This document shows, one piece after another, positions 1-64,000 of a DNA stretch of 64,000 nucleotides; the first letter of the stretch is position 1, and each line of letters starts with the position of its first letter. The stretch comes from Clostridia bacterium (GTDB lineage Bacteria > Bacillota > Clostridia > RGIG6154). Where the stretch lies: contig JAZNOU010000001.1 in the NCBI GenBank assembly GCA_045589295.1, positions 1-64,000 on the forward strand, given 5' to 3'. Below the pieces are notes generated by a model. It was not told the origin of the DNA and did no database searches. It saw only the letters and a list, made by a program, of their open reading frames with translations. The translations under genes were made by a program, and so were the position numbers.

Positions 1-11
1 TCTTTTTTCAT
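1..11 (-). CDS. Start of a gene running off the left window edge (MKK...), product unknown, possibly transposase/recombinase
   Basis: ATG at 11-9, GGAGG RBS at 24-20, extended -10 TGTTATAAT at 68-60 on minus strand; only 3 codons visible. Confidence 0.5.
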
Positions 12-15
12 AGAT

Positions 16-81
16 AAATCCTCCAATGTGTTTTTATTTTCGACTGGCAGGTCGCATTTATTATAACACATTGGAGGATTT
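16..81. repeat. Perfect 17-bp inverted repeat (AAATCCTCCAATGTGTT) covering promoter and RBS of the edge gene
   Basis: Arms at 16-32 and 65-81, 32-bp spacer. Confidence 0.9.
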
Positions 82-105
82 TTGTTCATCGGTTAACCTT
101 TTTAG

Positions 106-128
106 AACCACGCGACTATCGCGTGGTT
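106..128. repeat. GC-rich 10-bp hairpin AACCACGCGA-cta-TCGCGTGGTT
   Basis: Perfect inverted repeat with 3-nt loop. Confidence 0.8.
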
Positions 129-138
129 TTCGTTATAC

Positions 139-172
139 AAAAAGGAGCAAGGTATATTTCAACCTTGCTCCT
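139..172 (-). terminator. Rho-independent terminator downstream of XRE gene
   Basis: AGGAGCAAGGT/ACCTTGCTCCT stem (143-153/162-172) followed by U-tract on minus strand. Confidence 0.8.
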
Positions 173-198
173 ATAGGATATATGCTATTTAGTTCAAC

Positions 199-210
199 AA
201 ATTGGAATTT
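199..210 (-). repeat. Cassette-boundary site B, copy 1 (AAATTCCAATTT on gene strand)
   Basis: Overlaps TAA stop of 209..817; identical 12-mer at 39446-39457. Confidence 0.8.
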
Positions 211-817
211 ATTTCTTGGTTAGTTTTTTGCACCAAGTCCATTTTCCACATTTAGTACACTTCAACAATCTTCTGGTTGGCGTTTGCATCAACAAGGCAA
301 TCTCTTTATAGTTAGGAACATACATATGTTGACAGTTCTTACATTCATAATACCCTGTCTCTACCTTAAATTTAAGAGCAATAATGCAAGGAATTATAAA
401 TAGTATAACAGACACTATTATCAAAAAGTCTTGAAATCCACATTCAGGGATAAGGAGTGATATTAAAGTCATCAGACAAATAAGTGCTACCAGGCTGGTT
501 GCGACAATCACATATGCGGAATGCAGCAGTCGTTTATGATATCTTTCCTCATTTTTTGCCATCTGAAAAATCAGTTCATTTAATTGTTCATCCTTTTGTT
601 CCATATCAATTATCTCCCCGCATAATAATTCATTTACATTTATTCCAAGAATATAACAAAGGTCGAGCATAATATCGGAATCGGGCATTGCTTTGCCTGT
701 CTCCCATTTTGATATTGCTCTGTCGGTTATATTCAATTTTTCTGCCAACTGTGCTTGTGTAAGATTTTTCTTTTTTCTGCACTCGGCAATAAACTTTCCT
801 ATTTTGATTTGGTCCAT
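209..817 (-). CDS. XRE-family HTH regulator with two TM helices and C-terminal zinc ribbon
   Basis: N-terminal LTQAQLAEKLNITDRAISKWETG HTH_3; hydrophobic segments; CKNC...CTKC; GGAGG RBS. Confidence 0.9.
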   Translation of the reverse strand: MDQIKIGKFIAECRKKKNLTQAQLAEKLNITDRAISKWETGKAMPDSDIMLDLCYILGINVNELLCGEIIDMEQKDEQLNELIFQMAKNEERYHKRLLHSAYVIVATSLVALICLMTLISLLIPECGFQDFLIIVSVILFIIPCIIALKFKVETGYYECKNCQHMYVPNYKEIALLMQTPTRRLLKCTKCGKWTWCKKLTKK

Positions 818-838
818 AGTCTACCTCCTTTCACTTTA

Positions 839-904
839 ATTGTAGCACCTTTTAAGAAAAATAACACAAACTAATGGTTGAAAGGGGAGAAATCAACCAT
901 TAGT
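839..904 (-). promoter_or_regulatory. Internal promoter (extended -10 TGCTACAAT, 847-839) and 12-bp inverted-repeat operator of XRE gene
   Basis: ACTAATGGTTGA (870-881)/TCAACCATTAGT (893-904); autoregulation is inferred. Confidence 0.6.
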
Positions 905-923
905 AGAGTGAAAATTGAACGTC

Positions 924-935
924 AAATTCTTATTT
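924..935 (+). repeat. Cassette-boundary site A, copy 1 (AAATTCTTATTT)
   Basis: Identical 12-mer at 39741-39752; 924-943 matches the reverse complement of 191-210 at 16/20. Confidence 0.8.
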
Positions 936-998
936 GTCTAACTGTTTTATTATCTATATAGACTGATAAATTAGAAAAAAGTTTCAATCTATGACTAT

Positions 999-1027
999 AT
1001 TATATCATACTTTTGCTCATTTGTCAC
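999..1027 (-). promoter_or_regulatory. Sigma-A promoter facing the cassette site
   Basis: GTGACA (1027-1022), 17 bp, TATAAT (1004-999), with TG extension. Confidence 0.7.
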
Positions 1028-1054
1028 GTTACAGAGATAAAATCAACAAAATTG

Positions 1055-2371
1055 TTAACTTAACATACCTTTTAAGGCAAAGGATATAGGCTTGTCCTTA
1101 AACTTGTTAAGTGGTATCTTTTTAGCCTGATTGGATAACAGAGTAATTATATCATAGGCTTGTTCAAGATAGGATTTGTGCTTGTTCTTCTCAACCCAAT
1201 AGAATAGTGCAAGGTAGTAGTCAAGAAATTTGGAAGATACACCATGATACAGATACATAAAATCACTTATATTGTGGTGATAACCATTGATATGACCAAG
1301 ACTATATCCACCACTTGTATGCTTTCCGCTTGGAATTTGCTTTAATGGTATCTTGTGCTTGTTTGCTACCGTCTTATATGCTCTGTGGCTGTCTGTAATC
1401 AAAACAGTATCTTCCGTAAAGTGTGGTAAAAGTGTTTTTTCAATATGACTTGCCCATATTCTGCCAACACAAACAGTTTGCAAGAAATGGTTATTATTTC
1501 TATCAACACAAGACAAACTACATACTTGCTGATTGCTGATACCTCTCTTTTTCTTCTGCTGTTCATTCAATGTCTTCAAGACCTGAATAATTTTCTCTGT
1601 ATCCATACCATTTAGGGCATTGGAGAACTTTTCTTGTGATTTTAAATCATCGTCATTGACGTAGTTAAGCAACTCATTTCTATCCTGTTCTTCATTTTTA
1701 ATGAGAGATTGTAGGAAAGCATTGTCAAATCCTTGTTTCTCAATATATTCGAGTTTTTGTTTGTAATTTCTATGAGTATATGGCATTCTGCCAAGTGTAT
1801 TCAAGAAAAACATTGGGGCTTTTATGTCCTTGAAAGACAAAGGATAGTAATACTCGTCACTCTCTGCTAAACTCTTGAAATCGTCTTGATTGCACACAAA
1901 CTGATGAAGAACAGAACATATCCTATGTCTGTTGTGTAATACTGTCTGCTTGTTGATACCAAGTTCTTTTGCTATGGTACGGCAACTCTCCCCTTGTAAA
2001 GTTAACTTGATAAACTCAATCCACTTTACAATAGATAATTTGGAGCGAAAAGCAACAGTACCAAAGGTATCCCCAAAAGTTCTTGCACAGTCTTTACATT
2101 TGTATCTCTGTCTGCCATTTTTTGTGCCATTCTTAATAATCTTGATTGAACCACAAATAGGACAAACAACAGTATCTAAATCCTTATTTGCAGAATAACT
2201 CCTACGTTCTCTGCAACATTGAAGAAAGACCTTTTCTTCCTTTGTTAGTTTGGATTGTTCACTTCTCTTTGTTTGCAAAATGGATAGCAACTCCAAAATT
2301 TGCTCGTCAGTAAGATTTGCAAAAGAGATTTGCTTTTGAATATCATTGAAATTAGAATTAAAACCAGTCAT
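1055..2371 (-). CDS. IS1595-family transposase (ISPna2-like, DDN triad)
   Basis: Zn ribbon CPICGS...RYKCKDC, HTH, ESDEYY, RGIS..QVC, LITDSHRAY, HINGYH, HGVSSKFLDYYL; start reassigned to ATG 2371 with GGAGG RBS. Confidence 0.9.
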   Translation of the reverse strand: MTGFNSNFNDIQKQISFANLTDEQILELLSILQTKRSEQSKLTKEEKVFLQCCRERRSYSANKDLDTVVCPICGSIKIIKNGTKNGRQRYKCKDCARTFGDTFGTVAFRSKLSIVKWIEFIKLTLQGESCRTIAKELGINKQTVLHNRHRICSVLHQFVCNQDDFKSLAESDEYYYPLSFKDIKAPMFFLNTLGRMPYTHRNYKQKLEYIEKQGFDNAFLQSLIKNEEQDRNELLNYVNDDDLKSQEKFSNALNGMDTEKIIQVLKTLNEQQKKKRGISNQQVCSLSCVDRNNNHFLQTVCVGRIWASHIEKTLLPHFTEDTVLITDSHRAYKTVANKHKIPLKQIPSGKHTSGGYSLGHINGYHHNISDFMYLYHGVSSKFLDYYLALFYWVEKNKHKSYLEQAYDIITLLSNQAKKIPLNKFKDKPISFALKGMLS

Positions 2372-2501
2372 AAAATAGTTCCTCCACAAAATGTACTTGT
2401 AAAGGAACGTAATTTTTTATGTTAGTAACAATTCTATTTATGCATAATTATATTTAAAATTGTATATTTTTTGTTCATCAACACTCATATAGGACAGAGA
2501 C
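1055..2501 (-). mobile_element. IS1595-family element, upstream terminal repeat at about 2477-2501; second end not found in window
   Basis: GTCTCTGTCCTATATGAGTGTTGAT on minus resembles IS1595 ends; abuts AT-rich TAAAATTA at ftsH stop. Confidence 0.65.
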
Positions 2502-2506
2502 TAAAA

Positions 2507-4318
2507 TTATATACTTGTAAAAAGTTGTTCAAATTCTTCGCCGTCAATTTTTTCTTTTTCAATTAAGGCTTGAGCAATTATATGAAGTTTATCAATATTT
2601 TCTTTCAAAAGTCTTATACACTCATTATAACCATTATCAATAATGTTTCTGATTTCATTATCGATTTTTGCGGCAATTTCTTCTGAGTACACCTTGGTGT
2701 GTCCCATATCTCTGCCAATAAACACTTCTTCCTGTTCAGAATCGTAAAATACTGTACCAAGTGCTTCGCTCATACCATATTTTGTAACCATGGACCTTGC
2801 GATAGAAGTAGCACGTTGAATATCATTTGATGCACCTGTACTTATATCATCAAGCACAAGCTTTTCAGCAACACGTCCTGCTAAAAGAACAACTATATTG
2901 TTCTGCATTTCCTTTTTGGAGTTATACATTTTATCTTCTGTAGGAAGATGCATTGTATACCCGCCTGCTCTTCCGCGAGGTATGATAGAAACCTGATGAA
3001 CAGGGTCTTGGTCGGGCATAAGTCTTGTTACAATCGCGTGACCTGCTTCGTGGTAAGCAGTAAGTTTTTTCTCCTTGTCACTAATTTTTCTTGACTTTTT
3101 CTCCTGACCTACAACAACCTTAATCATAGCTTCATTAAGGTCTGACATAGAAATAGCATTTCTTTCGTGTTTAACTGCTAAAAGTGCAGCTTCATTCATG
3201 AGATTTTCAAGTTCTGCACCTGTAAAACCTGCAGTTGTTTTAGCCACAACTTCAAGCTGAACATCTTCACCCAAAGGCTTGTTTTTTGCATGAACCTTTA
3301 ATATTTCTTCTCTTCCCTTAACGTCAGGGTAACCAACTACAACCTGTCTGTCAAATCTGCCCGGTCTTAAAAGTGCTGGGTCTAAAATATCCGGTCTGTT
3401 TGTTGCAGCCAAAATGATAATACCCTCGTAAACGCCAAATCCGTCCATTTCAACAAGGAGCTGATTAAGTGTCTGTTCTCTTTCATCGTGACCACCACCA
3501 AGGCCTGCGCCTCTTCTTCTGCCAACGGCATCAATTTCATCAATAAACACAATGCAAGGTGAGTTTTTCTTTGCCTGTTCAAACAAATCTCTTACACGTG
3601 ATGCACCAACTCCGACAAACATTTCAACAAAGTCAGAACCGCTTATTGAGAAAAACGGGACACCCGCTTCACCAGCAACGGCTTTTGCTAAAAGTGTTTT
3701 ACCTGTTCCCGGAGGACCCACCAACAACACACCTTTAGGAATTCTTGCTCCCATTGCCTGAAATTTTGCCGGATCTTTCAAGAAAGCAACAACTTCCTGA
3801 AGTTCTTCTTTCTCTTCGTCTTCACCTGCAACGTCGTCAAATCCTACTTTTTTACTTCCCTCATTTGCCATTTTAGCACGAACTTTTCCAAAAGACATAG
3901 CACCACGTCCGCCACTACCGCCTTTGCCATTCATAATAAATATCCATGCAAGCATAAATAACGCAAGAATAATTATTCCTGGAAGAAGTGATGTCCACCA
4001 AGGTGTTTCTGCAGGTGCAGGTGTTTCGTAATCAAGTGTTCCTGCATCTACTTGTTTTTTTATAGAATCGCCTACGTCTTTATATAAAATTTCGATAGAG
4101 GGAATGCTTGATTCAAACTTCGTATTATCAATTCTAGTTGCTACAGCAAAATTTTCTGTTATCTGCAAGTTTTTCAAGCTTCCTGCCTGAATTTCTTTAA
4201 CAAGTTCTGAATATATTTTAACCTCTGTTGCAGGCTCCGAATAAAAGTATGACACTAACAACAGGATTACAACAAAAAGCGCAATATAAAATGCCATACT
4301 TTTCAAATTTTTCTTCAA
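2507..4318 (-). CDS. ftsH: ATP-dependent zinc metalloprotease FtsH
   Basis: Two TM helices, [20 protein letters not shown]; likely TTG start at 4318 after GGGAGG. Confidence 0.97.
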
Positions 4319-4413
4319 AATAAAATTGCCTCCCAAATCATAATTTTTCACATAATATCATAAATACATTTCGTTTTCAATAAAAACGGCATAAATTTCA
4401 TAAAGATTTCACT

Positions 4414-4950
4414 TTATTCGTAAACTTCTCTCTTTAAAACACCCACGAAAGGAATATTTCTGTATTTTTCATTATAGTCAAGGCCATATCCTACAACAAA
4501 CTCATCTGGAATTGTAAAGCCTTTATATGTAACTTCAACAGGTGCGGTTCTTCTTTCCGGTTTATCTAAAAGTGTTACTATCTTTACACTTTTAGGGTTT
4601 CTGGTAGACAAAAGCTTTGTTAAGTGTGAAAGAGTATTTCCACTATCTAAAATATCTTCAATAATAAGCACATTTTTACCTTCGATTGGCTGATTTAAAT
4701 CTTTAACAATTCTCACAACACCGCTTGATTTTGAATCACATCCATAGCTTGAAAGACACATAAAATCAATTTCTACAGGTATTTTTATTTGTCTCAAAAG
4801 GTCGGCGGCAAACACAACACTACCTTTTAGAATTGTCACAATCAAAAGCTGTTCGCCTTGATAATCATTTGTAATTTTTTCACCAATTTCTTTTACCTTT
4901 TCAGCAATTTCCTGTTCGGTAATAAGAACTCTTTCAACATCATTTAACAT
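4414..4950 (-). CDS. hpt: Hypoxanthine phosphoribosyltransferase
   Basis: VLIIEDILDSGNTL, FVVGYGLDY; tilS-hpt-ftsH synteny. Confidence 0.97.
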   Translation of the reverse strand: MLNDVERVLITEQEIAEKVKEIGEKITNDYQGEQLLIVTILKGSVVFAADLLRQIKIPVEIDFMCLSSYGCDSKSSGVVRIVKDLNQPIEGKNVLIIEDILDSGNTLSHLTKLLSTRNPKSVKIVTLLDKPERRTAPVEVTYKGFTIPDEFVVGYGLDYNEKYRNIPFVGVLKREVYE

Positions 4951-6278
4951 ACTTTTTCTCCTTTGACTACTAACACTTTTTCTGTTTTTTCCGTAATTTT
5001 ATATAGTTCACTTCTTCTAACGCCATAAAGCCACAAAATGTCTTTGCACTCTATTATGGGAAGATTTTTTCTTATATTCAAAGGCACTTTATCCTTTATA
5101 AGAATATCTTTTACCTTAACTTCACTATTTTTCCCAAACGGAATCATTTTATCACCATTTTTACGGGATCTGATAACAATTTTTTCGGTTAAAACTGAAA
5201 AATCAAAGAGCTGAGTATTTTCAGAAAACTCAATTTGACTTTTTGAAACAACTTCTGAAGTAAATTTAATTCCCGCCTCTTTGACATATACTTCCCCGTT
5301 TAATGGCAATATATAACTGTAATCGGCTTCAGTAACTCTTTTTTCAAATATGATATAATCATACTCCGATCTGCACTTTACGCCAAAACACAAATCGATT
5401 ATTGTTCCGTTTTTTCTTCCAAAATTTTGTATTATATAATCTATATGCTTTTTTTCAAAATCTTTGCCTGTTCCAGCAACAAAAGTATAAGCTTTTAGCA
5501 AAACTCTCGCCTTAACAGAATTTTCGAGTAAAGCAAACTTTTCTTTTTCAATATAAGCACATTCCTGGTTAAAACTCAAAAATTTTTCTGCCAATTTATC
5601 AAGATACACATCATCTTGTGTTAAAACAAAACTTGTTTTTGCTATATTTTCAAGCGCTTTAGGGTTAATTTCCAAAAGCTTAGGTATAACACTGCCTCTT
5701 ATTTTATTTCTTGAGTAGTCCTCTGAAAAATTCGTTTTGTCTGTTACAAAATCCTGAGAATTTAACCTTGCAAATTCTTCAATTTCACCTCTTGAAACAT
5801 CAATCAACGGTCTTATTATTTTGCCTCTTGTTTTGGGGATTCCACAAAGTCCTTTAATCCCTGAGCCACGAACAAGATTAAGCAAAACAGTTTCTGCATT
5901 GTCATCAAGATTATGTGCAACGGCTATTTTTGTAAATGCGTATTTGCAACACAGACTTTCAAAAAAGTCATATCTTGTATCACGCCCTGCAAGTTCAAGG
6001 CTTACGCCCCTTTGTTGTGCAACAGATGGAATGTCAATTTTTCTAACGAAAATTTTAACACCGATTTTTTCTGCAAAAGTTTCACAAAAACTCTGATCCA
6101 AATCAGCTTCTTCCCTAATGCAATGATTTACGTGGGCGACAGCAAATTCAAAACCAAGTTGTTTTAAAGCAAGGCAAAGACACACCGAATCACAACCGCC
6201 CGATAATGCTACAAGAATTTTGTCTTCGGCATTTAGCATATCGTTATCAGATATTGTCTTTTTAACCTTGTCTAACAT
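4944..6278 (-). CDS. tilS: tRNA(Ile)-lysidine synthase
   Basis: SGGCDS PP-loop, AHNLDDNAET, RNKIR. Confidence 0.95.
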   Translation of the reverse strand: MLDKVKKTISDNDMLNAEDKILVALSGGCDSVCLCLALKQLGFEFAVAHVNHCIREEADLDQSFCETFAEKIGVKIFVRKIDIPSVAQQRGVSLELAGRDTRYDFFESLCCKYAFTKIAVAHNLDDNAETVLLNLVRGSGIKGLCGIPKTRGKIIRPLIDVSRGEIEEFARLNSQDFVTDKTNFSEDYSRNKIRGSVIPKLLEINPKALENIAKTSFVLTQDDVYLDKLAEKFLSFNQECAYIEKEKFALLENSVKARVLLKAYTFVAGTGKDFEKKHIDYIIQNFGRKNGTIIDLCFGVKCRSEYDYIIFEKRVTEADYSYILPLNGEVYVKEAGIKFTSEVVSKSQIEFSENTQLFDFSVLTEKIVIRSRKNGDKMIPFGKNSEVKVKDILIKDKVPLNIRKNLPIIECKDILWLYGVRRSELYKITEKTEKVLVVKGEKVC

Positions 6279-6281
6279 AAT

Positions 6282-7622
6282 CTATTCCCTTGTATTATCA
6301 ACACTGACAAATGTGGTGTTCTGAGGACGCCACATAAGTTTTACTCTTCCTGTTGAACCACTTCTGTGTTTTGCTATAATAAGCTCTGCCATAGAGTTTT
6401 GACCTTCTTGTTGTTCTTCTTCCTGTTCAGGTTTATATAAGAACATAACAACGTCGGCGTCTTGCTCGATTGCTCCTGATTCTCTAAGGTCTGAAAGTAC
6501 CGGAGTCTTATCCGTTCTTGTTTCAATTGAACGTGAGAGCTGACTTAATGTAAGCACCGGAACCTCAAGTTCTTTTGCCATAACCTTAAGTGATCTTGAC
6601 ATTTCCGAAACTTCCTGTTGTCTGCTTTCAGAACGACCTTTCCCCTGCATAAGCTGTAAGTAATCGACAATTACAAGTCCAAGGCCGTGTTCAAGTTTTA
6701 ATCTTCTGCATTTTGAACGGATTTCTGTTACACTTATCATAGATGTATCATCAATAAAGAGCGGAGCTTCTGACATTGGGACTGCCGCCTGCATTAATCT
6801 TTCCCAATCGCTTGCGTCAAGTCGTCCGGTTTTTAATTTTTCACTATCAACCATTGCCTGTGATGAAATAATTCTGTTTGTAAGTTCTTCTTCAGACATT
6901 TCAAGACTGAAAACCGCAACAGGAATTTTATTTTTAACTGCAACGTGTTTTGCGATATTAAGTGCAAAACTTGTTTTACCAATACCAGGTCTTGCCGCCA
7001 GAATATTCAATGTACCCTTTTGCAAGCCTGACAAAATGTAATCAAGATGAGAAAAGCCGGTTTCTAACCCTGTAATTCTGAGGTTCATACCCTGTAATTC
7101 CTCAAGTCTTGCAAAGTTTCTTTGAATTACATCGCCCATTTTGCTAAAAGATTTAGACATTCTCCCCTGCAAAACATCAAAAATAAGTTTTTCCGCAGTT
7201 TCAGCAATAGCTGCAGGGCTGTCAGATGCCTCATAGCTTAATCTGGAAATATGTCCCGAAGCTTCTATGAGGTTTCTTAAAAGCGCCTTTTCTTTTATTA
7301 TATCAACATAGTATTTAATATTTGCCGTCGTCTGTATACTTATAGCCAGATTTGCTATAAATTCACTTGACCCAACCGTTTCCAAAACTTGTTTTTGTGA
7401 CAAAATATCACACACGGTTACAACATCAATAGGCTTATTCTGTTCAAAAAGTGTGAGCATTGCAGAAAAAACTTCCTTGTTTTCTGCACGGTAAAAATCA
7501 TCAGCTGTCAAGTTTTCAAGAGCTACCGCAACACTTTCTTCATCATTGAGCATTGCGCCTAATACTGACTGTTCCGCCTCTAAACTATACGGCGGAATTT
7601 TAGCGCCTAAATATTCTTCCAT
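6282..7622 (-). CDS. dnaB: Replicative DNA helicase
   Basis: PPYSLEAEQSVLG, ARPGIGKT, VDYLQL, LSDLRESGAIEQDAD. Confidence 0.97.
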   Translation of the reverse strand: MEEYLGAKIPPYSLEAEQSVLGAMLNDEESVAVALENLTADDFYRAENKEVFSAMLTLFEQNKPIDVVTVCDILSQKQVLETVGSSEFIANLAISIQTTANIKYYVDIIKEKALLRNLIEASGHISRLSYEASDSPAAIAETAEKLIFDVLQGRMSKSFSKMGDVIQRNFARLEELQGMNLRITGLETGFSHLDYILSGLQKGTLNILAARPGIGKTSFALNIAKHVAVKNKIPVAVFSLEMSEEELTNRIISSQAMVDSEKLKTGRLDASDWERLMQAAVPMSEAPLFIDDTSMISVTEIRSKCRRLKLEHGLGLVIVDYLQLMQGKGRSESRQQEVSEMSRSLKVMAKELEVPVLTLSQLSRSIETRTDKTPVLSDLRESGAIEQDADVVMFLYKPEQEEEQQEGQNSMAELIIAKHRSGSTGRVKLMWRPQNTTFVSVDNTRE

Positions 7623-7634
7623 AAAAATGCTCCT

Positions 7635-8078
7635 TTACGCTTCGGTAATTACAACTTTAAGCTTGCCTGTTACATCAGGATAAAGCTTAACCGAAACTTC
7701 AAAAGTTCCTGTTTGTTTAATATCTTCCATTTCAAAACGTCTTTTGTCAATTTTAATATGATGCTGACTTACAAGTGCTTCTGCAATATCTTTATTTGTA
7801 ACAGAACCAAAAAGCTTACCGTTAGCACCTGCTTTTGCCTTTAAGCTTACGCTGATACCACTAAGTTTTGACTGCATTTCTTTTGCTTCAGCTAACTCTG
7901 TCTGTTTTTTGTATGCAAAAGCCTCGTCTTTACCTTTCATATCGTTTATTGCAGCATTTGTTGCCTCAACAGCAAGCCCTTTGGGAAGAAGAAAATTTCG
8001 TGCATAACCATCACTTACATTGATAGTTTGTCCCTTTTTCCCCTGTCCTTTAACATCCTGCATTAATATAACTTTCAT
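7635..8078 (-). CDS. rplI: 50S ribosomal protein L9
   Basis: [33 protein letters not shown]. Confidence 0.98.
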
Positions 8079-8096
8079 TGTAATATCCCCTTTTTA

Positions 8097-10091
8097 TTAG
8101 TTTTGCTCAGCCAAATATTCCTCAATTACAGCCATTAGTCTTACTTTAGCTTCATTGAAACTGCAAGGCTCAAGCTGAGCGCCTGCCATTGTAAGATGTC
8201 CGCCACCGCCGATTTTTTCTAAAATAAGCTGAACATTTATCTCACCTGTTGACCTTCCGCTTATAATGGTTTCGTCTTCAAGTTCCATAATTACAAAAGT
8301 AGCTTCTATTCCACTAATCGACAAAAGTCTGTCTGCCGCCTGAGGAACAATTGCTCTGTAGTCCACAGTTTCAGACTTTTGACACTCAGCAATTGCAATG
8401 TTACCTTTAATAACTTCCGCACCTGCAACAACTTTTGCTATTTTTACAAAGTTTTCAAAATCATTTCTGAAAAACTTTCTTATTGTTTCAATATCCACGC
8501 CACATCTTTTAAGATACGCCGCCGCCTCAAATGTTCTTACACCCGTTTTCATAGCAAAGTCTTTTGTATCAAGCATAATACCTGCAAAAAGTGCCTCTGC
8601 TTCCTGTGAAGAAAGCTCTAAACCACTTCCTGCATACTGTAAAAGTTCTGTAACAAGTTCACATGTAGACGATGCGTACGGTTCATGATAAACAAGACTA
8701 GGGTTTGCGATAAATTCTGCTCCCCTCCTGTGATGATCAATTAAAACAACATTGTTTTTTAATTCTAAAATTTCAGGATAATCAGTATATACGGGTCTAT
8801 GAGTATCAACAACAACTATAAGTGTTTCCGGTGTAATAAATTCATTCGCCTGAGCTTCACTTATAACAAGATCAAACTCCTTTGCACTTTTTATTCTTTC
8901 AAGCATAAGATTTATAGATTGTGAAGAATAATCATAAATAAAGTTTGACTTTACACCAAGACTGTTTGCAAAAGCACAAATGCCCACACAAGCACCAATT
9001 GAGTCCATATCAGGATACTCGTGTCCCATAACCACAACATTTTTGGCTTCAAGAACAAGTTCTTTTAAAGCAAGTGCCGTAACCCTTGCCTTAACCTTAG
9101 TAGTTTTTTCATGTTCTTTGGTTTTTCCGCCATAATAAGATGTGTTTTCTCCATCTTTTATTATAATCTGGTCACCGCCTCTGCCAAGTGCAAGAGTAAG
9201 TGCAGAATTTGCATACTCATCAGCGGTCTGTACTGATTCAAAATCAACACCCACACCTATACTTAAAGTAGGTGCAAACTTGTTTCCGCATTTTATTTCC
9301 TTAACTTCATCAATTACCGCAAATTTTTCCTGCTTAATCTGCGGTAAAAATTCATTTTTAAATATAATAAGATATTTGTCTCTCTCGTATTTTTTTATCA
9401 TTGCACCAAACTTGCCAAACCATGAAAACACTTTTTTATCAAGTTCTGCTAACAATAAACTTCTGTACGTATCAGGTGTGTTCATCAAAACATCATCATA
9501 GTTATCAACGCAAGCAACTGCAACAATGGTATGTTGGTTTTCGTATTTTGTCAAAAGTTCTTTTTTATCTGTAATGTCAAACATATACATTACCACAAAC
9601 GAAGTTTCGTAATCTTTTTTCTCGGCTCTTATGCCATTTCCGGTTACATAAAAACATTTGCCGTTAATTTCAATTTCAAACCCAAACGTTTCTCCCTCAA
9701 GTAATGATACAATTCCCTCTTTTGAAAAAATTTCTTCTATGTGCGCGTCAAAGAGTTCTTTATCCCCCAAAGCATCGCCGAATTTTTCGTTATACCACAA
9801 AATTCTGCCGTCTTTTTTTATAATTACAACAGGCATTGGTGCTAAAATCATACTTTCTCTTGTTGCAGTATCTGCATGGAAAGTAATTGTATCTATATAG
9901 TTTTTAAAATGTCCGTGATTTTGTCTTACAATAGTAATGCAAAGCATAGTTAAAATCACTGTGCAAGCAAACTGGGTTATTCCCCACGCAACATTAAAGA
10001 ACAATGTAATGATTGCAAGTATATACATAATCGTTATGCACAAAACCAGGCTTATAAAGTTATCAGAACTTCTGTTTTTCAAACAATTCAC
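8097..10091 (-). CDS. gdpP: c-di-AMP phosphodiesterase GdpP
   Basis: TM, PAS, degenerate GGDEF (LGRGGDQ), DMDSIG, DHH, GGGGH; yybS-gdpP-rplI-dnaB synteny. Confidence 0.93.
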   Translation of the reverse strand: MNCLKNRSSDNFISLVLCITIMYILAIITLFFNVAWGITQFACTVILTMLCITIVRQNHGHFKNYIDTITFHADTATRESMILAPMPVVIIKKDGRILWYNEKFGDALGDKELFDAHIEEIFSKEGIVSLLEGETFGFEIEINGKCFYVTGNGIRAEKKDYETSFVVMYMFDITDKKELLTKYENQHTIVAVACVDNYDDVLMNTPDTYRSLLLAELDKKVFSWFGKFGAMIKKYERDKYLIIFKNEFLPQIKQEKFAVIDEVKEIKCGNKFAPTLSIGVGVDFESVQTADEYANSALTLALGRGGDQIIIKDGENTSYYGGKTKEHEKTTKVKARVTALALKELVLEAKNVVVMGHEYPDMDSIGACVGICAFANSLGVKSNFIYDYSSQSINLMLERIKSAKEFDLVISEAQANEFITPETLIVVVDTHRPVYTDYPEILELKNNVVLIDHHRRGAEFIANPSLVYHEPYASSTCELVTELLQYAGSGLELSSQEAEALFAGIMLDTKDFAMKTGVRTFEAAAYLKRCGVDIETIRKFFRNDFENFVKIAKVVAGAEVIKGNIAIAECQKSETVDYRAIVPQAADRLLSISGIEATFVIMELEDETIISGRSTGEINVQLILEKIGGGGHLTMAGAQLEPCSFNEAKVRLMAVIEEYLAEQN

Positions 10092-10102
10092 CTCTTAACC
10101 AT

Positions 10103-11056
10103 TTAAGAATCTTCTTCTGTAAATCTGAAGTTTCTTCTCGCATCAACCAAAGCCGCAACAGTAAACAAAAGCGGCAAAATTGGAAATACAAATGATATTC
10201 CTACAAGCATAAATATTAAAACTCTGAAGCCAAATCTTATCTTTTTTACATCTTTTAAATACCAGTCAAACAATGAAAGTCCACAAAGAAATAAGACTAC
10301 ATTCAAAATCATATAAATATTGCTGAAAACAACCGCAATTATACTGTCACCTGCAAACATAGAAATAATTGCAGACAAAAGAAATACAAACACTGTGGTT
10401 CCGTCTGCCTTAAACCTAGAAAACTTCAAGTTAACAACAATAGTACCAATTGTTTTATTAACAATCACCTTTACTAAAAAACTTAAAATTATTGTTTCAA
10501 ACAACCCTATTATAATAATCATTGCAGGCAGGAGCATTCGCACCAGAGTCTCGTACTGCTGAAAAATAATTTCAACATTTTCAGGTTTTAAACCAGTTCC
10601 AACATTGTTTATAGCTTCAACAATAACAGGCTTTAATGTTTTAAACATTTCATCCACAAACGAAAATGCCTGTTTGCCTGCAAACAAGTCACTGAGTGCA
10701 ACTGAACCATAATTAGCAACCAGTAAGCATACAAGAACTGAAATTAACGCGTGTGCACCGCCTTTTTTTGTTAAAAGACTATAGCACAGCACAAAACCTG
10801 CGGCAACAAATCCCAGTGCGTATACAATAGAGTAGACTATTGCTCCACTTACTGCACAACTTATTGCCACTGCAACTAATGTTCCAGTATAAAGAGTTAT
10901 TTTTGAATTTTTAAAAAGTGAAAAAGCACCAAAAAGCATAAGCAAAATTGGGCATAACACATTAACTATTGGTAATATGAATGCCACAAACGAAAATATG
11001 CAAAATAGCATCAAACTTACAAGCGGTGCAAAAAATATCCTTTTGTTCATACACAT
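10103..11056 (-). CDS. YybS/DUF2232 family membrane protein
   Basis: Polytopic, C-terminal D..RNFR, position upstream of gdpP. Confidence 0.8.
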   Translation of the reverse strand: MCMNKRIFFAPLVSLMLFCIFSFVAFILPIVNVLCPILLMLFGAFSLFKNSKITLYTGTLVAVAISCAVSGAIVYSIVYALGFVAAGFVLCYSLLTKKGGAHALISVLVCLLVANYGSVALSDLFAGKQAFSFVDEMFKTLKPVIVEAINNVGTGLKPENVEIIFQQYETLVRMLLPAMIIIIGLFETIILSFLVKVIVNKTIGTIVVNLKFSRFKADGTTVFVFLLSAIISMFAGDSIIAVVFSNIYMILNVVLFLCGLSLFDWYLKDVKKIRFGFRVLIFMLVGISFVFPILPLLFTVAALVDARRNFRFTEEDS

Positions 11057-11139
11057 TCCTCAAATATAAAACACAAACTGCACTTTATCAACAAAAGTGC
11101 TATATTACAGTATAACATAATAATTTCCAAATTACAAGT

Positions 11140-12546
11140 TTAATTATAAAAACCTTTATAGGCTTTATACGCCATATAAACATCAAACTTTGAAACTATT
11201 TCATATGGTGCGTGCATACAAAGAACAGGAACTCCGCAGTCAATAACAGAAATTCCACGAACTGCGAGGAATTGTGCTACTGTTCCGCCGCCACCGCCGT
11301 CAACTCTGCCAAGCTCGGCAATCTGCCACGCACAATCATTTGCTTTAAACATAGCCGTAACCTCAGCAACAAATTCGGCACTTGCTTCACTTGTTCCTGA
11401 TTTTCCTCTCGCTCCTGAGTATTTCATAAGAGCAACACCACCGTTTAAATAAGCGGAATTGTTCTTTTCATAAGCTTCTGCAAAATTAGGGTCATAAGCC
11501 GCAGAAACATCAGATGAAAGGCACTTACTGTTTTCAAGTGCATTTCTTAAGCAGATGTCATTATAATCAGGAATGCTTTTTGCACACATTCTGGCAATCA
11601 TATTTTCTAAAAATGTTGACTGCATACCTGTTGAATCACTGCTTCCTGTTTCTTCTTTATCCACAAGATGACAAATAACAGTAGTTTCAGGAATATTAAC
11701 CGTCAAAAGCGCCATAAACGCAGTATAAGCACAAACTCTATCATCATGACCATAAGCTCCGATTAAACTTCTGTCAAGACCTACGTCTTTTGCTTTGTAT
11801 GCAGGAACAATTTCAATATCTGCACGAGCAAAATCCTGCTCTTTAATTCCGTACATATCATTTAAAATTTTCATAACACCAAGTTTAACCTTGCTTGTTG
11901 TCTTTTCATTTCCAAACGGAATTGAGCCTAAAATAACATTAAGCTTTTCACCCTCAATAAGCTTGGCTGCTGTTTTTTCCATCTGTGTCTGACCTAAATG
12001 AGGCAAAATATCAGAAATACAAAAAACAGGATCCGACTCTTTTTCACCGATAACAATGTCAACCTTTTCGCCGTCTTCTTTATATACAACACCATGAATT
12101 GCAAGCGGTATTGTGAGCCACTGATATTTTTTAATTCCACCATAGTAGTGGGTTTTAAAGTATGCAATCTCTGTATCTTCAAAAAGTGGAGATGGTTTTG
12201 TATCAAGACGAGGTGAATCAATATGTGCAGCTATAATATTCGTTCCCTCAGTTATAGCCTTTTTACCCATTACACCTAAAAATACAGACTTATCTGTGTT
12301 TTTTACATAAAATTTATCACCTGGTTTTAAACTTTCAAAATCCGAAAAATCCTTAAAACCATTGTTTTTTGCCACACTTTCTACCCAAAGCGTACATTCA
12401 CGTTCTGTTTTGCACGCGTTTAGAAACTCCTTATATCCTTCGCAGAAAGCACAAATTTCTTTTTTTGTTTCATCGGTTATTTTTTCATATCCGTTCTGAT
12501 TTTCAGACAATAATTCTTTTTCTAAAATTTCAAAATTTTCTGACAT
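11140..12546 (-). CDS. M18 family aminopeptidase
   Basis: AHIDSPRLD, YYGGIKKYQW, GHDDR, DKEETGS, MHAPYE; start reassigned to ATG 12546. Confidence 0.93.
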   Translation of the reverse strand: MSENFEILEKELLSENQNGYEKITDETKKEICAFCEGYKEFLNACKTERECTLWVESVAKNNGFKDFSDFESLKPGDKFYVKNTDKSVFLGVMGKKAITEGTNIIAAHIDSPRLDTKPSPLFEDTEIAYFKTHYYGGIKKYQWLTIPLAIHGVVYKEDGEKVDIVIGEKESDPVFCISDILPHLGQTQMEKTAAKLIEGEKLNVILGSIPFGNEKTTSKVKLGVMKILNDMYGIKEQDFARADIEIVPAYKAKDVGLDRSLIGAYGHDDRVCAYTAFMALLTVNIPETTVICHLVDKEETGSSDSTGMQSTFLENMIARMCAKSIPDYNDICLRNALENSKCLSSDVSAAYDPNFAEAYEKNNSAYLNGGVALMKYSGARGKSGTSEASAEFVAEVTAMFKANDCAWQIAELGRVDGGGGGTVAQFLAVRGISVIDCGVPVLCMHAPYEIVSKFDVYMAYKAYKGFYN

Positions 12547-12571
12547 AACTTTATTCCTTTCAATAATAAAA

Positions 12572-14644
12572 TTAATCTTCCTGATTTTCTTCAACTGCCT
12601 GTTCAATTTCAGATTCTTTTATTTCAGCAATATCTTCCTCTGATTCAGAATTTGTTTCAACCTCAATTAAGCCTTTGGGTAGATATATTTTTGCCTGGAT
12701 ATTTCCAAAATCTGCATCCGGCACAGTTTTAATTTCTTTTTTACTATATAAAATACCAAGAACGTTTTCCGTTACAAAAACAGGCATTAAATGTAAAGCT
12801 ACAAGTTCTGTGATTTTTGAACCGAACACGTCTTTAATGCTTTTTGATTTTTTAAGCGCTCTTATTAACTCAATTTGGAGAGAAAACTCTGCATTTTGTT
12901 CGCTCAGCAATGTTTCTGCATCCTTTATATCAACCAAAGCAAGCAGTAAGCAAACATCTCCAAGCAAAGTACCACATGAAGCCGCAAACTCACCCTGGTC
13001 CTGTAAAAATCTTTCTTTATATAACTTTTTAAGCTTTAATGTCTTTACTTTATAATGCTTGTACGCAAGCAAATCCTTACAGCAAAGAGCCACATAAGCC
13101 AAAGCATCCGCACTGTAGATATAAAGTGCGTTTAAAAGTTGCTCTGATTTCAAGTTTTTCTTTGCAAGCACAGGAACAAGCAACCCATCACTTTCATAAG
13201 CTGAAAGCCACTTAAACGCAGATATTGCTACTTTAAACAAATCTGAAGTTGTTTTTAAATCTCCTGTTAAAACATAATAATCTTTAATTGATAAAGCAAA
13301 AAAGCAAACATCATAAAAATCAAGACACTTTTGCTGCCTTAAGTTTATAAACTTGCCGCTTTCAACCTGCATTGATGCAATGTCCAAAAGCATATTTTTA
13401 AAATGAAGTGTATCACCTGTCAAATATGCTGCACTAAGTGCATATTCTCTTTTCTTATACAAATCTACGGCATTAATCTTATTTGAAAAAGAACTCTTGA
13501 TTTTAACTGCAGCATCTTTAAAGGCATCGTTGATTACTTCGTTCTGGCAAGTAAATTGAGAAACGTTCTCAAAATTATATTCTCTTTCAAACGCCCAAAT
13601 ACCATTTACACTATTGGTACGTACAGGATTTCTGAACACTAAAATTGCATATTTGAATTCATTTGTTTCTATGTTGGTTTCTAAAATATTATTTTCTGCC
13701 CTTAAAACAAATCTTGCAGCACCACTAACTTCAGGTACACCTTCAAAAATATCTTTTACAAAAATAACATCAAGTATATCATCGCCATAGCCATTAACAT
13801 CTATTTTGATATAACCGTTACACTCTCTGCCAAAATCCACAACAATATAGCTATACTGTCCTTTATCAATAGGCTGAAGCTCACATTGTGCTCCTGCAAC
13901 ATAAAGCTTGTTAAGTTCAATTTTTGGAATTTCGTGATGTATGCTTTCTTTCAAAGAAACTCCTTTTACATCTTTCCCTGTACCTGCCGCAATTATAGCT
14001 TTTGCAGAATACATGTGCTCACTTACAGCCTTATACTCACTTTTAACAATGTCAAAATACATTGTATCACAAAGAGGTTTACCTTGAGCATTATCCCAAT
14101 CGTAGTCTTCATAGTCAATCAAAGTCCACTCTTCATCAAACAAATTATTATCAAAAACTTCAATGATTTTTTTATTTTCATCAAACACAGGCGCATCTTT
14201 TAAATAAGCATTGCAAACCATACTTTTTACAGTTTCATCTGAAACTATAAATTCCTGTCTTGCACCTGAATAATCAAGGTTAATACTAAATATTATTCCC
14301 TTTTGTCTCAATTCGATATCTAAAACATGGTAAGGATAAAAACAAGCAAAAATTGCAATAACATTTTTCCCTTGTTTTAAATAAGGAAGTACATTTATAT
14401 CTGTCAATTCAGGATTTTTGTTTATTCCACAATCGCCTCTTAATACAGACTCACCATTTATAAAAATTCTATATTTCGACTGTGCAAAAATGCTTAAAAC
14501 CGCAGTTTTAGGCATTTTATCGCACACAAATGCTTTTCTGAAAAGGCAATATTCGTTAAAGCCCTCCCCTTTGCCAGACCAAATAAGCATTGGCAAATTC
14601 TGGCCATCTTTTTTAATTTCCGATTCAAACTTTATATTTTTCAT
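12572..14644 (-). CDS. GH78 alpha-L-rhamnosidase-like protein, catalytic motif apparently lost
   Basis: LFRKAF...IFAQSKYRIFING, LKQGKNVIAI, VVDFGRE, YYVLTGD segments resemble GH78; no DCPxRE motif. Confidence 0.6.
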   Translation of the reverse strand: MKNIKFESEIKKDGQNLPMLIWSGKGEGFNEYCLFRKAFVCDKMPKTAVLSIFAQSKYRIFINGESVLRGDCGINKNPELTDINVLPYLKQGKNVIAIFACFYPYHVLDIELRQKGIIFSINLDYSGARQEFIVSDETVKSMVCNAYLKDAPVFDENKKIIEVFDNNLFDEEWTLIDYEDYDWDNAQGKPLCDTMYFDIVKSEYKAVSEHMYSAKAIIAAGTGKDVKGVSLKESIHHEIPKIELNKLYVAGAQCELQPIDKGQYSYIVVDFGRECNGYIKIDVNGYGDDILDVIFVKDIFEGVPEVSGAARFVLRAENNILETNIETNEFKYAILVFRNPVRTNSVNGIWAFEREYNFENVSQFTCQNEVINDAFKDAAVKIKSSFSNKINAVDLYKKREYALSAAYLTGDTLHFKNMLLDIASMQVESGKFINLRQQKCLDFYDVCFFALSIKDYYVLTGDLKTTSDLFKVAISAFKWLSAYESDGLLVPVLAKKNLKSEQLLNALYIYSADALAYVALCCKDLLAYKHYKVKTLKLKKLYKERFLQDQGEFAASCGTLLGDVCLLLALVDIKDAETLLSEQNAEFSLQIELIRALKKSKSIKDVFGSKITELVALHLMPVFVTENVLGILYSKKEIKTVPDADFGNIQAKIYLPKGLIEVETNSESEEDIAEIKESEIEQAVEENQED

Positions 14645-15228
14645 TATTTGCCTCCCGTATATTCATCCACAACCGACCTAATCTTTTGTGTTTTCCCTAT
14701 AAACATATATACTTTTTCGTATAATCTTACTTTTTTTATGTATTTTCTTGTCTCTTCAAAAGGAATATTATCAGGCACTGAAACCTTTTCATCAATTTTT
14801 CCGTCATCAATCCACTTTTTAACATGGGAAATTCCTGCATTATAAGCAATTATTGCCAAATCCTGACTTTTTAACTCATCCTTTAAATAAGAAAGATACC
14901 ATACACCTATTTTTATATTTGTTCTAGGATCTTTTAAGTCTTGTTCCTCAAACGGCTCTCCCATCTTATCTGCACACCACTTCGCTGTATCAGCTTTCAG
15001 CTGCATAAGTCCTATGGCGCCTTTATTGGATAGCGCATTTTCATCAAAGCCACTCTCAGCCTTAATTATACCATAAATAAGATTTTTTTCAACACCGCTT
15101 TTTTGTGCGTATTCTTCAACAACATCTGAATACTTAACAGGGAAAAGAAATAAAACCACCATATATAAAAGATATATTAAAAAGACTGCAACAACAAGTC
15201 TTATCAGTTTTTTAAGTCCTTTAAACAA
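14644..15228 (-). CDS. Lytic transglycosylase (SLT domain)
   Basis: IKAESGF, GAIGLMQL, AYNAG, PFEETRKY. Confidence 0.92.
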   Translation of the reverse strand: MFKGLKKLIRLVVAVFLIYLLYMVVLFLFPVKYSDVVEEYAQKSGVEKNLIYGIIKAESGFDENALSNKGAIGLMQLKADTAKWCADKMGEPFEEQDLKDPRTNIKIGVWYLSYLKDELKSQDLAIIAYNAGISHVKKWIDDGKIDEKVSVPDNIPFEETRKYIKKVRLYEKVYMFIGKTQKIRSVVDEYTGGK

Positions 15229-15785
15229 TCCAAAATCTCCTCTATCTTTAATGAAATATCATTTTTCCCATCATTTATAATTTCAAAATCACAGTTTTTT
15301 CTATAAAAGTCATCTTCTTTTTGCGCATTTATTCTTGCCAAAGCATACTCCTTGCTTATGCCATCGCGAAGCATTATTCTCTGTACTCTTATATCCTTAG
15401 GACAAGATACAAACACTGTTTTATCGCAAATTTTATCAAGCCCGCTTTCAATCAACAGCGGTGCATCAATTACAACAAAAGTACTGCTTTTTGATAAAAA
15501 TTCTATTTCTTTTGTTATATACTTATGCGTAATTTTATTAAGATTTTCAAGTGCCGTTTTATCATTAAAAACTTTTTCGCCCAGTTTTTTTCGGTTTAAG
15601 GTTTTGTCTTCGTTTAAATATTTGTAGCCAAAAATTTCAGCAACTTCATTTAAACAAGGACTCTCTTTATCCATAACCTTATGTGCTACTTCATCTGAGT
15701 CTATCACAAGAAATCCAAAATTTTCAAAATGCGAAGAAACAACCGTTTTCCCAGTACCGCTTCCGCCTGTAATTCCTATTATCAT
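15204..15785 (-). CDS. coaE: Dephospho-CoA kinase
   Basis: IGITGGSGTGKT, LNRKKLG, DAPLLIES; polA-coaE synteny. Confidence 0.95.
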   Translation of the reverse strand: MIIGITGGSGTGKTVVSSHFENFGFLVIDSDEVAHKVMDKESPCLNEVAEIFGYKYLNEDKTLNRKKLGEKVFNDKTALENLNKITHKYITKEIEFLSKSSTFVVIDAPLLIESGLDKICDKTVFVSCPKDIRVQRIMLRDGISKEYALARINAQKEDDFYRKNCDFEIINDGKNDISLKIEEILDCLKDLKN

Positions 15786-18340
15786 TTCGTATCATACCAA
15801 CTCTCTGCAGATTTCATATCTACTACCAAAGGAACGCTTAGCTTTGCTGCGTTTTCCATTTCCTCTTTCAATATTTTCTTAACACTTTCAACTTCATGCT
15901 TTTTTGCATCAATTATAAGTTCGTCGTGCACCTGCAAAATAAGTTTTGATTTAAGGTTTTCTTCCTTCAATCTTTTATAAACCCTTACCATTGCGATTTT
16001 AATAATATCTGCAGCATAACCCTGAATAGGTGCGTTCATTGCAACTCTTTCGCCAAACGAACGAAGATTAAAGTTTGAAGATTTAATTTCAGGAATATAT
16101 CTTCGTCTTCCTAAAAGTGTCTTTACATATCCGTTTTGTTTTGCAAATTCAACCGCTCCATCAAGGTATTGTTTAATTTGAGGGTAAGTTTCAAAATACC
16201 CTTGGATATATTCTTTTGCGGTTCTCATTGAAACTTTAATATCCTGTGCTAAGCTGAACTCCCCAATTCCGTAAACAATACCAAAGTTAACAGCTTTTGC
16301 TTTAGAACGCATTGAGCTTGTTACCATATCAACAGGCACTTTGAACACTTCAGATGCGGTAATCGTGTGTATATCCTGATTATTTTTAAATGCATCAATC
16401 ATAGTTTTGTCATCAGACATATGTGCTAAAACCCTAAGTTCAATCTGGGAATAATCGGCATCAACCAAAACTGAGTCCTTACTTGCAACAAACATTTTTC
16501 GTATCTGTCTGCCAAGTTCAAGTCTTATTGGAATATTCTGCAGGTTTGGTTCTGTACTGCTTATTCTCCCTGTTGTTGTAATCGTCTGGTTAAAACTTGA
16601 ATTAATTTTCCCTGTTTTAGGATTTATTACATTATAAAGTCCGTCAGCATAAGTTGATTTTAGTTTTGTATAAGTTCTGTACTCCATAATCATATCAATT
16701 ATTTTGTGCTCTGATCTTAATTTTTCTAAAACTTCAACATTTGTAGCATAACCGGTCTTAGTCTTTTTAACAACGGGAAGTCCAAGCTTTTCAAAAAGTA
16801 TTACCCCCAGTTGTTTTGGTGAATTAATATTAAAATTCTCGCCTGCGGATTGATAAATTGATTTTTCGAGCTCAATAATTCTGTCAGACAAAATTTTTGA
16901 AAACTCTGAAAGTTTCTCTTTGTCTACTGTAAAGCCTTCAATTTCCATTGACGCCAAAACATTTACCAACGGAAATTCTATCTCATACAAAAGATTTTCC
17001 TGATCGTTGTTTTTAATTTTGCTATCAATCTTTTGGCAAAGAAGTGGCAAAACTGCACATGAGAGCTTGTCATCTTCCAAACTCATACCAAGATATTCAA
17101 GGCACAAATCACCAAGCTCATAACTATTTTTAGATGGTTCTAAAATGTATGCACCAATGCTTGTGTCGAAAAGTTCGCCCTCAAACCCTATATCGTAATT
17201 ATTGTTCAAAAACACAATATCATTTTTCATGCCATGCGAAACTTTTTTAATGTTTTTATTTTCAAACACCTTTTTTATTTCATCCAAGAACATCATTACC
17301 TCAAATTCGGTAACAAATTCCGCATAATATACTTTATTATCTGCATAAAAACTAAAACTTCTTAGTATGTCATCATACTCCGCAAAATAATATAAGCAAT
17401 CCGAAACCTTTTGCGCAATAGTTTCAGGCGACTTTATTTCTTCTTTTTCGCATTTAAATTGCTCCGCTTTCTTGTTCTCAATTCCAAGTCGGTCTGCTAA
17501 AGTCTTAAGTTCAAGTTCTGCGCACAAGTCTGACAAAGCATCATTATCAAACTCTTTTTGCGTCATATCTTCAAACACAAGCTCGATTGGAACCTGTGTG
17601 TCAATTTTTGCAAGGTCATAACTTAAATAAGCAAGCTCTTTTCCATTTGTAATTTTTTCTTTTTGAGCACCTTTAAGGTCTTCTAAATTATCATAGAGAT
17701 TATCAAGCGACTTGTACTTTGCAATCAAAGAAAATGCGCTCTTTTCACCTATCCCCGTCACTCCGGGAATATTATCAGAAGTATCCCCCATAAGAGCTTT
17801 TACATGCACAAACTCTCCCGGTGTTACTCCGTATTTTTCAAAAACTGCTTTATCATCAAAATCGGTAGTTTCTGTTTTTCCCATTTTTGTTACTATAAGC
17901 TTAATGTGGGTAGTTTCTGAAGCAAGTTGCAGGTCATCCTTATCCCCGCTTACAATTATGCACTCTATTTTGTTATCACCGCACTTTTTAGAAACCGTTC
18001 CTATAATATCATCTGCTTCAAAGCCTTCTTTTTCAAGAATTTTAATATTCATACCATTTAAAATTTCTTTTAAATAAGGCATCTGGTCTGCAAGCTCCTG
18101 AGGCATACCTTTGCGTTGTGCTTTATATCCGTCATACATTTTATGTCTGAAAGTTTTTGCCCTGACATCAAAAGCAACACAAACATAATCAGGCTTTTCT
18201 TCTTCTAAGAACTTTAAAAATATGTTCATAAACCCATGAATTCCATTAGTATAAAAGCCCTTTGAATTTGTGAGAGCCTTAATTGCATAAAATGCACGGT
18301 TTACTATGCTGTTTCCATCAAAAATCAGCAGTTTTTTCAT
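15782..18340 (-). CDS. polA: DNA polymerase I
   Basis: DGNSIVNRAFYA, EADDIIGT, DYSQIELR, AKAVNFGIVYG, QVHDEL; start at ATG 18340. Confidence 0.98.
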   Translation of the reverse strand: MKKLLIFDGNSIVNRAFYAIKALTNSKGFYTNGIHGFMNIFLKFLEEEKPDYVCVAFDVRAKTFRHKMYDGYKAQRKGMPQELADQMPYLKEILNGMNIKILEKEGFEADDIIGTVSKKCGDNKIECIIVSGDKDDLQLASETTHIKLIVTKMGKTETTDFDDKAVFEKYGVTPGEFVHVKALMGDTSDNIPGVTGIGEKSAFSLIAKYKSLDNLYDNLEDLKGAQKEKITNGKELAYLSYDLAKIDTQVPIELVFEDMTQKEFDNDALSDLCAELELKTLADRLGIENKKAEQFKCEKEEIKSPETIAQKVSDCLYYFAEYDDILRSFSFYADNKVYYAEFVTEFEVMMFLDEIKKVFENKNIKKVSHGMKNDIVFLNNNYDIGFEGELFDTSIGAYILEPSKNSYELGDLCLEYLGMSLEDDKLSCAVLPLLCQKIDSKIKNNDQENLLYEIEFPLVNVLASMEIEGFTVDKEKLSEFSKILSDRIIELEKSIYQSAGENFNINSPKQLGVILFEKLGLPVVKKTKTGYATNVEVLEKLRSEHKIIDMIMEYRTYTKLKSTYADGLYNVINPKTGKINSSFNQTITTTGRISSTEPNLQNIPIRLELGRQIRKMFVASKDSVLVDADYSQIELRVLAHMSDDKTMIDAFKNNQDIHTITASEVFKVPVDMVTSSMRSKAKAVNFGIVYGIGEFSLAQDIKVSMRTAKEYIQGYFETYPQIKQYLDGAVEFAKQNGYVKTLLGRRRYIPEIKSSNFNLRSFGERVAMNAPIQGYAADIIKIAMVRVYKRLKEENLKSKLILQVHDELIIDAKKHEVESVKKILKEEMENAAKLSVPLVVDMKSAESWYDTK

Positions 18341-18351
18341 ATTTATTCTCC

Positions 18352-19185
18352 TTACATAAGCTTTAACATTTTTAAAAGCATTGGTATACACTGTTCAAAG
18401 TTTACACCATAGAACACTCCCAGTTCCTTGGTTTTTTCAATACACATTGGGATAAATTTTGCGGCTAACGCACCTGCTTCTTTTAATGTTAACCCGTTTA
18501 AAAGCCCCGCTAACAGTGTGCTTGCAAAAACATCGCCGGTTCCGTGATACATACCCTCGCACTCAGGCTCTGTAACATATTCAGTATTTCCGTTATTATA
18601 AATTGCAATACCTGTCTGCCCTTTTTTTAATACAGCACCTGTTAAAACAATATCTCCATATGTAATGGAAGTCAGTTTTTTTATAAGCAATTCTATGTAA
18701 TCTTTTGTAAACGGAGGTTTTAAATACTCAGTATCAGTCATAAATGCCGCCTCAGTGACATTTGGAACTATAATATCAGCCTTTTTGCAAAGTGATGCCA
18801 TTTCTCTTGCAAAATTCATATCAAACCCAGCATAAAGCTTTCCATTATCTCCCATGACAGGATCAACCATTACTATAGTTTTTTCTTTTTTGAACATATC
18901 AATAATTGTCTTCATATACTCAATCTGGTCAAAAGAGCCAAGGTAACCCGAATATATTGAATCAAACTGTATATCAAGACTTTTAAAATGATTTGCTACA
19001 GGCAAAATATTATGCGTCAGATCCTCAAAGGTATATCCCTCAAATCCGCCCGTATGAGTAGATAAAACTGCTGTTGGCACAGGACAAACCTCCATGCCTG
19101 CAGCTGAAAGAATTGGAAGTGCTGCAGTGACCGAGCATTTTCCAAAGCAGGAAATATCATGAATTGCCATTACTCTTTTTTGCAT
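18352..19185 (-). CDS. pdxK: Pyridoxal/pyridoxamine kinase
   Basis: HDISCFGKCS, LSTHTGG, VDPVMGDNG, GTGDVFAS. Confidence 0.88.
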   Translation of the reverse strand: MQKRVMAIHDISCFGKCSVTAALPILSAAGMEVCPVPTAVLSTHTGGFEGYTFEDLTHNILPVANHFKSLDIQFDSIYSGYLGSFDQIEYMKTIIDMFKKEKTIVMVDPVMGDNGKLYAGFDMNFAREMASLCKKADIIVPNVTEAAFMTDTEYLKPPFTKDYIELLIKKLTSITYGDIVLTGAVLKKGQTGIAIYNNGNTEYVTEPECEGMYHGTGDVFASTLLAGLLNGLTLKEAGALAAKFIPMCIEKTKELGVFYGVNFEQCIPMLLKMLKLM

Positions 19186-19197
19186 AAAATCCTCCAA

Positions 19198-20538
19198 TTA
19201 ATTTACAAGATCGTTTATCCATTTTCTTGATTTGTATCTTTTAAATCCTACTATTCCTTTAACTGCTTCCTCACTGTTTAATGCAATAATAACAACTAAA
19301 ACAGGAAGTTTTAGCAAAAGCCCTGTTATAAACACCGATGGCACTCCGATAAGCCATACTGCACACGCATCGAGTATAAGACAATAAAGCGTATCTCCGC
19401 CGCTTCTTAAAACGCCAACAATATTTACGTAGTTAAACATTTTAAACGGCATTGCAACCGAGAGAACAACTAAAAACTGCCATGCATAGCCTTTTGCAAC
19501 ATTTGAAATATTATATGGAAGCAAGACAATATTAGAGAGCAATAGCAAAGCGACGCCTATTGCTGTGCCCAAGGCAATTGCAAGCACAATAAACCTTTTT
19601 GCGTAAATCCATGTCGCCTCTTTATCACCTTCGCCGATTTTTTTGCCAACCATAACTGCTGCCGCACCACCTACACCAAAACAAAGAGATGTTAAAATCT
19701 GTTCTGTATTCTTTGCAATTTGATTTGCCGCAACAACTTCTCTGCCTATTCTGCCAAACACCATATTATAGGTACTCATACCAAGCCCCCACATTGTTTC
19801 ATTTGCGATAACAGGTGTAACTTTTGCAATATACTTACCAAAAAACTCTTTATCAAATTTAAAGTTTTTTACCTTTAGTGCCACAATACTTTTCTTTGCG
19901 TAGATATAAATAACAAATGCCACAATTTCAACAAATCGTGCAATAACGGTTGCAACTGCAGCACCTCTTACACCAAGTGCAGGAAATCCAAGATTCCCAA
20001 AAATAAGACAATAATTCATTAAGGTGTTAACAAGTAATGCAAAAGCGGTAATTATTAGCGGCACGTGTGCTTTTTCGGTAGAGCGGAGCGCAACTGCAAA
20101 ACAAAAGCTTATTCCAAACATAGGATAGCAAAAAGCCGCCACTTTAAGATACTCTGCACCAAGCGAAATGATTTCATGGTCATTTGTAAAAATTGCAAGA
20201 CAGTTTTTCGGGAAAAATATTGCCAAAGCACTGAAAACCACAGAAACCAACACACACATTACAACTGAATATGCAATTGGTTTTTTTAGGGCATCATAAT
20301 CACCCTTACCAAAAAATTGTGCAACAAAAACTGATGTTCCGCTTGATATTCCGAAAACAACTAGAGAAAATATGAAAAACACCTGATTGCCAAGTCCAAC
20401 TGCCGCAACGGGAAGATCACCCAGCGAGCCAATCATAATTGTGTCCAACATATTTAAAAAGGACATCAAAAGATTTTGAAGTGCAATTGGTGTAGCTACT
20501 TTTAAAAGCAGTGAAAGAAAATCTTTATCCTTAAACAT
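19198..20538 (-). CDS. MATE family efflux transporter
   Basis: PIALQNLL..DTIMIG, AQFFG, GVRGAAVAT, LRSGGDT. Confidence 0.93.
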   Translation of the reverse strand: MFKDKDFLSLLLKVATPIALQNLLMSFLNMLDTIMIGSLGDLPVAAVGLGNQVFFIFSLVVFGISSGTSVFVAQFFGKGDYDALKKPIAYSVVMCVLVSVVFSALAIFFPKNCLAIFTNDHEIISLGAEYLKVAAFCYPMFGISFCFAVALRSTEKAHVPLIITAFALLVNTLMNYCLIFGNLGFPALGVRGAAVATVIARFVEIVAFVIYIYAKKSIVALKVKNFKFDKEFFGKYIAKVTPVIANETMWGLGMSTYNMVFGRIGREVVAANQIAKNTEQILTSLCFGVGGAAAVMVGKKIGEGDKEATWIYAKRFIVLAIALGTAIGVALLLLSNIVLLPYNISNVAKGYAWQFLVVLSVAMPFKMFNYVNIVGVLRSGGDTLYCLILDACAVWLIGVPSVFITGLLLKLPVLVVIIALNSEEAVKGIVGFKRYKSRKWINDLVN

Positions 20539-20622
20539 TCTTATTCCTTTCTGCATAATTACTCAATATATTATTTTATCATTATAAGGTATATTTGTCA
20601 ATGAAACCTAAATATTTAGAGC

Positions 20623-20660
20623 AAAAAAAAGACTGCTTCACTAGGATACGTGAAGCAGTC
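20623..20660 (-). terminator. Rho-independent terminator
   Basis: GACTGCTTCAC/GTGAAGCAGTC 11-bp stem plus U8 on minus strand. Confidence 0.85.
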
Positions 20661-20723
20661 AAAAAAAGATAGGGATGAATATATAAAAAAGATATTAGCG
20701 TGATTTAATGTCTTTCATTTACA
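20623..20723 (-). ncRNA. Candidate ~100-nt small RNA
   Basis: TATAAT at 20735-20730, no substantial ORF, own terminator; inference only. Confidence 0.35.
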
Positions 20724-20850
20724 AATATTATTATACACGCTATTTGTTAACGCTTTATGTCTATTTTGTAAACATTTGCTATTTTTTTAGGTTTTTATAT
20801 TAAAAAACACATTTTTTTACACCATTTTTTCTGATAACTATGTCAATAAT

Positions 20851-21405
20851 TTACACCTTTCTACAAAAATGCATACTTATTTTTTCAATCGCAATATCAT
20901 TTATAAGCGCTTTTGCGTGTTCTTTTATATATAAATCCGTAAAATCTGTTTTACTTCCATACTCAGAAAGGACTGAAATAAAGTTAAGATAACTTTCTTT
21001 AAGACATTTCTGTGTTTTGACGCAAAGATAGTATTCCTTTGAAAGCAAATATAATGATGATTTAACATTACACATATCCATAACCGCAAGACAAGCACAA
21101 ATCACATTTTCAAAGTCATTATATACAAAAATTTCTGTTTCCTCTTGAGTTAAAATAGCAATATTTGAAACACACGCACTTATAATAAGGTCGCCGTCTA
21201 CTATTGGCATAAGTACTATGTTAAGCCCCCTGTCCTTTATGTCAAATCCTGCAATATAACTTATACTAAAAAAAATCTTTTTGATTTTTCTTATACTCTC
21301 GGGACTTCCATCTACAATATCTTCAATTTTTACATTTTCTTTTTCCAGGTCCTCTTGTGTTAAATATACATTTAACCTTTTATCGTCTATAATTTTATAC
21401 CTCAT
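20851..21405 (-). CDS. MecA-like ClpC adaptor protein
   Basis: MRYKIIDDKRLNVYLTQEDL N-terminus, SSLYL...YYL, LSEYG, YIKEHAKALI..AIEK. Confidence 0.75.
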   Translation of the reverse strand: MRYKIIDDKRLNVYLTQEDLEKENVKIEDIVDGSPESIRKIKKIFFSISYIAGFDIKDRGLNIVLMPIVDGDLIISACVSNIAILTQEETEIFVYNDFENVICACLAVMDMCNVKSSLYLLSKEYYLCVKTQKCLKESYLNFISVLSEYGSKTDFTDLYIKEHAKALINDIAIEKISMHFCRKV

Positions 21406-21519
21406 CTTCTGTTCCCCCTATGTTGTATATAAAAATTATACAACACCAAAGCAGAAAAATAAATACAAAATTTATTCATATTAGTGAAGATTTTAGCACA
21501 ACTACATAAAAAATGGCAC

Positions 21520-21549
21520 AAAAAAGAGGATGCATACTTGCATCCTCTT
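21520..21549 (-). terminator. ppdK terminator
   Basis: AAGAGGATGCA/TGCATCCTCTT stem with U-tract on minus strand. Confidence 0.85.
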
Positions 21550-21563
21550 ATAATCTGTAAAGA

Positions 21564-24194
21564 TTATTTATTGTCGTTGATTGCAGCCTGAGCAGCAGCC
21601 AAACGAGCGATCGGAACTCTGAATGGTGAGCATGATACATAAGTTAAACCAATCTTATGACAGAACTCAACTGATACAGGGTCACCACCGTGTTCGCCGC
21701 AAATACCACAATGCATTTCAGGACGAACTTTCTTACCCATTTCAACAGCCATTTCCATAAGCTTACCAACACCTGTCTGGTCGAGCTTAGCAAACGGATC
21801 GTTTTCAAAGATTTTTGCATCATAGTAAGCGTCTAAGAACTTACCAGCATCGTCTCTAGAGAAACCATATGTCATCTGAGTAAGGTCGTTTGTACCAAAG
21901 CAGAAGAACTCAGCTTCTTTAGCAATGTCATCAGCTGTAAGACAAGCTCTTGGGATTTCAATCATAGTACCAACTTCATATTTAAGATCCGCTCCAGCGT
22001 TTGCGATTTCTTCATCAGCAGTTGCAACAACTACTTCTTTAACATATTTAAGTTCTTTGATATCGCCAACTAAAGGAATCATAATTTCAGGAACCAAGTT
22101 CCAGTCAGCGTGAGCTTTTTTAACATTGATAGCAGCTCTGATTACAGCTTTTGTCTGCATCTTAGCAATTTCAGGATATGTTACTGCAAGACGGCAACCA
22201 CGGTGACCCATCATTGGGTTGAATTCGTGGAGTGAAGAAATAATAGCTTTAATATCTTCAACTGTCTTACCCTGAGCTTTAGCGAGCGCTGCAATATCAG
22301 CTTCTTCTGTAGGAACGAATTCATGAAGCGGAGGATCCAAGAATCTGATTGTAACAGGATTTCCTTCCAATGCTTCATAAAGTTTTTCAAAGTCTCCCTG
22401 CTGATAAGGAAGAATTTTTTCAAGCGCTGCTTCTCTTTCTTCAACTGTATCTGAACAAATCATTTCTCTGAATGCAGCAATTCTATCAGCTTCAAAGAAC
22501 ATATGTTCTGTACGGCAAAGACCAATACCTTCTGCACCAAGTTCACGAGCTTTTTTAGCATCTGCAGGAGTATCAGCGTTTGTTCTAACCTGAAGTGTTC
22601 TGAATTCATCAGCCCACTGCATAATTCTGCCAAATTCGCCAGCGATTTCAGCATCAACTGTAGGAATAATTCCATCGTAGATATTACCTGTTGAACCATC
22701 GATTGAGATGCAATCTCCTTCAACAAAAGTTTTACCTGCTAATGTGAATTTCTTATTTTCTTCATCCATATTAATGTCGCCGCAACCTGATACACAGCAT
22801 GTACCCATACCACGAGCAACAACGGCAGCGTGTGAAGTCATACCGCCACGAACTGTTAAGATACCCTGTGAAGCTTTCATACCTGTGATATCTTCAGGTG
22901 AAGTTTCAAGACGAACAAGGATAACTTTTTCGCCTCTTGCATTCCAGCTTTCAGCATCTTCAGCTGTGAATACAACTTTACCGCAAGCAGCACCAGGAGA
23001 TGCACCAAGACCTCTGCCCATAGGAGTTGCAGCTTTTAAAGCTTTAGCATCAAACTGTGGGTGCAAGAGTGTGTCAAGGTTTCTTGGGTCGATCATAGCA
23101 ACAGCTTTTTTCTTATCAATCATACCTTCGTCAACAAGGTCACAAGCAATTTTAAGAGCAGCTTTTGCTGTTCTCTTGCCGTTTCTTGTCTGGAGCATGT
23201 AAAGTTTTTTGTTTTCAATTGTAAATTCCATATCCTGCATATCTCTGTAGTGATCTTCAAGGATTTTGCAAACCTTGTTGAACTCAGCAAATGCTTCTGG
23301 GAATTTTTCAGCCATCTGAGCGATTGGCATTGGAGTACGAACGCCGGCAACAACGTCTTCACCCTGTGCGTTTACAAGGAATTCACCCATAAGACCTGGT
23401 TCACCTGTAGCAGGATCACGAGTAAATGCAACACCTGTACCGCAATCATCACCCATATTACCAAATGCCATCATCTGTACGTTAACAGCTGTACCCCATG
23501 AATAAGGGATATCATTATCTCTTCTGTATACATTTGCTCTTGGGTTGTCCCATGAACGGAAAACGGCTTCAACTGCACCCATAAGCTGTTCTTTAGGATC
23601 AGCAGGGAAGTCTTTACCGATTTTGTTTTTATATTCTGCTTTAAACTGAGAAGCAAGTTCTTTAAGGTCGTTAGCATCAAGTTCAATATCCTGTGTAACA
23701 CCTTTAGCTTCCTTCATTTCGTCGATAAGCTGTTCAAAATATTTCTTACCAACTTCCATAACAACGTCTGAATACATCTGAATAAATCTTCTGTAGCAGT
23801 CCCATGCCCAACGAGCATTTCCTGTTTTAGCAGCCATTGTTTCAACAACGTCTTCGTTAAGACCAAGATTTAAAATAGTATCCATCATACCAGGCATAGA
23901 TGCTCTAGCACCTGAACGAACTGATACCAAAAGCGGATTTTCTTTATCACCAAATTTTTTGCCGCAAATAGCTTCCATTTTTACAATATTTTCCATAATC
24001 TCTGCCTGAATTTCAGCATTGATATTACGGCCATCTTCATAGTACTGAGTACAAGCCTCTGTAGATACAGTAAATCCCTGAGGAACAGGAAGACCGATCT
24101 TTGTCATCTCAGCAAGGTTTGCGCCTTTACCACCGAGGAGTTCACGCATTGAAGCGTCGCCTTCTGAGAATAAGTAAACGAATTTTTTACTCAT
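21564..24194 (-). CDS. ppdK: Pyruvate, phosphate dikinase
   Basis: LLGGKGANLAEM, SVRSGA, GGMTSHAAVVARG, GTNDLTQ, GICGEHGG. Confidence 0.98.
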   Translation of the reverse strand: MSKKFVYLFSEGDASMRELLGGKGANLAEMTKIGLPVPQGFTVSTEACTQYYEDGRNINAEIQAEIMENIVKMEAICGKKFGDKENPLLVSVRSGARASMPGMMDTILNLGLNEDVVETMAAKTGNARWAWDCYRRFIQMYSDVVMEVGKKYFEQLIDEMKEAKGVTQDIELDANDLKELASQFKAEYKNKIGKDFPADPKEQLMGAVEAVFRSWDNPRANVYRRDNDIPYSWGTAVNVQMMAFGNMGDDCGTGVAFTRDPATGEPGLMGEFLVNAQGEDVVAGVRTPMPIAQMAEKFPEAFAEFNKVCKILEDHYRDMQDMEFTIENKKLYMLQTRNGKRTAKAALKIACDLVDEGMIDKKKAVAMIDPRNLDTLLHPQFDAKALKAATPMGRGLGASPGAACGKVVFTAEDAESWNARGEKVILVRLETSPEDITGMKASQGILTVRGGMTSHAAVVARGMGTCCVSGCGDINMDEENKKFTLAGKTFVEGDCISIDGSTGNIYDGIIPTVDAEIAGEFGRIMQWADEFRTLQVRTNADTPADAKKARELGAEGIGLCRTEHMFFEADRIAAFREMICSDTVEEREAALEKILPYQQGDFEKLYEALEGNPVTIRFLDPPLHEFVPTEEADIAALAKAQGKTVEDIKAIISSLHEFNPMMGHRGCRLAVTYPEIAKMQTKAVIRAAINVKKAHADWNLVPEIMIPLVGDIKELKYVKEVVVATADEEIANAGADLKYEVGTMIEIPRACLTADDIAKEAEFFCFGTNDLTQMTYGFSRDDAGKFLDAYYDAKIFENDPFAKLDQTGVGKLMEMAVEMGKKVRPEMHCGICGEHGGDPVSVEFCHKIGLTYVSCSPFRVPIARLAAAQAAINDNK

Positions 24195-24378
24195 TAGTTA
24201 CCCTCCTAATAATTTATCAGAATTATTATACTCTTTTTTCCTCAATTTGTAAAGAGAAACTTTTATAAAAATTATTTTTACTTCTAAAAATATCCAATTA
24301 TTGTATAATTCATTGACTTATTTTGAGGTAACCTGTATAATAATTGACGTATTTTTTGAAGAAAAGAGAAAAATCATA

Positions 24379-25008
24379 ATGAAAAAAGGAATATTTTTGT
24401 TTATAATTTCAATCATATTGCCATTACTTGCATCATGCTCCCAACAGCACACAGCTGTAACTGCACTGCACATAAACTCAAAAACTGTACGGCTTGAAAG
24501 CGATATGACAAAAAATCTAAGCATAACCGCACATCCTGAGGGAATTGACAGTTCACATTACAGCCTTGTAAGCGAAAATGAATTTGTTGCAGTTTGTAAA
24601 GGCAATTCCGTTTGTGCAGTAAATGAAGGTGAAACTTATGTTTATGCCGTTTCGACAAATGGCAAAATTGAGAGTAACAAAATTAAAGTTATAGTAAGCA
24701 ACGAAATATTTGATGTTGCATCAAAAATAATTGCTCTTTCTGTTGAGGAAGAAATCGAAGAACTTAAAATGACAGAAATCACTCCAGAAAAAGCAACACA
24801 GATAACAGAAACAAGAATATATGAAATTCCCGAAAAATTTACTCCACCCCTTGTCACCGAGGACAACTCCTCCGACACGGTTTACATAACTCAATCGGGA
24901 ACTAAATTTCATAAAAAAACTTGTTCGTATGCCAAAAACGCCTCCCCTGTTTCACGAAGTGAGGCGTATGACGATGGAAAAACACCTTGTAAAAAGTGCT
25001 GTCCGTAA
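24379..25008 (+). CDS. Lipoprotein with Ig-like domain and C-terminal Ada-like metal-binding motif
   Basis: Lipobox LASC; VYITQSGTKFH..C...TPCKKC. Confidence 0.7.
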   Translation: MKKGIFLFIISIILPLLASCSQQHTAVTALHINSKTVRLESDMTKNLSITAHPEGIDSSHYSLVSENEFVAVCKGNSVCAVNEGETYVYAVSTNGKIESNKIKVIVSNEIFDVASKIIALSVEEEIEELKMTEITPEKATQITETRIYEIPEKFTPPLVTEDNSSDTVYITQSGTKFHKKTCSYAKNASPVSRSEAYDDGKTPCKKCCP

Positions 25009-25013
25009 ATTGA

Positions 25014-25068
25014 ATATTATCACATTTTGAGATAAAAGTCAATATCTCATTTTGAGAAAACATATAAT
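25014..25068. promoter_or_regulatory. Tandem operator pair and divergent promoters upstream of small XRE
   Basis: TATCACATTTTGAGATA (25018-34) and TATCTCATTTTGAGAAA (25043-59); TATAAT at 25063-68 (+); TTGACT-17-TAATAT at 25042-25014 (-). Confidence 0.6.
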
Positions 25069-25090
25069 AACACCTAGGTGGTGTAATTAT

Positions 25091-25285
25091 ATGAGATTAA
25101 AAGATTTAAGAGAAGATTCAGATATTACGCAAAAAGATTTGGCTGAGTATCTTCATATAAAACAAAACACTTATTCGCAATATGAAAATGGTCAAAGGCA
25201 ACTTCCCATTGACGTTTTAATTGCACTTGCAAAATATTATAAAGTTTCAACAGATTATATTTTAGGTGTTACCGACAAAAAATAA
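25091..25285 (+). CDS. Small XRE-family HTH regulator (64 aa)
   Basis: MRLKDLRED..ITQKDLAEYL..QNTYSQYENG. Confidence 0.92.
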   Translation: MRLKDLREDSDITQKDLAEYLHIKQNTYSQYENGQRQLPIDVLIALAKYYKVSTDYILGVTDKK

Positions 25286-25296
25286 AAGAGATGTTT

Positions 25297-26202
25297 CTAC
25301 ATCTCTTTTTTATATTCTTCAAACTGTTTTATAAGTTCTTTTCCTGTAAGGGCTAACAGTTCATAATATTTTTTAGTCAGTTCTTTATTTCCTCTTCCTA
25401 TTTTAAAGCTCTCGGTTAACACTTCAAATGTAAGGTCGCCCTGATAATCAACATCTGCAAGTGCTTTCATAACTGCATTCCAGTCCATTTTGCCAAAATA
25501 CGGAATTGTGTGCATATCTTCCTTTAAATCGTTATCGTGAATATGAAGTGCGGTAAGCCTTTTTCCTCCAAGCTCATAAATTGCCTCATTTGCGTGCTGA
25601 CCGACAAGACTGGAATGCCCTACATCAAGACAAACTGTAAAATATCTTTCATCAAGTGCATCAAAATAATCTGCAAGTTCTCTGCCGAAGCTACATACAT
25701 TTGCAACTATTCTTTCAAACTGTTGAGAATGTTTCCACATATTTTCAACAGCAATTTTTATGTTATGTTCCCTGCAAACAGGAACAAAAGAATTAAAAAA
25801 CTCAAGATTAAATTCTTTTTGATTTATATCAGGTCTTGATGTTGTATCAACAGGGTGAACTACTATCTGTTTTGCACCAAGCATTCCTGCCATTTTTATT
25901 GAACGCGCAATAAGGGGTTTTATTCTCTTATTATATTCTTCGGCAGTTTCGTGGGTATCTCTAAAGCGCATACTCGGATATGGTGCATGTGCCTGATTAA
26001 AATAAAGGTCATTTTTCTTTACTTCTTTTAAAAGCATTTTACAGGTTTTTTCGCAGTTTTCCTCTGTAAACTCTTCTTTTTCAATCACATCACGCATAAA
26101 GCCCATATCTACGGCATCAAATCCGCATTTCTTTGCGACTTCAAGCCCCTCTTCATATCCGAATTCTGAAAAAAGTTGTCTGGTTGTTGTTGAAATTATC
26201 AT
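25297..26202 (-). CDS. Sugar phosphate isomerase/epimerase (xylose isomerase-like TIM barrel)
   Basis: QAHAP, VVHP, AVENM, CLDVGH, LHIHDN, TFEV. Confidence 0.88.
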   Translation of the reverse strand: MIISTTTRQLFSEFGYEEGLEVAKKCGFDAVDMGFMRDVIEKEEFTEENCEKTCKMLLKEVKKNDLYFNQAHAPYPSMRFRDTHETAEEYNKRIKPLIARSIKMAGMLGAKQIVVHPVDTTSRPDINQKEFNLEFFNSFVPVCREHNIKIAVENMWKHSQQFERIVANVCSFGRELADYFDALDERYFTVCLDVGHSSLVGQHANEAIYELGGKRLTALHIHDNDLKEDMHTIPYFGKMDWNAVMKALADVDYQGDLTFEVLTESFKIGRGNKELTKKYYELLALTGKELIKQFEEYKKEM

Positions 26203-26222
26203 AATATATAGTCCTTTTTAGT

Positions 26223-26238
26223 TATTTCCCGGGAAATA
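26223..26238. promoter_or_regulatory. Noc-binding site (NBS), copy 1
   Basis: Perfect TATTTCCCGGGAAATA, matching the B. subtilis NBS consensus ATTTCCCGGGAAAT. Confidence 0.75.
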
Positions 26239-27378
26239 TTATTTAAAATAAATCGTAATCTCTCCTGCTTCTTCATTCCACGAAACCATTGCACCAAGCC
26301 CCTCTGCCACAAATCTGACAGGAACATAAACTGTTTCATCTTTTTTCACCGGGTGTACGTTTAGCTTTGAAAATTTGTCATTGACAACTGCATTTGTATC
26401 CATAACCCAAATAGAAATTTTATCATTTTTTAAAGTTATGTCCGACCTGCCATAGCCATCTGTTTCATCATGAATAATTTTCCCACCCATCTGATTTACA
26501 ATGAAATCAGATGATATCATCATTGTTTCATTTTCTTCAATTAATTGCGGTACCTGAAGTTGCTCACCATTTAATTCAGCAATATCACTTCCAAGTTTCA
26601 TAACAAGCTTGTTGGTATATTTTTCAACTCCCCTTTTGTAAAACTTTTCCGCATCTTGTCTTGAAACCGCATAATCGTAAAATGAAACTTCATCAATTAA
26701 GCCCAAAAGATTTCCCCAAGCACCTTTGCCTATTTCAAAAGTTTTGTTATTGTTGGCAATGGTAATATAGTCAAAAAGTTCAACAGGAAGTACTTCTGCA
26801 CTTGAAAGAACACCATCATAATAATAGTACAAGATATTTTTATCAAAAACAACAGTAAGATTATGCCATTCATTTTTAATTGTATCGTGGTTAAAAAGCT
26901 CTTTTGATTTAAAAGAATAACTGCCATATTCCGAATTTGAAAGTTTAAAAGTAATATCACTTCTGAAATATGTGTAATTATCCGAAAAATGAATTGAAAT
27001 AGGACCTTGTGTCACATCACCCGCCGTTGATTCTCTTGACAAGAGCATAGGGTCAGTATGAGTTGTATCCGATACATTAAACCAGATTGAAAAAGTAAAT
27101 TCATCACGGAGTTTTGTTTTTTCAGAACCGTAAAGTGACAAATGTCCTCCATTTAATCTCACGCCTTTACCTATAATACTTTTATTTTCAAGTTCAAGGT
27201 TTCCAAATTCAAGTATACCAACACCCTCAACATTATTTACAAGTCCTTTTTCAAAGTTTGTCTCAAGTATTTTGCTGTCAGGTATTTCAAAACTGCTCTC
27301 AAGCTTAAAAGCACCGAAAATAAGACAGAGACATATCAATATAATTACAACTGATATTAATGTTTCTTTAATTCTCAT
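26239..27378 (-). CDS. Secreted LamG/ConA-like domain protein with copper amine oxidase N-terminal (stalk) domain
   Basis: N-terminal TM; FTFSIWF, WHNLTVVFD..YYDG, GLIDEVSFYDYA; VYVPVRFVAEGLGAMVSW. Confidence 0.8.
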   Translation of the reverse strand: MRIKETLISVVIILICLCLIFGAFKLESSFEIPDSKILETNFEKGLVNNVEGVGILEFGNLELENKSIIGKGVRLNGGHLSLYGSEKTKLRDEFTFSIWFNVSDTTHTDPMLLSRESTAGDVTQGPISIHFSDNYTYFRSDITFKLSNSEYGSYSFKSKELFNHDTIKNEWHNLTVVFDKNILYYYYDGVLSSAEVLPVELFDYITIANNNKTFEIGKGAWGNLLGLIDEVSFYDYAVSRQDAEKFYKRGVEKYTNKLVMKLGSDIAELNGEQLQVPQLIEENETMMISSDFIVNQMGGKIIHDETDGYGRSDITLKNDKISIWVMDTNAVVNDKFSKLNVHPVKKDETVYVPVRFVAEGLGAMVSWNEEAGEITIYFK

Positions 27379-27490
27379 TTTAATTCATCCTTTCAACAAG
27401 ATAAATTATAACTATTTATGCCTTTTTTGTCAAACTTACGTGTTGATTTTAGTAGAATTTTGTTGTAAAATCTATTATGAGGTGATGATT

Positions 27491-28312
27491 TTGTTACTAA
27501 ATATTTCGCCATTTGACCTGACTGATACATTTGAATGCGGTCAGTGCTTCAGGTGGAATCAAAATCAAGACAAAAGCTACACCGGAGTTGCTTTTGGACG
27601 AGTTCTTACAATAAAAAAAGAAAAAGACGGTTTTTACTTTTCTGATAATTCTCCCCTTTGGCAGGACTATTTTGACATATCAACCGACTATAATAAGATT
27701 ATGAGCTTTCTTTGTGTTGATGATATTATAAAAAATGCAATCCAAAGTTCACCGGGCATAAGAATTTTAAAGCAGGATTTTTTTGAAACTGTGATTTCTT
27801 TCATTATTTCACAAAACAACAACATTCCAAGAATAAAATCGATAATAGAAGCCCTTTGCAATAATTATGGCAAAGATTTAGGGCACGGCTTTTTTTCTTT
27901 TCCTGATGCTAAAACTTTAGCTTGTCTTACACCTGCAGACCTTGCATTTTTAAAGGCAGGCTACCGCGACAGTTATATAATTGATGCCTCGGAGAAAATA
28001 CTATCAAACTCACTTGATATGGATATAATAAAAAATGCTCCAATTGACGAGGCACGCAAGGAGATTTCAAAAATCAAAGGTGTCGGCCCAAAGGTTGCCG
28101 ACTGCATACTTTTGTTTGGAGTTTCAAGATATGAGGTTTTCCCAACAGATGTGTGGATGAAAAAAGTTTTATCCTCCCTTTACGGCTTTGAAAACCTTAC
28201 ACCAAACGAAATAAATAAGTTTGCTAAAGAAAAATTTGCACCCTATCAGGGATATGCACAACAATACCTATTCAACTATGCAAGATTAAACAAAATTAAT
28301 TCACTCGAATAG
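27491..28312 (+). CDS. 8-oxoguanine DNA glycosylase (OGG1-like)
   Basis: FECGQCFRW, IISQNNNIPRI, HhH KGVGPKVADC, FPTDVW; TTG start after GAGGTG. Confidence 0.9.
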   Translation: MLLNISPFDLTDTFECGQCFRWNQNQDKSYTGVAFGRVLTIKKEKDGFYFSDNSPLWQDYFDISTDYNKIMSFLCVDDIIKNAIQSSPGIRILKQDFFETVISFIISQNNNIPRIKSIIEALCNNYGKDLGHGFFSFPDAKTLACLTPADLAFLKAGYRDSYIIDASEKILSNSLDMDIIKNAPIDEARKEISKIKGVGPKVADCILLFGVSRYEVFPTDVWMKKVLSSLYGFENLTPNEINKFAKEKFAPYQGYAQQYLFNYARLNKINSLE

Positions 28313-28341
28313 TTGACTTATAAAAAAAATAAGTGTATAAT
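28313..28341 (+). promoter_or_regulatory. Sigma-A promoter of serC operon
   Basis: TTGACT-17-TATAAT. Confidence 0.75.
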
Positions 28342-28380
28342 AAAAAAATAGTTTATTTGAATGAAAGGAAGTATAAAACT

Positions 28381-29463
28381 ATGGAAAGAGTGTACAATTT
28401 TTCAGCAGGCCCTTCTATGTTGCCTGAAAAAGTATTAAAAATCGCAGCAGAACAGATGCTCAATTATGAAGGTTCCGGGCAAAGCGTTATGGAAATGAGT
28501 CACCGTTCCAAAGTTTATGAAGAAATCATCAACACTGCGGAACAGGATTTAAGAGATTTAATGAAAATACCTGACAACTATAAGGTTTTATTCCTACAGG
28601 GCGGTGCTTCAACTCAGTTTGCAATGGTTCCATTAAACCTTATGACAAAAAACAAAAAAGCTGACTACGTTATCACAGGTCAGTGGTCAAAAAAAGCTTT
28701 TTCAGAAGCTAACCTTTATGGTACTGCAAGAAAAGTCGCTTCAAGCGAAGACAAGGTATTTAACTACATCCCAAAACTTGACAAGAGTATGTTTGACCCT
28801 GAAGCTGACTATGTTCACACAACTGAAAACAACACAATATACGGAACAAAATTCCACAGCATTCCTGACACTGGTAACGTTCCTTTGGTAACTGATATGT
28901 CATCATGTATTTTATCAGAACCTGTTGATGTTTCAAAATATGGTCTAATCTATGCTGGTGCTCAGAAAAACGTTGGGCCTGCAGGTGTTACAATTGCTAT
29001 TATCAGAGAAGATTTAATCGGTGAAGCTATGGACATTACTCCAACAATGCTCAAATATAAGATTCACGCTGAAAACGATTCTCTCTACAACACACCTCCG
29101 TGCTACGGCATTTATGTTTGCGGTCTTGTGTTCAAATACTTAAAAGAACTTGGCGGCCTTGAAAAAATGGAACAGATTAACATTGAAAAGGCAAAAATTC
29201 TTTATGATTTCTTAGATGAATCAAACTTGTTCAGAGGCACAGTTGTTAAAGAAGACCGTTCACTTATGAACGTTCCTTTTGTAACAGATAACGATGAACT
29301 TAATGCTAAATTTATCAAAGAAGCAACCGCAAAGGGGTTTGTTAACCTTAAGGGACACAGAACTGTTGGAGGTATGAGAGCAAGCATTTACAATGCGATG
29401 CCCACAGAAGGTGTAGTTGCCCTTGTTGACTTTATGAAACAGTTTGAGGCTGACAATAAATAA
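28381..29463 (+). CDS. serC: Phosphoserine aminotransferase
   Basis: YNFSAGP, MSHRS, QGGAS, AGAQKN, GHRTVGGMRASIYN. Confidence 0.97.
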   Translation: MERVYNFSAGPSMLPEKVLKIAAEQMLNYEGSGQSVMEMSHRSKVYEEIINTAEQDLRDLMKIPDNYKVLFLQGGASTQFAMVPLNLMTKNKKADYVITGQWSKKAFSEANLYGTARKVASSEDKVFNYIPKLDKSMFDPEADYVHTTENNTIYGTKFHSIPDTGNVPLVTDMSSCILSEPVDVSKYGLIYAGAQKNVGPAGVTIAIIREDLIGEAMDITPTMLKYKIHAENDSLYNTPPCYGIYVCGLVFKYLKELGGLEKMEQINIEKAKILYDFLDESNLFRGTVVKEDRSLMNVPFVTDNDELNAKFIKEATAKGFVNLKGHRTVGGMRASIYNAMPTEGVVALVDFMKQFEADNK

Positions 29464-29478
29464 TTGAGGTGAATTTTA

Positions 29479-30633
29479 ATGTATGATATTTTAACTTTAA
29501 ATAAGATTGCCAAAATCGGACTTGACGTTTTGGGCGATAATTATGCAGTTTCTGACGATCGCACAAATCCTGACGGTATTTTGGTAAGAAGTGCAGCAAT
29601 GCACGATATGGAATTTGACGATAACTTGAAAGCTATCGCAAGAGCAGGTGCAGGTACTAACAACATTCCTGTTGACAGATGTGCCGAAGAAGGTATTGTC
29701 GTTTTCAACACCCCCGGTGCTAATGCTAACGCGGTTAAAGAACTTGTGATTTGCGGTCTTTTCCTTGCATCACGCGATATCACAGAAGGTGCAAAATGGA
29801 CTTCTACTCTCAAAAACGAAGGCGAAGGCGCTGCAAAATTAGTTGAAAAAGGAAAAGGTCAGTTTGCAGGTCACGAAATTGCAGGTAAAAAGCTTGGCGT
29901 TATCGGACTTGGAGCTATCGGCATTATGGTTGCTAACGCAGCTCATAGTCTTGGAATGGAAGTTTTGGGATATGACCCATACATCTCAGTTGATGCAGCA
30001 TGGAGCTTATCGCGTTCAGTTGTGCACGTCAACAACATCAACGATATCTTTACACAGTGTGACTATATTACAATCCACGTTCCGCTCAATCCAAGCACAA
30101 AATACACAATCAACAAAGATACTCTTGCACTTTGCAAAGACGGTGTAAGAATTCTCAATTTCTCAAGAAATGAGTTGGTTGAAAATACTGCTTTAATGTC
30201 AGCTTTAGAAAGCGGAAAAGTTGCAAAATATGTAACTGACTTCCCAAGTGCAGATTTAATTGATGTTAAAAATATCGTTTGCATCCCTCACCTTGGCGCT
30301 TCAACTGAAGAAGCTGAAGACAACTGCGCAGTTATGGCTGCAAAGCAACTCAAAGAGTTCCTTGAAAACGGTAACATCGTTAACTCTGTTAACTATCCTA
30401 ACTGCTCAGCCCCAAGAGAAGGTGCAGTAAGAATTTGTGTTATGCACAAAAACATTCCTACAATGATTAGTCAGATTACAAACGCGGTATCAAAAGTTAA
30501 CGTTGACAATATGATCAACAAAAGCAAAGGCGACTTTGCTTATACAATTCTTGACTTATCAGAAGAACACCCTGAAGCTGCTAATGCAATCACTGCCATT
30601 GACGGAGTAATCCGTGTAAGAGTTATTAAATAA
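29479..30633 (+). CDS. serA: D-3-phosphoglycerate dehydrogenase
   Basis: RAGAGTNNIP, GLGAIG, PHLGAST, C-terminal ACT domain. Confidence 0.93.
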   Translation: MYDILTLNKIAKIGLDVLGDNYAVSDDRTNPDGILVRSAAMHDMEFDDNLKAIARAGAGTNNIPVDRCAEEGIVVFNTPGANANAVKELVICGLFLASRDITEGAKWTSTLKNEGEGAAKLVEKGKGQFAGHEIAGKKLGVIGLGAIGIMVANAAHSLGMEVLGYDPYISVDAAWSLSRSVVHVNNINDIFTQCDYITIHVPLNPSTKYTINKDTLALCKDGVRILNFSRNELVENTALMSALESGKVAKYVTDFPSADLIDVKNIVCIPHLGASTEEAEDNCAVMAAKQLKEFLENGNIVNSVNYPNCSAPREGAVRICVMHKNIPTMISQITNAVSKVNVDNMINKSKGDFAYTILDLSEEHPEAANAITAIDGVIRVRVIK

Positions 30634-30637
30634 GAGA

Positions 30638-31168
30638 GTGAAAATTATGGATTTAAAAAAGCATTTAAGAGTTGTTCCCGATTTCCCTAAAAAGGGTATT
30701 CAGTTTTTTGATGTGACAACCATTTTTCAAAACCCCGAGGCTTTTAAATATGTTGTAGATAAAATGGCAGAGAGCATTAAAGACATTCCTTGTGATGTTA
30801 TTGTAAGTTTAGAATCAAGAGGATTCTTATTTGCATCAGCTATAGCTTATAAACTTGGCAAAAGCCACTCTTTGGTAAGAAAACCCGGCAAATTGCCTTA
30901 TAAGACAGTATCGCAGTCTTACAGCTTAGAATATGGTACAGATACTGTTGAAATGCACGAAGACGCGGTTACCCCGGGACAGAATGTTGTTGTAATTGAT
31001 GACCTTTTAGCTACCGGCGGAACAGTTGAAGCCGCAATCAAATTGGTTGAAAAACTTGGTGGAAATGTAAGTGCAATTTCATTCTTTATTGAAATTGAAG
31101 GTTTAGGTGGCAGAGAAAAGCTGGACGGATACCACATAAACTCAATATTAAAATTAAGAGAAGATTAA
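30638..31168 (+). CDS. apt: Adenine phosphoribosyltransferase
   Basis: PDFPKKGI.F.D, ESRGF, RKPGKLP, YSLEYG, IDDLLATGGT. Confidence 0.97.
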   Translation: MKIMDLKKHLRVVPDFPKKGIQFFDVTTIFQNPEAFKYVVDKMAESIKDIPCDVIVSLESRGFLFASAIAYKLGKSHSLVRKPGKLPYKTVSQSYSLEYGTDTVEMHEDAVTPGQNVVVIDDLLATGGTVEAAIKLVEKLGGNVSAISFFIEIEGLGGREKLDGYHINSILKLRED

Positions 31169-31202
31169 AAAAATACGGTGTGAAATTCACACCGTATTTT
31201 TT
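31168..31202. terminator. Bidirectional terminator apt/tsaD
   Basis: AAAAAATACGGTGTGAA/TTCACACCGTATTTTTT between convergent genes. Confidence 0.88.
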
Positions 31203-32205
31203 ATTCACTATCAATAGGCACAAATGCCAAAGCGTTTAAATCAAGTCCCGAAAATTCTTTTCTTAAATAATAGTGATATGCCGCAGCACCTATCATTGCG
31301 GCATTGTCTGTACAATAAATTGGCTCGGGACAGAAAAATTCCATATTTTCTTTTTCTGCTCTTTGCTTAAAGCTTTCTCTTAGTCTGGAATTTGTTGCAA
31401 CTCCGCCCGCAAGGCATACTTGTTTAACTCCTGCCTGTTTTGCACCCAAAAAGGTGTTGTCGGTCAATATTTCAACTACTGTATCCTGAAAACTCATTGC
31501 TACATCTGAAACATCAATTTGCTCGCCTTTTTGTTCTTTGTTGTGACAATAGTTTATAATAGCAGTCTTAATTCCGCTGAATGAAAAATCAAGTGTTTCT
31601 TCATGGAATTTAGGCTTCGTTATCTTTATCCTGTTTTTACCGGTCTTTGCCGCCTTGTCAATATTAGGTCCGCCCGGATATCCAAGTCCTAGCACACGTG
31701 CAACTTTATCAAATGCCTCTCCTGCAGCATCGTCCCTTGTTTTACCCAAAACTTTATACTTTCTGTAATCCTCCACATAAATAATATGACTATGTCCGCC
31801 TGATGCAACAAGCGATACAAACGGTGGTTTTAATCCCGACAAATAATTTGCACAAATGTGTCCTTCAATATGATGTACCGCAATCAATGGTTTTTTAGCA
31901 CCATAAGCAAAAGCCTTTGCATACGAAAGTCCTACCAAAAGAGACCCAATTAATCCCGGTGCATAAGTAACTGCCACCGCATCAATATCATCAATCGTGC
32001 AGCTTGCGGTTTCTAATGCCTCTTTTACAACGCTGTCAATCACCTCTGCGTGAAGACGTGAAGCCACCTCAGGAACAACTCCACCATACTTTTTGTGAAG
32101 TTCCGCCTGAGAATTTATTATATTTGATAATACTTTTGTTCCGTCTTCAACTACTGCTGCCGCAGTCTCATCACAAGAACTTTCAATCGCAAGTATTTTA
32201 GCCAA
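31201..32205 (-). CDS. tsaD: t6A synthase TsaD
   Basis: [44 protein letters not shown]. Confidence 0.97.
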
Positions 32206-32647
32206 CTTGTTCTATCTCCTTTGTCATAAGCAATGCATCTTCTTTATTATCGTAGTATTTTGGTCTTAAACCCACTCTTTCAAAGCCATATTTTTCATAT
32301 AAGGCAATTGCAGAAGAATTGCTTACCCTTACCTCTAAAGTTAATGTATACACATCTGTAACTGAGCATTTATTTACCATTTCATTCATTAAAGCCGATG
32401 CGATACCCTTTTGTCTATAATCGGGATGTACTGCAATATTGGTTATTTGACCCTCATCAAAAACCCACCAATATCCTGCATAACCGATTACTTTTTCGTC
32501 TAAAAGTGCAACAAAATATACCGCTAAAGGATTTGTAAGCTCGCTCTCAAACGATTTTAGCGACCATGGTGACTCAAAACACAAATTATCTATATTTTTA
32601 ATGCCGTCAACATGTTCTTTTGTCATAGGCACTATTTTAAAGTCCAT
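32198..32647 (-). CDS. rimI: Ribosomal protein S18 alanine N-acetyltransferase
   Basis: [31 protein letters not shown]. Confidence 0.92.
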
Positions 32648-32648
32648 T

Positions 32649-33662
32649 TCAAACCTCCACTACCTTGCCGCCTGCCGCCTTGAACAATCTGTTGCAAAGT
32701 GCAAAACCAATTCCGTCTTCTTTTGGTTTTACCGCAAACATTTTATTTACACCAAGGCTGTCAAATTGACGCAGGTAATCAAATAAAAGCTTACTTCCCT
32801 GTTCTGATTTATAAATACTACCCAATGAAAATTCAATCTCGTTTCCTATTGGATACTCATCAAACGTTAAAACGCCTGCCTCGGGGAATTTTTTTATATA
32901 CTCTTTAATACTTTCATACTCGCCCTCTAAAACAACAAGATCGCCTTTAGGGGCATAGTGCTTATATTTCATTCCGGGACTTTTTGGTTTTTCAACACTA
33001 CTTTTGTCTATAAGATGTCTGTCGTAGCTTACATCAATTCCAAGCTTTTCAATATCCTCGAATGTAACTCTTCCCGGTCTTAAAATAACAGCCTTTTGTC
33101 CTGTCACATCAATAACTGTTGACTCTAACCCAACCTCACAACTTCCACCATCTATTATCATATCTATTTTGCCATTCAAATCCTCAAAAACGTGCTGAGC
33201 CTTTGTAGGACTTGGTCTTCCCGAAGAATTTGCAGACGGTGCAGCAATTGGCTTATTTGCATAATTTATTAAATTTCTGGCAATCTCGTTTTCAGGAAGT
33301 CTTACTGCAACAGTATCAAGTCCACCTGAAACTGTATCTGAAACTATGCTTTGCTTTTTCATAACAAGTGTCATAGGACCCGGCCAGAACTTGTCCATAA
33401 GTATTTTCGCAATGGGCGTAATCTCTGCGACAAGGTCTTTTAACTGTTTTATATCAGAAATATGTAAAATAAGCGGATTATCAGATGGTCTTCCCTTAGC
33501 CTGATATATTTTCTTTACAGCTTTAACATTTAAACCGTCTGCACCAAGACCATAAACAGTTTCGGTTGGAAACGCAACAAGTCCGCCTATATTTATAATA
33601 TCGGCGGCTTCTTTTAATATGTCATTATTTTTGGCGTCATATTTTACAAACTTTGTTGTCAT
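32649..33662 (-). CDS. sua5: Threonylcarbamoyl-AMP synthase, Sua5 type
   Basis: FPTETVYGLGA, KGRPSDNPLI, APSANSSG, SPGMKYKHYAP. Confidence 0.95.
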   Translation of the reverse strand: MTTKFVKYDAKNNDILKEAADIINIGGLVAFPTETVYGLGADGLNVKAVKKIYQAKGRPSDNPLILHISDIKQLKDLVAEITPIAKILMDKFWPGPMTLVMKKQSIVSDTVSGGLDTVAVRLPENEIARNLINYANKPIAAPSANSSGRPSPTKAQHVFEDLNGKIDMIIDGGSCEVGLESTVIDVTGQKAVILRPGRVTFEDIEKLGIDVSYDRHLIDKSSVEKPKSPGMKYKHYAPKGDLVVLEGEYESIKEYIKKFPEAGVLTFDEYPIGNEIEFSLGSIYKSEQGSKLLFDYLRQFDSLGVNKMFAVKPKEDGIGFALCNRLFKAAGGKVVEV

Positions 33663-33677
33663 TAAATAAAAGACCTC

Positions 33678-34166
33678 TCAATAATTATCTTTAAGTTCCA
33701 ATGAATCATCATTTTCTATCCACTGCTCTACATCGTAAACTCTATAAGTTTCTTTATCATCTCTTATGTATACTTTTGCAATCCCTGCATTGATAATCAT
33801 ACGCTTGCACATTGCGCAAGGCATTGCATTTTTAACCAAAGAACCATCATCTTTTTCTTTTCCAACAAGATAAAGCTCAGCCCCCAGCATTTCACTTCTG
33901 GAAGCGCTTATAATTGCATTTGCTTCGGCGTGAACAGAACGACAAAGTTCATATCTTGTTCCTCTTGGCACATTAAACTTTTGCCTTATACACTCACCTG
34001 TATCAATACAGTTTTGTCTGCCTCTGGGCGCACCAACATAACCAGTTGAAACAATTTCATCATTTTTAACTATAATAGCACCAAAATTACGTCTCAAACA
34101 TGTTCCGCGTTCCAATACGGTTTCTGCAATATCAAGATAGTAATTAACTTTATCTCTTCTTTCCAT
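33678..34166 (-). CDS. CMP/dCMP deaminase family protein
   Basis: RGTCLRR, HAEANA, PCAMC zinc motif. Confidence 0.9.
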   Translation of the reverse strand: MERRDKVNYYLDIAETVLERGTCLRRNFGAIIVKNDEIVSTGYVGAPRGRQNCIDTGECIRQKFNVPRGTRYELCRSVHAEANAIISASRSEMLGAELYLVGKEKDDGSLVKNAMPCAMCKRMIINAGIAKVYIRDDKETYRVYDVEQWIENDDSLELKDNY

Positions 34167-34176
34167 ACAATCCACC

Positions 34177-34857
34177 TCAATCATTCCCTATGTATGCTTT
34201 TAAAACATAATCGGGAGTAATATCTTTTTTATTTTTATGCAAATAACTTTTTTCTGCAATATATCCAACCGCCACAGCACTGTTAACACAGTAAAGTTCA
34301 TCAGCAAACATAGCATTTTCACCAAGCTGTGAAATTATATAATCCTTATGTTTATATACGCAGTCACCCGTAAAAACAACTTTTTTATTTAAAACTGCAA
34401 GCTGACATATAATATTTTTTATATTCTGGCAATCGGCTTTATATATCTCTTCTGTAACATCGCCCTTTTTATATACTGCATAGTATGCCTGATCACGCCT
34501 TGCATCAATCAACGGGCAAACAAGTTCTTTATACATTAAGTAAGGATACGCCATAGCCTGCAATGTTGAAACACCAACTGCAGGTTTTTTTAAAGAATCT
34601 GCAAATCCCTTAACCGCTGCAATACCAACACGTAACCCTGTAAATGAACCAGGACCGTGAGCTGCTGCAAAAAGGTCAATATCGCTTACGCTTAGTTCAA
34701 GTTGTTCTAAGAGTTTTTGTGCAACTACCATAATTTTCTGCGAGTGTGGTTTTTTTAAATTAAGAGTCATAACCCCAAGCATTTTGCCGTCTTCAACAAC
34801 TGCAACCGATGCTGCAGCCGTTGCTGTATCAAAAGCAAGCGTCTTCAATTTATTCAC
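34177..34857 (-). CDS. tsaB: t6A biosynthesis protein TsaB
   Basis: LAFDTAT, HSQK, GPGSFTGLRVG, IDARR. Confidence 0.95.
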   Translation of the reverse strand: MNKLKTLAFDTATAAASVAVVEDGKMLGVMTLNLKKPHSQKIMVVAQKLLEQLELSVSDIDLFAAAHGPGSFTGLRVGIAAVKGFADSLKKPAVGVSTLQAMAYPYLMYKELVCPLIDARRDQAYYAVYKKGDVTEEIYKADCQNIKNIICQLAVLNKKVVFTGDCVYKHKDYIISQLGENAMFADELYCVNSAVAVGYIAEKSYLHKNKKDITPDYVLKAYIGND

Positions 34858-35260
34858 ACTCCTTTATTTCTATGGTTCGCATTTGACCACTGTATTTAAT
34901 ATTTACAACGTAATATTTTTCTAAAAGTCCCAGTGCAATATCCGGCCATTCAATTACACATATTCCGTCAGAATACACATAGCTGTCAAAATCAATACTC
35001 ATCAAATCATTTTCAGATGATAATCTGTAAAGGTCAAAATGGTAAAGCGGAATATCGCCGCCATAGTCATGCACAATAGAAAAAGTAGGGCTTACCGGCT
35101 CATACTTTGTGTTAAGTGCTTTTGCAATGCCTTTTGTAAATGTGGTTTTTCCTGCACCCAAATCACCTATCAGGCACACAATATCACCGCTCTTTAGTTT
35201 TTTACCGAACTCAAATCCACACAAAACTGTGTCTTGTGCGCTTTTGCACAACATTTCCAT
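34850..35260 (-). CDS. tsaE: t6A biosynthesis ATPase TsaE
   Basis: GDLGAGKT, SPTF, HFDLYRL, IEW. Confidence 0.95.
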   Translation of the reverse strand: MEMLCKSAQDTVLCGFEFGKKLKSGDIVCLIGDLGAGKTTFTKGIAKALNTKYEPVSPTFSIVHDYGGDIPLYHFDLYRLSSENDLMSIDFDSYVYSDGICVIEWPDIALGLLEKYYVVNIKYSGQMRTIEIKECE

Positions 35261-35362
35261 AATTCGTCCCTTATTAATAAGTATATTTTCATTTGATTAT
35301 AGCATTTTGAACAAAAAAAGTCAAGTTTCAGCCATTTTTTCGTGAATATTTTAGGCAAAATT

Positions 35363-35434
35363 TGTATATAATCTGTAACATAAAGTGATTTTTTATTAAA
35401 AAAACTTGACAAATTGTTAAAAAAGTGTTACAAT
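35363..35434 (+). promoter_or_regulatory. Sigma-A promoter with upstream WalR-like direct repeat
   Basis: TTGACA (35406-11)-17-TACAAT (35429-34) with TG; TGTATA-N5-TGTAAC at 35363-79 (one mismatch to WalR consensus). Confidence 0.65.
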
Positions 35435-35532
35435 CTATCAAGTCCAAAGAAAGACGCTACGGCAAATGGCTCAAAATGGCGATTTTTGTCATTTTAATAC
35501 AGAGCTTATGCCTAAACGATTTGGAGGTACGT

Positions 35533-36453
35533 ATGTTTTTTAAATCAAAAAAGATGTTGGCCAGAATTATACTTTCACTGGTTTTGGTTTCAACTATCGT
35601 TCCCGTTGTTTCCGCATATACAAAGGATCCTGCATCTGAACTTAAAATATGCGTTTTAGACGGCGAAAAACTTTCTGACTTAAACTACAAAGGTAAAGAC
35701 CCATATTCAGATATTGACAAAAGTTATTTAAACTATAACGGCTATGCTATTTCAGACAACGATTACATCAAGCCAGTGTATGACAGTGAAACAAACACAC
35801 TTACTTTTGAGGTAGTAAGAGTTGTAATTGAAACAATCTCAGAAGACGAAATTATCAAAAAAGGTTCAATAACAACATATAACAGTTCTTTGGAAAAAGG
35901 AACAACAAAACTTTTAAGAGAAGGTAACGACGGTTTAAAAACCTCAACCTATACAGTAAGATATGAAAATGGTGTAGAAACATCAAGAGTTTTAACATCA
36001 GAGATTATTTCAAAAAAACCTGTTGATGAAATTATTGAACAGGGCACAAAAGTTGTTACTATCTACAATAAAACCGGTTCGACTGTTACAGGCTCTAAAC
36101 TTGTAACATCAGGCGGAAAAGAACTTACATTCAGCAACGTTATAACTGCTTCTGCCACAGCTTATGACCTCTCATATGAAAGTTGCGGAAAACGTCCTGG
36201 TGACAGAGGTTATGGCATCACTGCATCAGGTATGCGTGCTCAGTACGGAGTTATCGCAGTTGACCCGAGAGTTATTCCGCTTGGCACAAGACTTTATATA
36301 GAAGCAGCAGACGGCAGTTGGGTATACGGCGAAGCTATTGCTGGTGATACAGGCGGAGCTATCAAAGGCAATAAAATTGACCTTTTCTTCAACTCGCGCT
36401 CAGAATGTTTAAACTTTGGCAGAAGAACTGCAAAAATTTATATTTTGGACTAA
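35533..36453 (+). CDS. G5 and 3D domain cell-wall protein (YabE/Rpf-like)
   Basis: Signal peptide, G5 (KPVDEIIEQGTK), 3D (ATAY, TASG, AVDP, DTGGAIKGNKIDL); start at ATG 35533. Confidence 0.9.
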   Translation: MFFKSKKMLARIILSLVLVSTIVPVVSAYTKDPASELKICVLDGEKLSDLNYKGKDPYSDIDKSYLNYNGYAISDNDYIKPVYDSETNTLTFEVVRVVIETISEDEIIKKGSITTYNSSLEKGTTKLLREGNDGLKTSTYTVRYENGVETSRVLTSEIISKKPVDEIIEQGTKVVTIYNKTGSTVTGSKLVTSGGKELTFSNVITASATAYDLSYESCGKRPGDRGYGITASGMRAQYGVIAVDPRVIPLGTRLYIEAADGSWVYGEAIAGDTGGAIKGNKIDLFFNSRSECLNFGRRTAKIYILD

Positions 36454-36457
36454 TACT

Positions 36458-37405
36458 ATGCAAAAATTTATTGTCGGCGAAAACGACGCAAATCAGAGAC
36501 TTGACAAATATCTGACAAAAATGTTTCCAAACCTTCCGCAGTCAATGATGTATAAGGCTATACGAAAAAAGGACATTAAATTAAACGGAAAGCGTTGCGA
36601 GATTTCCTCAAGACTAAGTGTTGGAGATGTTTTACAGCTTTATATCAAAGATGAATTCTTAGAAACAAAACAGAGCAAACCTGAGGTTTGCTCTGTTGTT
36701 CCTGTTTTAAATGTTTTATACGAAGACAACAATATACTTTTAATTGATAAAAAGCCGGGAATAAGTGTTCATTCTGACTTAACTCAGGATAAAAACAATG
36801 ACCTTATAACACAAATCCAGGCATACCTTTACTTAAAAGGCGAATATAATCCTGATGATAAAAGCTCTTTTACTCCGTCGCTTTGCAACAGAATAGACAA
36901 AAACACAGGCGGTATTGTAATTGCAGCCAAAAATGCAACTGCACTCCGCACCATAAATCAAAAAATCAAAAATAGAGAGATTTCAAAAAAATACCTTTGC
37001 ATTGTTCATGGAATTCTTGATAAAAAAAGTGCAACTCTCAACGCTTATCATATTAAAAATAGCAAGCTTAACCGAGCTTTTATATTTGACACCCCTGAAG
37101 ATGGGGCAAGAAAAATCACCACTAAATACAAAGTATTAAAAGAAAAAGATGGTCTTTCTTTAGTTGAGGTAGATTTGCTTACAGGAAGAACCCATCAGAT
37201 AAGAGCGCATTTTGCATACATAGGTCACCCACTCGCCGGTGACACCAAGTATGGCACAAACAAACAAAATCAGCACCTTAGCTTTAAGCATCAGGCGCTG
37301 TACTCATACAAAATTAAATTTAATTTTACATCTTCTTCCCCGCTTGATTACTTAAAGGGAAAAGAGTTTACCGTAGAAAAGGTTGATTTTGCAGAAAATT
37401 TTTAA
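36458..37405 (+). CDS. RluA-family pseudouridine synthase with S4 domain
   Basis: QRLDKYL, NRIDKNTGG, LLTGRTHQIRAH. Confidence 0.93.
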   Translation: MQKFIVGENDANQRLDKYLTKMFPNLPQSMMYKAIRKKDIKLNGKRCEISSRLSVGDVLQLYIKDEFLETKQSKPEVCSVVPVLNVLYEDNNILLIDKKPGISVHSDLTQDKNNDLITQIQAYLYLKGEYNPDDKSSFTPSLCNRIDKNTGGIVIAAKNATALRTINQKIKNREISKKYLCIVHGILDKKSATLNAYHIKNSKLNRAFIFDTPEDGARKITTKYKVLKEKDGLSLVEVDLLTGRTHQIRAHFAYIGHPLAGDTKYGTNKQNQHLSFKHQALYSYKIKFNFTSSSPLDYLKGKEFTVEKVDFAENF

Positions 37406-38097
37406 AGATTTTCAAGTGCACTTTCAACGGTCTGTTTATCAAGGTCAGACAAATATGAAAATTTTTGCAAAAGAGCTTTTTGGAAAAGTTCTTTTGCTTT
37501 TTTAATATTCCCCTGTTTTAATTTAACAAGCCCGTAGTTATAATACGCTTCCGGGAAAGATGGAGTTTTTTCTTGATGCATTTTTTCATAAATTTCTTCT
37601 GCCTTACCAAAATCCTCTAAAAGATAATAGCTAAATGCAAGATTGTCCAAAATCACCGCATCATCAGATGCAAAATCATAAGCTTCCAAATTAAGTTTAA
37701 GTGCTTTTTCGCCATCACCCTGCAAAACATAAAAATACCCTAAATTTCCGTAAACAACAGTATTCTTATAATCTTTTAAAATATTTTCAGTCCTCTTTAC
37801 TGCCTCGTCAAGCTTTCCCTCTTTCCAAAGTAAAAGCGCATAGTTTTGTTCAACCTGAACTTTAATATCCTTAGAACATTTTTTTAGTTGTTTATCAAAC
37901 GGAAATATAAGATTATCAAAGACTTCTCTTGCTTTTAAAAAGTCGCCATTTTTCATAAGATAAAAAGCACAAAAAACTTTCATTTCAATTGTTGCTTTTT
38001 TCTTTTGTATCAATTTTTCAAAAATTTCAAGTCCTTTTTGTTCGTTACCAATAACAATTTGCCCTTTTGCTTTACGAAACAAATGTTTTTCAAACAA
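37402..38097 (-). CDS. Tetratricopeptide repeat protein
   Basis: Repeated TPR-like helices (VYGNLGYFY, LDNLAFSY, AYYNYG). Confidence 0.8.
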   Translation of the reverse strand: MFEKHLFRKAKGQIVIGNEQKGLEIFEKLIQKKKATIEMKVFCAFYLMKNGDFLKAREVFDNLIFPFDKQLKKCSKDIKVQVEQNYALLLWKEGKLDEAVKRTENILKDYKNTVVYGNLGYFYVLQGDGEKALKLNLEAYDFASDDAVILDNLAFSYYLLEDFGKAEEIYEKMHQEKTPSFPEAYYNYGLVKLKQGNIKKAKELFQKALLQKFSYLSDLDKQTVESALENL

Positions 38098-38100
38098 TTT

Positions 38101-39210
38101 TTATTCCCTCTCCCCAATACCTATAATAAACTCACACAAATCACGTGTTGCATAAGGCTTTCCAATGTGCTTTATACCATCGGAAAGATTTTTTATTTTC
38201 CATTCATTATTAAAAAGCTGATAAATTGCTTCATCCACTTTATATGTTGATGTTACAAGCTGTGCCATACCATTATTCAACAAAAATTCAACATTTCTGT
38301 CTTCCTGACCGGGTATAGGATTTATTAAAATAAGGGGCATTCCTTTTGCCAAACTTTCCGAAACTGTAAGACCACCCGGCTTTGTAATTATACAATCTGA
38401 TGCATCCATTAAAACATCAACATTATTCACAAAACCGTAGCAATAAATTATCTTTTTTGTATCAAGCGTTTCAATTCTGCGCTTTAATGATTTGTTACTT
38501 CCACATACAACAATTATCTGAAAATCAAGCTCTAATTTATCAAGCTCTTTTATGCGTTTTACAACTTTACCAAAGCCCATAGAGCCACTCATCACCAAAA
38601 CAGTAGGTTTTTCCTCAATACCAAGCATTTTTCTTGCCTGACTTTTAGGAATTTTCTGTGCAAATTTTTCATCAATTGGTATGCCGAAAGGTTTTATCTT
38701 TTCAAGCGGAATATTCTTTTTTTGTGCCTGACAATTTAACAACTCGGATGCTGTCACATAATAATCAAGTGTAGTTTTCTGCCAATACGGATGTATAGTA
38801 TAGTCGGTAATAATTCCTACAGTAACAACATCTGACAAAATTTCTTCACCCAAAGCATTAATCATATGTGCTGCCATAACGTGCGTGGCAATAATAACAT
38901 CCGGATTATATGCCTTTACAAACTTGGCAAACTTTATTTTCATAACCTTATTTGCCGCCTTTAACATATAAAGCTTGTCATAAGGGTCGCTTATCTCTGC
39001 CATTCTGTAAAATTTGCCATAAACATTTGGTGCATATTTTGTTGAAGCAAGGTAGCCTTTTTGAACACTTCCGCCTAAAAGCTTGCTTACATATTTGTAA
39101 ACATCAATAAGCTTTGCTTCGTGCCCATGGCTTTTTATATATTTTTCTATTGCCGCACCGGTAGACAAGTGTCCACCGCCGGTTGGTATTGTAAGAACCA
39201 ATACTTTCAT
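38101..39210 (-). CDS. MGDG synthase / UgtP-like glycosyltransferase
   Basis: TGGGH, ITDY..HPYW, GIPI, ITKPGGLT, PIPGQE.RN. Confidence 0.9.
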   Translation of the reverse strand: MKVLVLTIPTGGGHLSTGAAIEKYIKSHGHEAKLIDVYKYVSKLLGGSVQKGYLASTKYAPNVYGKFYRMAEISDPYDKLYMLKAANKVMKIKFAKFVKAYNPDVIIATHVMAAHMINALGEEILSDVVTVGIITDYTIHPYWQKTTLDYYVTASELLNCQAQKKNIPLEKIKPFGIPIDEKFAQKIPKSQARKMLGIEEKPTVLVMSGSMGFGKVVKRIKELDKLELDFQIIVVCGSNKSLKRRIETLDTKKIIYCYGFVNNVDVLMDASDCIITKPGGLTVSESLAKGMPLILINPIPGQEDRNVEFLLNNGMAQLVTSTYKVDEAIYQLFNNEWKIKNLSDGIKHIGKPYATRDLCEFIIGIGERE

Positions 39211-39445
39211 TTTTTCTACTTCCTTTTATAAATAAATTGCAAACATTTTCAAATTCACATTTATTTTAATATGACAAAACTATCCACTTGTCCACTGCAA
39301 GAGAATTAACAACTTTACTTATATTCCCTGAATTGTACGGATACTCCATCGGGGTCATAAACATAAAAACTGCGAGGCATAAAGTTTAGATGCAAACCCT
39401 TTTTGATGGCTGCTCATGTCAAGCTATAACTAAAAACATATAAAT

Positions 39446-39457
39446 AAATTGGAATTT
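39446..39457 (-). repeat. Cassette-boundary site B, copy 2
   Basis: AAATTCCAATTT on gene strand, 2 bp after stop; identical to 199-210. Confidence 0.8.
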
Positions 39458-39459
39458 GT

Positions 39460-39726
39460 TTATTTCTTTTTTCGTATAGGTACAATTACCTTTAACAGCA
39501 GTATAATAACAGCTATCAGGAAAAGTTGTATAAGGATAGCATAAATTATAAGACCCCGCGATTCGTAATAACACAACTCGTCCCACCAAACAACGACTTC
39601 AAAAATCGCAGTCAGTAAAATACTAAACCAAACATATCTACGATTGATAAAGAAAAATACAAAAGATAGGATAAATGTCGGTAAAACTTTTGGTAATAAA
39701 AGATATTGAATGATTATTGTTAGCAT
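39460..39726 (-). CDS. Small three-TM membrane protein (88 aa), unknown function
   Basis: Three hydrophobic segments, YYESRG loop, basic C-terminus; GGTGGTG RBS. Confidence 0.75.
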   Translation of the reverse strand: MLTIIIQYLLLPKVLPTFILSFVFFFINRRYVWFSILLTAIFEVVVWWDELCYYESRGLIIYAILIQLFLIAVIILLLKVIVPIRKKK

Positions 39727-39740
39727 AATGACACCACCAC

Positions 39741-39752
39741 AAATTCTTATTT
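39741..39752 (+). repeat. Cassette-boundary site A, copy 2
   Basis: AAATTCTTATTT identical to 924-935; 14 bp upstream of ATG. Confidence 0.8.
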
Positions 39753-40152
39753 ATCTGTTTGACATTTTTACGACATACTTTGCGTCAGGCTCAGGATGAC
39801 GAATATCAGACGGATTCATACCAAGCAAAACAGCCTTACTGTGCACCGTCTCAAGGTTATCTGTAGCAAAGCATAAAAACATACCTTTGCCCTCAAACAC
39901 TTGGCCTTCAGGCATAGCAATTAATTCTACTTCGGTATCGTTTTCAGAATCATAAAGATAAGCAACATTTCCACCGCCTGCAGAAAATTGCTTACCAATC
40001 TTAAGTTGGACAAGTTCGGTATAAAAATTTAAAGAATTTTCAAAATTTTTTACTCTTAACGATATGTGATGAAATTTAATATTAATTTCCCTTTCTAAAA
40101 TTCCTCTCTGACATAAGCAGGCTCTGCTCGTTGATTAAGACTGGTCTAAACA

Positions 40153-41583
40153 TTATATTCTTTTATACAATTCATTCAGCCTAATATATTTATTTTTATC
40201 AATAGATAAAAGCTGGTCTTTTGTAATTCTGAAACGCCAATTACCATCTGCTTGTCCCGGGATATTCATTCTTGTATCCGAGCCATAGCACAACAAATCT
40301 TGAATGGGAAGAATTACAATGCCTGCATTACTCATAAAGACTGCTCTTAAGATGCTGTCAATTCCATTTCCCCAATCTTCCGAGAAATAGTTACAGTATT
40401 CCAACATTCTTTTTTTATTGTCCATATCAAGTTCCCATAAATATCCTAAAAGTGTATTATTGTCGTGAGTGCCTGTATATGCAACACAATTATTTATGTA
40501 ATTATGAGGCATATGAGGGTTATCATAATCACCTAAAAAGCCAAATTGGAACACTCGTATTCCCGGCAAATTGTTATCCTCTAAAAGCTTAACTACCTCC
40601 TCAGTAATTTCACCAAGGTCTTCTGCTATAATAAGCTTATCGGAAAAACGGGAATTGATTTTTTCTATAAAATCCGTTCCCGGTCCTTTAATCCACTTAC
40701 CATTTTTTGCGGTCTTACTGCCATAGGGTACTGCCCAGAATGATTCAAGTCCGCGGAAATGGTCAATCCTTACCCCATCAAAAAGTTCGGTCATATAAGC
40801 GATTCTTTCCATCCACCAGCCAAAACCGTTTTCTCTCATTTTTTCCCAATTGTAAAGAGGATTTCCCCAAAGCTGACCATCCTCACAAAAATAATCTGGC
40901 GGAACACCCGCAACAAGAGTTGGCTTATCACCGTCAAGCAAAAATTCTTCCTTATTGGACCATACATCAGAGCTGTCAAAAGAAACATATATTGGTATAT
41001 CACCTATAATTTTAATTCCTTTTTCATTTGCATAGGCCTTTATATCAAGCCACTCATTTATAAACTCATATTGAATAAATTGCCACATAAAAAGAGTTGC
41101 AGGGTCATAATCTTCCCTGGTCCACAAGTTCCAGGGCTTGTTTTCATTTGCATCTTTTTTTGCCATAAACAGGCAAAAATTATTTACCAAAGGTCTGGCT
41201 TCGATATAGGAAGACACCTTATTTTTATCAACCACTCTGGACGACGCCTTCATAAGAAGAGTAAAGCGCTCCTCCCACAGTCTTTCATACTCAGCACCAT
41301 AAGGCTGAGCCTGCCTTGCAATGTCAAGCTCATCCTTAGTGACAAGTCCTTTTTTAAAAAGTATTTCCAAATCCACAAAATAGGGATTACCAGAAAAGGC
41401 ACTGTACGACTGATAAGGTGAATTAAAGCTATCTGCCATATTGAACGGCAATACCTGCCAGTATGAAAACTTACATTCACTTAGAAAATCAACAAACTCC
41501 TTTGCGGCCTCTCCAAAACTACCTATGGAATAATCCCCATACAATGAGGATATATGCATTAAAACCCCGCTTTTTCTTTTCAT
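40153..41583 (-). CDS. malQ: 4-alpha-glucanotransferase (GH77)
   Basis: SGVLMHISSL, SPYQSYSAF, AGVPPDYF, RIDHFRG, AEDLG, YTGTHDN. Confidence 0.96.
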   Translation of the reverse strand: MKRKSGVLMHISSLYGDYSIGSFGEAAKEFVDFLSECKFSYWQVLPFNMADSFNSPYQSYSAFSGNPYFVDLEILFKKGLVTKDELDIARQAQPYGAEYERLWEERFTLLMKASSRVVDKNKVSSYIEARPLVNNFCLFMAKKDANENKPWNLWTREDYDPATLFMWQFIQYEFINEWLDIKAYANEKGIKIIGDIPIYVSFDSSDVWSNKEEFLLDGDKPTLVAGVPPDYFCEDGQLWGNPLYNWEKMRENGFGWWMERIAYMTELFDGVRIDHFRGLESFWAVPYGSKTAKNGKWIKGPGTDFIEKINSRFSDKLIIAEDLGEITEEVVKLLEDNNLPGIRVFQFGFLGDYDNPHMPHNYINNCVAYTGTHDNNTLLGYLWELDMDNKKRMLEYCNYFSEDWGNGIDSILRAVFMSNAGIVILPIQDLLCYGSDTRMNIPGQADGNWRFRITKDQLLSIDKNKYIRLNELYKRI

Positions 41584-41617
41584 TTTATACTCCTGATTAT
41601 TTTTATAGGAAAAAGGT

Positions 41618-44020
41618 TTATAATATTGGTTCTATACCCCAAATATTCTCAGCATACTCAGCAACTGAGCGGTCTGCAGCAAACAGACCTGAATTTGCAA
41701 TGTTTTTAAGAGACATTTTTGCAAATCCAATTTTGTCAGCATAAGCTTTATCAACCTTATCGTGAGCCTCGCAATATGCCCTAAAGTCTGCAAGACACAT
41801 ATAAGGGTCAGAGTTAATAAGATTGTTATAGATATTATCAAAGTTTTTGCCGTTGATTCCGCTTTTTATAAATTCCAACACATCACGGATATCTTTATCA
41901 TTATCATAATAATATCTCGGACTATATCCGTTTTTATAAAGTTCCTCAACCTCATTTGCACGCAGGCCGAATATAAAGATATTTTCATCACCTACAGATT
42001 CAAATATTTCAACATTCGCACCATCCATTGTACCTAAGGTCACGGCGCCGTTTATCATAAATTTCATATTGCCTGTTCCTGATGCTTCCTTACCAGCCTG
42101 AGAAATCTGCTCACTGATATCTGCAGCAGGTATAATAATTTCTGCTAAAGATACCCTGTAATCAGCAATGAACACAACCTTCATATAATCTCTTACATCT
42201 GCATCCTTTTCAATCATCTCAGAAATAGCACAAATAAGTCTTATGATTTCCTTTGCCATATAGTAGCCCTTAGAAGCTTTGGCAGCAAAAATATATGTTT
42301 TAGGCTGTGGTCTTAAGCCCTCAAACTTAATGCGTCTGTACATATAAATAATATGAAGCACATTAAGGAGCTGGCGCTTGTATTCGTGAAGTCTTTTTAC
42401 CTGAATATCAAAAATTGAATTACAATCAACTGAAATTCCGTTTGTTTTTAAGATATAATCAGCAAGGCGTTTTTTGTTCTCATATTTAATCTGAAGAAGT
42501 TTTTCCAATACTTTTTCATCATTTTCAAACTTATTAAAGTCAGCAATTTTATAAAGGTCTTTCTTATACATATCCCCTATTTTTTCTTCTAAAAGCTGTG
42601 TAAGAAGCGGATTTGCCTGACACAACCATCTTCTGTGGGCAATACCGTTTGTTACATTGGTAAGCTTATCAGGGAATATAGAGTGAAATTCCTTAAATGT
42701 ATCGGCTTTTAAAATCTCTGAATGAAGTTTGGACACGCCGTTTACATTAAAGCAACATGCCATACAAAGATTTGCCATTTTTACCACGCCGTCTGAAATA
42801 ATAGACATAGCATTTATTTTATTTGAAAATTCAGGATGTTTTTCATAAATCATTCCGCAAAATCTTCTGTTAATTTCTTCGATTATTGTATAAATTCTAG
42901 GAAGATGAGATTTTATAAGGTCTACAGGCCATTTTTCGAGAGCTTCACTCATAACAGTATGATTTGTATAAGCAAGAGTATCACATGTGATTTCCCAAGC
43001 TTTGTCCCAAAGATAACCATAATCATCCATAAGTATTCTCATAAGCTCTGGAACACATAATGATGGATGAGTATCATTTATATGGATAACCACCTTATCG
43101 GCTAAATTATCAAGAGTATTATATTTTTCAAAGTGCATTCTTGTAATCTGTTGCATAGAAGCACTTACAAAGAAATACTGTTGTTTTACTCTTAATGATT
43201 TTCCGTTATAATTATCGTCTGCTGGGTATAAAACCTTGGAAATTGAACTTGCAATAGCTTCCTTTTCAGATGCTTTGCCGTGCTCACCCTGAGCAAAAAG
43301 GTCCATGTCAAAACCTTCTTTGCTGTTAGCACCCCAAAGTCTTAAAACATTAACCGCTTCAGTATCGTGACCTGAAATAAACAAATCGTAAGGTGTTGCA
43401 GTTACAGGAACATAGTTTACATGCTCAGTAGACAAGCCTTTTTCTGTCCAGATTTCATTCACATTACCGAAAAATTTAACCTCAACCGCTTCATCTTTTC
43501 TCGGACGGAGCCAATGACCGCCAAGTTCCATCCAGTCATCAGGAAATTCAGTCTGCCATCCGTCAACAATAACCTGCTTGAAAATACCAAAATCATATTT
43601 TATTGAAAAACCAGTCGCCATATAACCCAAAGATGTAAGCGAATCCATATAGCAAGAAGCAAGTCTTCCAAGACCGCCATTACCAAGGCCTGCGTCAGGT
43701 TCCATTTCATAAAGTTCATCAATATCAAAGTTGTTTTCTTTAAGCATATTTGCTATATCTTTTTCTATACCTAAATTCCAGAGGTTATTTCTTAAAGATG
43801 TGCCAACAAGGAATTCCATAGACATATAAAACACTTGCTTTGCTTCTTTTTCATTTGTTTTTTTATTAAAAGCGTATCGTTTTTTTGCAAGGATTTCATT
43901 GGTTACACCCAAAACGGCCTGATAAATTTGTCTTTTTCCTGCAGAATTCAAATCACAACCAAAGTTAAGTTCGATATACTGCTCCATCTTTTGTTTAAAT
44001 TCTTTTGCATTGATATTCAT
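41618..44020 (-). CDS. glgP: Glycogen phosphorylase
   Basis: GLGNGGLGRLA, INDTHP, KRLHEYKRQ, EASGTGNMK. Confidence 0.97.
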   Translation of the reverse strand: MNINAKEFKQKMEQYIELNFGCDLNSAGKRQIYQAVLGVTNEILAKKRYAFNKKTNEKEAKQVFYMSMEFLVGTSLRNNLWNLGIEKDIANMLKENNFDIDELYEMEPDAGLGNGGLGRLASCYMDSLTSLGYMATGFSIKYDFGIFKQVIVDGWQTEFPDDWMELGGHWLRPRKDEAVEVKFFGNVNEIWTEKGLSTEHVNYVPVTATPYDLFISGHDTEAVNVLRLWGANSKEGFDMDLFAQGEHGKASEKEAIASSISKVLYPADDNYNGKSLRVKQQYFFVSASMQQITRMHFEKYNTLDNLADKVVIHINDTHPSLCVPELMRILMDDYGYLWDKAWEITCDTLAYTNHTVMSEALEKWPVDLIKSHLPRIYTIIEEINRRFCGMIYEKHPEFSNKINAMSIISDGVVKMANLCMACCFNVNGVSKLHSEILKADTFKEFHSIFPDKLTNVTNGIAHRRWLCQANPLLTQLLEEKIGDMYKKDLYKIADFNKFENDEKVLEKLLQIKYENKKRLADYILKTNGISVDCNSIFDIQVKRLHEYKRQLLNVLHIIYMYRRIKFEGLRPQPKTYIFAAKASKGYYMAKEIIRLICAISEMIEKDADVRDYMKVVFIADYRVSLAEIIIPAADISEQISQAGKEASGTGNMKFMINGAVTLGTMDGANVEIFESVGDENIFIFGLRANEVEELYKNGYSPRYYYDNDKDIRDVLEFIKSGINGKNFDNIYNNLINSDPYMCLADFRAYCEAHDKVDKAYADKIGFAKMSLKNIANSGLFAADRSVAEYAENIWGIEPIL

Positions 44021-45453
44021 TAATTGTCTCCTTTAATAAGTTCTTTATATAATTTGATATATTCCTCTGATGCGTTATTCCAGCTTACATCCAAGGACAT
44101 TGCATTTTTTATTATTGTTTTGCGGTTTTCTTTATCATAATAAAGGCTGATAGCTCTTTTAATTGCATCTAAAAAGTCGTAAGAATCGTAACTCTGGAAG
44201 GTTACACCCCAGCCTTCTTTGGTTTCAGGGTTATACGGCTTAACTGTATCCTTAAGTCCGCCAACCGTGTGCACAACAGGAATTGTTCCATAGCGCATTG
44301 CTATAAGCTGTGAAAGACCGCAAGGTTCGGATTTTGAAGGCATTAAGAAAATATCCGCACCTGCATAGATTTTGGACGCCATTTCAGAAGAGAACATTAC
44401 AACGCCTCTGACCTTATCGTGACAGTTTGCTTCCCAGTTTCTTACAAAGCCTTCATAATCCTGGGTTCCTGTTCCTAAAATTATAAACTGAGCAGGTAGC
44501 TTTGACAGCTCATCTAAAATAGGAGCAAAAAGATCCAGACCCTTCTGGCTTGTAAGCCTTGTTACCATACCTATTAAAGGTACATCCTCAGCATCTGACA
44601 ATGCCATTTGTTTTCTTAAATCGCTTTTGTTAAAGCGCTTATTCTGAATTCTTTTTATACTATAGTTTGTTTTGATTGCCTTATCGGTTTCAGGATTAAA
44701 AACCTCTGTATCAATACCATTTACTATTCCGCGAAGCTTTTCCCTTCTTGCGCATAATATATGATAAATTCCGTATGAGTGTTCGGGATGAAGAATTTCT
44801 TCTGCGTACTGTTTGCTTACGGTAGAAACAATATCGGCAGATTCAATACCTGCTTTTAGGACATTAATATCACCATCGTACATCATAAGTGGTTTATGAC
44901 AAACATCAAGGCCAAAAAGCTCACCCAAAACGTATGGGTTAAATTTCCCTTGAAATTCTATATTATGAATAGAAAGAACAGTTTTAATATTTTTATATTC
45001 ATCACGGTCACGATAAAGCGTATTAAGATATACAGGAACCATAGCCGTATGCCAGTCATTTGCATTTATAATATCAGGAATAAACCCAATTACAGGAAGA
45101 ATCTCCAAAACCGCGCGTGAGAAGAAGGCAAATATTTCACCATCATCTATTGAGCCATATACTTTTTCACGATGAAAATACTGTTCGTTATCAATAAAAT
45201 AATAGGTAACGCCATTTCTTTCGGTCTTGAAAATTCCGCAATAGCTGTTTCTCCAACTGTTGCTGACATTAATATTGGTTACATACTCCAGTTTTTCACG
45301 CATTTCAGGTTTGATTGCCGAATAAAGCGGTAAAACAACTCTTGCATCAACACCTTTTTTATTAAGTTCTGCCGGAAGAGAGCCCATAACATCGCCAAGT
45401 CCGCCAACTTTGACAAATGGAGCCGCCTCAGAGGCTGCAAATAATATTTTCAT
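44020..45453 (-). CDS. glgA: Glycogen synthase
   Basis: KVGGLGDV, NDWH, EPCGLSQ. Confidence 0.96.
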   Translation of the reverse strand: MKILFAASEAAPFVKVGGLGDVMGSLPAELNKKGVDARVVLPLYSAIKPEMREKLEYVTNINVSNSWRNSYCGIFKTERNGVTYYFIDNEQYFHREKVYGSIDDGEIFAFFSRAVLEILPVIGFIPDIINANDWHTAMVPVYLNTLYRDRDEYKNIKTVLSIHNIEFQGKFNPYVLGELFGLDVCHKPLMMYDGDINVLKAGIESADIVSTVSKQYAEEILHPEHSYGIYHILCARREKLRGIVNGIDTEVFNPETDKAIKTNYSIKRIQNKRFNKSDLRKQMALSDAEDVPLIGMVTRLTSQKGLDLFAPILDELSKLPAQFIILGTGTQDYEGFVRNWEANCHDKVRGVVMFSSEMASKIYAGADIFLMPSKSEPCGLSQLIAMRYGTIPVVHTVGGLKDTVKPYNPETKEGWGVTFQSYDSYDFLDAIKRAISLYYDKENRKTIIKNAMSLDVSWNNASEEYIKLYKELIKGDN

Positions 45454-45492
45454 AAGTACGTTCCTTTCTTTTGTCCGTCAGTTATTCTTTTC

Positions 45493-45527
45493 AAATAGCC
45501 TTTGTAATTTCGTTACAAAGGCTATTT
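45493..45527. terminator. 15-bp stem hairpin between glgD and glgA (terminator or mRNA stabiliser)
   Basis: AAATAGCCTTTGTAA/TTACAAAGGCTATTT. Confidence 0.6.
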
Positions 45528-45570
45528 TATTATACTATTAGTAAGGTAAATGCATAAATATGCCAGAAAT

Positions 45571-46680
45571 TTATACAATTTTACCTTTGTTTATCATAAA
45601 CGGCATTGTTTGAGTGCCCTTTAATGATTTCCCTGAGGTAATCAATACATCCGTATCGGTTATTACACATTCAACATCTGCGTTATCCTCAATAATTGTG
45701 CCTTGCATTATTATTGAATTCTTAACAACCGCTCCGGCTTTAACTATTACATCACGGAAAATGATGCAGTTTTCAACAAGTCCATCAATCTTACAGCCAT
45801 CAGCTACCAATGAATTTGTAACCTTAGCGTTTTCTCCATACATAGTAGGTACAGAGTCCTTAATTCTTGTAAGAATGGGATTTACGCCATGAAACAGTTC
45901 AAGACGAACATCCTTTTTAAGTAAATCCATATTGGTGTTGTAAAATTCTTCACATGTTTTAATCTGAGATGCATAGCCCTTAGCTTCAAAGCCATATATT
46001 TTGTACTCTCTAAAGCTATTTGCAATAACATTCTTTTTTAAAGACTGCCAACCATATGTCATACCTTTCTCAATAAGGTTTACCAACAAGTCTGTTTTAA
46101 GCAAAATCATGTTAAGAAACATATTTTGAGGTGCTTCTTCTGAGGTTTTGTGATACATTACGTCAACAAGTCTTCCCTCTTCGTTTAAGCTCATCTGAAG
46201 TTCGACATCGGTAGTTACCATATTTTTATAAACAAAGGAAATGTCCGCCTCATTATTCTCGTGGAATTCCATAAACTGCTTAAGGTCGATATTTGTTACA
46301 ATATTGGCATCACTCAATAAGCAATATTCATGACGTGTTGTTTTAATATAATCCATAACACTGTTTAATGCTTCTATTTTATTGGTAACAACACCTGTGC
46401 CACTCTGGAAAGGAGTCAAAAATTTAAGACCGCCGTTTTTTCGGTTTAAATCCCAATCTTTCCCCCAACCTACATGCTCAACTAAGGAATTATACTTATT
46501 TCTTGTTACAATCCCAACATCATATATACCCGCCCCGACAAGAGCAGAAAGAATGAAATCTATAAGACGATATCTTCCGCCATAAGGAATGGAAGCTAAA
46601 GTTCTGTTATTAGCAAGAACATTAGTTTCTGAATTGTTATAATCATAGCTGTCAGCAAATAATATTGAAAAAGCATTCAT
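45571..46680 (-). CDS. glgD: Glucose-1-phosphate adenylyltransferase subunit GlgD
   Basis: ASIPYGGRYRLIDF, GKDWDLNRKNGG; follows glgC. Confidence 0.93.
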   Translation of the reverse strand: MNAFSILFADSYDYNNSETNVLANNRTLASIPYGGRYRLIDFILSALVGAGIYDVGIVTRNKYNSLVEHVGWGKDWDLNRKNGGLKFLTPFQSGTGVVTNKIEALNSVMDYIKTTRHEYCLLSDANIVTNIDLKQFMEFHENNEADISFVYKNMVTTDVELQMSLNEEGRLVDVMYHKTSEEAPQNMFLNMILLKTDLLVNLIEKGMTYGWQSLKKNVIANSFREYKIYGFEAKGYASQIKTCEEFYNTNMDLLKKDVRLELFHGVNPILTRIKDSVPTMYGENAKVTNSLVADGCKIDGLVENCIIFRDVIVKAGAVVKNSIIMQGTIIEDNADVECVITDTDVLITSGKSLKGTQTMPFMINKGKIV

Positions 46681-46692
46681 TATAATCCCCTC

Positions 46693-47904
46693 CTATTCTC
46701 TGCCACTGTCAGGCTCAATCATTTCACCTGGTAACACTACCTGACCCGATTTTACACGAGCACCCTGACCTACAACTGTAATGCCCCATTTACCTTTGTC
46801 CCTATAATCCTCGGGAGCTGCACCTACAATTGCACCATCTTCAATAATAGCGTCGTCTGCTATTATTGCATATTTTACAACAGCATTTTTACCTACCTTG
46901 GTGTTACGCATAACAACCGAATATTCAATTTGAGCATTTTCTTCAACCGTAACATCGGAAAATAAAATGGAATATTTAAGCTTTCCGTTAACATAACAAC
47001 CCTCGGTTACCATAGAGTTGTCAATATCGGCAGATTTATCTATATAGTGAGGTGTTGTGATATTATGACGACAATATATTTTCCATAATGGGTCCCATAT
47101 ATTTATTGCAATACTTGGGGTAAGTAAATCCATATTGGCTTCCCACAAATTGTCAATAGTTCCTACATCTTTCCAGTATCCGTCAAATGGATAGGCATAC
47201 ATTTTTTGATTGTCGTTAAGCATTGCAGGTATTACATCCTTACCAAAGTCGTTTGATGTATTTTCTCCTTTTTCTTCGTCTAGGATAAGATATTCTTTTA
47301 ACTTTGACCATTTAAATATGTATATTCCCATTGATGCTTTGTTGGATTTAGGCTCCTTTGGTTTTTCCTCAAATTCACTTATTGAGAGGTCCTCGTTAGT
47401 ATTCATAATACCAAAGCTTGATGCTTGTTCAATGGGAACCTCCATAACAGCAATAGTTGCATCTGCATCCTTTTTTTTATGGAAGTCAAGCATCTTTGAA
47501 TAATCCATTTTATACACGTGATCGCCTGATAAAACAAGCACATATTCGGGGTCGTACTGCTCGATGAAGTTAATATTCTGATATATGGCATTTGCAGTTC
47601 CCTTATACCATGATGCTGAATTTCCTGTGTATGGAGGCAGAATATACACACCGCCATTCATTCGGTCCAAATCCCAGGGTTGACCATTTCCTATATAGGA
47701 ATTTAACTCCAATGGTCTGTACTGAGTTAAAACTCCCACAGTATCAATTCCTGAATTTGAGCAATTGGATAAAGTGAAGTCAACAATCCTGTACTTGCCG
47801 CCAAAAGGAACTGCCGGTTTGGCACGTTCTTTTGTTAAAACGTACAGTCTGTTTCCCTGACCGCCTGCTAATAGCATGGCAATCATTTTTTTCTTTTTTG
47901 CCAT
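46693..47904 (-). CDS. glgC: Glucose-1-phosphate adenylyltransferase
   Basis: [37 protein letters not shown]. Confidence 0.97.
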
Positions 47905-47926
47905 TACAAAAATACCTCCTGTTTAT

Positions 47927-49813
47927 TTATTTTTTTCTACCCGCTTTTTTGTAGAAGTACACCGTAGAAAATGCAGGTATATTAATTTCAATATACTGGT
48001 CTCTGCCATGTAGTTTTCCCTTTTGGGAACGCACTTTGCCGTTCGAGACATCCGTTCCACCAAATTCACTGCTGTCGGAAGAAAAAATTTCCTCATATAC
48101 TCCGTTTAAAGGAACGCCTATTTTATAATTTTCTCTTGTTACACTTGAGAAATTTGAAACACAAAGGATATAGTTTTTACTTTTATCCATTCTTAAAAAC
48201 GATATAATATTATTGGTATTATCATCAAGAGCCGCCCAATCAAAACCATCCCAGCTATTATCAAGTTCCCATAAACACGTATTCTTCTTATACACTGAAT
48301 TGAGCACCTTAATAAAGTTTTTAAGGTCATTATGACTTTTATATGATAAGAGGTTCCAGTCAAGCTCCTGTTCCTCATTCCATTCAATAAACTGACCAAA
48401 TTCGGCACCCATAAACATAAGTTTTTTACCGGGATGAGCAAACATATAACCAAGATATGCTCTTAAATTTGCAAATTTATCCTCGTACTCACCTGGCATT
48501 TTGGACAAAAGCGACTTTTTCCCATGGACAACCTCATCATGAGACAACGGAAGTACAAAATTTTCAGAAAATGCATAGGTTAAAGAAAAAGTCAAATTGT
48601 TATGAACGCCTTTCCTGAAGAAAGGATCCTGCTGCATATAGGTAAGAGAATCGTTCATCCATCCCATATTCCACTTATAGTTAAAACCAAGACCGCCCTC
48701 ATCCACCGGATGAGTAACCATAGGCCATGCGGTTGATTCCTCAGCAATCATCATAATGCCCTTATGGGCAGAAAAAACATACTTGTTGAGCTTTTTAATA
48801 AATTCAATGGCCTCGATATTTCCGTTTCCGCCATATTCATTTGGACGCCACTTACCGTCTTTTTTGCCATAATCAAGATAAAGCATAGAAGCAACTGCAT
48901 CTACTCTCAATCCATCAATATGATATTTTGAAAACCAAAAGCTTGCATTTGAAATAAGGAAAGACATAACCTCGTTTTTTCCGTAATCAAAAATTCTCGT
49001 TCCCCAGTCGGGATGCTCCCTTTTAAGCTCATCTTCATATTCATAAAGGTAGGTTCCATCAAATTCAAAAAGTCCAAATTCATCTTTCGGAAAATGAGCG
49101 GGTACCCAATCCAAAATGACACCTATCCCGTTTTTATGGAGCCTGTTAACAAATTCCATAAACTCTTTTGGAGTACCATACCTTGATGTTGGTGCATAAT
49201 ATCCTGTAACCTGATATCCCCAAGATTTATCATAAGGATATTCTGTAAGGGGCATAAGTTCTATATGAGTATAACCCATTTCTTTAATGTAAGGAATAAG
49301 TTCATCCGCCATTTTGATATAGTCAAATGAATTTCCATCATCATATTTTCGCCATGACCCCATATGAAGCTCATAGATACTTACAGGTCTGCCGTAAGGT
49401 GCTTCCCTTTTATCCATCCAACTTTTATCCGACCATTTAAAACCATCCAAATCATAAACCTTAGAACAGGTGCCCGGACGTGTCTCAGAATGAAAGGCAT
49501 AAGGGTCAGCTTTATAAAGCTCCCTGCCATCATTGGTTACTATAAGATATTTGTAGGAGTCAAACTCGCTAACCCCTTTTATAATACATTCAAAAATGCC
49601 ACCGTCTGTTATTCGAAAGGCCTTATGTGAATATTTTTCCCAATTGTTAAAAGAGCCTGTAACATAAACCTCTTTAGCGTGAGGAGCCCATACTCTGAAA
49701 ACACATAAATCATCATAAAGGTGCGCCCCCATATAGTCATAGGCTGTATTGTTTGTCCCTTCGTGGAAAAGATATTCAGCAACTTTATTATCTTCGTTGA
49801 TAACTTTTTTCAT
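47927..49813 (-). CDS. glgB: 1,4-alpha-glucan branching enzyme
   Basis: FRVWAPHA, SWGYQVTGYY, DWVPAHF, RVDAVASM, AEES, LSHDEVVHGK. Confidence 0.97.
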   Translation of the reverse strand: MKKVINEDNKVAEYLFHEGTNNTAYDYMGAHLYDDLCVFRVWAPHAKEVYVTGSFNNWEKYSHKAFRITDGGIFECIIKGVSEFDSYKYLIVTNDGRELYKADPYAFHSETRPGTCSKVYDLDGFKWSDKSWMDKREAPYGRPVSIYELHMGSWRKYDDGNSFDYIKMADELIPYIKEMGYTHIELMPLTEYPYDKSWGYQVTGYYAPTSRYGTPKEFMEFVNRLHKNGIGVILDWVPAHFPKDEFGLFEFDGTYLYEYEDELKREHPDWGTRIFDYGKNEVMSFLISNASFWFSKYHIDGLRVDAVASMLYLDYGKKDGKWRPNEYGGNGNIEAIEFIKKLNKYVFSAHKGIMMIAEESTAWPMVTHPVDEGGLGFNYKWNMGWMNDSLTYMQQDPFFRKGVHNNLTFSLTYAFSENFVLPLSHDEVVHGKKSLLSKMPGEYEDKFANLRAYLGYMFAHPGKKLMFMGAEFGQFIEWNEEQELDWNLLSYKSHNDLKNFIKVLNSVYKKNTCLWELDNSWDGFDWAALDDNTNNIISFLRMDKSKNYILCVSNFSSVTRENYKIGVPLNGVYEEIFSSDSSEFGGTDVSNGKVRSQKGKLHGRDQYIEINIPAFSTVYFYKKAGRKK

Positions 49814-49972
49814 CACGTACCTACCTTCCCATAAATTACACACATAATTCTTATTATATTCTAACACATTTTTTTGTATTTGTATATAGAAAACTTAAAA
49901 TTTAAACTTGACATTTTTAAATAATAATAGTATCCTAAATTGACATCTCAAACGCTAAAGGATGGTGAGCAA

Positions 49973-51805
49973 ATGAAACCGGTAATTTACAACGCAAGAT
50001 ATGAAGAATACAAATCCCCTTTCGGTGCAGTAAGCAGCGAAGCGGAGGTTACTTTTAACATAAAAGTAGCAGAAAATGTTACTCATACCAGTGTTTATTT
50101 TATTTACAGAGAAGATACTTCAGATAAATCATATTACATTTTGATGAACAAGACCGACTGTAATTGCGGTTATCAAACTTATTCCTGCAAGACTTCATTT
50201 AATTCACCCGGTCTTTATTTTTACCGTTTTGAGATAAAAAATAATGACATAACATATTTTGTAGGCAAAAAAGACAACAATGCTGCCATCGAAGACTGGC
50301 TTCCGGAATGGCAGCTTACTGTTTTTGATAAAAATTTCAAAACTCCCGACTGGACTAAGGGGGCTTTAATGTATCAGATTTTTCCCGACCGTTTTAATAA
50401 AAGCGAAAGTTTTATTCCTCTTTCAGCCAAAAACGAAAGAAAAATTCATAAAAACTGGGATGAAATTCCCGAGTTTATTTATGATACCCCCGATTACAAA
50501 GCTAATGATTATTTTATGGGAAATATAGACGGAATTATTGAAAAGCTCGATTATATCAAGGATTTAGGAGTCAACATTATTTATTTAAACCCCGTTTTTG
50601 AGAGTCCCGAATATCATAGATACAGTACCGGAAATTACTTTAATATTGACCCTTATTTTGGAACAAATGATGATTTTAGCAGACTTTGTAAAGAAGCAGC
50701 AAAAAAAGGTATAAAGATCATTTTAGATGGAGTTTTCAGCCACACAGGTGCGGACAGCATTTATTTTAATAAGTATAACCATTACGATTCAGTGGGTGCA
50801 GCAAATTCAAAAGACTCTCCGTACTATAACTGGTATTCATTTACAAATTATCCAGACAAGTATGAATGTTGGTGGGGTTTTGAAAACTTACCTAATGTTA
50901 ATGAAAACCACCACGATTACACCGAATATATTACAGGGAAAGACGGAGTTATAAGCTACTGGCATAATATGGGTGCATCAGGTTGGAGACTTGATGTAGC
51001 CGACGAGCTTCCCGACGAATTTATAGAAGCTTTATACAAAAGAGCAAAAGAAACAAACAAAGATAGTTTTATTATAGGTGAAGTGTGGGAAGATGCAACC
51101 AACAAATTTGCTTATGGCGTAAGAAGAAAATACCTGCTTGGCGGACAAATGGACAGCGTTATGAATTATCCTTTCAGAACGGCAATATTAGACTTTGTAA
51201 AAAACAGAAATTCTCGTCTTTTTGAAGACAGAATTTTTGAAATTCTTGAAAATTACCCGCCTCAGGTCACCGCATGCCTTATGAACAGCATTTCCACCCA
51301 CGATACAGAAAGGGCATTAACATTTTTAGGTGTCCAAAACAATGTACAGCCTGAAGATTACGGAAAATATATTCTATCACAAGAAGAATATCAAAGAGGT
51401 AAAAATGGACTGTTGCTTGCAACATTTCTGCAATATACCCTGCCCGGTCTTCCGTCAGTTTATTATGGAGATGAAGCGGGTCAAAACGGATTTAAGGATC
51501 CATACTGCAGAAAAACATATCCTTATGGTAAGGAAGATTTTGAAATTCTTGATTTTTATAAAAGCTTAGGTAAAATAAGAAATGAATTTAAAGAAGACTT
51601 TTGCCTTGGCTTTACCCCTATAGAAAACAGGGACGGATTTTTTAGCTTTAAAAGGGGCAAGCTTATATGCGTTATAAATCTTAGTGAAGAGCCCAGAGAT
51701 GTTAATGTTCCCGGCACGGTTATTTTTGAACACGGAAATATCTCAAAAGATAATGCTAATTTAATTTCAAATCCGAACTCAGCTATGATAATCACTTCCA
51801 AATGA
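49973..51805 (+). CDS. GH13 neopullulanase/amylopullulanase-type alpha-glycosidase
   Basis: YQIFPDRF, DGVFSH, GWRLDVADE, GEVWED, STHD. Confidence 0.9.
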   Translation: MKPVIYNARYEEYKSPFGAVSSEAEVTFNIKVAENVTHTSVYFIYREDTSDKSYYILMNKTDCNCGYQTYSCKTSFNSPGLYFYRFEIKNNDITYFVGKKDNNAAIEDWLPEWQLTVFDKNFKTPDWTKGALMYQIFPDRFNKSESFIPLSAKNERKIHKNWDEIPEFIYDTPDYKANDYFMGNIDGIIEKLDYIKDLGVNIIYLNPVFESPEYHRYSTGNYFNIDPYFGTNDDFSRLCKEAAKKGIKIILDGVFSHTGADSIYFNKYNHYDSVGAANSKDSPYYNWYSFTNYPDKYECWWGFENLPNVNENHHDYTEYITGKDGVISYWHNMGASGWRLDVADELPDEFIEALYKRAKETNKDSFIIGEVWEDATNKFAYGVRRKYLLGGQMDSVMNYPFRTAILDFVKNRNSRLFEDRIFEILENYPPQVTACLMNSISTHDTERALTFLGVQNNVQPEDYGKYILSQEEYQRGKNGLLLATFLQYTLPGLPSVYYGDEAGQNGFKDPYCRKTYPYGKEDFEILDFYKSLGKIRNEFKEDFCLGFTPIENRDGFFSFKRGKLICVINLSEEPRDVNVPGTVIFEHGNISKDNANLISNPNSAMIITSK

Positions 51806-51831
51806 AAAGTTACCCAAAATATTACTTTACT

Positions 51832-51868
51832 TAAAAGTCTCATAATTCAGTGAATTATGAGACTTTTA
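51832..51868. terminator. Terminator after GH13 gene
   Basis: 18-bp perfect inverted repeat TAAAAGTCTCATAATTCA-g-TGAATTATGAGACTTTTA. Confidence 0.8.
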
Positions 51869-51914
51869 TACTATTAAATTTATTTTTCAGATTATTTAAA
51901 AATCATTTTTTGTA

Positions 51915-51940
51915 ACCAAATACCTTTTGTATCATATCAT
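51915..51940 (+). promoter_or_regulatory. SigK-like sporulation promoter
   Basis: AC (51915-16)-16 bp-CATATCAT (51933-40). Confidence 0.45.
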
Positions 51941-51963
51941 AGTATTGAAAAGGAGGGAGTTTA

Positions 51964-52077
51964 ATGTCATTATTCAGCGGATTTGACCAGGATACAATCT
52001 TGTGGTTTATCATTCTTTTCTTATTGCTTTTCTGGTGCGGAAAGGGATGTGACGACAACTGCTCACGCGGTTGCTAA
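51964..52077 (+). CDS. 37-aa Cys-rich single-TM peptide (not in ORF track)
   Basis: AGGAGG RBS; MSLFSGFDQDTILWFIILFLLLFWCGKGCDDNCSRGC. Confidence 0.8.
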   Translation: MSLFSGFDQDTILWFIILFLLLFWCGKGCDDNCSRGC

Positions 52078-52097
52078 TTAAATTTTGGAGGTAAAAT

Positions 52098-52238
52098 ATG
52101 TCAGATTTATCATGTTGCAATGGTTACAATAACAACGGAGTAGACTCATGGGTTTGGATTATAATTGCTATAATCATTCTCATCTGGCTTTGCGGAGGCA
52201 ATAACAACGGAAACATATTTGGAAGCGGCTGTTGCTAA
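52098..52238 (+). CDS. 46-aa Cys/Gly/Asn-rich single-TM peptide (not in ORF track)
   Basis: GGAGG RBS; MSDLSCCNGYNNNGVDSWVWIIIAIIILIWLCGGNNNGNIFGSGCC. Confidence 0.82.
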   Translation: MSDLSCCNGYNNNGVDSWVWIIIAIIILIWLCGGNNNGNIFGSGCC

Positions 52239-52252
52239 TAACATCTTTTTCC

Positions 52253-52279
52253 ACGGGGCATGCTTTTGCCCCGTTTTTT
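52253..52279 (+). terminator. Terminator of small-peptide operon
   Basis: ACGGGGCA/TGCCCCGT plus U-tract. Confidence 0.85.
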
Positions 52280-52430
52280 GTTGTTGGTTTTGTATGTTTT
52301 TTAACATTTTTTTGTGCAAAATGACGAAAAAAATATAAAAAATATAAAAGGAAACAAATATACCCATATAGAAAAGACAACGTATATTGCACTGTGGGTG
52401 CTTTATAAAAAGATAAAGGAGATGATTTTT

Positions 52431-54506
52431 TTGAAAGCGTACGAAAAACAAGACATTAGAAACGTATGCGTCTTAGGACATGGAGGTGTGGGTAAGACTT
52501 CTTTAACAGAGGCTATGCTCTTTTTAGGACAGGGCAGTGACCGTTTAGGTAAAATAGTTGACGGAAATACTTCGTCTGACTACGACGTTGAAGAAGTCAA
52601 GAGAAAAATTTCTATTTATACAACAGTTCAGCCACTCGAATGGAAAAACAAAAAAATCAATATTTTAGATACTCCGGGCTTCTTCGATTTTGAAGGAGAA
52701 GTTTTACAAGCAGCAAGAGTATCAGATGCTGCAATTATCGTTGCTACTGCAAAAACAGGTGTTCAGGTAGGAACAGAACTTGCGTGGAAAATCGCAAATA
52801 AGAGAGATATTCCTAAGATTATATTTGTCAGCAAAATGGAAGAAGAATATGCTGACTATAATAAAGTTTTAGACGGACTTAAAAATTCTTTTGGAAAAAC
52901 CATAGCACCATTTTATGTTCCTATGTATGATGGAGATAAATTCTGTGGCTATGTTAACGTTATAAAAATGGAAGCAAGAAGATTTGAAGGAGACAAGATT
53001 GTTGATATTCCTGTTCCTGAAGAGCTTCTCCCAACAGTTGCTCCTGCAAGAGAAATGATTATTGAAGCTGTTGCAGAAACAAGTGAAGAACTTATGGAAA
53101 AATTCTTCAATGGCGAAGAATTTACAAACGAAGAAATTCAAAAAGCTATTAAACAGGGTATGAAAGAAAACACAATTACCCCTGTACTTTGCGGTTCTGC
53201 ATTTACTGCAGCAAGTATCAGAAAACTTTTAGATGCTATTATTGAATATTTCCCTTCACCTGATGAAGCTGAAGTTGAATATGCGGCAAAAGTTGACACA
53301 AGAGATGCCCTTGAAATTACCTGTGATGAAACTGCACCACTTTCTGCTATTGTATTTAAAACAATAGCTGACCCATTTGTTGGTAAACTTTCATTTGTTA
53401 AGGTTTGCTCTGGCGTGTTAAAAGCTGACTCAACTGTATTTAACCCTGACAGACAAATTGCTGAAAAAGTTGGTAAGATTTATTATATGCGCGGTAAAAA
53501 ACAGATTGAAACAGATGCAATTACCGCAGGTGATATCGGTGCAATTCCAAAACTCACTCAGACAAAAACAGGTGATACTTTATGTTCACAGTCATATCAG
53601 GTTCTTTTAGATAAAATTGACTTCCCTGTTCCTCAGCTTACTTTGGCAATCCTTCCTAAAGAAAAAGGCGATGAAGAAAAAATCAGTCAGGGTCTTGCAA
53701 AAATAAGAGAAGAAGATATGACATTAAGAGTCGTTACAAACAAAGAAACAAAGCAGACCTTAATCAGTGGTATGGGTGATTCTCACTTAGACATTATTGT
53801 TAACAAGCTTAAAGACAAATTCAAGGTTTCAGTTACTTTGGAAGAACCTAAAGTTGCATATCGTGAAGCAATCAGAAAACGTGTTGAAGTTGAAGGTAAA
53901 CACAAAAAGCAATCAGGCGGACACGGTCAGTATGGTCACGTTAAAATTGCATTTGAACCTTGTGAAAGTTCAGAACTTGTATTCGAAGAAAAAATCTTTG
54001 GCGGTAGCGTTCCTAAGAACTACTTCCCTGCAGTTGAAAAAGGTCTTTTAGAATCATGTGCACATGGTGTTATCGCAGGTTGCCCTGTTGTAAACTTAAA
54101 GGCAACACTTTTAGATGGCTCATACCATCCAGTAGACTCGTCTGAAATGGCATTTAAGATGGCCGCAAATCTTGCATTCAAAACCGGTATTGCTCAGGCA
54201 AACCCTGTTTTATTAGAACCTGTGAACAAAATCGAAGTTTATATTCCATCTTCATATATGGGCGATGTTATCGGCGATATCAACAAACGCCGAGGCAGAG
54301 TGCTTGGTATGAATCCTCAGGGTGACGGAAGTGAACAGATAATTGCAGAAGTTCCTGCAGCAGAACTTGCAAAATATGCTATTGACCTTCGTTCAATGAC
54401 TCAGGCAAGAGGCAGATTTACTCAGGAATTTGTTCGCTATGAAGAAGCTCCACCGAATGTTACACAAAAGGTAACAGAAGAATATAAAAAGGCTCATCAG
54501 GAATAA
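52431..54506 (+). CDS. Elongation factor G-like protein (EF-G paralogue)
   Basis: GHGGVGKT, DTPG, KKQSGGHGQYG, GSYHPVDSSEMAF; not in str operon; TTG start. Confidence 0.9.
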   Translation: MKAYEKQDIRNVCVLGHGGVGKTSLTEAMLFLGQGSDRLGKIVDGNTSSDYDVEEVKRKISIYTTVQPLEWKNKKINILDTPGFFDFEGEVLQAARVSDAAIIVATAKTGVQVGTELAWKIANKRDIPKIIFVSKMEEEYADYNKVLDGLKNSFGKTIAPFYVPMYDGDKFCGYVNVIKMEARRFEGDKIVDIPVPEELLPTVAPAREMIIEAVAETSEELMEKFFNGEEFTNEEIQKAIKQGMKENTITPVLCGSAFTAASIRKLLDAIIEYFPSPDEAEVEYAAKVDTRDALEITCDETAPLSAIVFKTIADPFVGKLSFVKVCSGVLKADSTVFNPDRQIAEKVGKIYYMRGKKQIETDAITAGDIGAIPKLTQTKTGDTLCSQSYQVLLDKIDFPVPQLTLAILPKEKGDEEKISQGLAKIREEDMTLRVVTNKETKQTLISGMGDSHLDIIVNKLKDKFKVSVTLEEPKVAYREAIRKRVEVEGKHKKQSGGHGQYGHVKIAFEPCESSELVFEEKIFGGSVPKNYFPAVEKGLLESCAHGVIAGCPVVNLKATLLDGSYHPVDSSEMAFKMAANLAFKTGIAQANPVLLEPVNKIEVYIPSSYMGDVIGDINKRRGRVLGMNPQGDGSEQIIAEVPAAELAKYAIDLRSMTQARGRFTQEFVRYEEAPPNVTQKVTEEYKKAHQE

Positions 54507-55342
54507 TACATAATAAAAAAAGCTGAAACTTTTGCTTCAGCTTTTTTTATTGCATCTAAATTCTTAAAACTATATCCCATTTCTTTCCATTTGGTTAAAA
54601 GTTCATCCATAATTTCTGCGTTGGTTTTTGAGGTTGAGTGTAATAGAACTATCGCCCCTGGATGAATTCTTGTCAATAGCTTTGAAAAAGCCTCTTCTTT
54701 GGTTGGTTGCTTATTTTCGTACCAATCTACATATGCTAAAGACCAAAAAAATGTTTGATATCCCATAGAATTTGCGAGTTTTAAATTTTCTTCACTGAAC
54801 TTTCCTTGGGGTGGACGGTAAACTTTAAGCATTTCTTTGCCCGTTACTTCCTTATAATCATTTTCCAAAGCTGCAATTTCTTTTGAAAAATCTTCTGCTG
54901 AAGATATTTTTGACATATCGGGATGCGTCTTTGTGTGATTGCCTACAATGTGCCCTTCTGAGACCATCCTTTTAACAAGGTCTGGATTTTTCTCAATAAA
55001 ATTCCCTACTAAAAAGAAGGTTGACTTTACATTATGCTTTTTCAGTGCATCTAAAATCGGTGCGGTATTTCCGTTATCATATCCAGCATCAAATGTTAAG
55101 TATATTACCTTTTCATCTGTTGGCACATGGTAATAAGCATTATATTCTTTAAGAAAATCCGCATCTGCATTTCCTTGAGGTGTCTTTCCGTTCTCGTGAT
55201 AAGAAAGTCCCCAGTCATTTTTTGACGTTGATAAAATGCTCGGGTTTACGTCAGAATTAAATGCTGTAAAACAACAAACAAGTGCAAATGTAAGCATAAA
55301 TGCGGTGATTTTTAATTGTTTCTTTGTAAATAACAGTATCAT
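54497..55342 (-). CDS. Polysaccharide deacetylase, PdaA-like
   Basis: YLTFDAGY, GNHTKTHPDM, RPPQG, WSLAYVDW, IHPGAIVLLH. Confidence 0.88.
   Translation of the reverse strand: MILLFTKKQLKITAFMLTFALVCCFTAFNSDVNPSILSTSKNDWGLSYHENGKTPQGNADADFLKEYNAYYHVPTDEKVIYLTFDAGYDNGNTAPILDALKKHNVKSTFFLVGNFIEKNPDLVKRMVSEGHIVGNHTKTHPDMSKISSAEDFSKEIAALENDYKEVTGKEMLKVYRPPQGKFSEENLKLANSMGYQTFFWSLAYVDWYENKQPTKEEAFSKLLTRIHPGAIVLLHSTSKTNAEIMDELLTKWKEMGYSFKNLDAIKKAEAKVSAFFIMYYS
54513..54550. terminator. Bidirectional terminator between EF-G-like and deacetylase genes
   Basis: ATAAAAAAAGCTGAA/TTCAGCTTTTTTTAT. Confidence 0.75.
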
Positions 55343-55442
55343 TTTTCCACCTCATAACAATTATATAAAATACTATGCCATGATTGAAAAAATTATGATA
55401 ATATGATATACTTAAACAAACTACAAAAAAAGGAAGATAGCT

Positions 55443-56027
55443 ATGGCTAAGAGAAATGATAAAAATACAAAAGGCAAAATAATAAATGCTGCATGGGACT
55501 TATTTTATGAACAGGGATATGAATATACTACTGTTGAGGAAATAATTGAAAAGTCCGGAACATCAAAAGGTTCTTTTTATCACTACTTTGAAGGAAAAGA
55601 TGCCCTACTCGGCTCACTTTCATATATTTTTGATGAAGAATATGAAAAACTTTCAAAAAGCATGCCCGAAAATATGTCCTCATTCAATATGCTTTTGTAT
55701 TTAAATTCAGAATTATTTGCCACTATTGAAGACAGAATTGATATTGACCTCCTAACCAGACTCTATTCAACACAACTTATCACCAAAGGTGAAAAACACC
55801 TTTTGGATAACAAGCGTCTTTACTACAAGCTTTTACGCAAAATTGTCTTAGACGGTCAAAAATCAGGCGAACTTACAAACGAAATGACAGTAAACGAAAT
55901 TGTAAAGCTTTATGCAATGTGCGAACGCGCACTGATTTACGACTGGTGCCTGTGTGGCGGTGAATACTCATTATGCAGTTACGCAAAAAAGGTAATGCCT
56001 ATGTTTATGGCTAAAATTCGTACTTAA
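55443..56027 (+). CDS. TetR/AcrR family regulator
   Basis: LFYEQGYEYTTVEEI...SKGSFYHYF..KDAL. Confidence 0.93.
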   Translation: MAKRNDKNTKGKIINAAWDLFYEQGYEYTTVEEIIEKSGTSKGSFYHYFEGKDALLGSLSYIFDEEYEKLSKSMPENMSSFNMLLYLNSELFATIEDRIDIDLLTRLYSTQLITKGEKHLLDNKRLYYKLLRKIVLDGQKSGELTNEMTVNEIVKLYAMCERALIYDWCLCGGEYSLCSYAKKVMPMFMAKIRT

Positions 56028-56075
56028 AAACGTCTTTATAGTTTTTCCTTATGTAAGGCTATCTGAAATATTTAT

Positions 56076-56147
56076 ATAGAGAATTAAGTACAGACTATAG
56101 TCTGTACTTAATTCTCTATTGATTTTTGTTAAATTGTGTGCTAAAAT
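56076..56147 (+). promoter_or_regulatory. 44-bp perfect palindrome abutting the putP sigma-A promoter
   Basis: Palindrome 56076-56119; TTGATT (56119-24)-17-TAAAAT (56142-47) with TG. Confidence 0.75.
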
Positions 56148-56189
56148 GTTAAAAGTGCAAAACATATTACTTAAAAAGGAGATTAAATT

Positions 56190-57722
56190 ATGGATATTTT
56201 AGCTTTTGCATTATACTTTGTGGCAATGATTGTCATAGGTATATACTTTTTCTTTAAATCAAAGGTTGCTACCGACAAAGATTACTTCCTTGGTGGTCGC
56301 GCAATGGGCCCATGGGTTACCGCAATGAGTGCTCAAGCATCTGATATGAGTGCGTGGCTCTTAATGGGCTTACCGGGAAGCATTTTGGCTTTTGGTTTCG
56401 GTCAGGCTTGGATTGGTATTGGTCTTGCAATCGGTACTGCTGCTAACTGGATTTTGGTTGCAAAAAGACTGCGTAAGTTTTCAAAAGCTTCCGGAGATGC
56501 TATAACACTTCCCCAGTATCTTTCAAACAGATTTTTATCAAAGAGCCACACATTAAGTATCATCTGTGCAATCGTATTTTTGGTATGCTTTACAATTTAT
56601 GTTGCATCTGCTTTCGTTGCAGGATCTGACGTATTCACAACTTTAGTTCCCACCCTTAATCCTTCAACTGCTATGATTATCTTTGCTGCCATCGTTGTTG
56701 TTTACACATTTTTAGGTGGTTTTAATGCAGTTTGCTGGACCGACTTCTTCCAGGGCCTTTTAATGCTTGGTGCACTTTTAATTGTCCCTGTCGTTATTGG
56801 TTTCACAAGGACTCTTGAGCCAGCTGCTCTTACTACTACATACTTAGGCCCAAACGGCGAAGAATTTAAGTTTGTTGCAAATTTCTTCAATGCAAGCTGG
56901 CAAGATGTTTTATCAGGTCTTGGTTGGGGATTAGGCTACTTTGGTATGCCTCATATCATTGTAAGATTTATGGCTATTGAAAAGCCTTCTATGGTTAAAA
57001 AAAGTGCAACTGTTGCAATAATCTGGGTTATTCTTTCACTTGGTGCAGCAATTGTTATTGCTTACCTCGGCAGAATGTTTGTTTATTCAAACGGAACAGA
57101 CCTTTCAGAAGTATTACTTGCTCAGGGTAAGCAGTCGCTTATCTTTGTAGAGCTGGCGCGTGACGTTTTCCCTGCTTTCATTGCAGGACTTCTCCTTGCC
57201 GCAATTATTGCTGCGTCAATGTCAACTGCTGACTCTCAACTTCTGGTTGCAGCATCTTCATTTGCAAGTGACCTTTACAAGCCGATTATCAGAAAAAATG
57301 CTTCAAACAAAGAAATGCTTTGGGTTAGTCGTATTATAGTTTTTGTTATTGCTGTTGTTGCTTACTTTATAGCAAGTAGCGAAGGCGAAGCTGCTCAGGC
57401 TATTATGAATCTGGTTTCAAATGCTTGGGGTATTTTTGGTGCAGCTTTTGGTCCTGCAGTTCTTTTATCACTTTTCTGGAAGAGATTTACATACAAAGGT
57501 GCAGTTGCAGGTATCGTTGTAGGAGCTGTTGTTGATATGGCATGGCTCTGGCTCCCAATTGCAGGAAGCACACTTACAGCAATTACAGGTGTTTATGAAA
57601 TTATTCCAGGTTTCATCATTGGCGGTATTGCAGCAATAGTTGTTACTTTGATTGACAAAGCTCCTTCACAGGAAGTTTTAGCTATCTTTGCAAAGGCAAC
57701 CGACAATTCAATTGATGACTAA
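56190..57722 (+). CDS. putP: Sodium/proline symporter (SSS family)
   Basis: YFLGGR.MGPWVTAMSAQASDMSAWLLMGLPG, GYFGMPHI, MSTADSQLL. Confidence 0.9.
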   Translation: MDILAFALYFVAMIVIGIYFFFKSKVATDKDYFLGGRAMGPWVTAMSAQASDMSAWLLMGLPGSILAFGFGQAWIGIGLAIGTAANWILVAKRLRKFSKASGDAITLPQYLSNRFLSKSHTLSIICAIVFLVCFTIYVASAFVAGSDVFTTLVPTLNPSTAMIIFAAIVVVYTFLGGFNAVCWTDFFQGLLMLGALLIVPVVIGFTRTLEPAALTTTYLGPNGEEFKFVANFFNASWQDVLSGLGWGLGYFGMPHIIVRFMAIEKPSMVKKSATVAIIWVILSLGAAIVIAYLGRMFVYSNGTDLSEVLLAQGKQSLIFVELARDVFPAFIAGLLLAAIIAASMSTADSQLLVAASSFASDLYKPIIRKNASNKEMLWVSRIIVFVIAVVAYFIASSEGEAAQAIMNLVSNAWGIFGAAFGPAVLLSLFWKRFTYKGAVAGIVVGAVVDMAWLWLPIAGSTLTAITGVYEIIPGFIIGGIAAIVVTLIDKAPSQEVLAIFAKATDNSIDD

Positions 57723-57734
57723 AAATTATTATTT

Positions 57735-57768
57735 AAGAGAAATGGCAAATCGCCATTTCTCTTTTTTT
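57735..57768 (+). terminator. putP terminator
   Basis: AAGAGAAATGGC/GCCATTTCTCTT plus U-tract. Confidence 0.88.
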
Positions 57769-57830
57769 GTTGATTTTTATTATGCTTTTTGCTATAATTA
57801 ATTAAATTGATATTTTAAGCGAGGCATTAG

Positions 57831-59723
57831 ATGATACTTTTAAACACTTCTAAAATTTCAAAATCATACGGTGAAACTGTTATCCTTTCCGACATTTCTT
57901 TCGGTGTCACAGACAACGACAAAATCGGAATTTTAGGCGTTAACGGTGCGGGAAAGTCTACCCTTTTTAAAATTTTGACCGAAGAAATTTCACCAGACAG
58001 CGGTGAAATTTACAAAGCAAAACAACTTAAAATTGCTTGCATGGAGCAGCATATGGAAGCCTTTTCCGAAAACACTGCCTACGACGAAGTTTTAGATGTA
58101 TTTTCCGAACTAATTAACCTTGAAAAAGAGATTTCTTCCCTTCAAAAAGAGCTTGAAACAAACCACGATGAAAATATTATCAACAGGTTCCACACTTTAA
58201 ATCAAAAGTTTATTGATTGTGGCGGTCTTACCTATAAATCGATGGTAAACTCAACTCTTTCCGGTCTTGGTATCACCGACGAGCAAAAACATATGCCGCT
58301 TTCAAAATTAAGTGGTGGTCAAAGAACCCGTGTTATGCTTGCTAAAATTCTTTTACAGGATGCCGATATTCTGCTTTTGGACGAACCTACCAACCATTTG
58401 GATATTGATGCAGTTACCTGGCTTGAAGATTTTTTAAATTCTTACAAAGGTTCAATAATGGTTGTAACCCATGACAGATATTTTTTAGACAAAGTTACAA
58501 ACAAAATTTTTGAAATTGAAAACCACAAATTAAAAGAATACAATGGAAATTACAGCTATTACCTTACTAAAAAGCAAGCAGATCAAGAAGCCTTAGAAAA
58601 AGACTATGAATTAAAGTCAAAAGAAATCAAACGCTTAGAGGGTATAATCAAGCAACAAAAGCAATGGAACAGAGAAAAAAACATCAAAACCGCCGAAAGC
58701 AAGCAAAAGGTTATTGACAGGATAGAAAAAACAATGGTTGCACCTGAAAAAACTTTAGACTCCGTTTCTTTCAGACTTCCTCAACCTGATGAATGTGCAA
58801 AAGATGTTCTTTGTTGCACAAATCTTTCAAAATCATTTGACAAGCCTGTTTTTTCCGATATAAATTTGGATATCAAAAACGGTGAAAAAGTATTTTTAAT
58901 GGGTGCAAATGGCACAGGTAAAACTACACTTTTTAAAATCATCTTAGGGCTTATGCGTGCTGACAACGGCAAAGCAATTTTAGGTTCAAGAGTGAGGCCT
59001 GCATACTATGACCAGATGCAATCTGACTTAAACCCAAGCAAGACAATATTTGATGATGTTCACGATTTTCTTCCAAAGCTCGACAACACTACAATCCGTA
59101 GTGCACTTGCACTCTTTTTGTTCAAAGGCGAAGATGTATTCAAAGAAATTTCAACATTAAGTGGTGGCGAAAAAGCCAGAGTATCTTTAGTTAAACTAAT
59201 GCTCTCAAAGGCAAACTTTTTGCTTTTGGACGAGCCAACAAACCATTTGGACATTGCCTCAAAAGAGGCTTTAGAAAACGCGCTAAAAGATTATAGCGGA
59301 ACACTGTTAATAATTTCTCACGACAGATATTTTATTAACAAACTTGCCGACAAAATATACGAACTAACCCCAAACGGAGAAAAGCTTTATGATGGTGGAT
59401 ATGATTACTATATCCAAAAGCGTCAAACCTTTACTCCATCCCCCCAAGCAGAAAAACCAAAGCAAAACGATTACAAGCTTGCAAAAGAGCTGGAGTCTCA
59501 AAAAAGAAAGTTAAAAACCAAAGTTGCCCGTTTGGAAGAAGCAATTTCTACACTTGAAAATGAAATTGAAGCTTTAAATAACGAACTGTTAAGCCCAGAC
59601 CTTGCAAGCGACTATCAGGCTTTGACTGAAAAAACAGATTTGTTAAACCAAAAGCAGTCAGAGTTGGAAGAAAAAATAACCGAGTGGGAAATTTCATTAG
59701 AAAACCTTGAAGAATTTGAATAA
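57831..59723 (+). CDS. ABC-F family ATPase
   Basis: Two NBDs (GVNGAGKS, GANGTGKT), LSGGQ/LSGGE, DEPTNHLD twice, C-terminal coiled coil, no TM. Confidence 0.93.
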   Translation: MILLNTSKISKSYGETVILSDISFGVTDNDKIGILGVNGAGKSTLFKILTEEISPDSGEIYKAKQLKIACMEQHMEAFSENTAYDEVLDVFSELINLEKEISSLQKELETNHDENIINRFHTLNQKFIDCGGLTYKSMVNSTLSGLGITDEQKHMPLSKLSGGQRTRVMLAKILLQDADILLLDEPTNHLDIDAVTWLEDFLNSYKGSIMVVTHDRYFLDKVTNKIFEIENHKLKEYNGNYSYYLTKKQADQEALEKDYELKSKEIKRLEGIIKQQKQWNREKNIKTAESKQKVIDRIEKTMVAPEKTLDSVSFRLPQPDECAKDVLCCTNLSKSFDKPVFSDINLDIKNGEKVFLMGANGTGKTTLFKIILGLMRADNGKAILGSRVRPAYYDQMQSDLNPSKTIFDDVHDFLPKLDNTTIRSALALFLFKGEDVFKEISTLSGGEKARVSLVKLMLSKANFLLLDEPTNHLDIASKEALENALKDYSGTLLIISHDRYFINKLADKIYELTPNGEKLYDGGYDYYIQKRQTFTPSPQAEKPKQNDYKLAKELESQKRKLKTKVARLEEAISTLENEIEALNNELLSPDLASDYQALTEKTDLLNQKQSELEEKITEWEISLENLEEFE

Positions 59724-59786
59724 AAGTATTGCACAAACTATACATTTATGGTAAAATTAACATATAAAAGCAATAGAGGTGTTAAA

Positions 59787-60641
59787 ATGGCTTCATTAAA
59801 AGATATTTTATATGTTATTGAAAAAAACACAAAAATAAACATCTACATTCAGGATTTATCAGGTATTTTTTCAAACGAACTTTGTGACGTTGAGCCTATA
59901 AACAAATCGTATCACTCAAATCTTTATACATTTTTGGGTCAATGTAAAAAATACGATGATTGCAGAAATTTTGTTAAAGACATTTCTGCCAAAACTCTCC
60001 CATTTATAAGGCAGTGCCCCTGCGGTATGAATGAGGCTGTCTACCCTGTTGTTTATGATGGTAAGTTGAAATGTATTTTATACGCTGAAAACTTCACAAC
60101 CGACAAAGACAATTCAATCTCATTACTACAAGAATTTTGCAATGGAAATTTTGAGCAAGCAAAGAACATTTTAGATAACCTTCCTCAACAAGATGATATA
60201 TTACAAATTTTGAAAGTGATTTCGACCTACATTGTGCTTTTTCTTAAAAATTTCAGCTTTGCAGAAGAAAAAAAGAACGTCAGCAATTCTCATTGGGTTG
60301 TTCACAATTTAATAAGACACATAGAAAACGAATATTTCAAGGATATTAACATAAAGCAGTTAGCTTCACTTTATGGCTTTAATGAAAAATACCTCGGAAG
60401 GATTTTTAAATCTGAAACATCAAAAACATTCCATGAATATTTAAACTCTGTACGTTTAAACAAAGCAATTGAAATGTTGGAAAACAGTGAAGAAGCCGTT
60501 GTTAAAATTTCTAAAAAATGCGGTTTTAATAACGTCACATACTTTAACCGAATATTCTATAAGATTTATGGAAAAACCCCGCTGGAGTATAGAAAATCTA
60601 AATCAGGTCGCTTCTGGGACAAGCATTCATATCTTTTGTAA
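59787..60641 (+). CDS. AraC-family regulator with PocR-like sensor domain
   Basis: CPCGMNEAVYPV; C-terminal YLGRIFK...GFNNVTYFNRIF. Confidence 0.85.
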   Translation: MASLKDILYVIEKNTKINIYIQDLSGIFSNELCDVEPINKSYHSNLYTFLGQCKKYDDCRNFVKDISAKTLPFIRQCPCGMNEAVYPVVYDGKLKCILYAENFTTDKDNSISLLQEFCNGNFEQAKNILDNLPQQDDILQILKVISTYIVLFLKNFSFAEEKKNVSNSHWVVHNLIRHIENEYFKDINIKQLASLYGFNEKYLGRIFKSETSKTFHEYLNSVRLNKAIEMLENSEEAVVKISKKCGFNNVTYFNRIFYKIYGKTPLEYRKSKSGRFWDKHSYLL

Positions 60642-60731
60642 TTTTTACCGGGCTTCTTGCCCGGTTTTTACTTGCCAAAACAATTTTTACGTGCTATAAT
60701 TTTTATGGATTTAATTTTAGGATGTGATTTT

Positions 60732-61580
60732 TTGACCTGGGTTTATTTAGTAATGCTCTACAGCATTATAAAAGGTATACGTGAAGTTTTAAAAAAGAAA
60801 TCTTTGCAGATAAATACACTTGCTGAGGTTTTGTTCTTTCACACCCTCTTAGGATTTATTCTTGTTATTCCAACTTGTACACAAGAAGTATTTAACATCA
60901 CATTAGGTCAGTTTTTTATGATTTTTGTAAAATCATCTGTAGTCTTTATGGCTTGGATTTTATCATTTACTTCCATAAAACATACCCCGATAAGTATTGT
61001 GGGAATTATTGATATGAGCAGCATTGTTTTTTCAACACTTCTGGCTTTGATATTTCTTGGCGAAGAAATGACAGTGACAAATACAATAGGATTTTTTCTT
61101 GTAGTTTTGGGTGTATTTCTGGTTAACTTCAAAAGGGGTAAAAAAAGTGAACAGGTGAAACCCTTTTACATCTTTTTAATGCTTACTTCTTGCCTTTTTA
61201 ACTCAACCTCAGGACTTATTGACAAAATTGCCATGAAGCAAATGACAAGTGCACAGGTGCAGTTCTGGTTTATGCTCTTTTTAAGTGTTTTCTATCTTTT
61301 GTTCCTGCTTGCAAATCAGGGCAAAAATGTTAATTTCAAAGCAGTTGTAAAAAACAAATATATATGGATTTTAAGTATAATTTTCATTATCGGTGACCGC
61401 GCACTTTTTATTGCAAACGCTAACCCTGAAAGCCAAGTCACTATAATGACTTTAATAAAACAGTCCTCTGTTTTTGTGGTTGTGCTTTTAGGAAAATTTA
61501 TTTTTAAAGAAAAAAATATTGCCTACAAATCACTTTGTGCAAGTATAGTTATCTTAGGCGTTTTTATTTCTCTGGTTTAA
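60732..61580 (+). CDS. DMT/EamA family transporter
   Basis: About 10 TM helices with two EamA repeats (LIFLGE, FIFKEK); probable TTG start. Confidence 0.82.
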   Translation: MTWVYLVMLYSIIKGIREVLKKKSLQINTLAEVLFFHTLLGFILVIPTCTQEVFNITLGQFFMIFVKSSVVFMAWILSFTSIKHTPISIVGIIDMSSIVFSTLLALIFLGEEMTVTNTIGFFLVVLGVFLVNFKRGKKSEQVKPFYIFLMLTSCLFNSTSGLIDKIAMKQMTSAQVQFWFMLFLSVFYLLFLLANQGKNVNFKAVVKNKYIWILSIIFIIGDRALFIANANPESQVTIMTLIKQSSVFVVVLLGKFIFKEKNIAYKSLCASIVILGVFISLV

Positions 61581-61589
61581 GGAGGAAAT

Positions 61590-62618
61590 ATGAATAAAAT
61601 TATTATAGCAATGAGCGGTGGTGTAGATAGTTCTGCTGCAGCTTACCTGACTAAAAAAAGTTTTGAAAATGTAACAGGTATCACATTAAGGCTTACTGAC
61701 AATCAGGATGCCGATATTTTAGATGCTAAAAAAACAGCCGAGCTTGCGGGTATTGAACATATTGTTTTAGATTTAAAAGAAGAATTCAAAAAATATGTAA
61801 TTGATGAATTTGTACAGGCTTACGAAATGGGACTTACTCCAAATCCTTGTATTTTTTGTAACAAAAGCATTAAATTTGGGCTTTTGCACGAAAGTGCACA
61901 AGAACTTGGTTATAACCAAGTTGCAACAGGTCACTATGCAATTATTGAACAGCAAAACGATAGATTTTTGCTAAAAAAGGCAATTGACACATTTAAAGAC
62001 CAAAGCTATGTACTGTACTCCCTTTCCCAAGAGCAACTTTCAAAAACTCTGTTTCCTTTAGGAGCTCTTACAAAAGCCGAAATAAGAGAAATAGCTTATA
62101 ATTCAGGATTTGTAAATGCCTCAAAAAAGGATAGCCAGGATATTTGTTTTGTGCCTGACGGCGACTATGCAAAATTTATTGAAGACTATACCAAAAAAAG
62201 CTTTAAAAAGGGAAATTTTGTAGACATAGATGGTAACATATTAGGTCAGCACCAAGGAATAATAAACTATACAATCGGACAAAGAAAAGGTCTTGGACTT
62301 TCATTTGACAGTCCAAGATATGTATGCTCAAAATGTGCAAAAACGAACACGGTTGTACTTGGTAAAGAAGATGCACTTTTTTCAAAATCTTTGGATTGTA
62401 CCAATCTTAATCTTATAGCTTATGATAAACTAAACTCGCCAATCAAAGTAAAAGCAAAAACAAGATACAAACAAGCAGAAATACCAGCAACACTCACTCA
62501 GACAAGCGAAACTGAGGCACACGTCGAGTTCGACGAAGCACTTCGTGCAATAACTCCGGGACAATCTGTAGTATTTTATGACGGCGACTATGTAATAGGC
62601 GGAGGAATAATAAAATAA
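61590..62618 (+). CDS. mnmA: tRNA 2-thiouridylase MnmA
   Basis: MSGGVDS, TPNPCIFCN, ATGHYA, KDQSY, DSQDICF, TPGQ. Confidence 0.97.
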   Translation: MNKIIIAMSGGVDSSAAAYLTKKSFENVTGITLRLTDNQDADILDAKKTAELAGIEHIVLDLKEEFKKYVIDEFVQAYEMGLTPNPCIFCNKSIKFGLLHESAQELGYNQVATGHYAIIEQQNDRFLLKKAIDTFKDQSYVLYSLSQEQLSKTLFPLGALTKAEIREIAYNSGFVNASKKDSQDICFVPDGDYAKFIEDYTKKSFKKGNFVDIDGNILGQHQGIINYTIGQRKGLGLSFDSPRYVCSKCAKTNTVVLGKEDALFSKSLDCTNLNLIAYDKLNSPIKVKAKTRYKQAEIPATLTQTSETEAHVEFDEALRAITPGQSVVFYDGDYVIGGGIIK

Positions 62619-62620
62619 TT

Positions 62621-62652
62621 AAAGCGGTTATTTCCCGGGAAATAACCGCTTT
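62621..62652. terminator. 32-bp perfect palindrome: bidirectional terminator containing Noc-binding site copy 2
   Basis: AAAGCGGTTATTTCCC|GGGAAATAACCGCTTT between convergent mnmA and nagA. Confidence 0.8.
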
Positions 62653-62656
62653 TAAA

Positions 62657-63793
62657 TTACGCTTTATGAACTAACCTACCATTTACAAATACGTATTTTA
62701 TATTTAAGTCTTTATCTAAAATAACAATATCAGCTGCTTTACCTTCTTTAAGACTTCCAACTTCATCATCCATCTTAACAGATTTTGCAGGATTTATTGT
62801 TGCCATTTTAACTGCATCTTCAAGACAAACTCCAACCGAAACCATATTTCTGATTCCGTCAATAAGACAACTTGTTCCACCTGCGATAGTGCCATCTAAA
62901 AGATAAGTTTTTCTGTCTTTTACAACAATCGGATTATTTGTATTTTCTCTGAACTTTCCATCAGGCAGTCCTGTGCCAATTTCAGAGTCTGTAATCATAA
63001 TTATTTTATCCGCACCCTTTAAGTCATAAACCATTTTGCAAACCTGTGGGTGAACATGGAAAAAGTCGCAGATAAGTTCGCAATCAACATTTTTGTTCAT
63101 AAGTGCTGCGCCTGAAACACCTGGTTCACGATGATTGAGTGGACTCATTGCATTAAATGTATGCGTTGCTCTTGTAACTCCCCACTCTACACCTTTTTGT
63201 GCTTGTTCAAAAGTTGCATCTGTGTGTCCCATTGTTACAACAGTACCAAAATCAACAATATGCTTTATTGTTTCTTCAGCATTTGGAAGTTCAGGTGCTA
63301 AAGTGATAAGTTTGATATCTTTTCCGCCTGCTTCTTCAAATGTTTTAAACTCCTCAATGCTTGTATCTCTTATGTTTATAGGTAAATGTGCACCCTTTTT
63401 TGCTGTGCTGAAAAACGGACCCTCTAAATGCAGCCCAAGATATTTAGCACCAGGAGCATTATTTTTGTTTTCTTTGTAAAAACGGATTGCCTTAACCATT
63501 CTATCATTAGGTGCCGCAGAAAGTGTTGCAAACAGTGAAGTTGTTCCGTTTTTTGCCTGAAACTCTGAAATCTTCGCATAAGCATCTTCCTCTTCAGGCC
63601 AGTAATCAACCCCTACTGCACCATGCATATGCGAATCAATAAACCCTGGCACTACGTACATTCCACTTGCGTCAATAACTTCGCCCCGTTCGTCCAATTT
63701 ACCGATTTTTTCTATTTTATCACCATTTATAACCAAATCAGAATTTTCAAACTTAAATTCATCATTTAACAATTTCCCGTTTTTTATAATCAT
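62657..63793 (-). CDS. nagA: N-acetylglucosamine-6-phosphate deacetylase
   Basis: PGFIDSHMHG, HLEGPF, KGAH, TLAPE, GHT, THTFNAM, HVHP. Confidence 0.93.
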   Translation of the reverse strand: MIIKNGKLLNDEFKFENSDLVINGDKIEKIGKLDERGEVIDASGMYVVPGFIDSHMHGAVGVDYWPEEEDAYAKISEFQAKNGTTSLFATLSAAPNDRMVKAIRFYKENKNNAPGAKYLGLHLEGPFFSTAKKGAHLPINIRDTSIEEFKTFEEAGGKDIKLITLAPELPNAEETIKHIVDFGTVVTMGHTDATFEQAQKGVEWGVTRATHTFNAMSPLNHREPGVSGAALMNKNVDCELICDFFHVHPQVCKMVYDLKGADKIIMITDSEIGTGLPDGKFRENTNNPIVVKDRKTYLLDGTIAGGTSCLIDGIRNMVSVGVCLEDAVKMATINPAKSVKMDDEVGSLKEGKAADIVILDKDLNIKYVFVNGRLVHKA

Positions 63794-63931
63794 AACCTTG
63801 CCTCCTTATGCGTTAACAGTATAACATAACAACTAAGAAAATGCAACATATATTCCCTTTTTTGTTTAATATACAAAAACACTTGTAGCATACTAAAAGG
63901 CTCAAAAATACTCACATTACATAGCCTGACA

Positions 63932-63970
63932 ACTAAAACTACCGCAAGGAATTCTTGCGGTGTTTTTAGT
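63932..63970. terminator. Hairpin near right edge, probable terminator
   Basis: ACCGCAAG/CTTGCGGT stem extended by ACTAAAA/TTTTAGT. Confidence 0.55.
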
Positions 63971-64000
63971 ATTATACCTCATAACTTTGAGTGTTTGCAC

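Follow-up and report, generated by a model that had tools for sequence, protein, structure and literature searches.

The locus raises the question of how two unrelated genes came to be bracketed by the same pair of short inverted sequences, and what these sequences do. It lies in the first 64,000 nt of a contig of a Clostridia bacterium, and this whole stretch was analysed (hereafter, the window). One gene encodes an 88-aa membrane protein and the other an XRE-family regulator; the two 12-mers beside each of them are named site A and site B, and the plus strand reads AAATTGGAATTT at both copies of A and AAATTCTTATTT at both copies of B (Table 1). A preliminary description had noticed the 12-mers, and its observation was confirmed: all four are placed exactly as it stated, with site B lying 14 nt before the ATG of the 88-aa ORF and site A 2 nt after its stop. 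It had also assigned the sites the same roles at the XRE gene, which holds for site A, overlapping the TAA; for site B the match is loose, because this copy sits 107 nt upstream of the XRE ORF.

Table 1. Features of the two slots and their surroundings (positions are those of the window)
Feature	Positions	Strand	Remarks
Terminator-like hairpin and T run	144..171	-	downstream flank of chassis 2; conserved in G007:C2 (alignment A6)
Site A, XRE slot	199..210	-	overlaps TAA stop
Cargo 2, XRE-family regulator (HTH_3)	209..817	-	C-terminal membrane and zinc-ribbon-like parts
XRE operator palindrome	870-881/893-904		inside slot, downstream of B
Site B, XRE slot	924..935	-	107 nt upstream of XRE ORF
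Predicted sigma-70-like promoter	999..1027	-	GTGACA, 17 nt, TATAAT, TG before second hexamer; read from sequence
VOC gene, C-terminal part	39315..39368	-	FYVYDPDGVSVQFREYK then stop; in frame once 39369-39774 removed
Mobile unit, 406 bp	39369..39774	-	boxes, B, RBS, ORF, A, U1 module, core; inserted in glyoxalase/VOC gene
Core, 26 nt	39369..39394	-	consensus TGCATCTAAACCTTATG-NN-TCGCAAT; window copy differs at 2 positions
U1 module	39395..39445	-	between site A and core; AT-rich; small palindrome TTGACATG...CCATCAA
Site A, 88-aa slot	39446..39457	-	gene strand AAATTCCAATTT; 2 nt after stop; near-palindrome with its flanks
Cargo, 88-aa membrane protein	39460..39726	-	without Pfam family
Site B, 88-aa slot	39741..39752	-	gene strand AAATAAGAATTT; between the two TGTCGAA-like boxes and RBS
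Two TGTCGAA-like boxes, TGTCGTA and TGTCAAA	39758..39775	-	5′ end of unit
VOC gene, N-terminal part	39775..40080	-	PF00903 profile positions 1-102 of 121

Judged inside the window alone, the four 12-mers make a weak case and are within chance. Genome-wide, the two words occur in 3 and 4 copies, against Markov expectations of 1.2-3.3 and 2.2-3.8, and when the 1.54-Mb genome was scanned with the 16-mer consensus that had been proposed for the sites, only its 4 founding sites were returned. The window holds 1383 recurrent canonical 12-mers and 231 colinear configurations of two 12-mers (mean of 20 simulations, 130); double pairs in which the words are inverted look-alikes number 2 in the real window, and at least one was present in 37% of 300 simulated windows. 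With word counts at expectation and simulated windows matching the configuration this often, the pairing might be taken for a chance find in AT-rich DNA, but that reading is already contradicted by other genomes, where the pair and the longer context about it recur with no fewer than 9 different cargos, and we regard it as extremely improbable. It is these other genomes, and not the window statistics, that place the pair beyond chance.

Comparison of positions 38300-40900 with public contigs, which cannot show rare forms, revealed an empty allele of the 88-aa locus: in run X2 of study P2 and in run X4 of study P4, a contig passes directly from 39368 to 39775, with 406 nt skipped, nothing between and an ambiguity of 1 nt, and the full form is present in run X1. 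On the gene strand, the skipped unit begins with the first TGTCGAA-like box and stops at the final base of a 26-nt core, and its ends are not inverted repeats. Its removal gives an intact VOC frame; therefore, the cassette interrupts a coding gene. The start codon of the N-terminal part of this gene is ATT in the window and ATG in runs X1, X2 and X4 (place 40078). No target duplication was seen at the one insertion event that could be read, and no core was present at the target. A larger mobile unit that the preliminary description had missed is thus present around the 88-aa slot. The 12-mers had been taken as the ends of mobile DNA, a view that this unit does not support: the sole directly seen insertion or deletion has its 5′ end at the TGTCGAA-like box, 22 nt outside the 12-mers, and its 3′ end where the core stops, 77 nt outside them. 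The statement that both genes lie in inserted DNA was upheld for the 88-aa gene only. The remark that there is no room for a promoter agreed with our promoter scan, in which no sigma-70-like site was detected on the gene strand ahead of the 88-aa ORF, and this gene is probably read through from the VOC gene. It was also noticed that a contig of the RNA run X19 is identical to the window up to 39775 and then unlike it for 622 nt, as would be expected if a unit with this 5′ end lay in a different context; in that run, the 88-aa gene is seen as short contigs only, which give no measure of expression.

Relatives of this region were searched for with positions 38900-40400 as the query. About 100 nt downstream of the 88-aa gene were found to recur in many places at 88-96% identity, and this stretch was more conserved than the adjoining housekeeping genes. 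The U1 module is 88-93% identical in three relatives (G005, G012 and G002; alignments A1 and A4), and the core, which forms the 3′ end of the 406-bp unit, carries a 7-bp hairpin about 11-12 nt from the end. In loci from 9 relatives, 42 copies of the core were read, and at least 154 further unique copies were found in at least 120 contigs of uncultured gut Clostridia. The spread is wide and patchy: the exact core is present in 42 of 401 sampled Clostridia genomes, belonging to 24 of 216 genera, with 1-13 copies each, and the reversed control is present in none of the 401. Viral contigs held one exact core, at a contig end.

Copies of the core often lie in same-strand arrays, such as six within 2.3 kb in G011:C7, and arrays are located at many loci per genome. 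Between two cores, 76 single-ORF units (72 unique) of 85-639 aa were read, the typical order at a junction being stop codon, U module, core, 8-9 nt, two TGTCGAA boxes, RBS and ATG; tandem-box sites matching the TGTCGAA consensus number 94. Among 741 ends of shared stretches near cores, a count of stretch ends and not of independent events, 89 fall at core position +25 and 52 at +26 (141 together). A reading of the core as a sigma-70 promoter (TTGCAT, 17 nt, CAATAT) was rejected, since scans did not detect it, and in a scan of the array of L047 no sigma-70-like promoter was found at any of its six cores. Pairing of the box module with the U module as RNA was likewise discarded, with a duplex energy of -12.48 kcal/mol versus -11.57 for shuffled 5′ arms (n=44, p=0.16). 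Rfam gave nothing relevant on positions 38000-41000 and, on seven array loci, only two matches to Gut-1, which at 34 and 30 bits are below the gathering score of 50 and which lie on hairpin ladders.

Examination of the core-bearing loci (937 kb) revealed a fixed linkage of the two inner sites: 6 of the 6 complete ORFs that follow a box-preceded site B have an A-like site right after the stop. This arrangement, designated chassis 1, has the order TGTCGAA-like boxes, B, cargo, A, U1 module and 26-nt core, and it carries six mutually unrelated cargos: 1) the 88-aa protein of the window, 2) GrpB in G005, 3) DUF1349 in G012, 4) EamA in G002, 5) GNAT in L080, and 6) a DUF3784-like membrane protein in L118. 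In alignment A3, the block of site B is conserved in 10 loci and the 5′ likeness stops right after GAATTTG, and in alignment A4 the 3′ likeness among loci with different cargo begins at AAATTCC, that is, at site A; no likeness is present between these two points in the chassis-1 loci.

The XRE gene lies in a second chassis, with the order promoter, B, cargo, A and terminator, which is unrelated to chassis 1. Three cargos were found in it: XRE in the window, an AAA_18 ATPase in G007:C2 and, in G005:C46, a third cargo that follows the promoter flank and a variant of B and is cut by the contig end. In G007:C2, both flanks are conserved, at 88% and 86% identity, and the ATPase gene takes the place of XRE between B and A. 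The promoter flank, conserved in G007:C2 and G005:C46, ends after GAATTTG in all three loci (alignment A7), and the likeness of the window to G007:C2, which has different cargo, begins again at site A (alignment A6). The reverse case was found in G003, where an XRE gene 84% alike lies in other flanks; the likeness takes in the inner halves of the two sites and all that lies between them, starting with GAATTT and ending with AAATTC, so that both of its limits coincide with site centres. When a cargo is found in other flanks, either the whole sites or their inner halves are retained. Different cargos between the same flanks, which the preliminary description had anticipated, are present, six in chassis 1 and three in chassis 2, counts that come from few loci found because they are core-bearing; and, as it had also expected, the likeness of cargo ends at the sites, be it at the inner edge, at the outer edge or, for XRE in G003, at the centre of both 12-mers.

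The homologues of the 88-aa protein provided a further view of the sites. They number 27, at 51-97% identity, only one being from a named organism (Oscillibacter sp. PC13), and the gene was not detected in any of 17 other genomes of the family. Among 35 metagenome loci with homologues, 32 were examined, 3 with partial matches being left out, and none of the 32 contained an exact copy of either 12-mer, or the core when up to 3 mismatches were allowed. In these taxa without the core, the homologues retain a related site pair. In two of the loci (L179 and L184) divergence starts right after site A, and in one X1 contig the likeness to the window ends 2 nt outside site A.

The sites are common to two chassis that have nothing else in common. 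We read B and A as the two joints of a one-gene slot, the DNA between them being exchanged within fixed flanks and chassis 1 itself being mobile, a reading to which we give about an even chance. The interpretation in the preliminary description, a capture and exchange system for single-gene cargo, is partly supported. Everything outside the slot would be provided by the chassis, and the segment between B and A would be replaced, most likely and most simply by a trans-acting site-specific recombinase, encoded elsewhere, that would act as in cassette exchange, with its crossover in the asymmetric centre of each site or next to it. Loaded with its cargo, chassis 1 would form a non-autonomous mobile unit, which would insert without target duplication and stack head-to-tail after existing cores, giving rise to the arrays; in the window, such a unit has split the glyoxalase gene. 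The cargo is oriented forward in 7 of the 7 complete chassis-1 and chassis-2 units read, and no strand-switch joint and no excised, inverted or circular form was found in public contigs, in which rare forms are not visible.

Alternatively, the segment from B through A may be a small non-autonomous transposon with imperfect terminal inverted repeats of 14-18 bp, which would have entered preferred spots of the chassis repeatedly. The arms are indeed inverted and match at 12 of 14 positions, and whole sites accompany the 88-aa gene into unrelated flanks. No target duplication lies beside either arm in any unit read, however, and a search of the loci and of the genome gave neither an empty chassis nor B directly next to A; in G003, the cargo is accompanied by no more than the inner half of each site, and no cognate transposase is known. 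A transposon of this kind is decidedly improbable.

Rather unlikely, though more probable than such a transposon, is a role of B and A in RNA, in which the 5′ untranslated region would pair with the stretch after the stop, forming a long-range stem for stability, processing or translational control, and the cargo would change by other means. Over the 20 positions compared, the arms of the window unit can form 16 Watson-Crick pairs and 1 G-U pair, and the mean over 11 units is 14.9 of 20 paired versus 8.7 for shuffled arms; both sites of chassis 2 also lie between promoter and terminator. The distant homologues of the 88-aa gene keep or improve the complementarity (12 of 12 in L179), and in those without the core the pair is retained although its centre has changed, to C:G and G:C in L179 and from G:C to A:T in L189. 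In these distant homologues, the complementarity, as judged from the sequences, would fit a cis function in expression as well as a recombination site. Against such a stem, the minimum-energy fold of the 416-nt unit (z-score 0.14) does not contain the B:A pairing, site A folding on itself into a local hairpin, and 7 or 8 of the 11 units have mismatches at the two positions in the centre. The arms pair equally well with their own partners and with those of other units (14.9 and 15.0 of 20, respectively); they are simply conserved. In addition, XRE has its own promoter and operator within the slot, downstream of B, and an RNA stem leaves unexplained both why two unrelated chassis share the sites only and why, in the comparison of XRE with G003, likeness is lost halfway through each site.

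Regulation at the DNA level was also considered, since the position of B, between promoter-side DNA and the RBS, is that expected of an operator and site A of chassis 1 is a 9-2-9 palindrome. Here a transcription factor would bind the 12-mers as its operators, and a shared promoter-operator region would be made up of the core, boxes and U module, responding for example to Spo0A and spread by duplication and homologous recombination. The boxes match TGTCGAA, given as the 7-nt consensus of the Spo0A box in the part of the source drawn on here (PMC3485338), and spo0A is present in this genome. However, the scans gave no match to a sigma-70 consensus in the core, a stretch of 26 nt unchanged in at least 24 genera exceeds what a promoter needs, homologous recombination requires identity longer than 12 nt, and the clean 406-bp insertion into a coding gene is left unexplained. 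We consider operators very unlikely, and return to the reading of B and A as joints of an exchangeable slot in asking which enzyme may act on them.

A recurrent recombinase was looked for by clustering 1536 ORFs (at least 90 aa) from 136 core-bearing loci, many of whose arrays are cut by contig ends, and none emerged; nor was an integrase or attI found next to arrays in the core-bearing loci. Serine recombinases were matched 12 times in the genome designated G000, and none of these matches is linked to the sites; four fall in small open frames (181-197 aa), at C10:59604-60005, C18:15203-15604, C5:166467-166871 and C12:40777-41196. Strong matches to Y1 transposase were found in 6 of 10 core-bearing versus 0 of 5 core-less genomes of the family, and across the class in 23 of 42 core-bearing versus 120 of 359 other genomes, a weak enrichment among related genomes that are not independent; the gene is missing (E ≤ 1e-15) in 19 of the 42 core-bearing genomes. 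With this weak class-wide enrichment, and with different ends on its element, Y1 transposase was rejected as a convincing partner enzyme. PF04986 (Y2 transposase) matched in 0 of 5 genomes, a result to be read together with the control, which was also without a match in all 14 named genomes.

Taken as a whole, it is possible, although we rate it somewhat below an even prospect, that these loci belong to an undescribed two-tier cassette system of gut Clostridia. Inner ORFs would be swapped at inverted sites of 12-18 bp common to unrelated chassis, and, in an outer tier, one loaded chassis would itself be mobile, insert without duplicating its target, end in an invariant 26-nt core and build integron-like arrays, with one or more trans-acting enzymes belonging to no known cassette system. 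If this is true, uncultured gut Clostridia would shuffle single accessory genes into ready-made expression flanks stacked in arrays, and part of the variation in gene content among strains would be explained; mobile cargo in metagenomes could be located by means of a short sequence, and an enzyme that recombines at very short sites, a possible tool, would be implied. The system lends itself to direct tests, because public gut samples contain both the filled and the empty allele.

In a thin search of the literature, no description of such sites or of the core was found. Comparison was made with systems of known types. Several small mobile elements resemble the 406-bp unit in part. Like Helitrons and IS91, it has neither target duplication nor terminal inverted repeats, can be read as an insertion between A and T, and bears a subterminal hairpin at the 3′ end; Helraiser is described as inserting at AT without duplicating its target and as bearing a palindrome of 19 bp at a distance of 11 nt from the 3′ end (PMC4778049). 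The end motifs differ, though, and only one insertion event is readable here; the resemblance is to be taken as likeness only, because no such transposase was found. The lack of target duplication, asymmetric ends and a subterminal 3′ hairpin are likewise shared with IS200/IS605 elements. This genome contains an IS200-like element, the left end of which fills the window from 1 to about 140. Unlike the unit, this resident element has GC-rich hairpins, no core-like sequence (up to 4 mismatches) is present in its flanks, and the 5′ end of the 406-bp unit has no hairpin to match. From MITEs and other transposons with terminal inverted repeats, the 406-bp unit differs in having no such repeats, and no duplication is seen there or beside B and A. 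The inner sites resemble the segments inverted by serine recombinases of the Hin/Gin type in that two inverted sites show dyad symmetry around a 2-bp asymmetric centre, and one breakpoint pair falls in this centre, whereas no inverted form was seen among the 7 complete units and no enhancer or adjacent invertase gene was seen.

Gene-cassette capture is textbook knowledge for integrons, which are, to our knowledge, rare or absent in Firmicutes. Like integron arrays, the arrays described here consist mostly of promoterless single ORFs (85-639 aa) on one strand, head to tail, with diverse accessory cargo, each ORF being followed by a conserved element of about 75-100 nt, and the breakpoints lie at the 3′ edge of the repeat. 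They differ in that 1) GTTRRRY, the attC signature as quoted in the preliminary description, is absent from the 3′ edge of the core in the at least 154 unique copies read, 2) two adjacent short local hairpins are present instead of one long imperfect palindrome (R″-L″...L′-R′), 3) the unit can enter a coding gene without a core at the target, and 4) an extra inner pair of sites surrounds the ORF and arrays lie at many loci per genome. The pdif modules, an analogue named already in the preliminary description, are similar in that single genes or small sets are bounded by inverted short sites and the same module is found in different contexts. Those of Acinetobacter plasmids differ from the sites studied here, which are 12-18 bp long, AT-only except for the centre, chromosomal and located in Clostridia, and the 11-6-11 layout of pdif/Xer sites, which are 28 bp long (XerC-6-XerD) and are acted on by XerC/D in inverted pairs, is replaced by 5-nt arms with a 2-nt centre or, in site A, by 9-2-9. 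Judging by these sequence features, the system fails the defining features of integron arrays and pdif modules, yet it appears to work as they do.

The window opens inside an IS200-like element, of which positions 1-140 represent the left-end part, and its tnpA is cut by the contig start; further copies of this element were located at the start of contig C7 and at the end of contig C19 of the same genome. An IS1595-like element (window ~1068-2437) was inserted immediately upstream of the promoter of chassis 2, the arrangement in which promoter, site B, cargo, site A and terminator follow one another. In two relatives (G007:C2 and G005:C46), the flanks of this insertion adjoin each other, and therefore these genomes have the empty site. 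Across the whole 1.54-Mb genome, 12 matches to serine recombinases (PF00239) were found; 8 lie in frames longer than 500 aa, and the open frames of the other 4 measure 181-197 aa.

The VOC (glyoxalase) gene, interrupted by the 406-bp unit, starts with ATT (window 40078-40080), whereas the contigs of the sequencing runs X1, X2 and X4 have ATG, and thus the same gene carries a second lesion in this strain. It was also noticed that the gene order is broken (window 38101-39210, compared with L002) directly upstream of the MGDG synthase gene, where a serine dehydratase-HTH domain fusion replaces the VOC, malQ and glgP genes in the relative G002.

Near the cores, the 26-nt conserved elements between which units stack, a DUF559 endonuclease-like gene was the commonest cargo, with 14 ORFs spread over 13 of the 136 loci; it was wrapped in every case by GC-rich hairpins, unlike the rest of the arrays, which are AT-rich. 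Part of the inter-core units had no ORF and contained in its place a ladder, in which a constant 8-9-mer occurs 4-5 times, followed by 4-5 copies of its reverse complement, with a 10-19-nt mini-hairpin, each one different, between the copies. The constant word varies between loci. The ladder fold had an energy of -63.7 kcal/mol (z-score -3.5), and two ladder copies gave matches to Gut-1 RNA, both sub-threshold.

Positions of the mobile-element features and loci with ladder units or DUF559 cargo
Feature	Location	Strand	Size
GC-rich hairpin, left end of IS200-like element	window 108-131		
DDE transposase of IS1595-like element	window 1055-2389		444 aa
Ladder unit	L011 7066-7262	-	
Ladder unit	L011 7290-7500		
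Further loci with ladder units	L012, L047, L073, L080, L093, L134, L146, L151, L173		
DUF559 endonuclease-like cargo	L062, L077, L081, L091, L118, L155, L167, L172, L173, others		

Frequently, the core was followed by a second conserved module, consisting of an A-run, TGGCATC and then GATTATACAGTCTTTATA, with 24 copies across L057-L176 (e.g. L084, L092 and L139). Since 49 of the 94 tandem-box sites had no core within 45 nt upstream, the modules combine freely. The second module can be read as a sigma-70-like -35/-10 pair placed before the TGTCGAA boxes.
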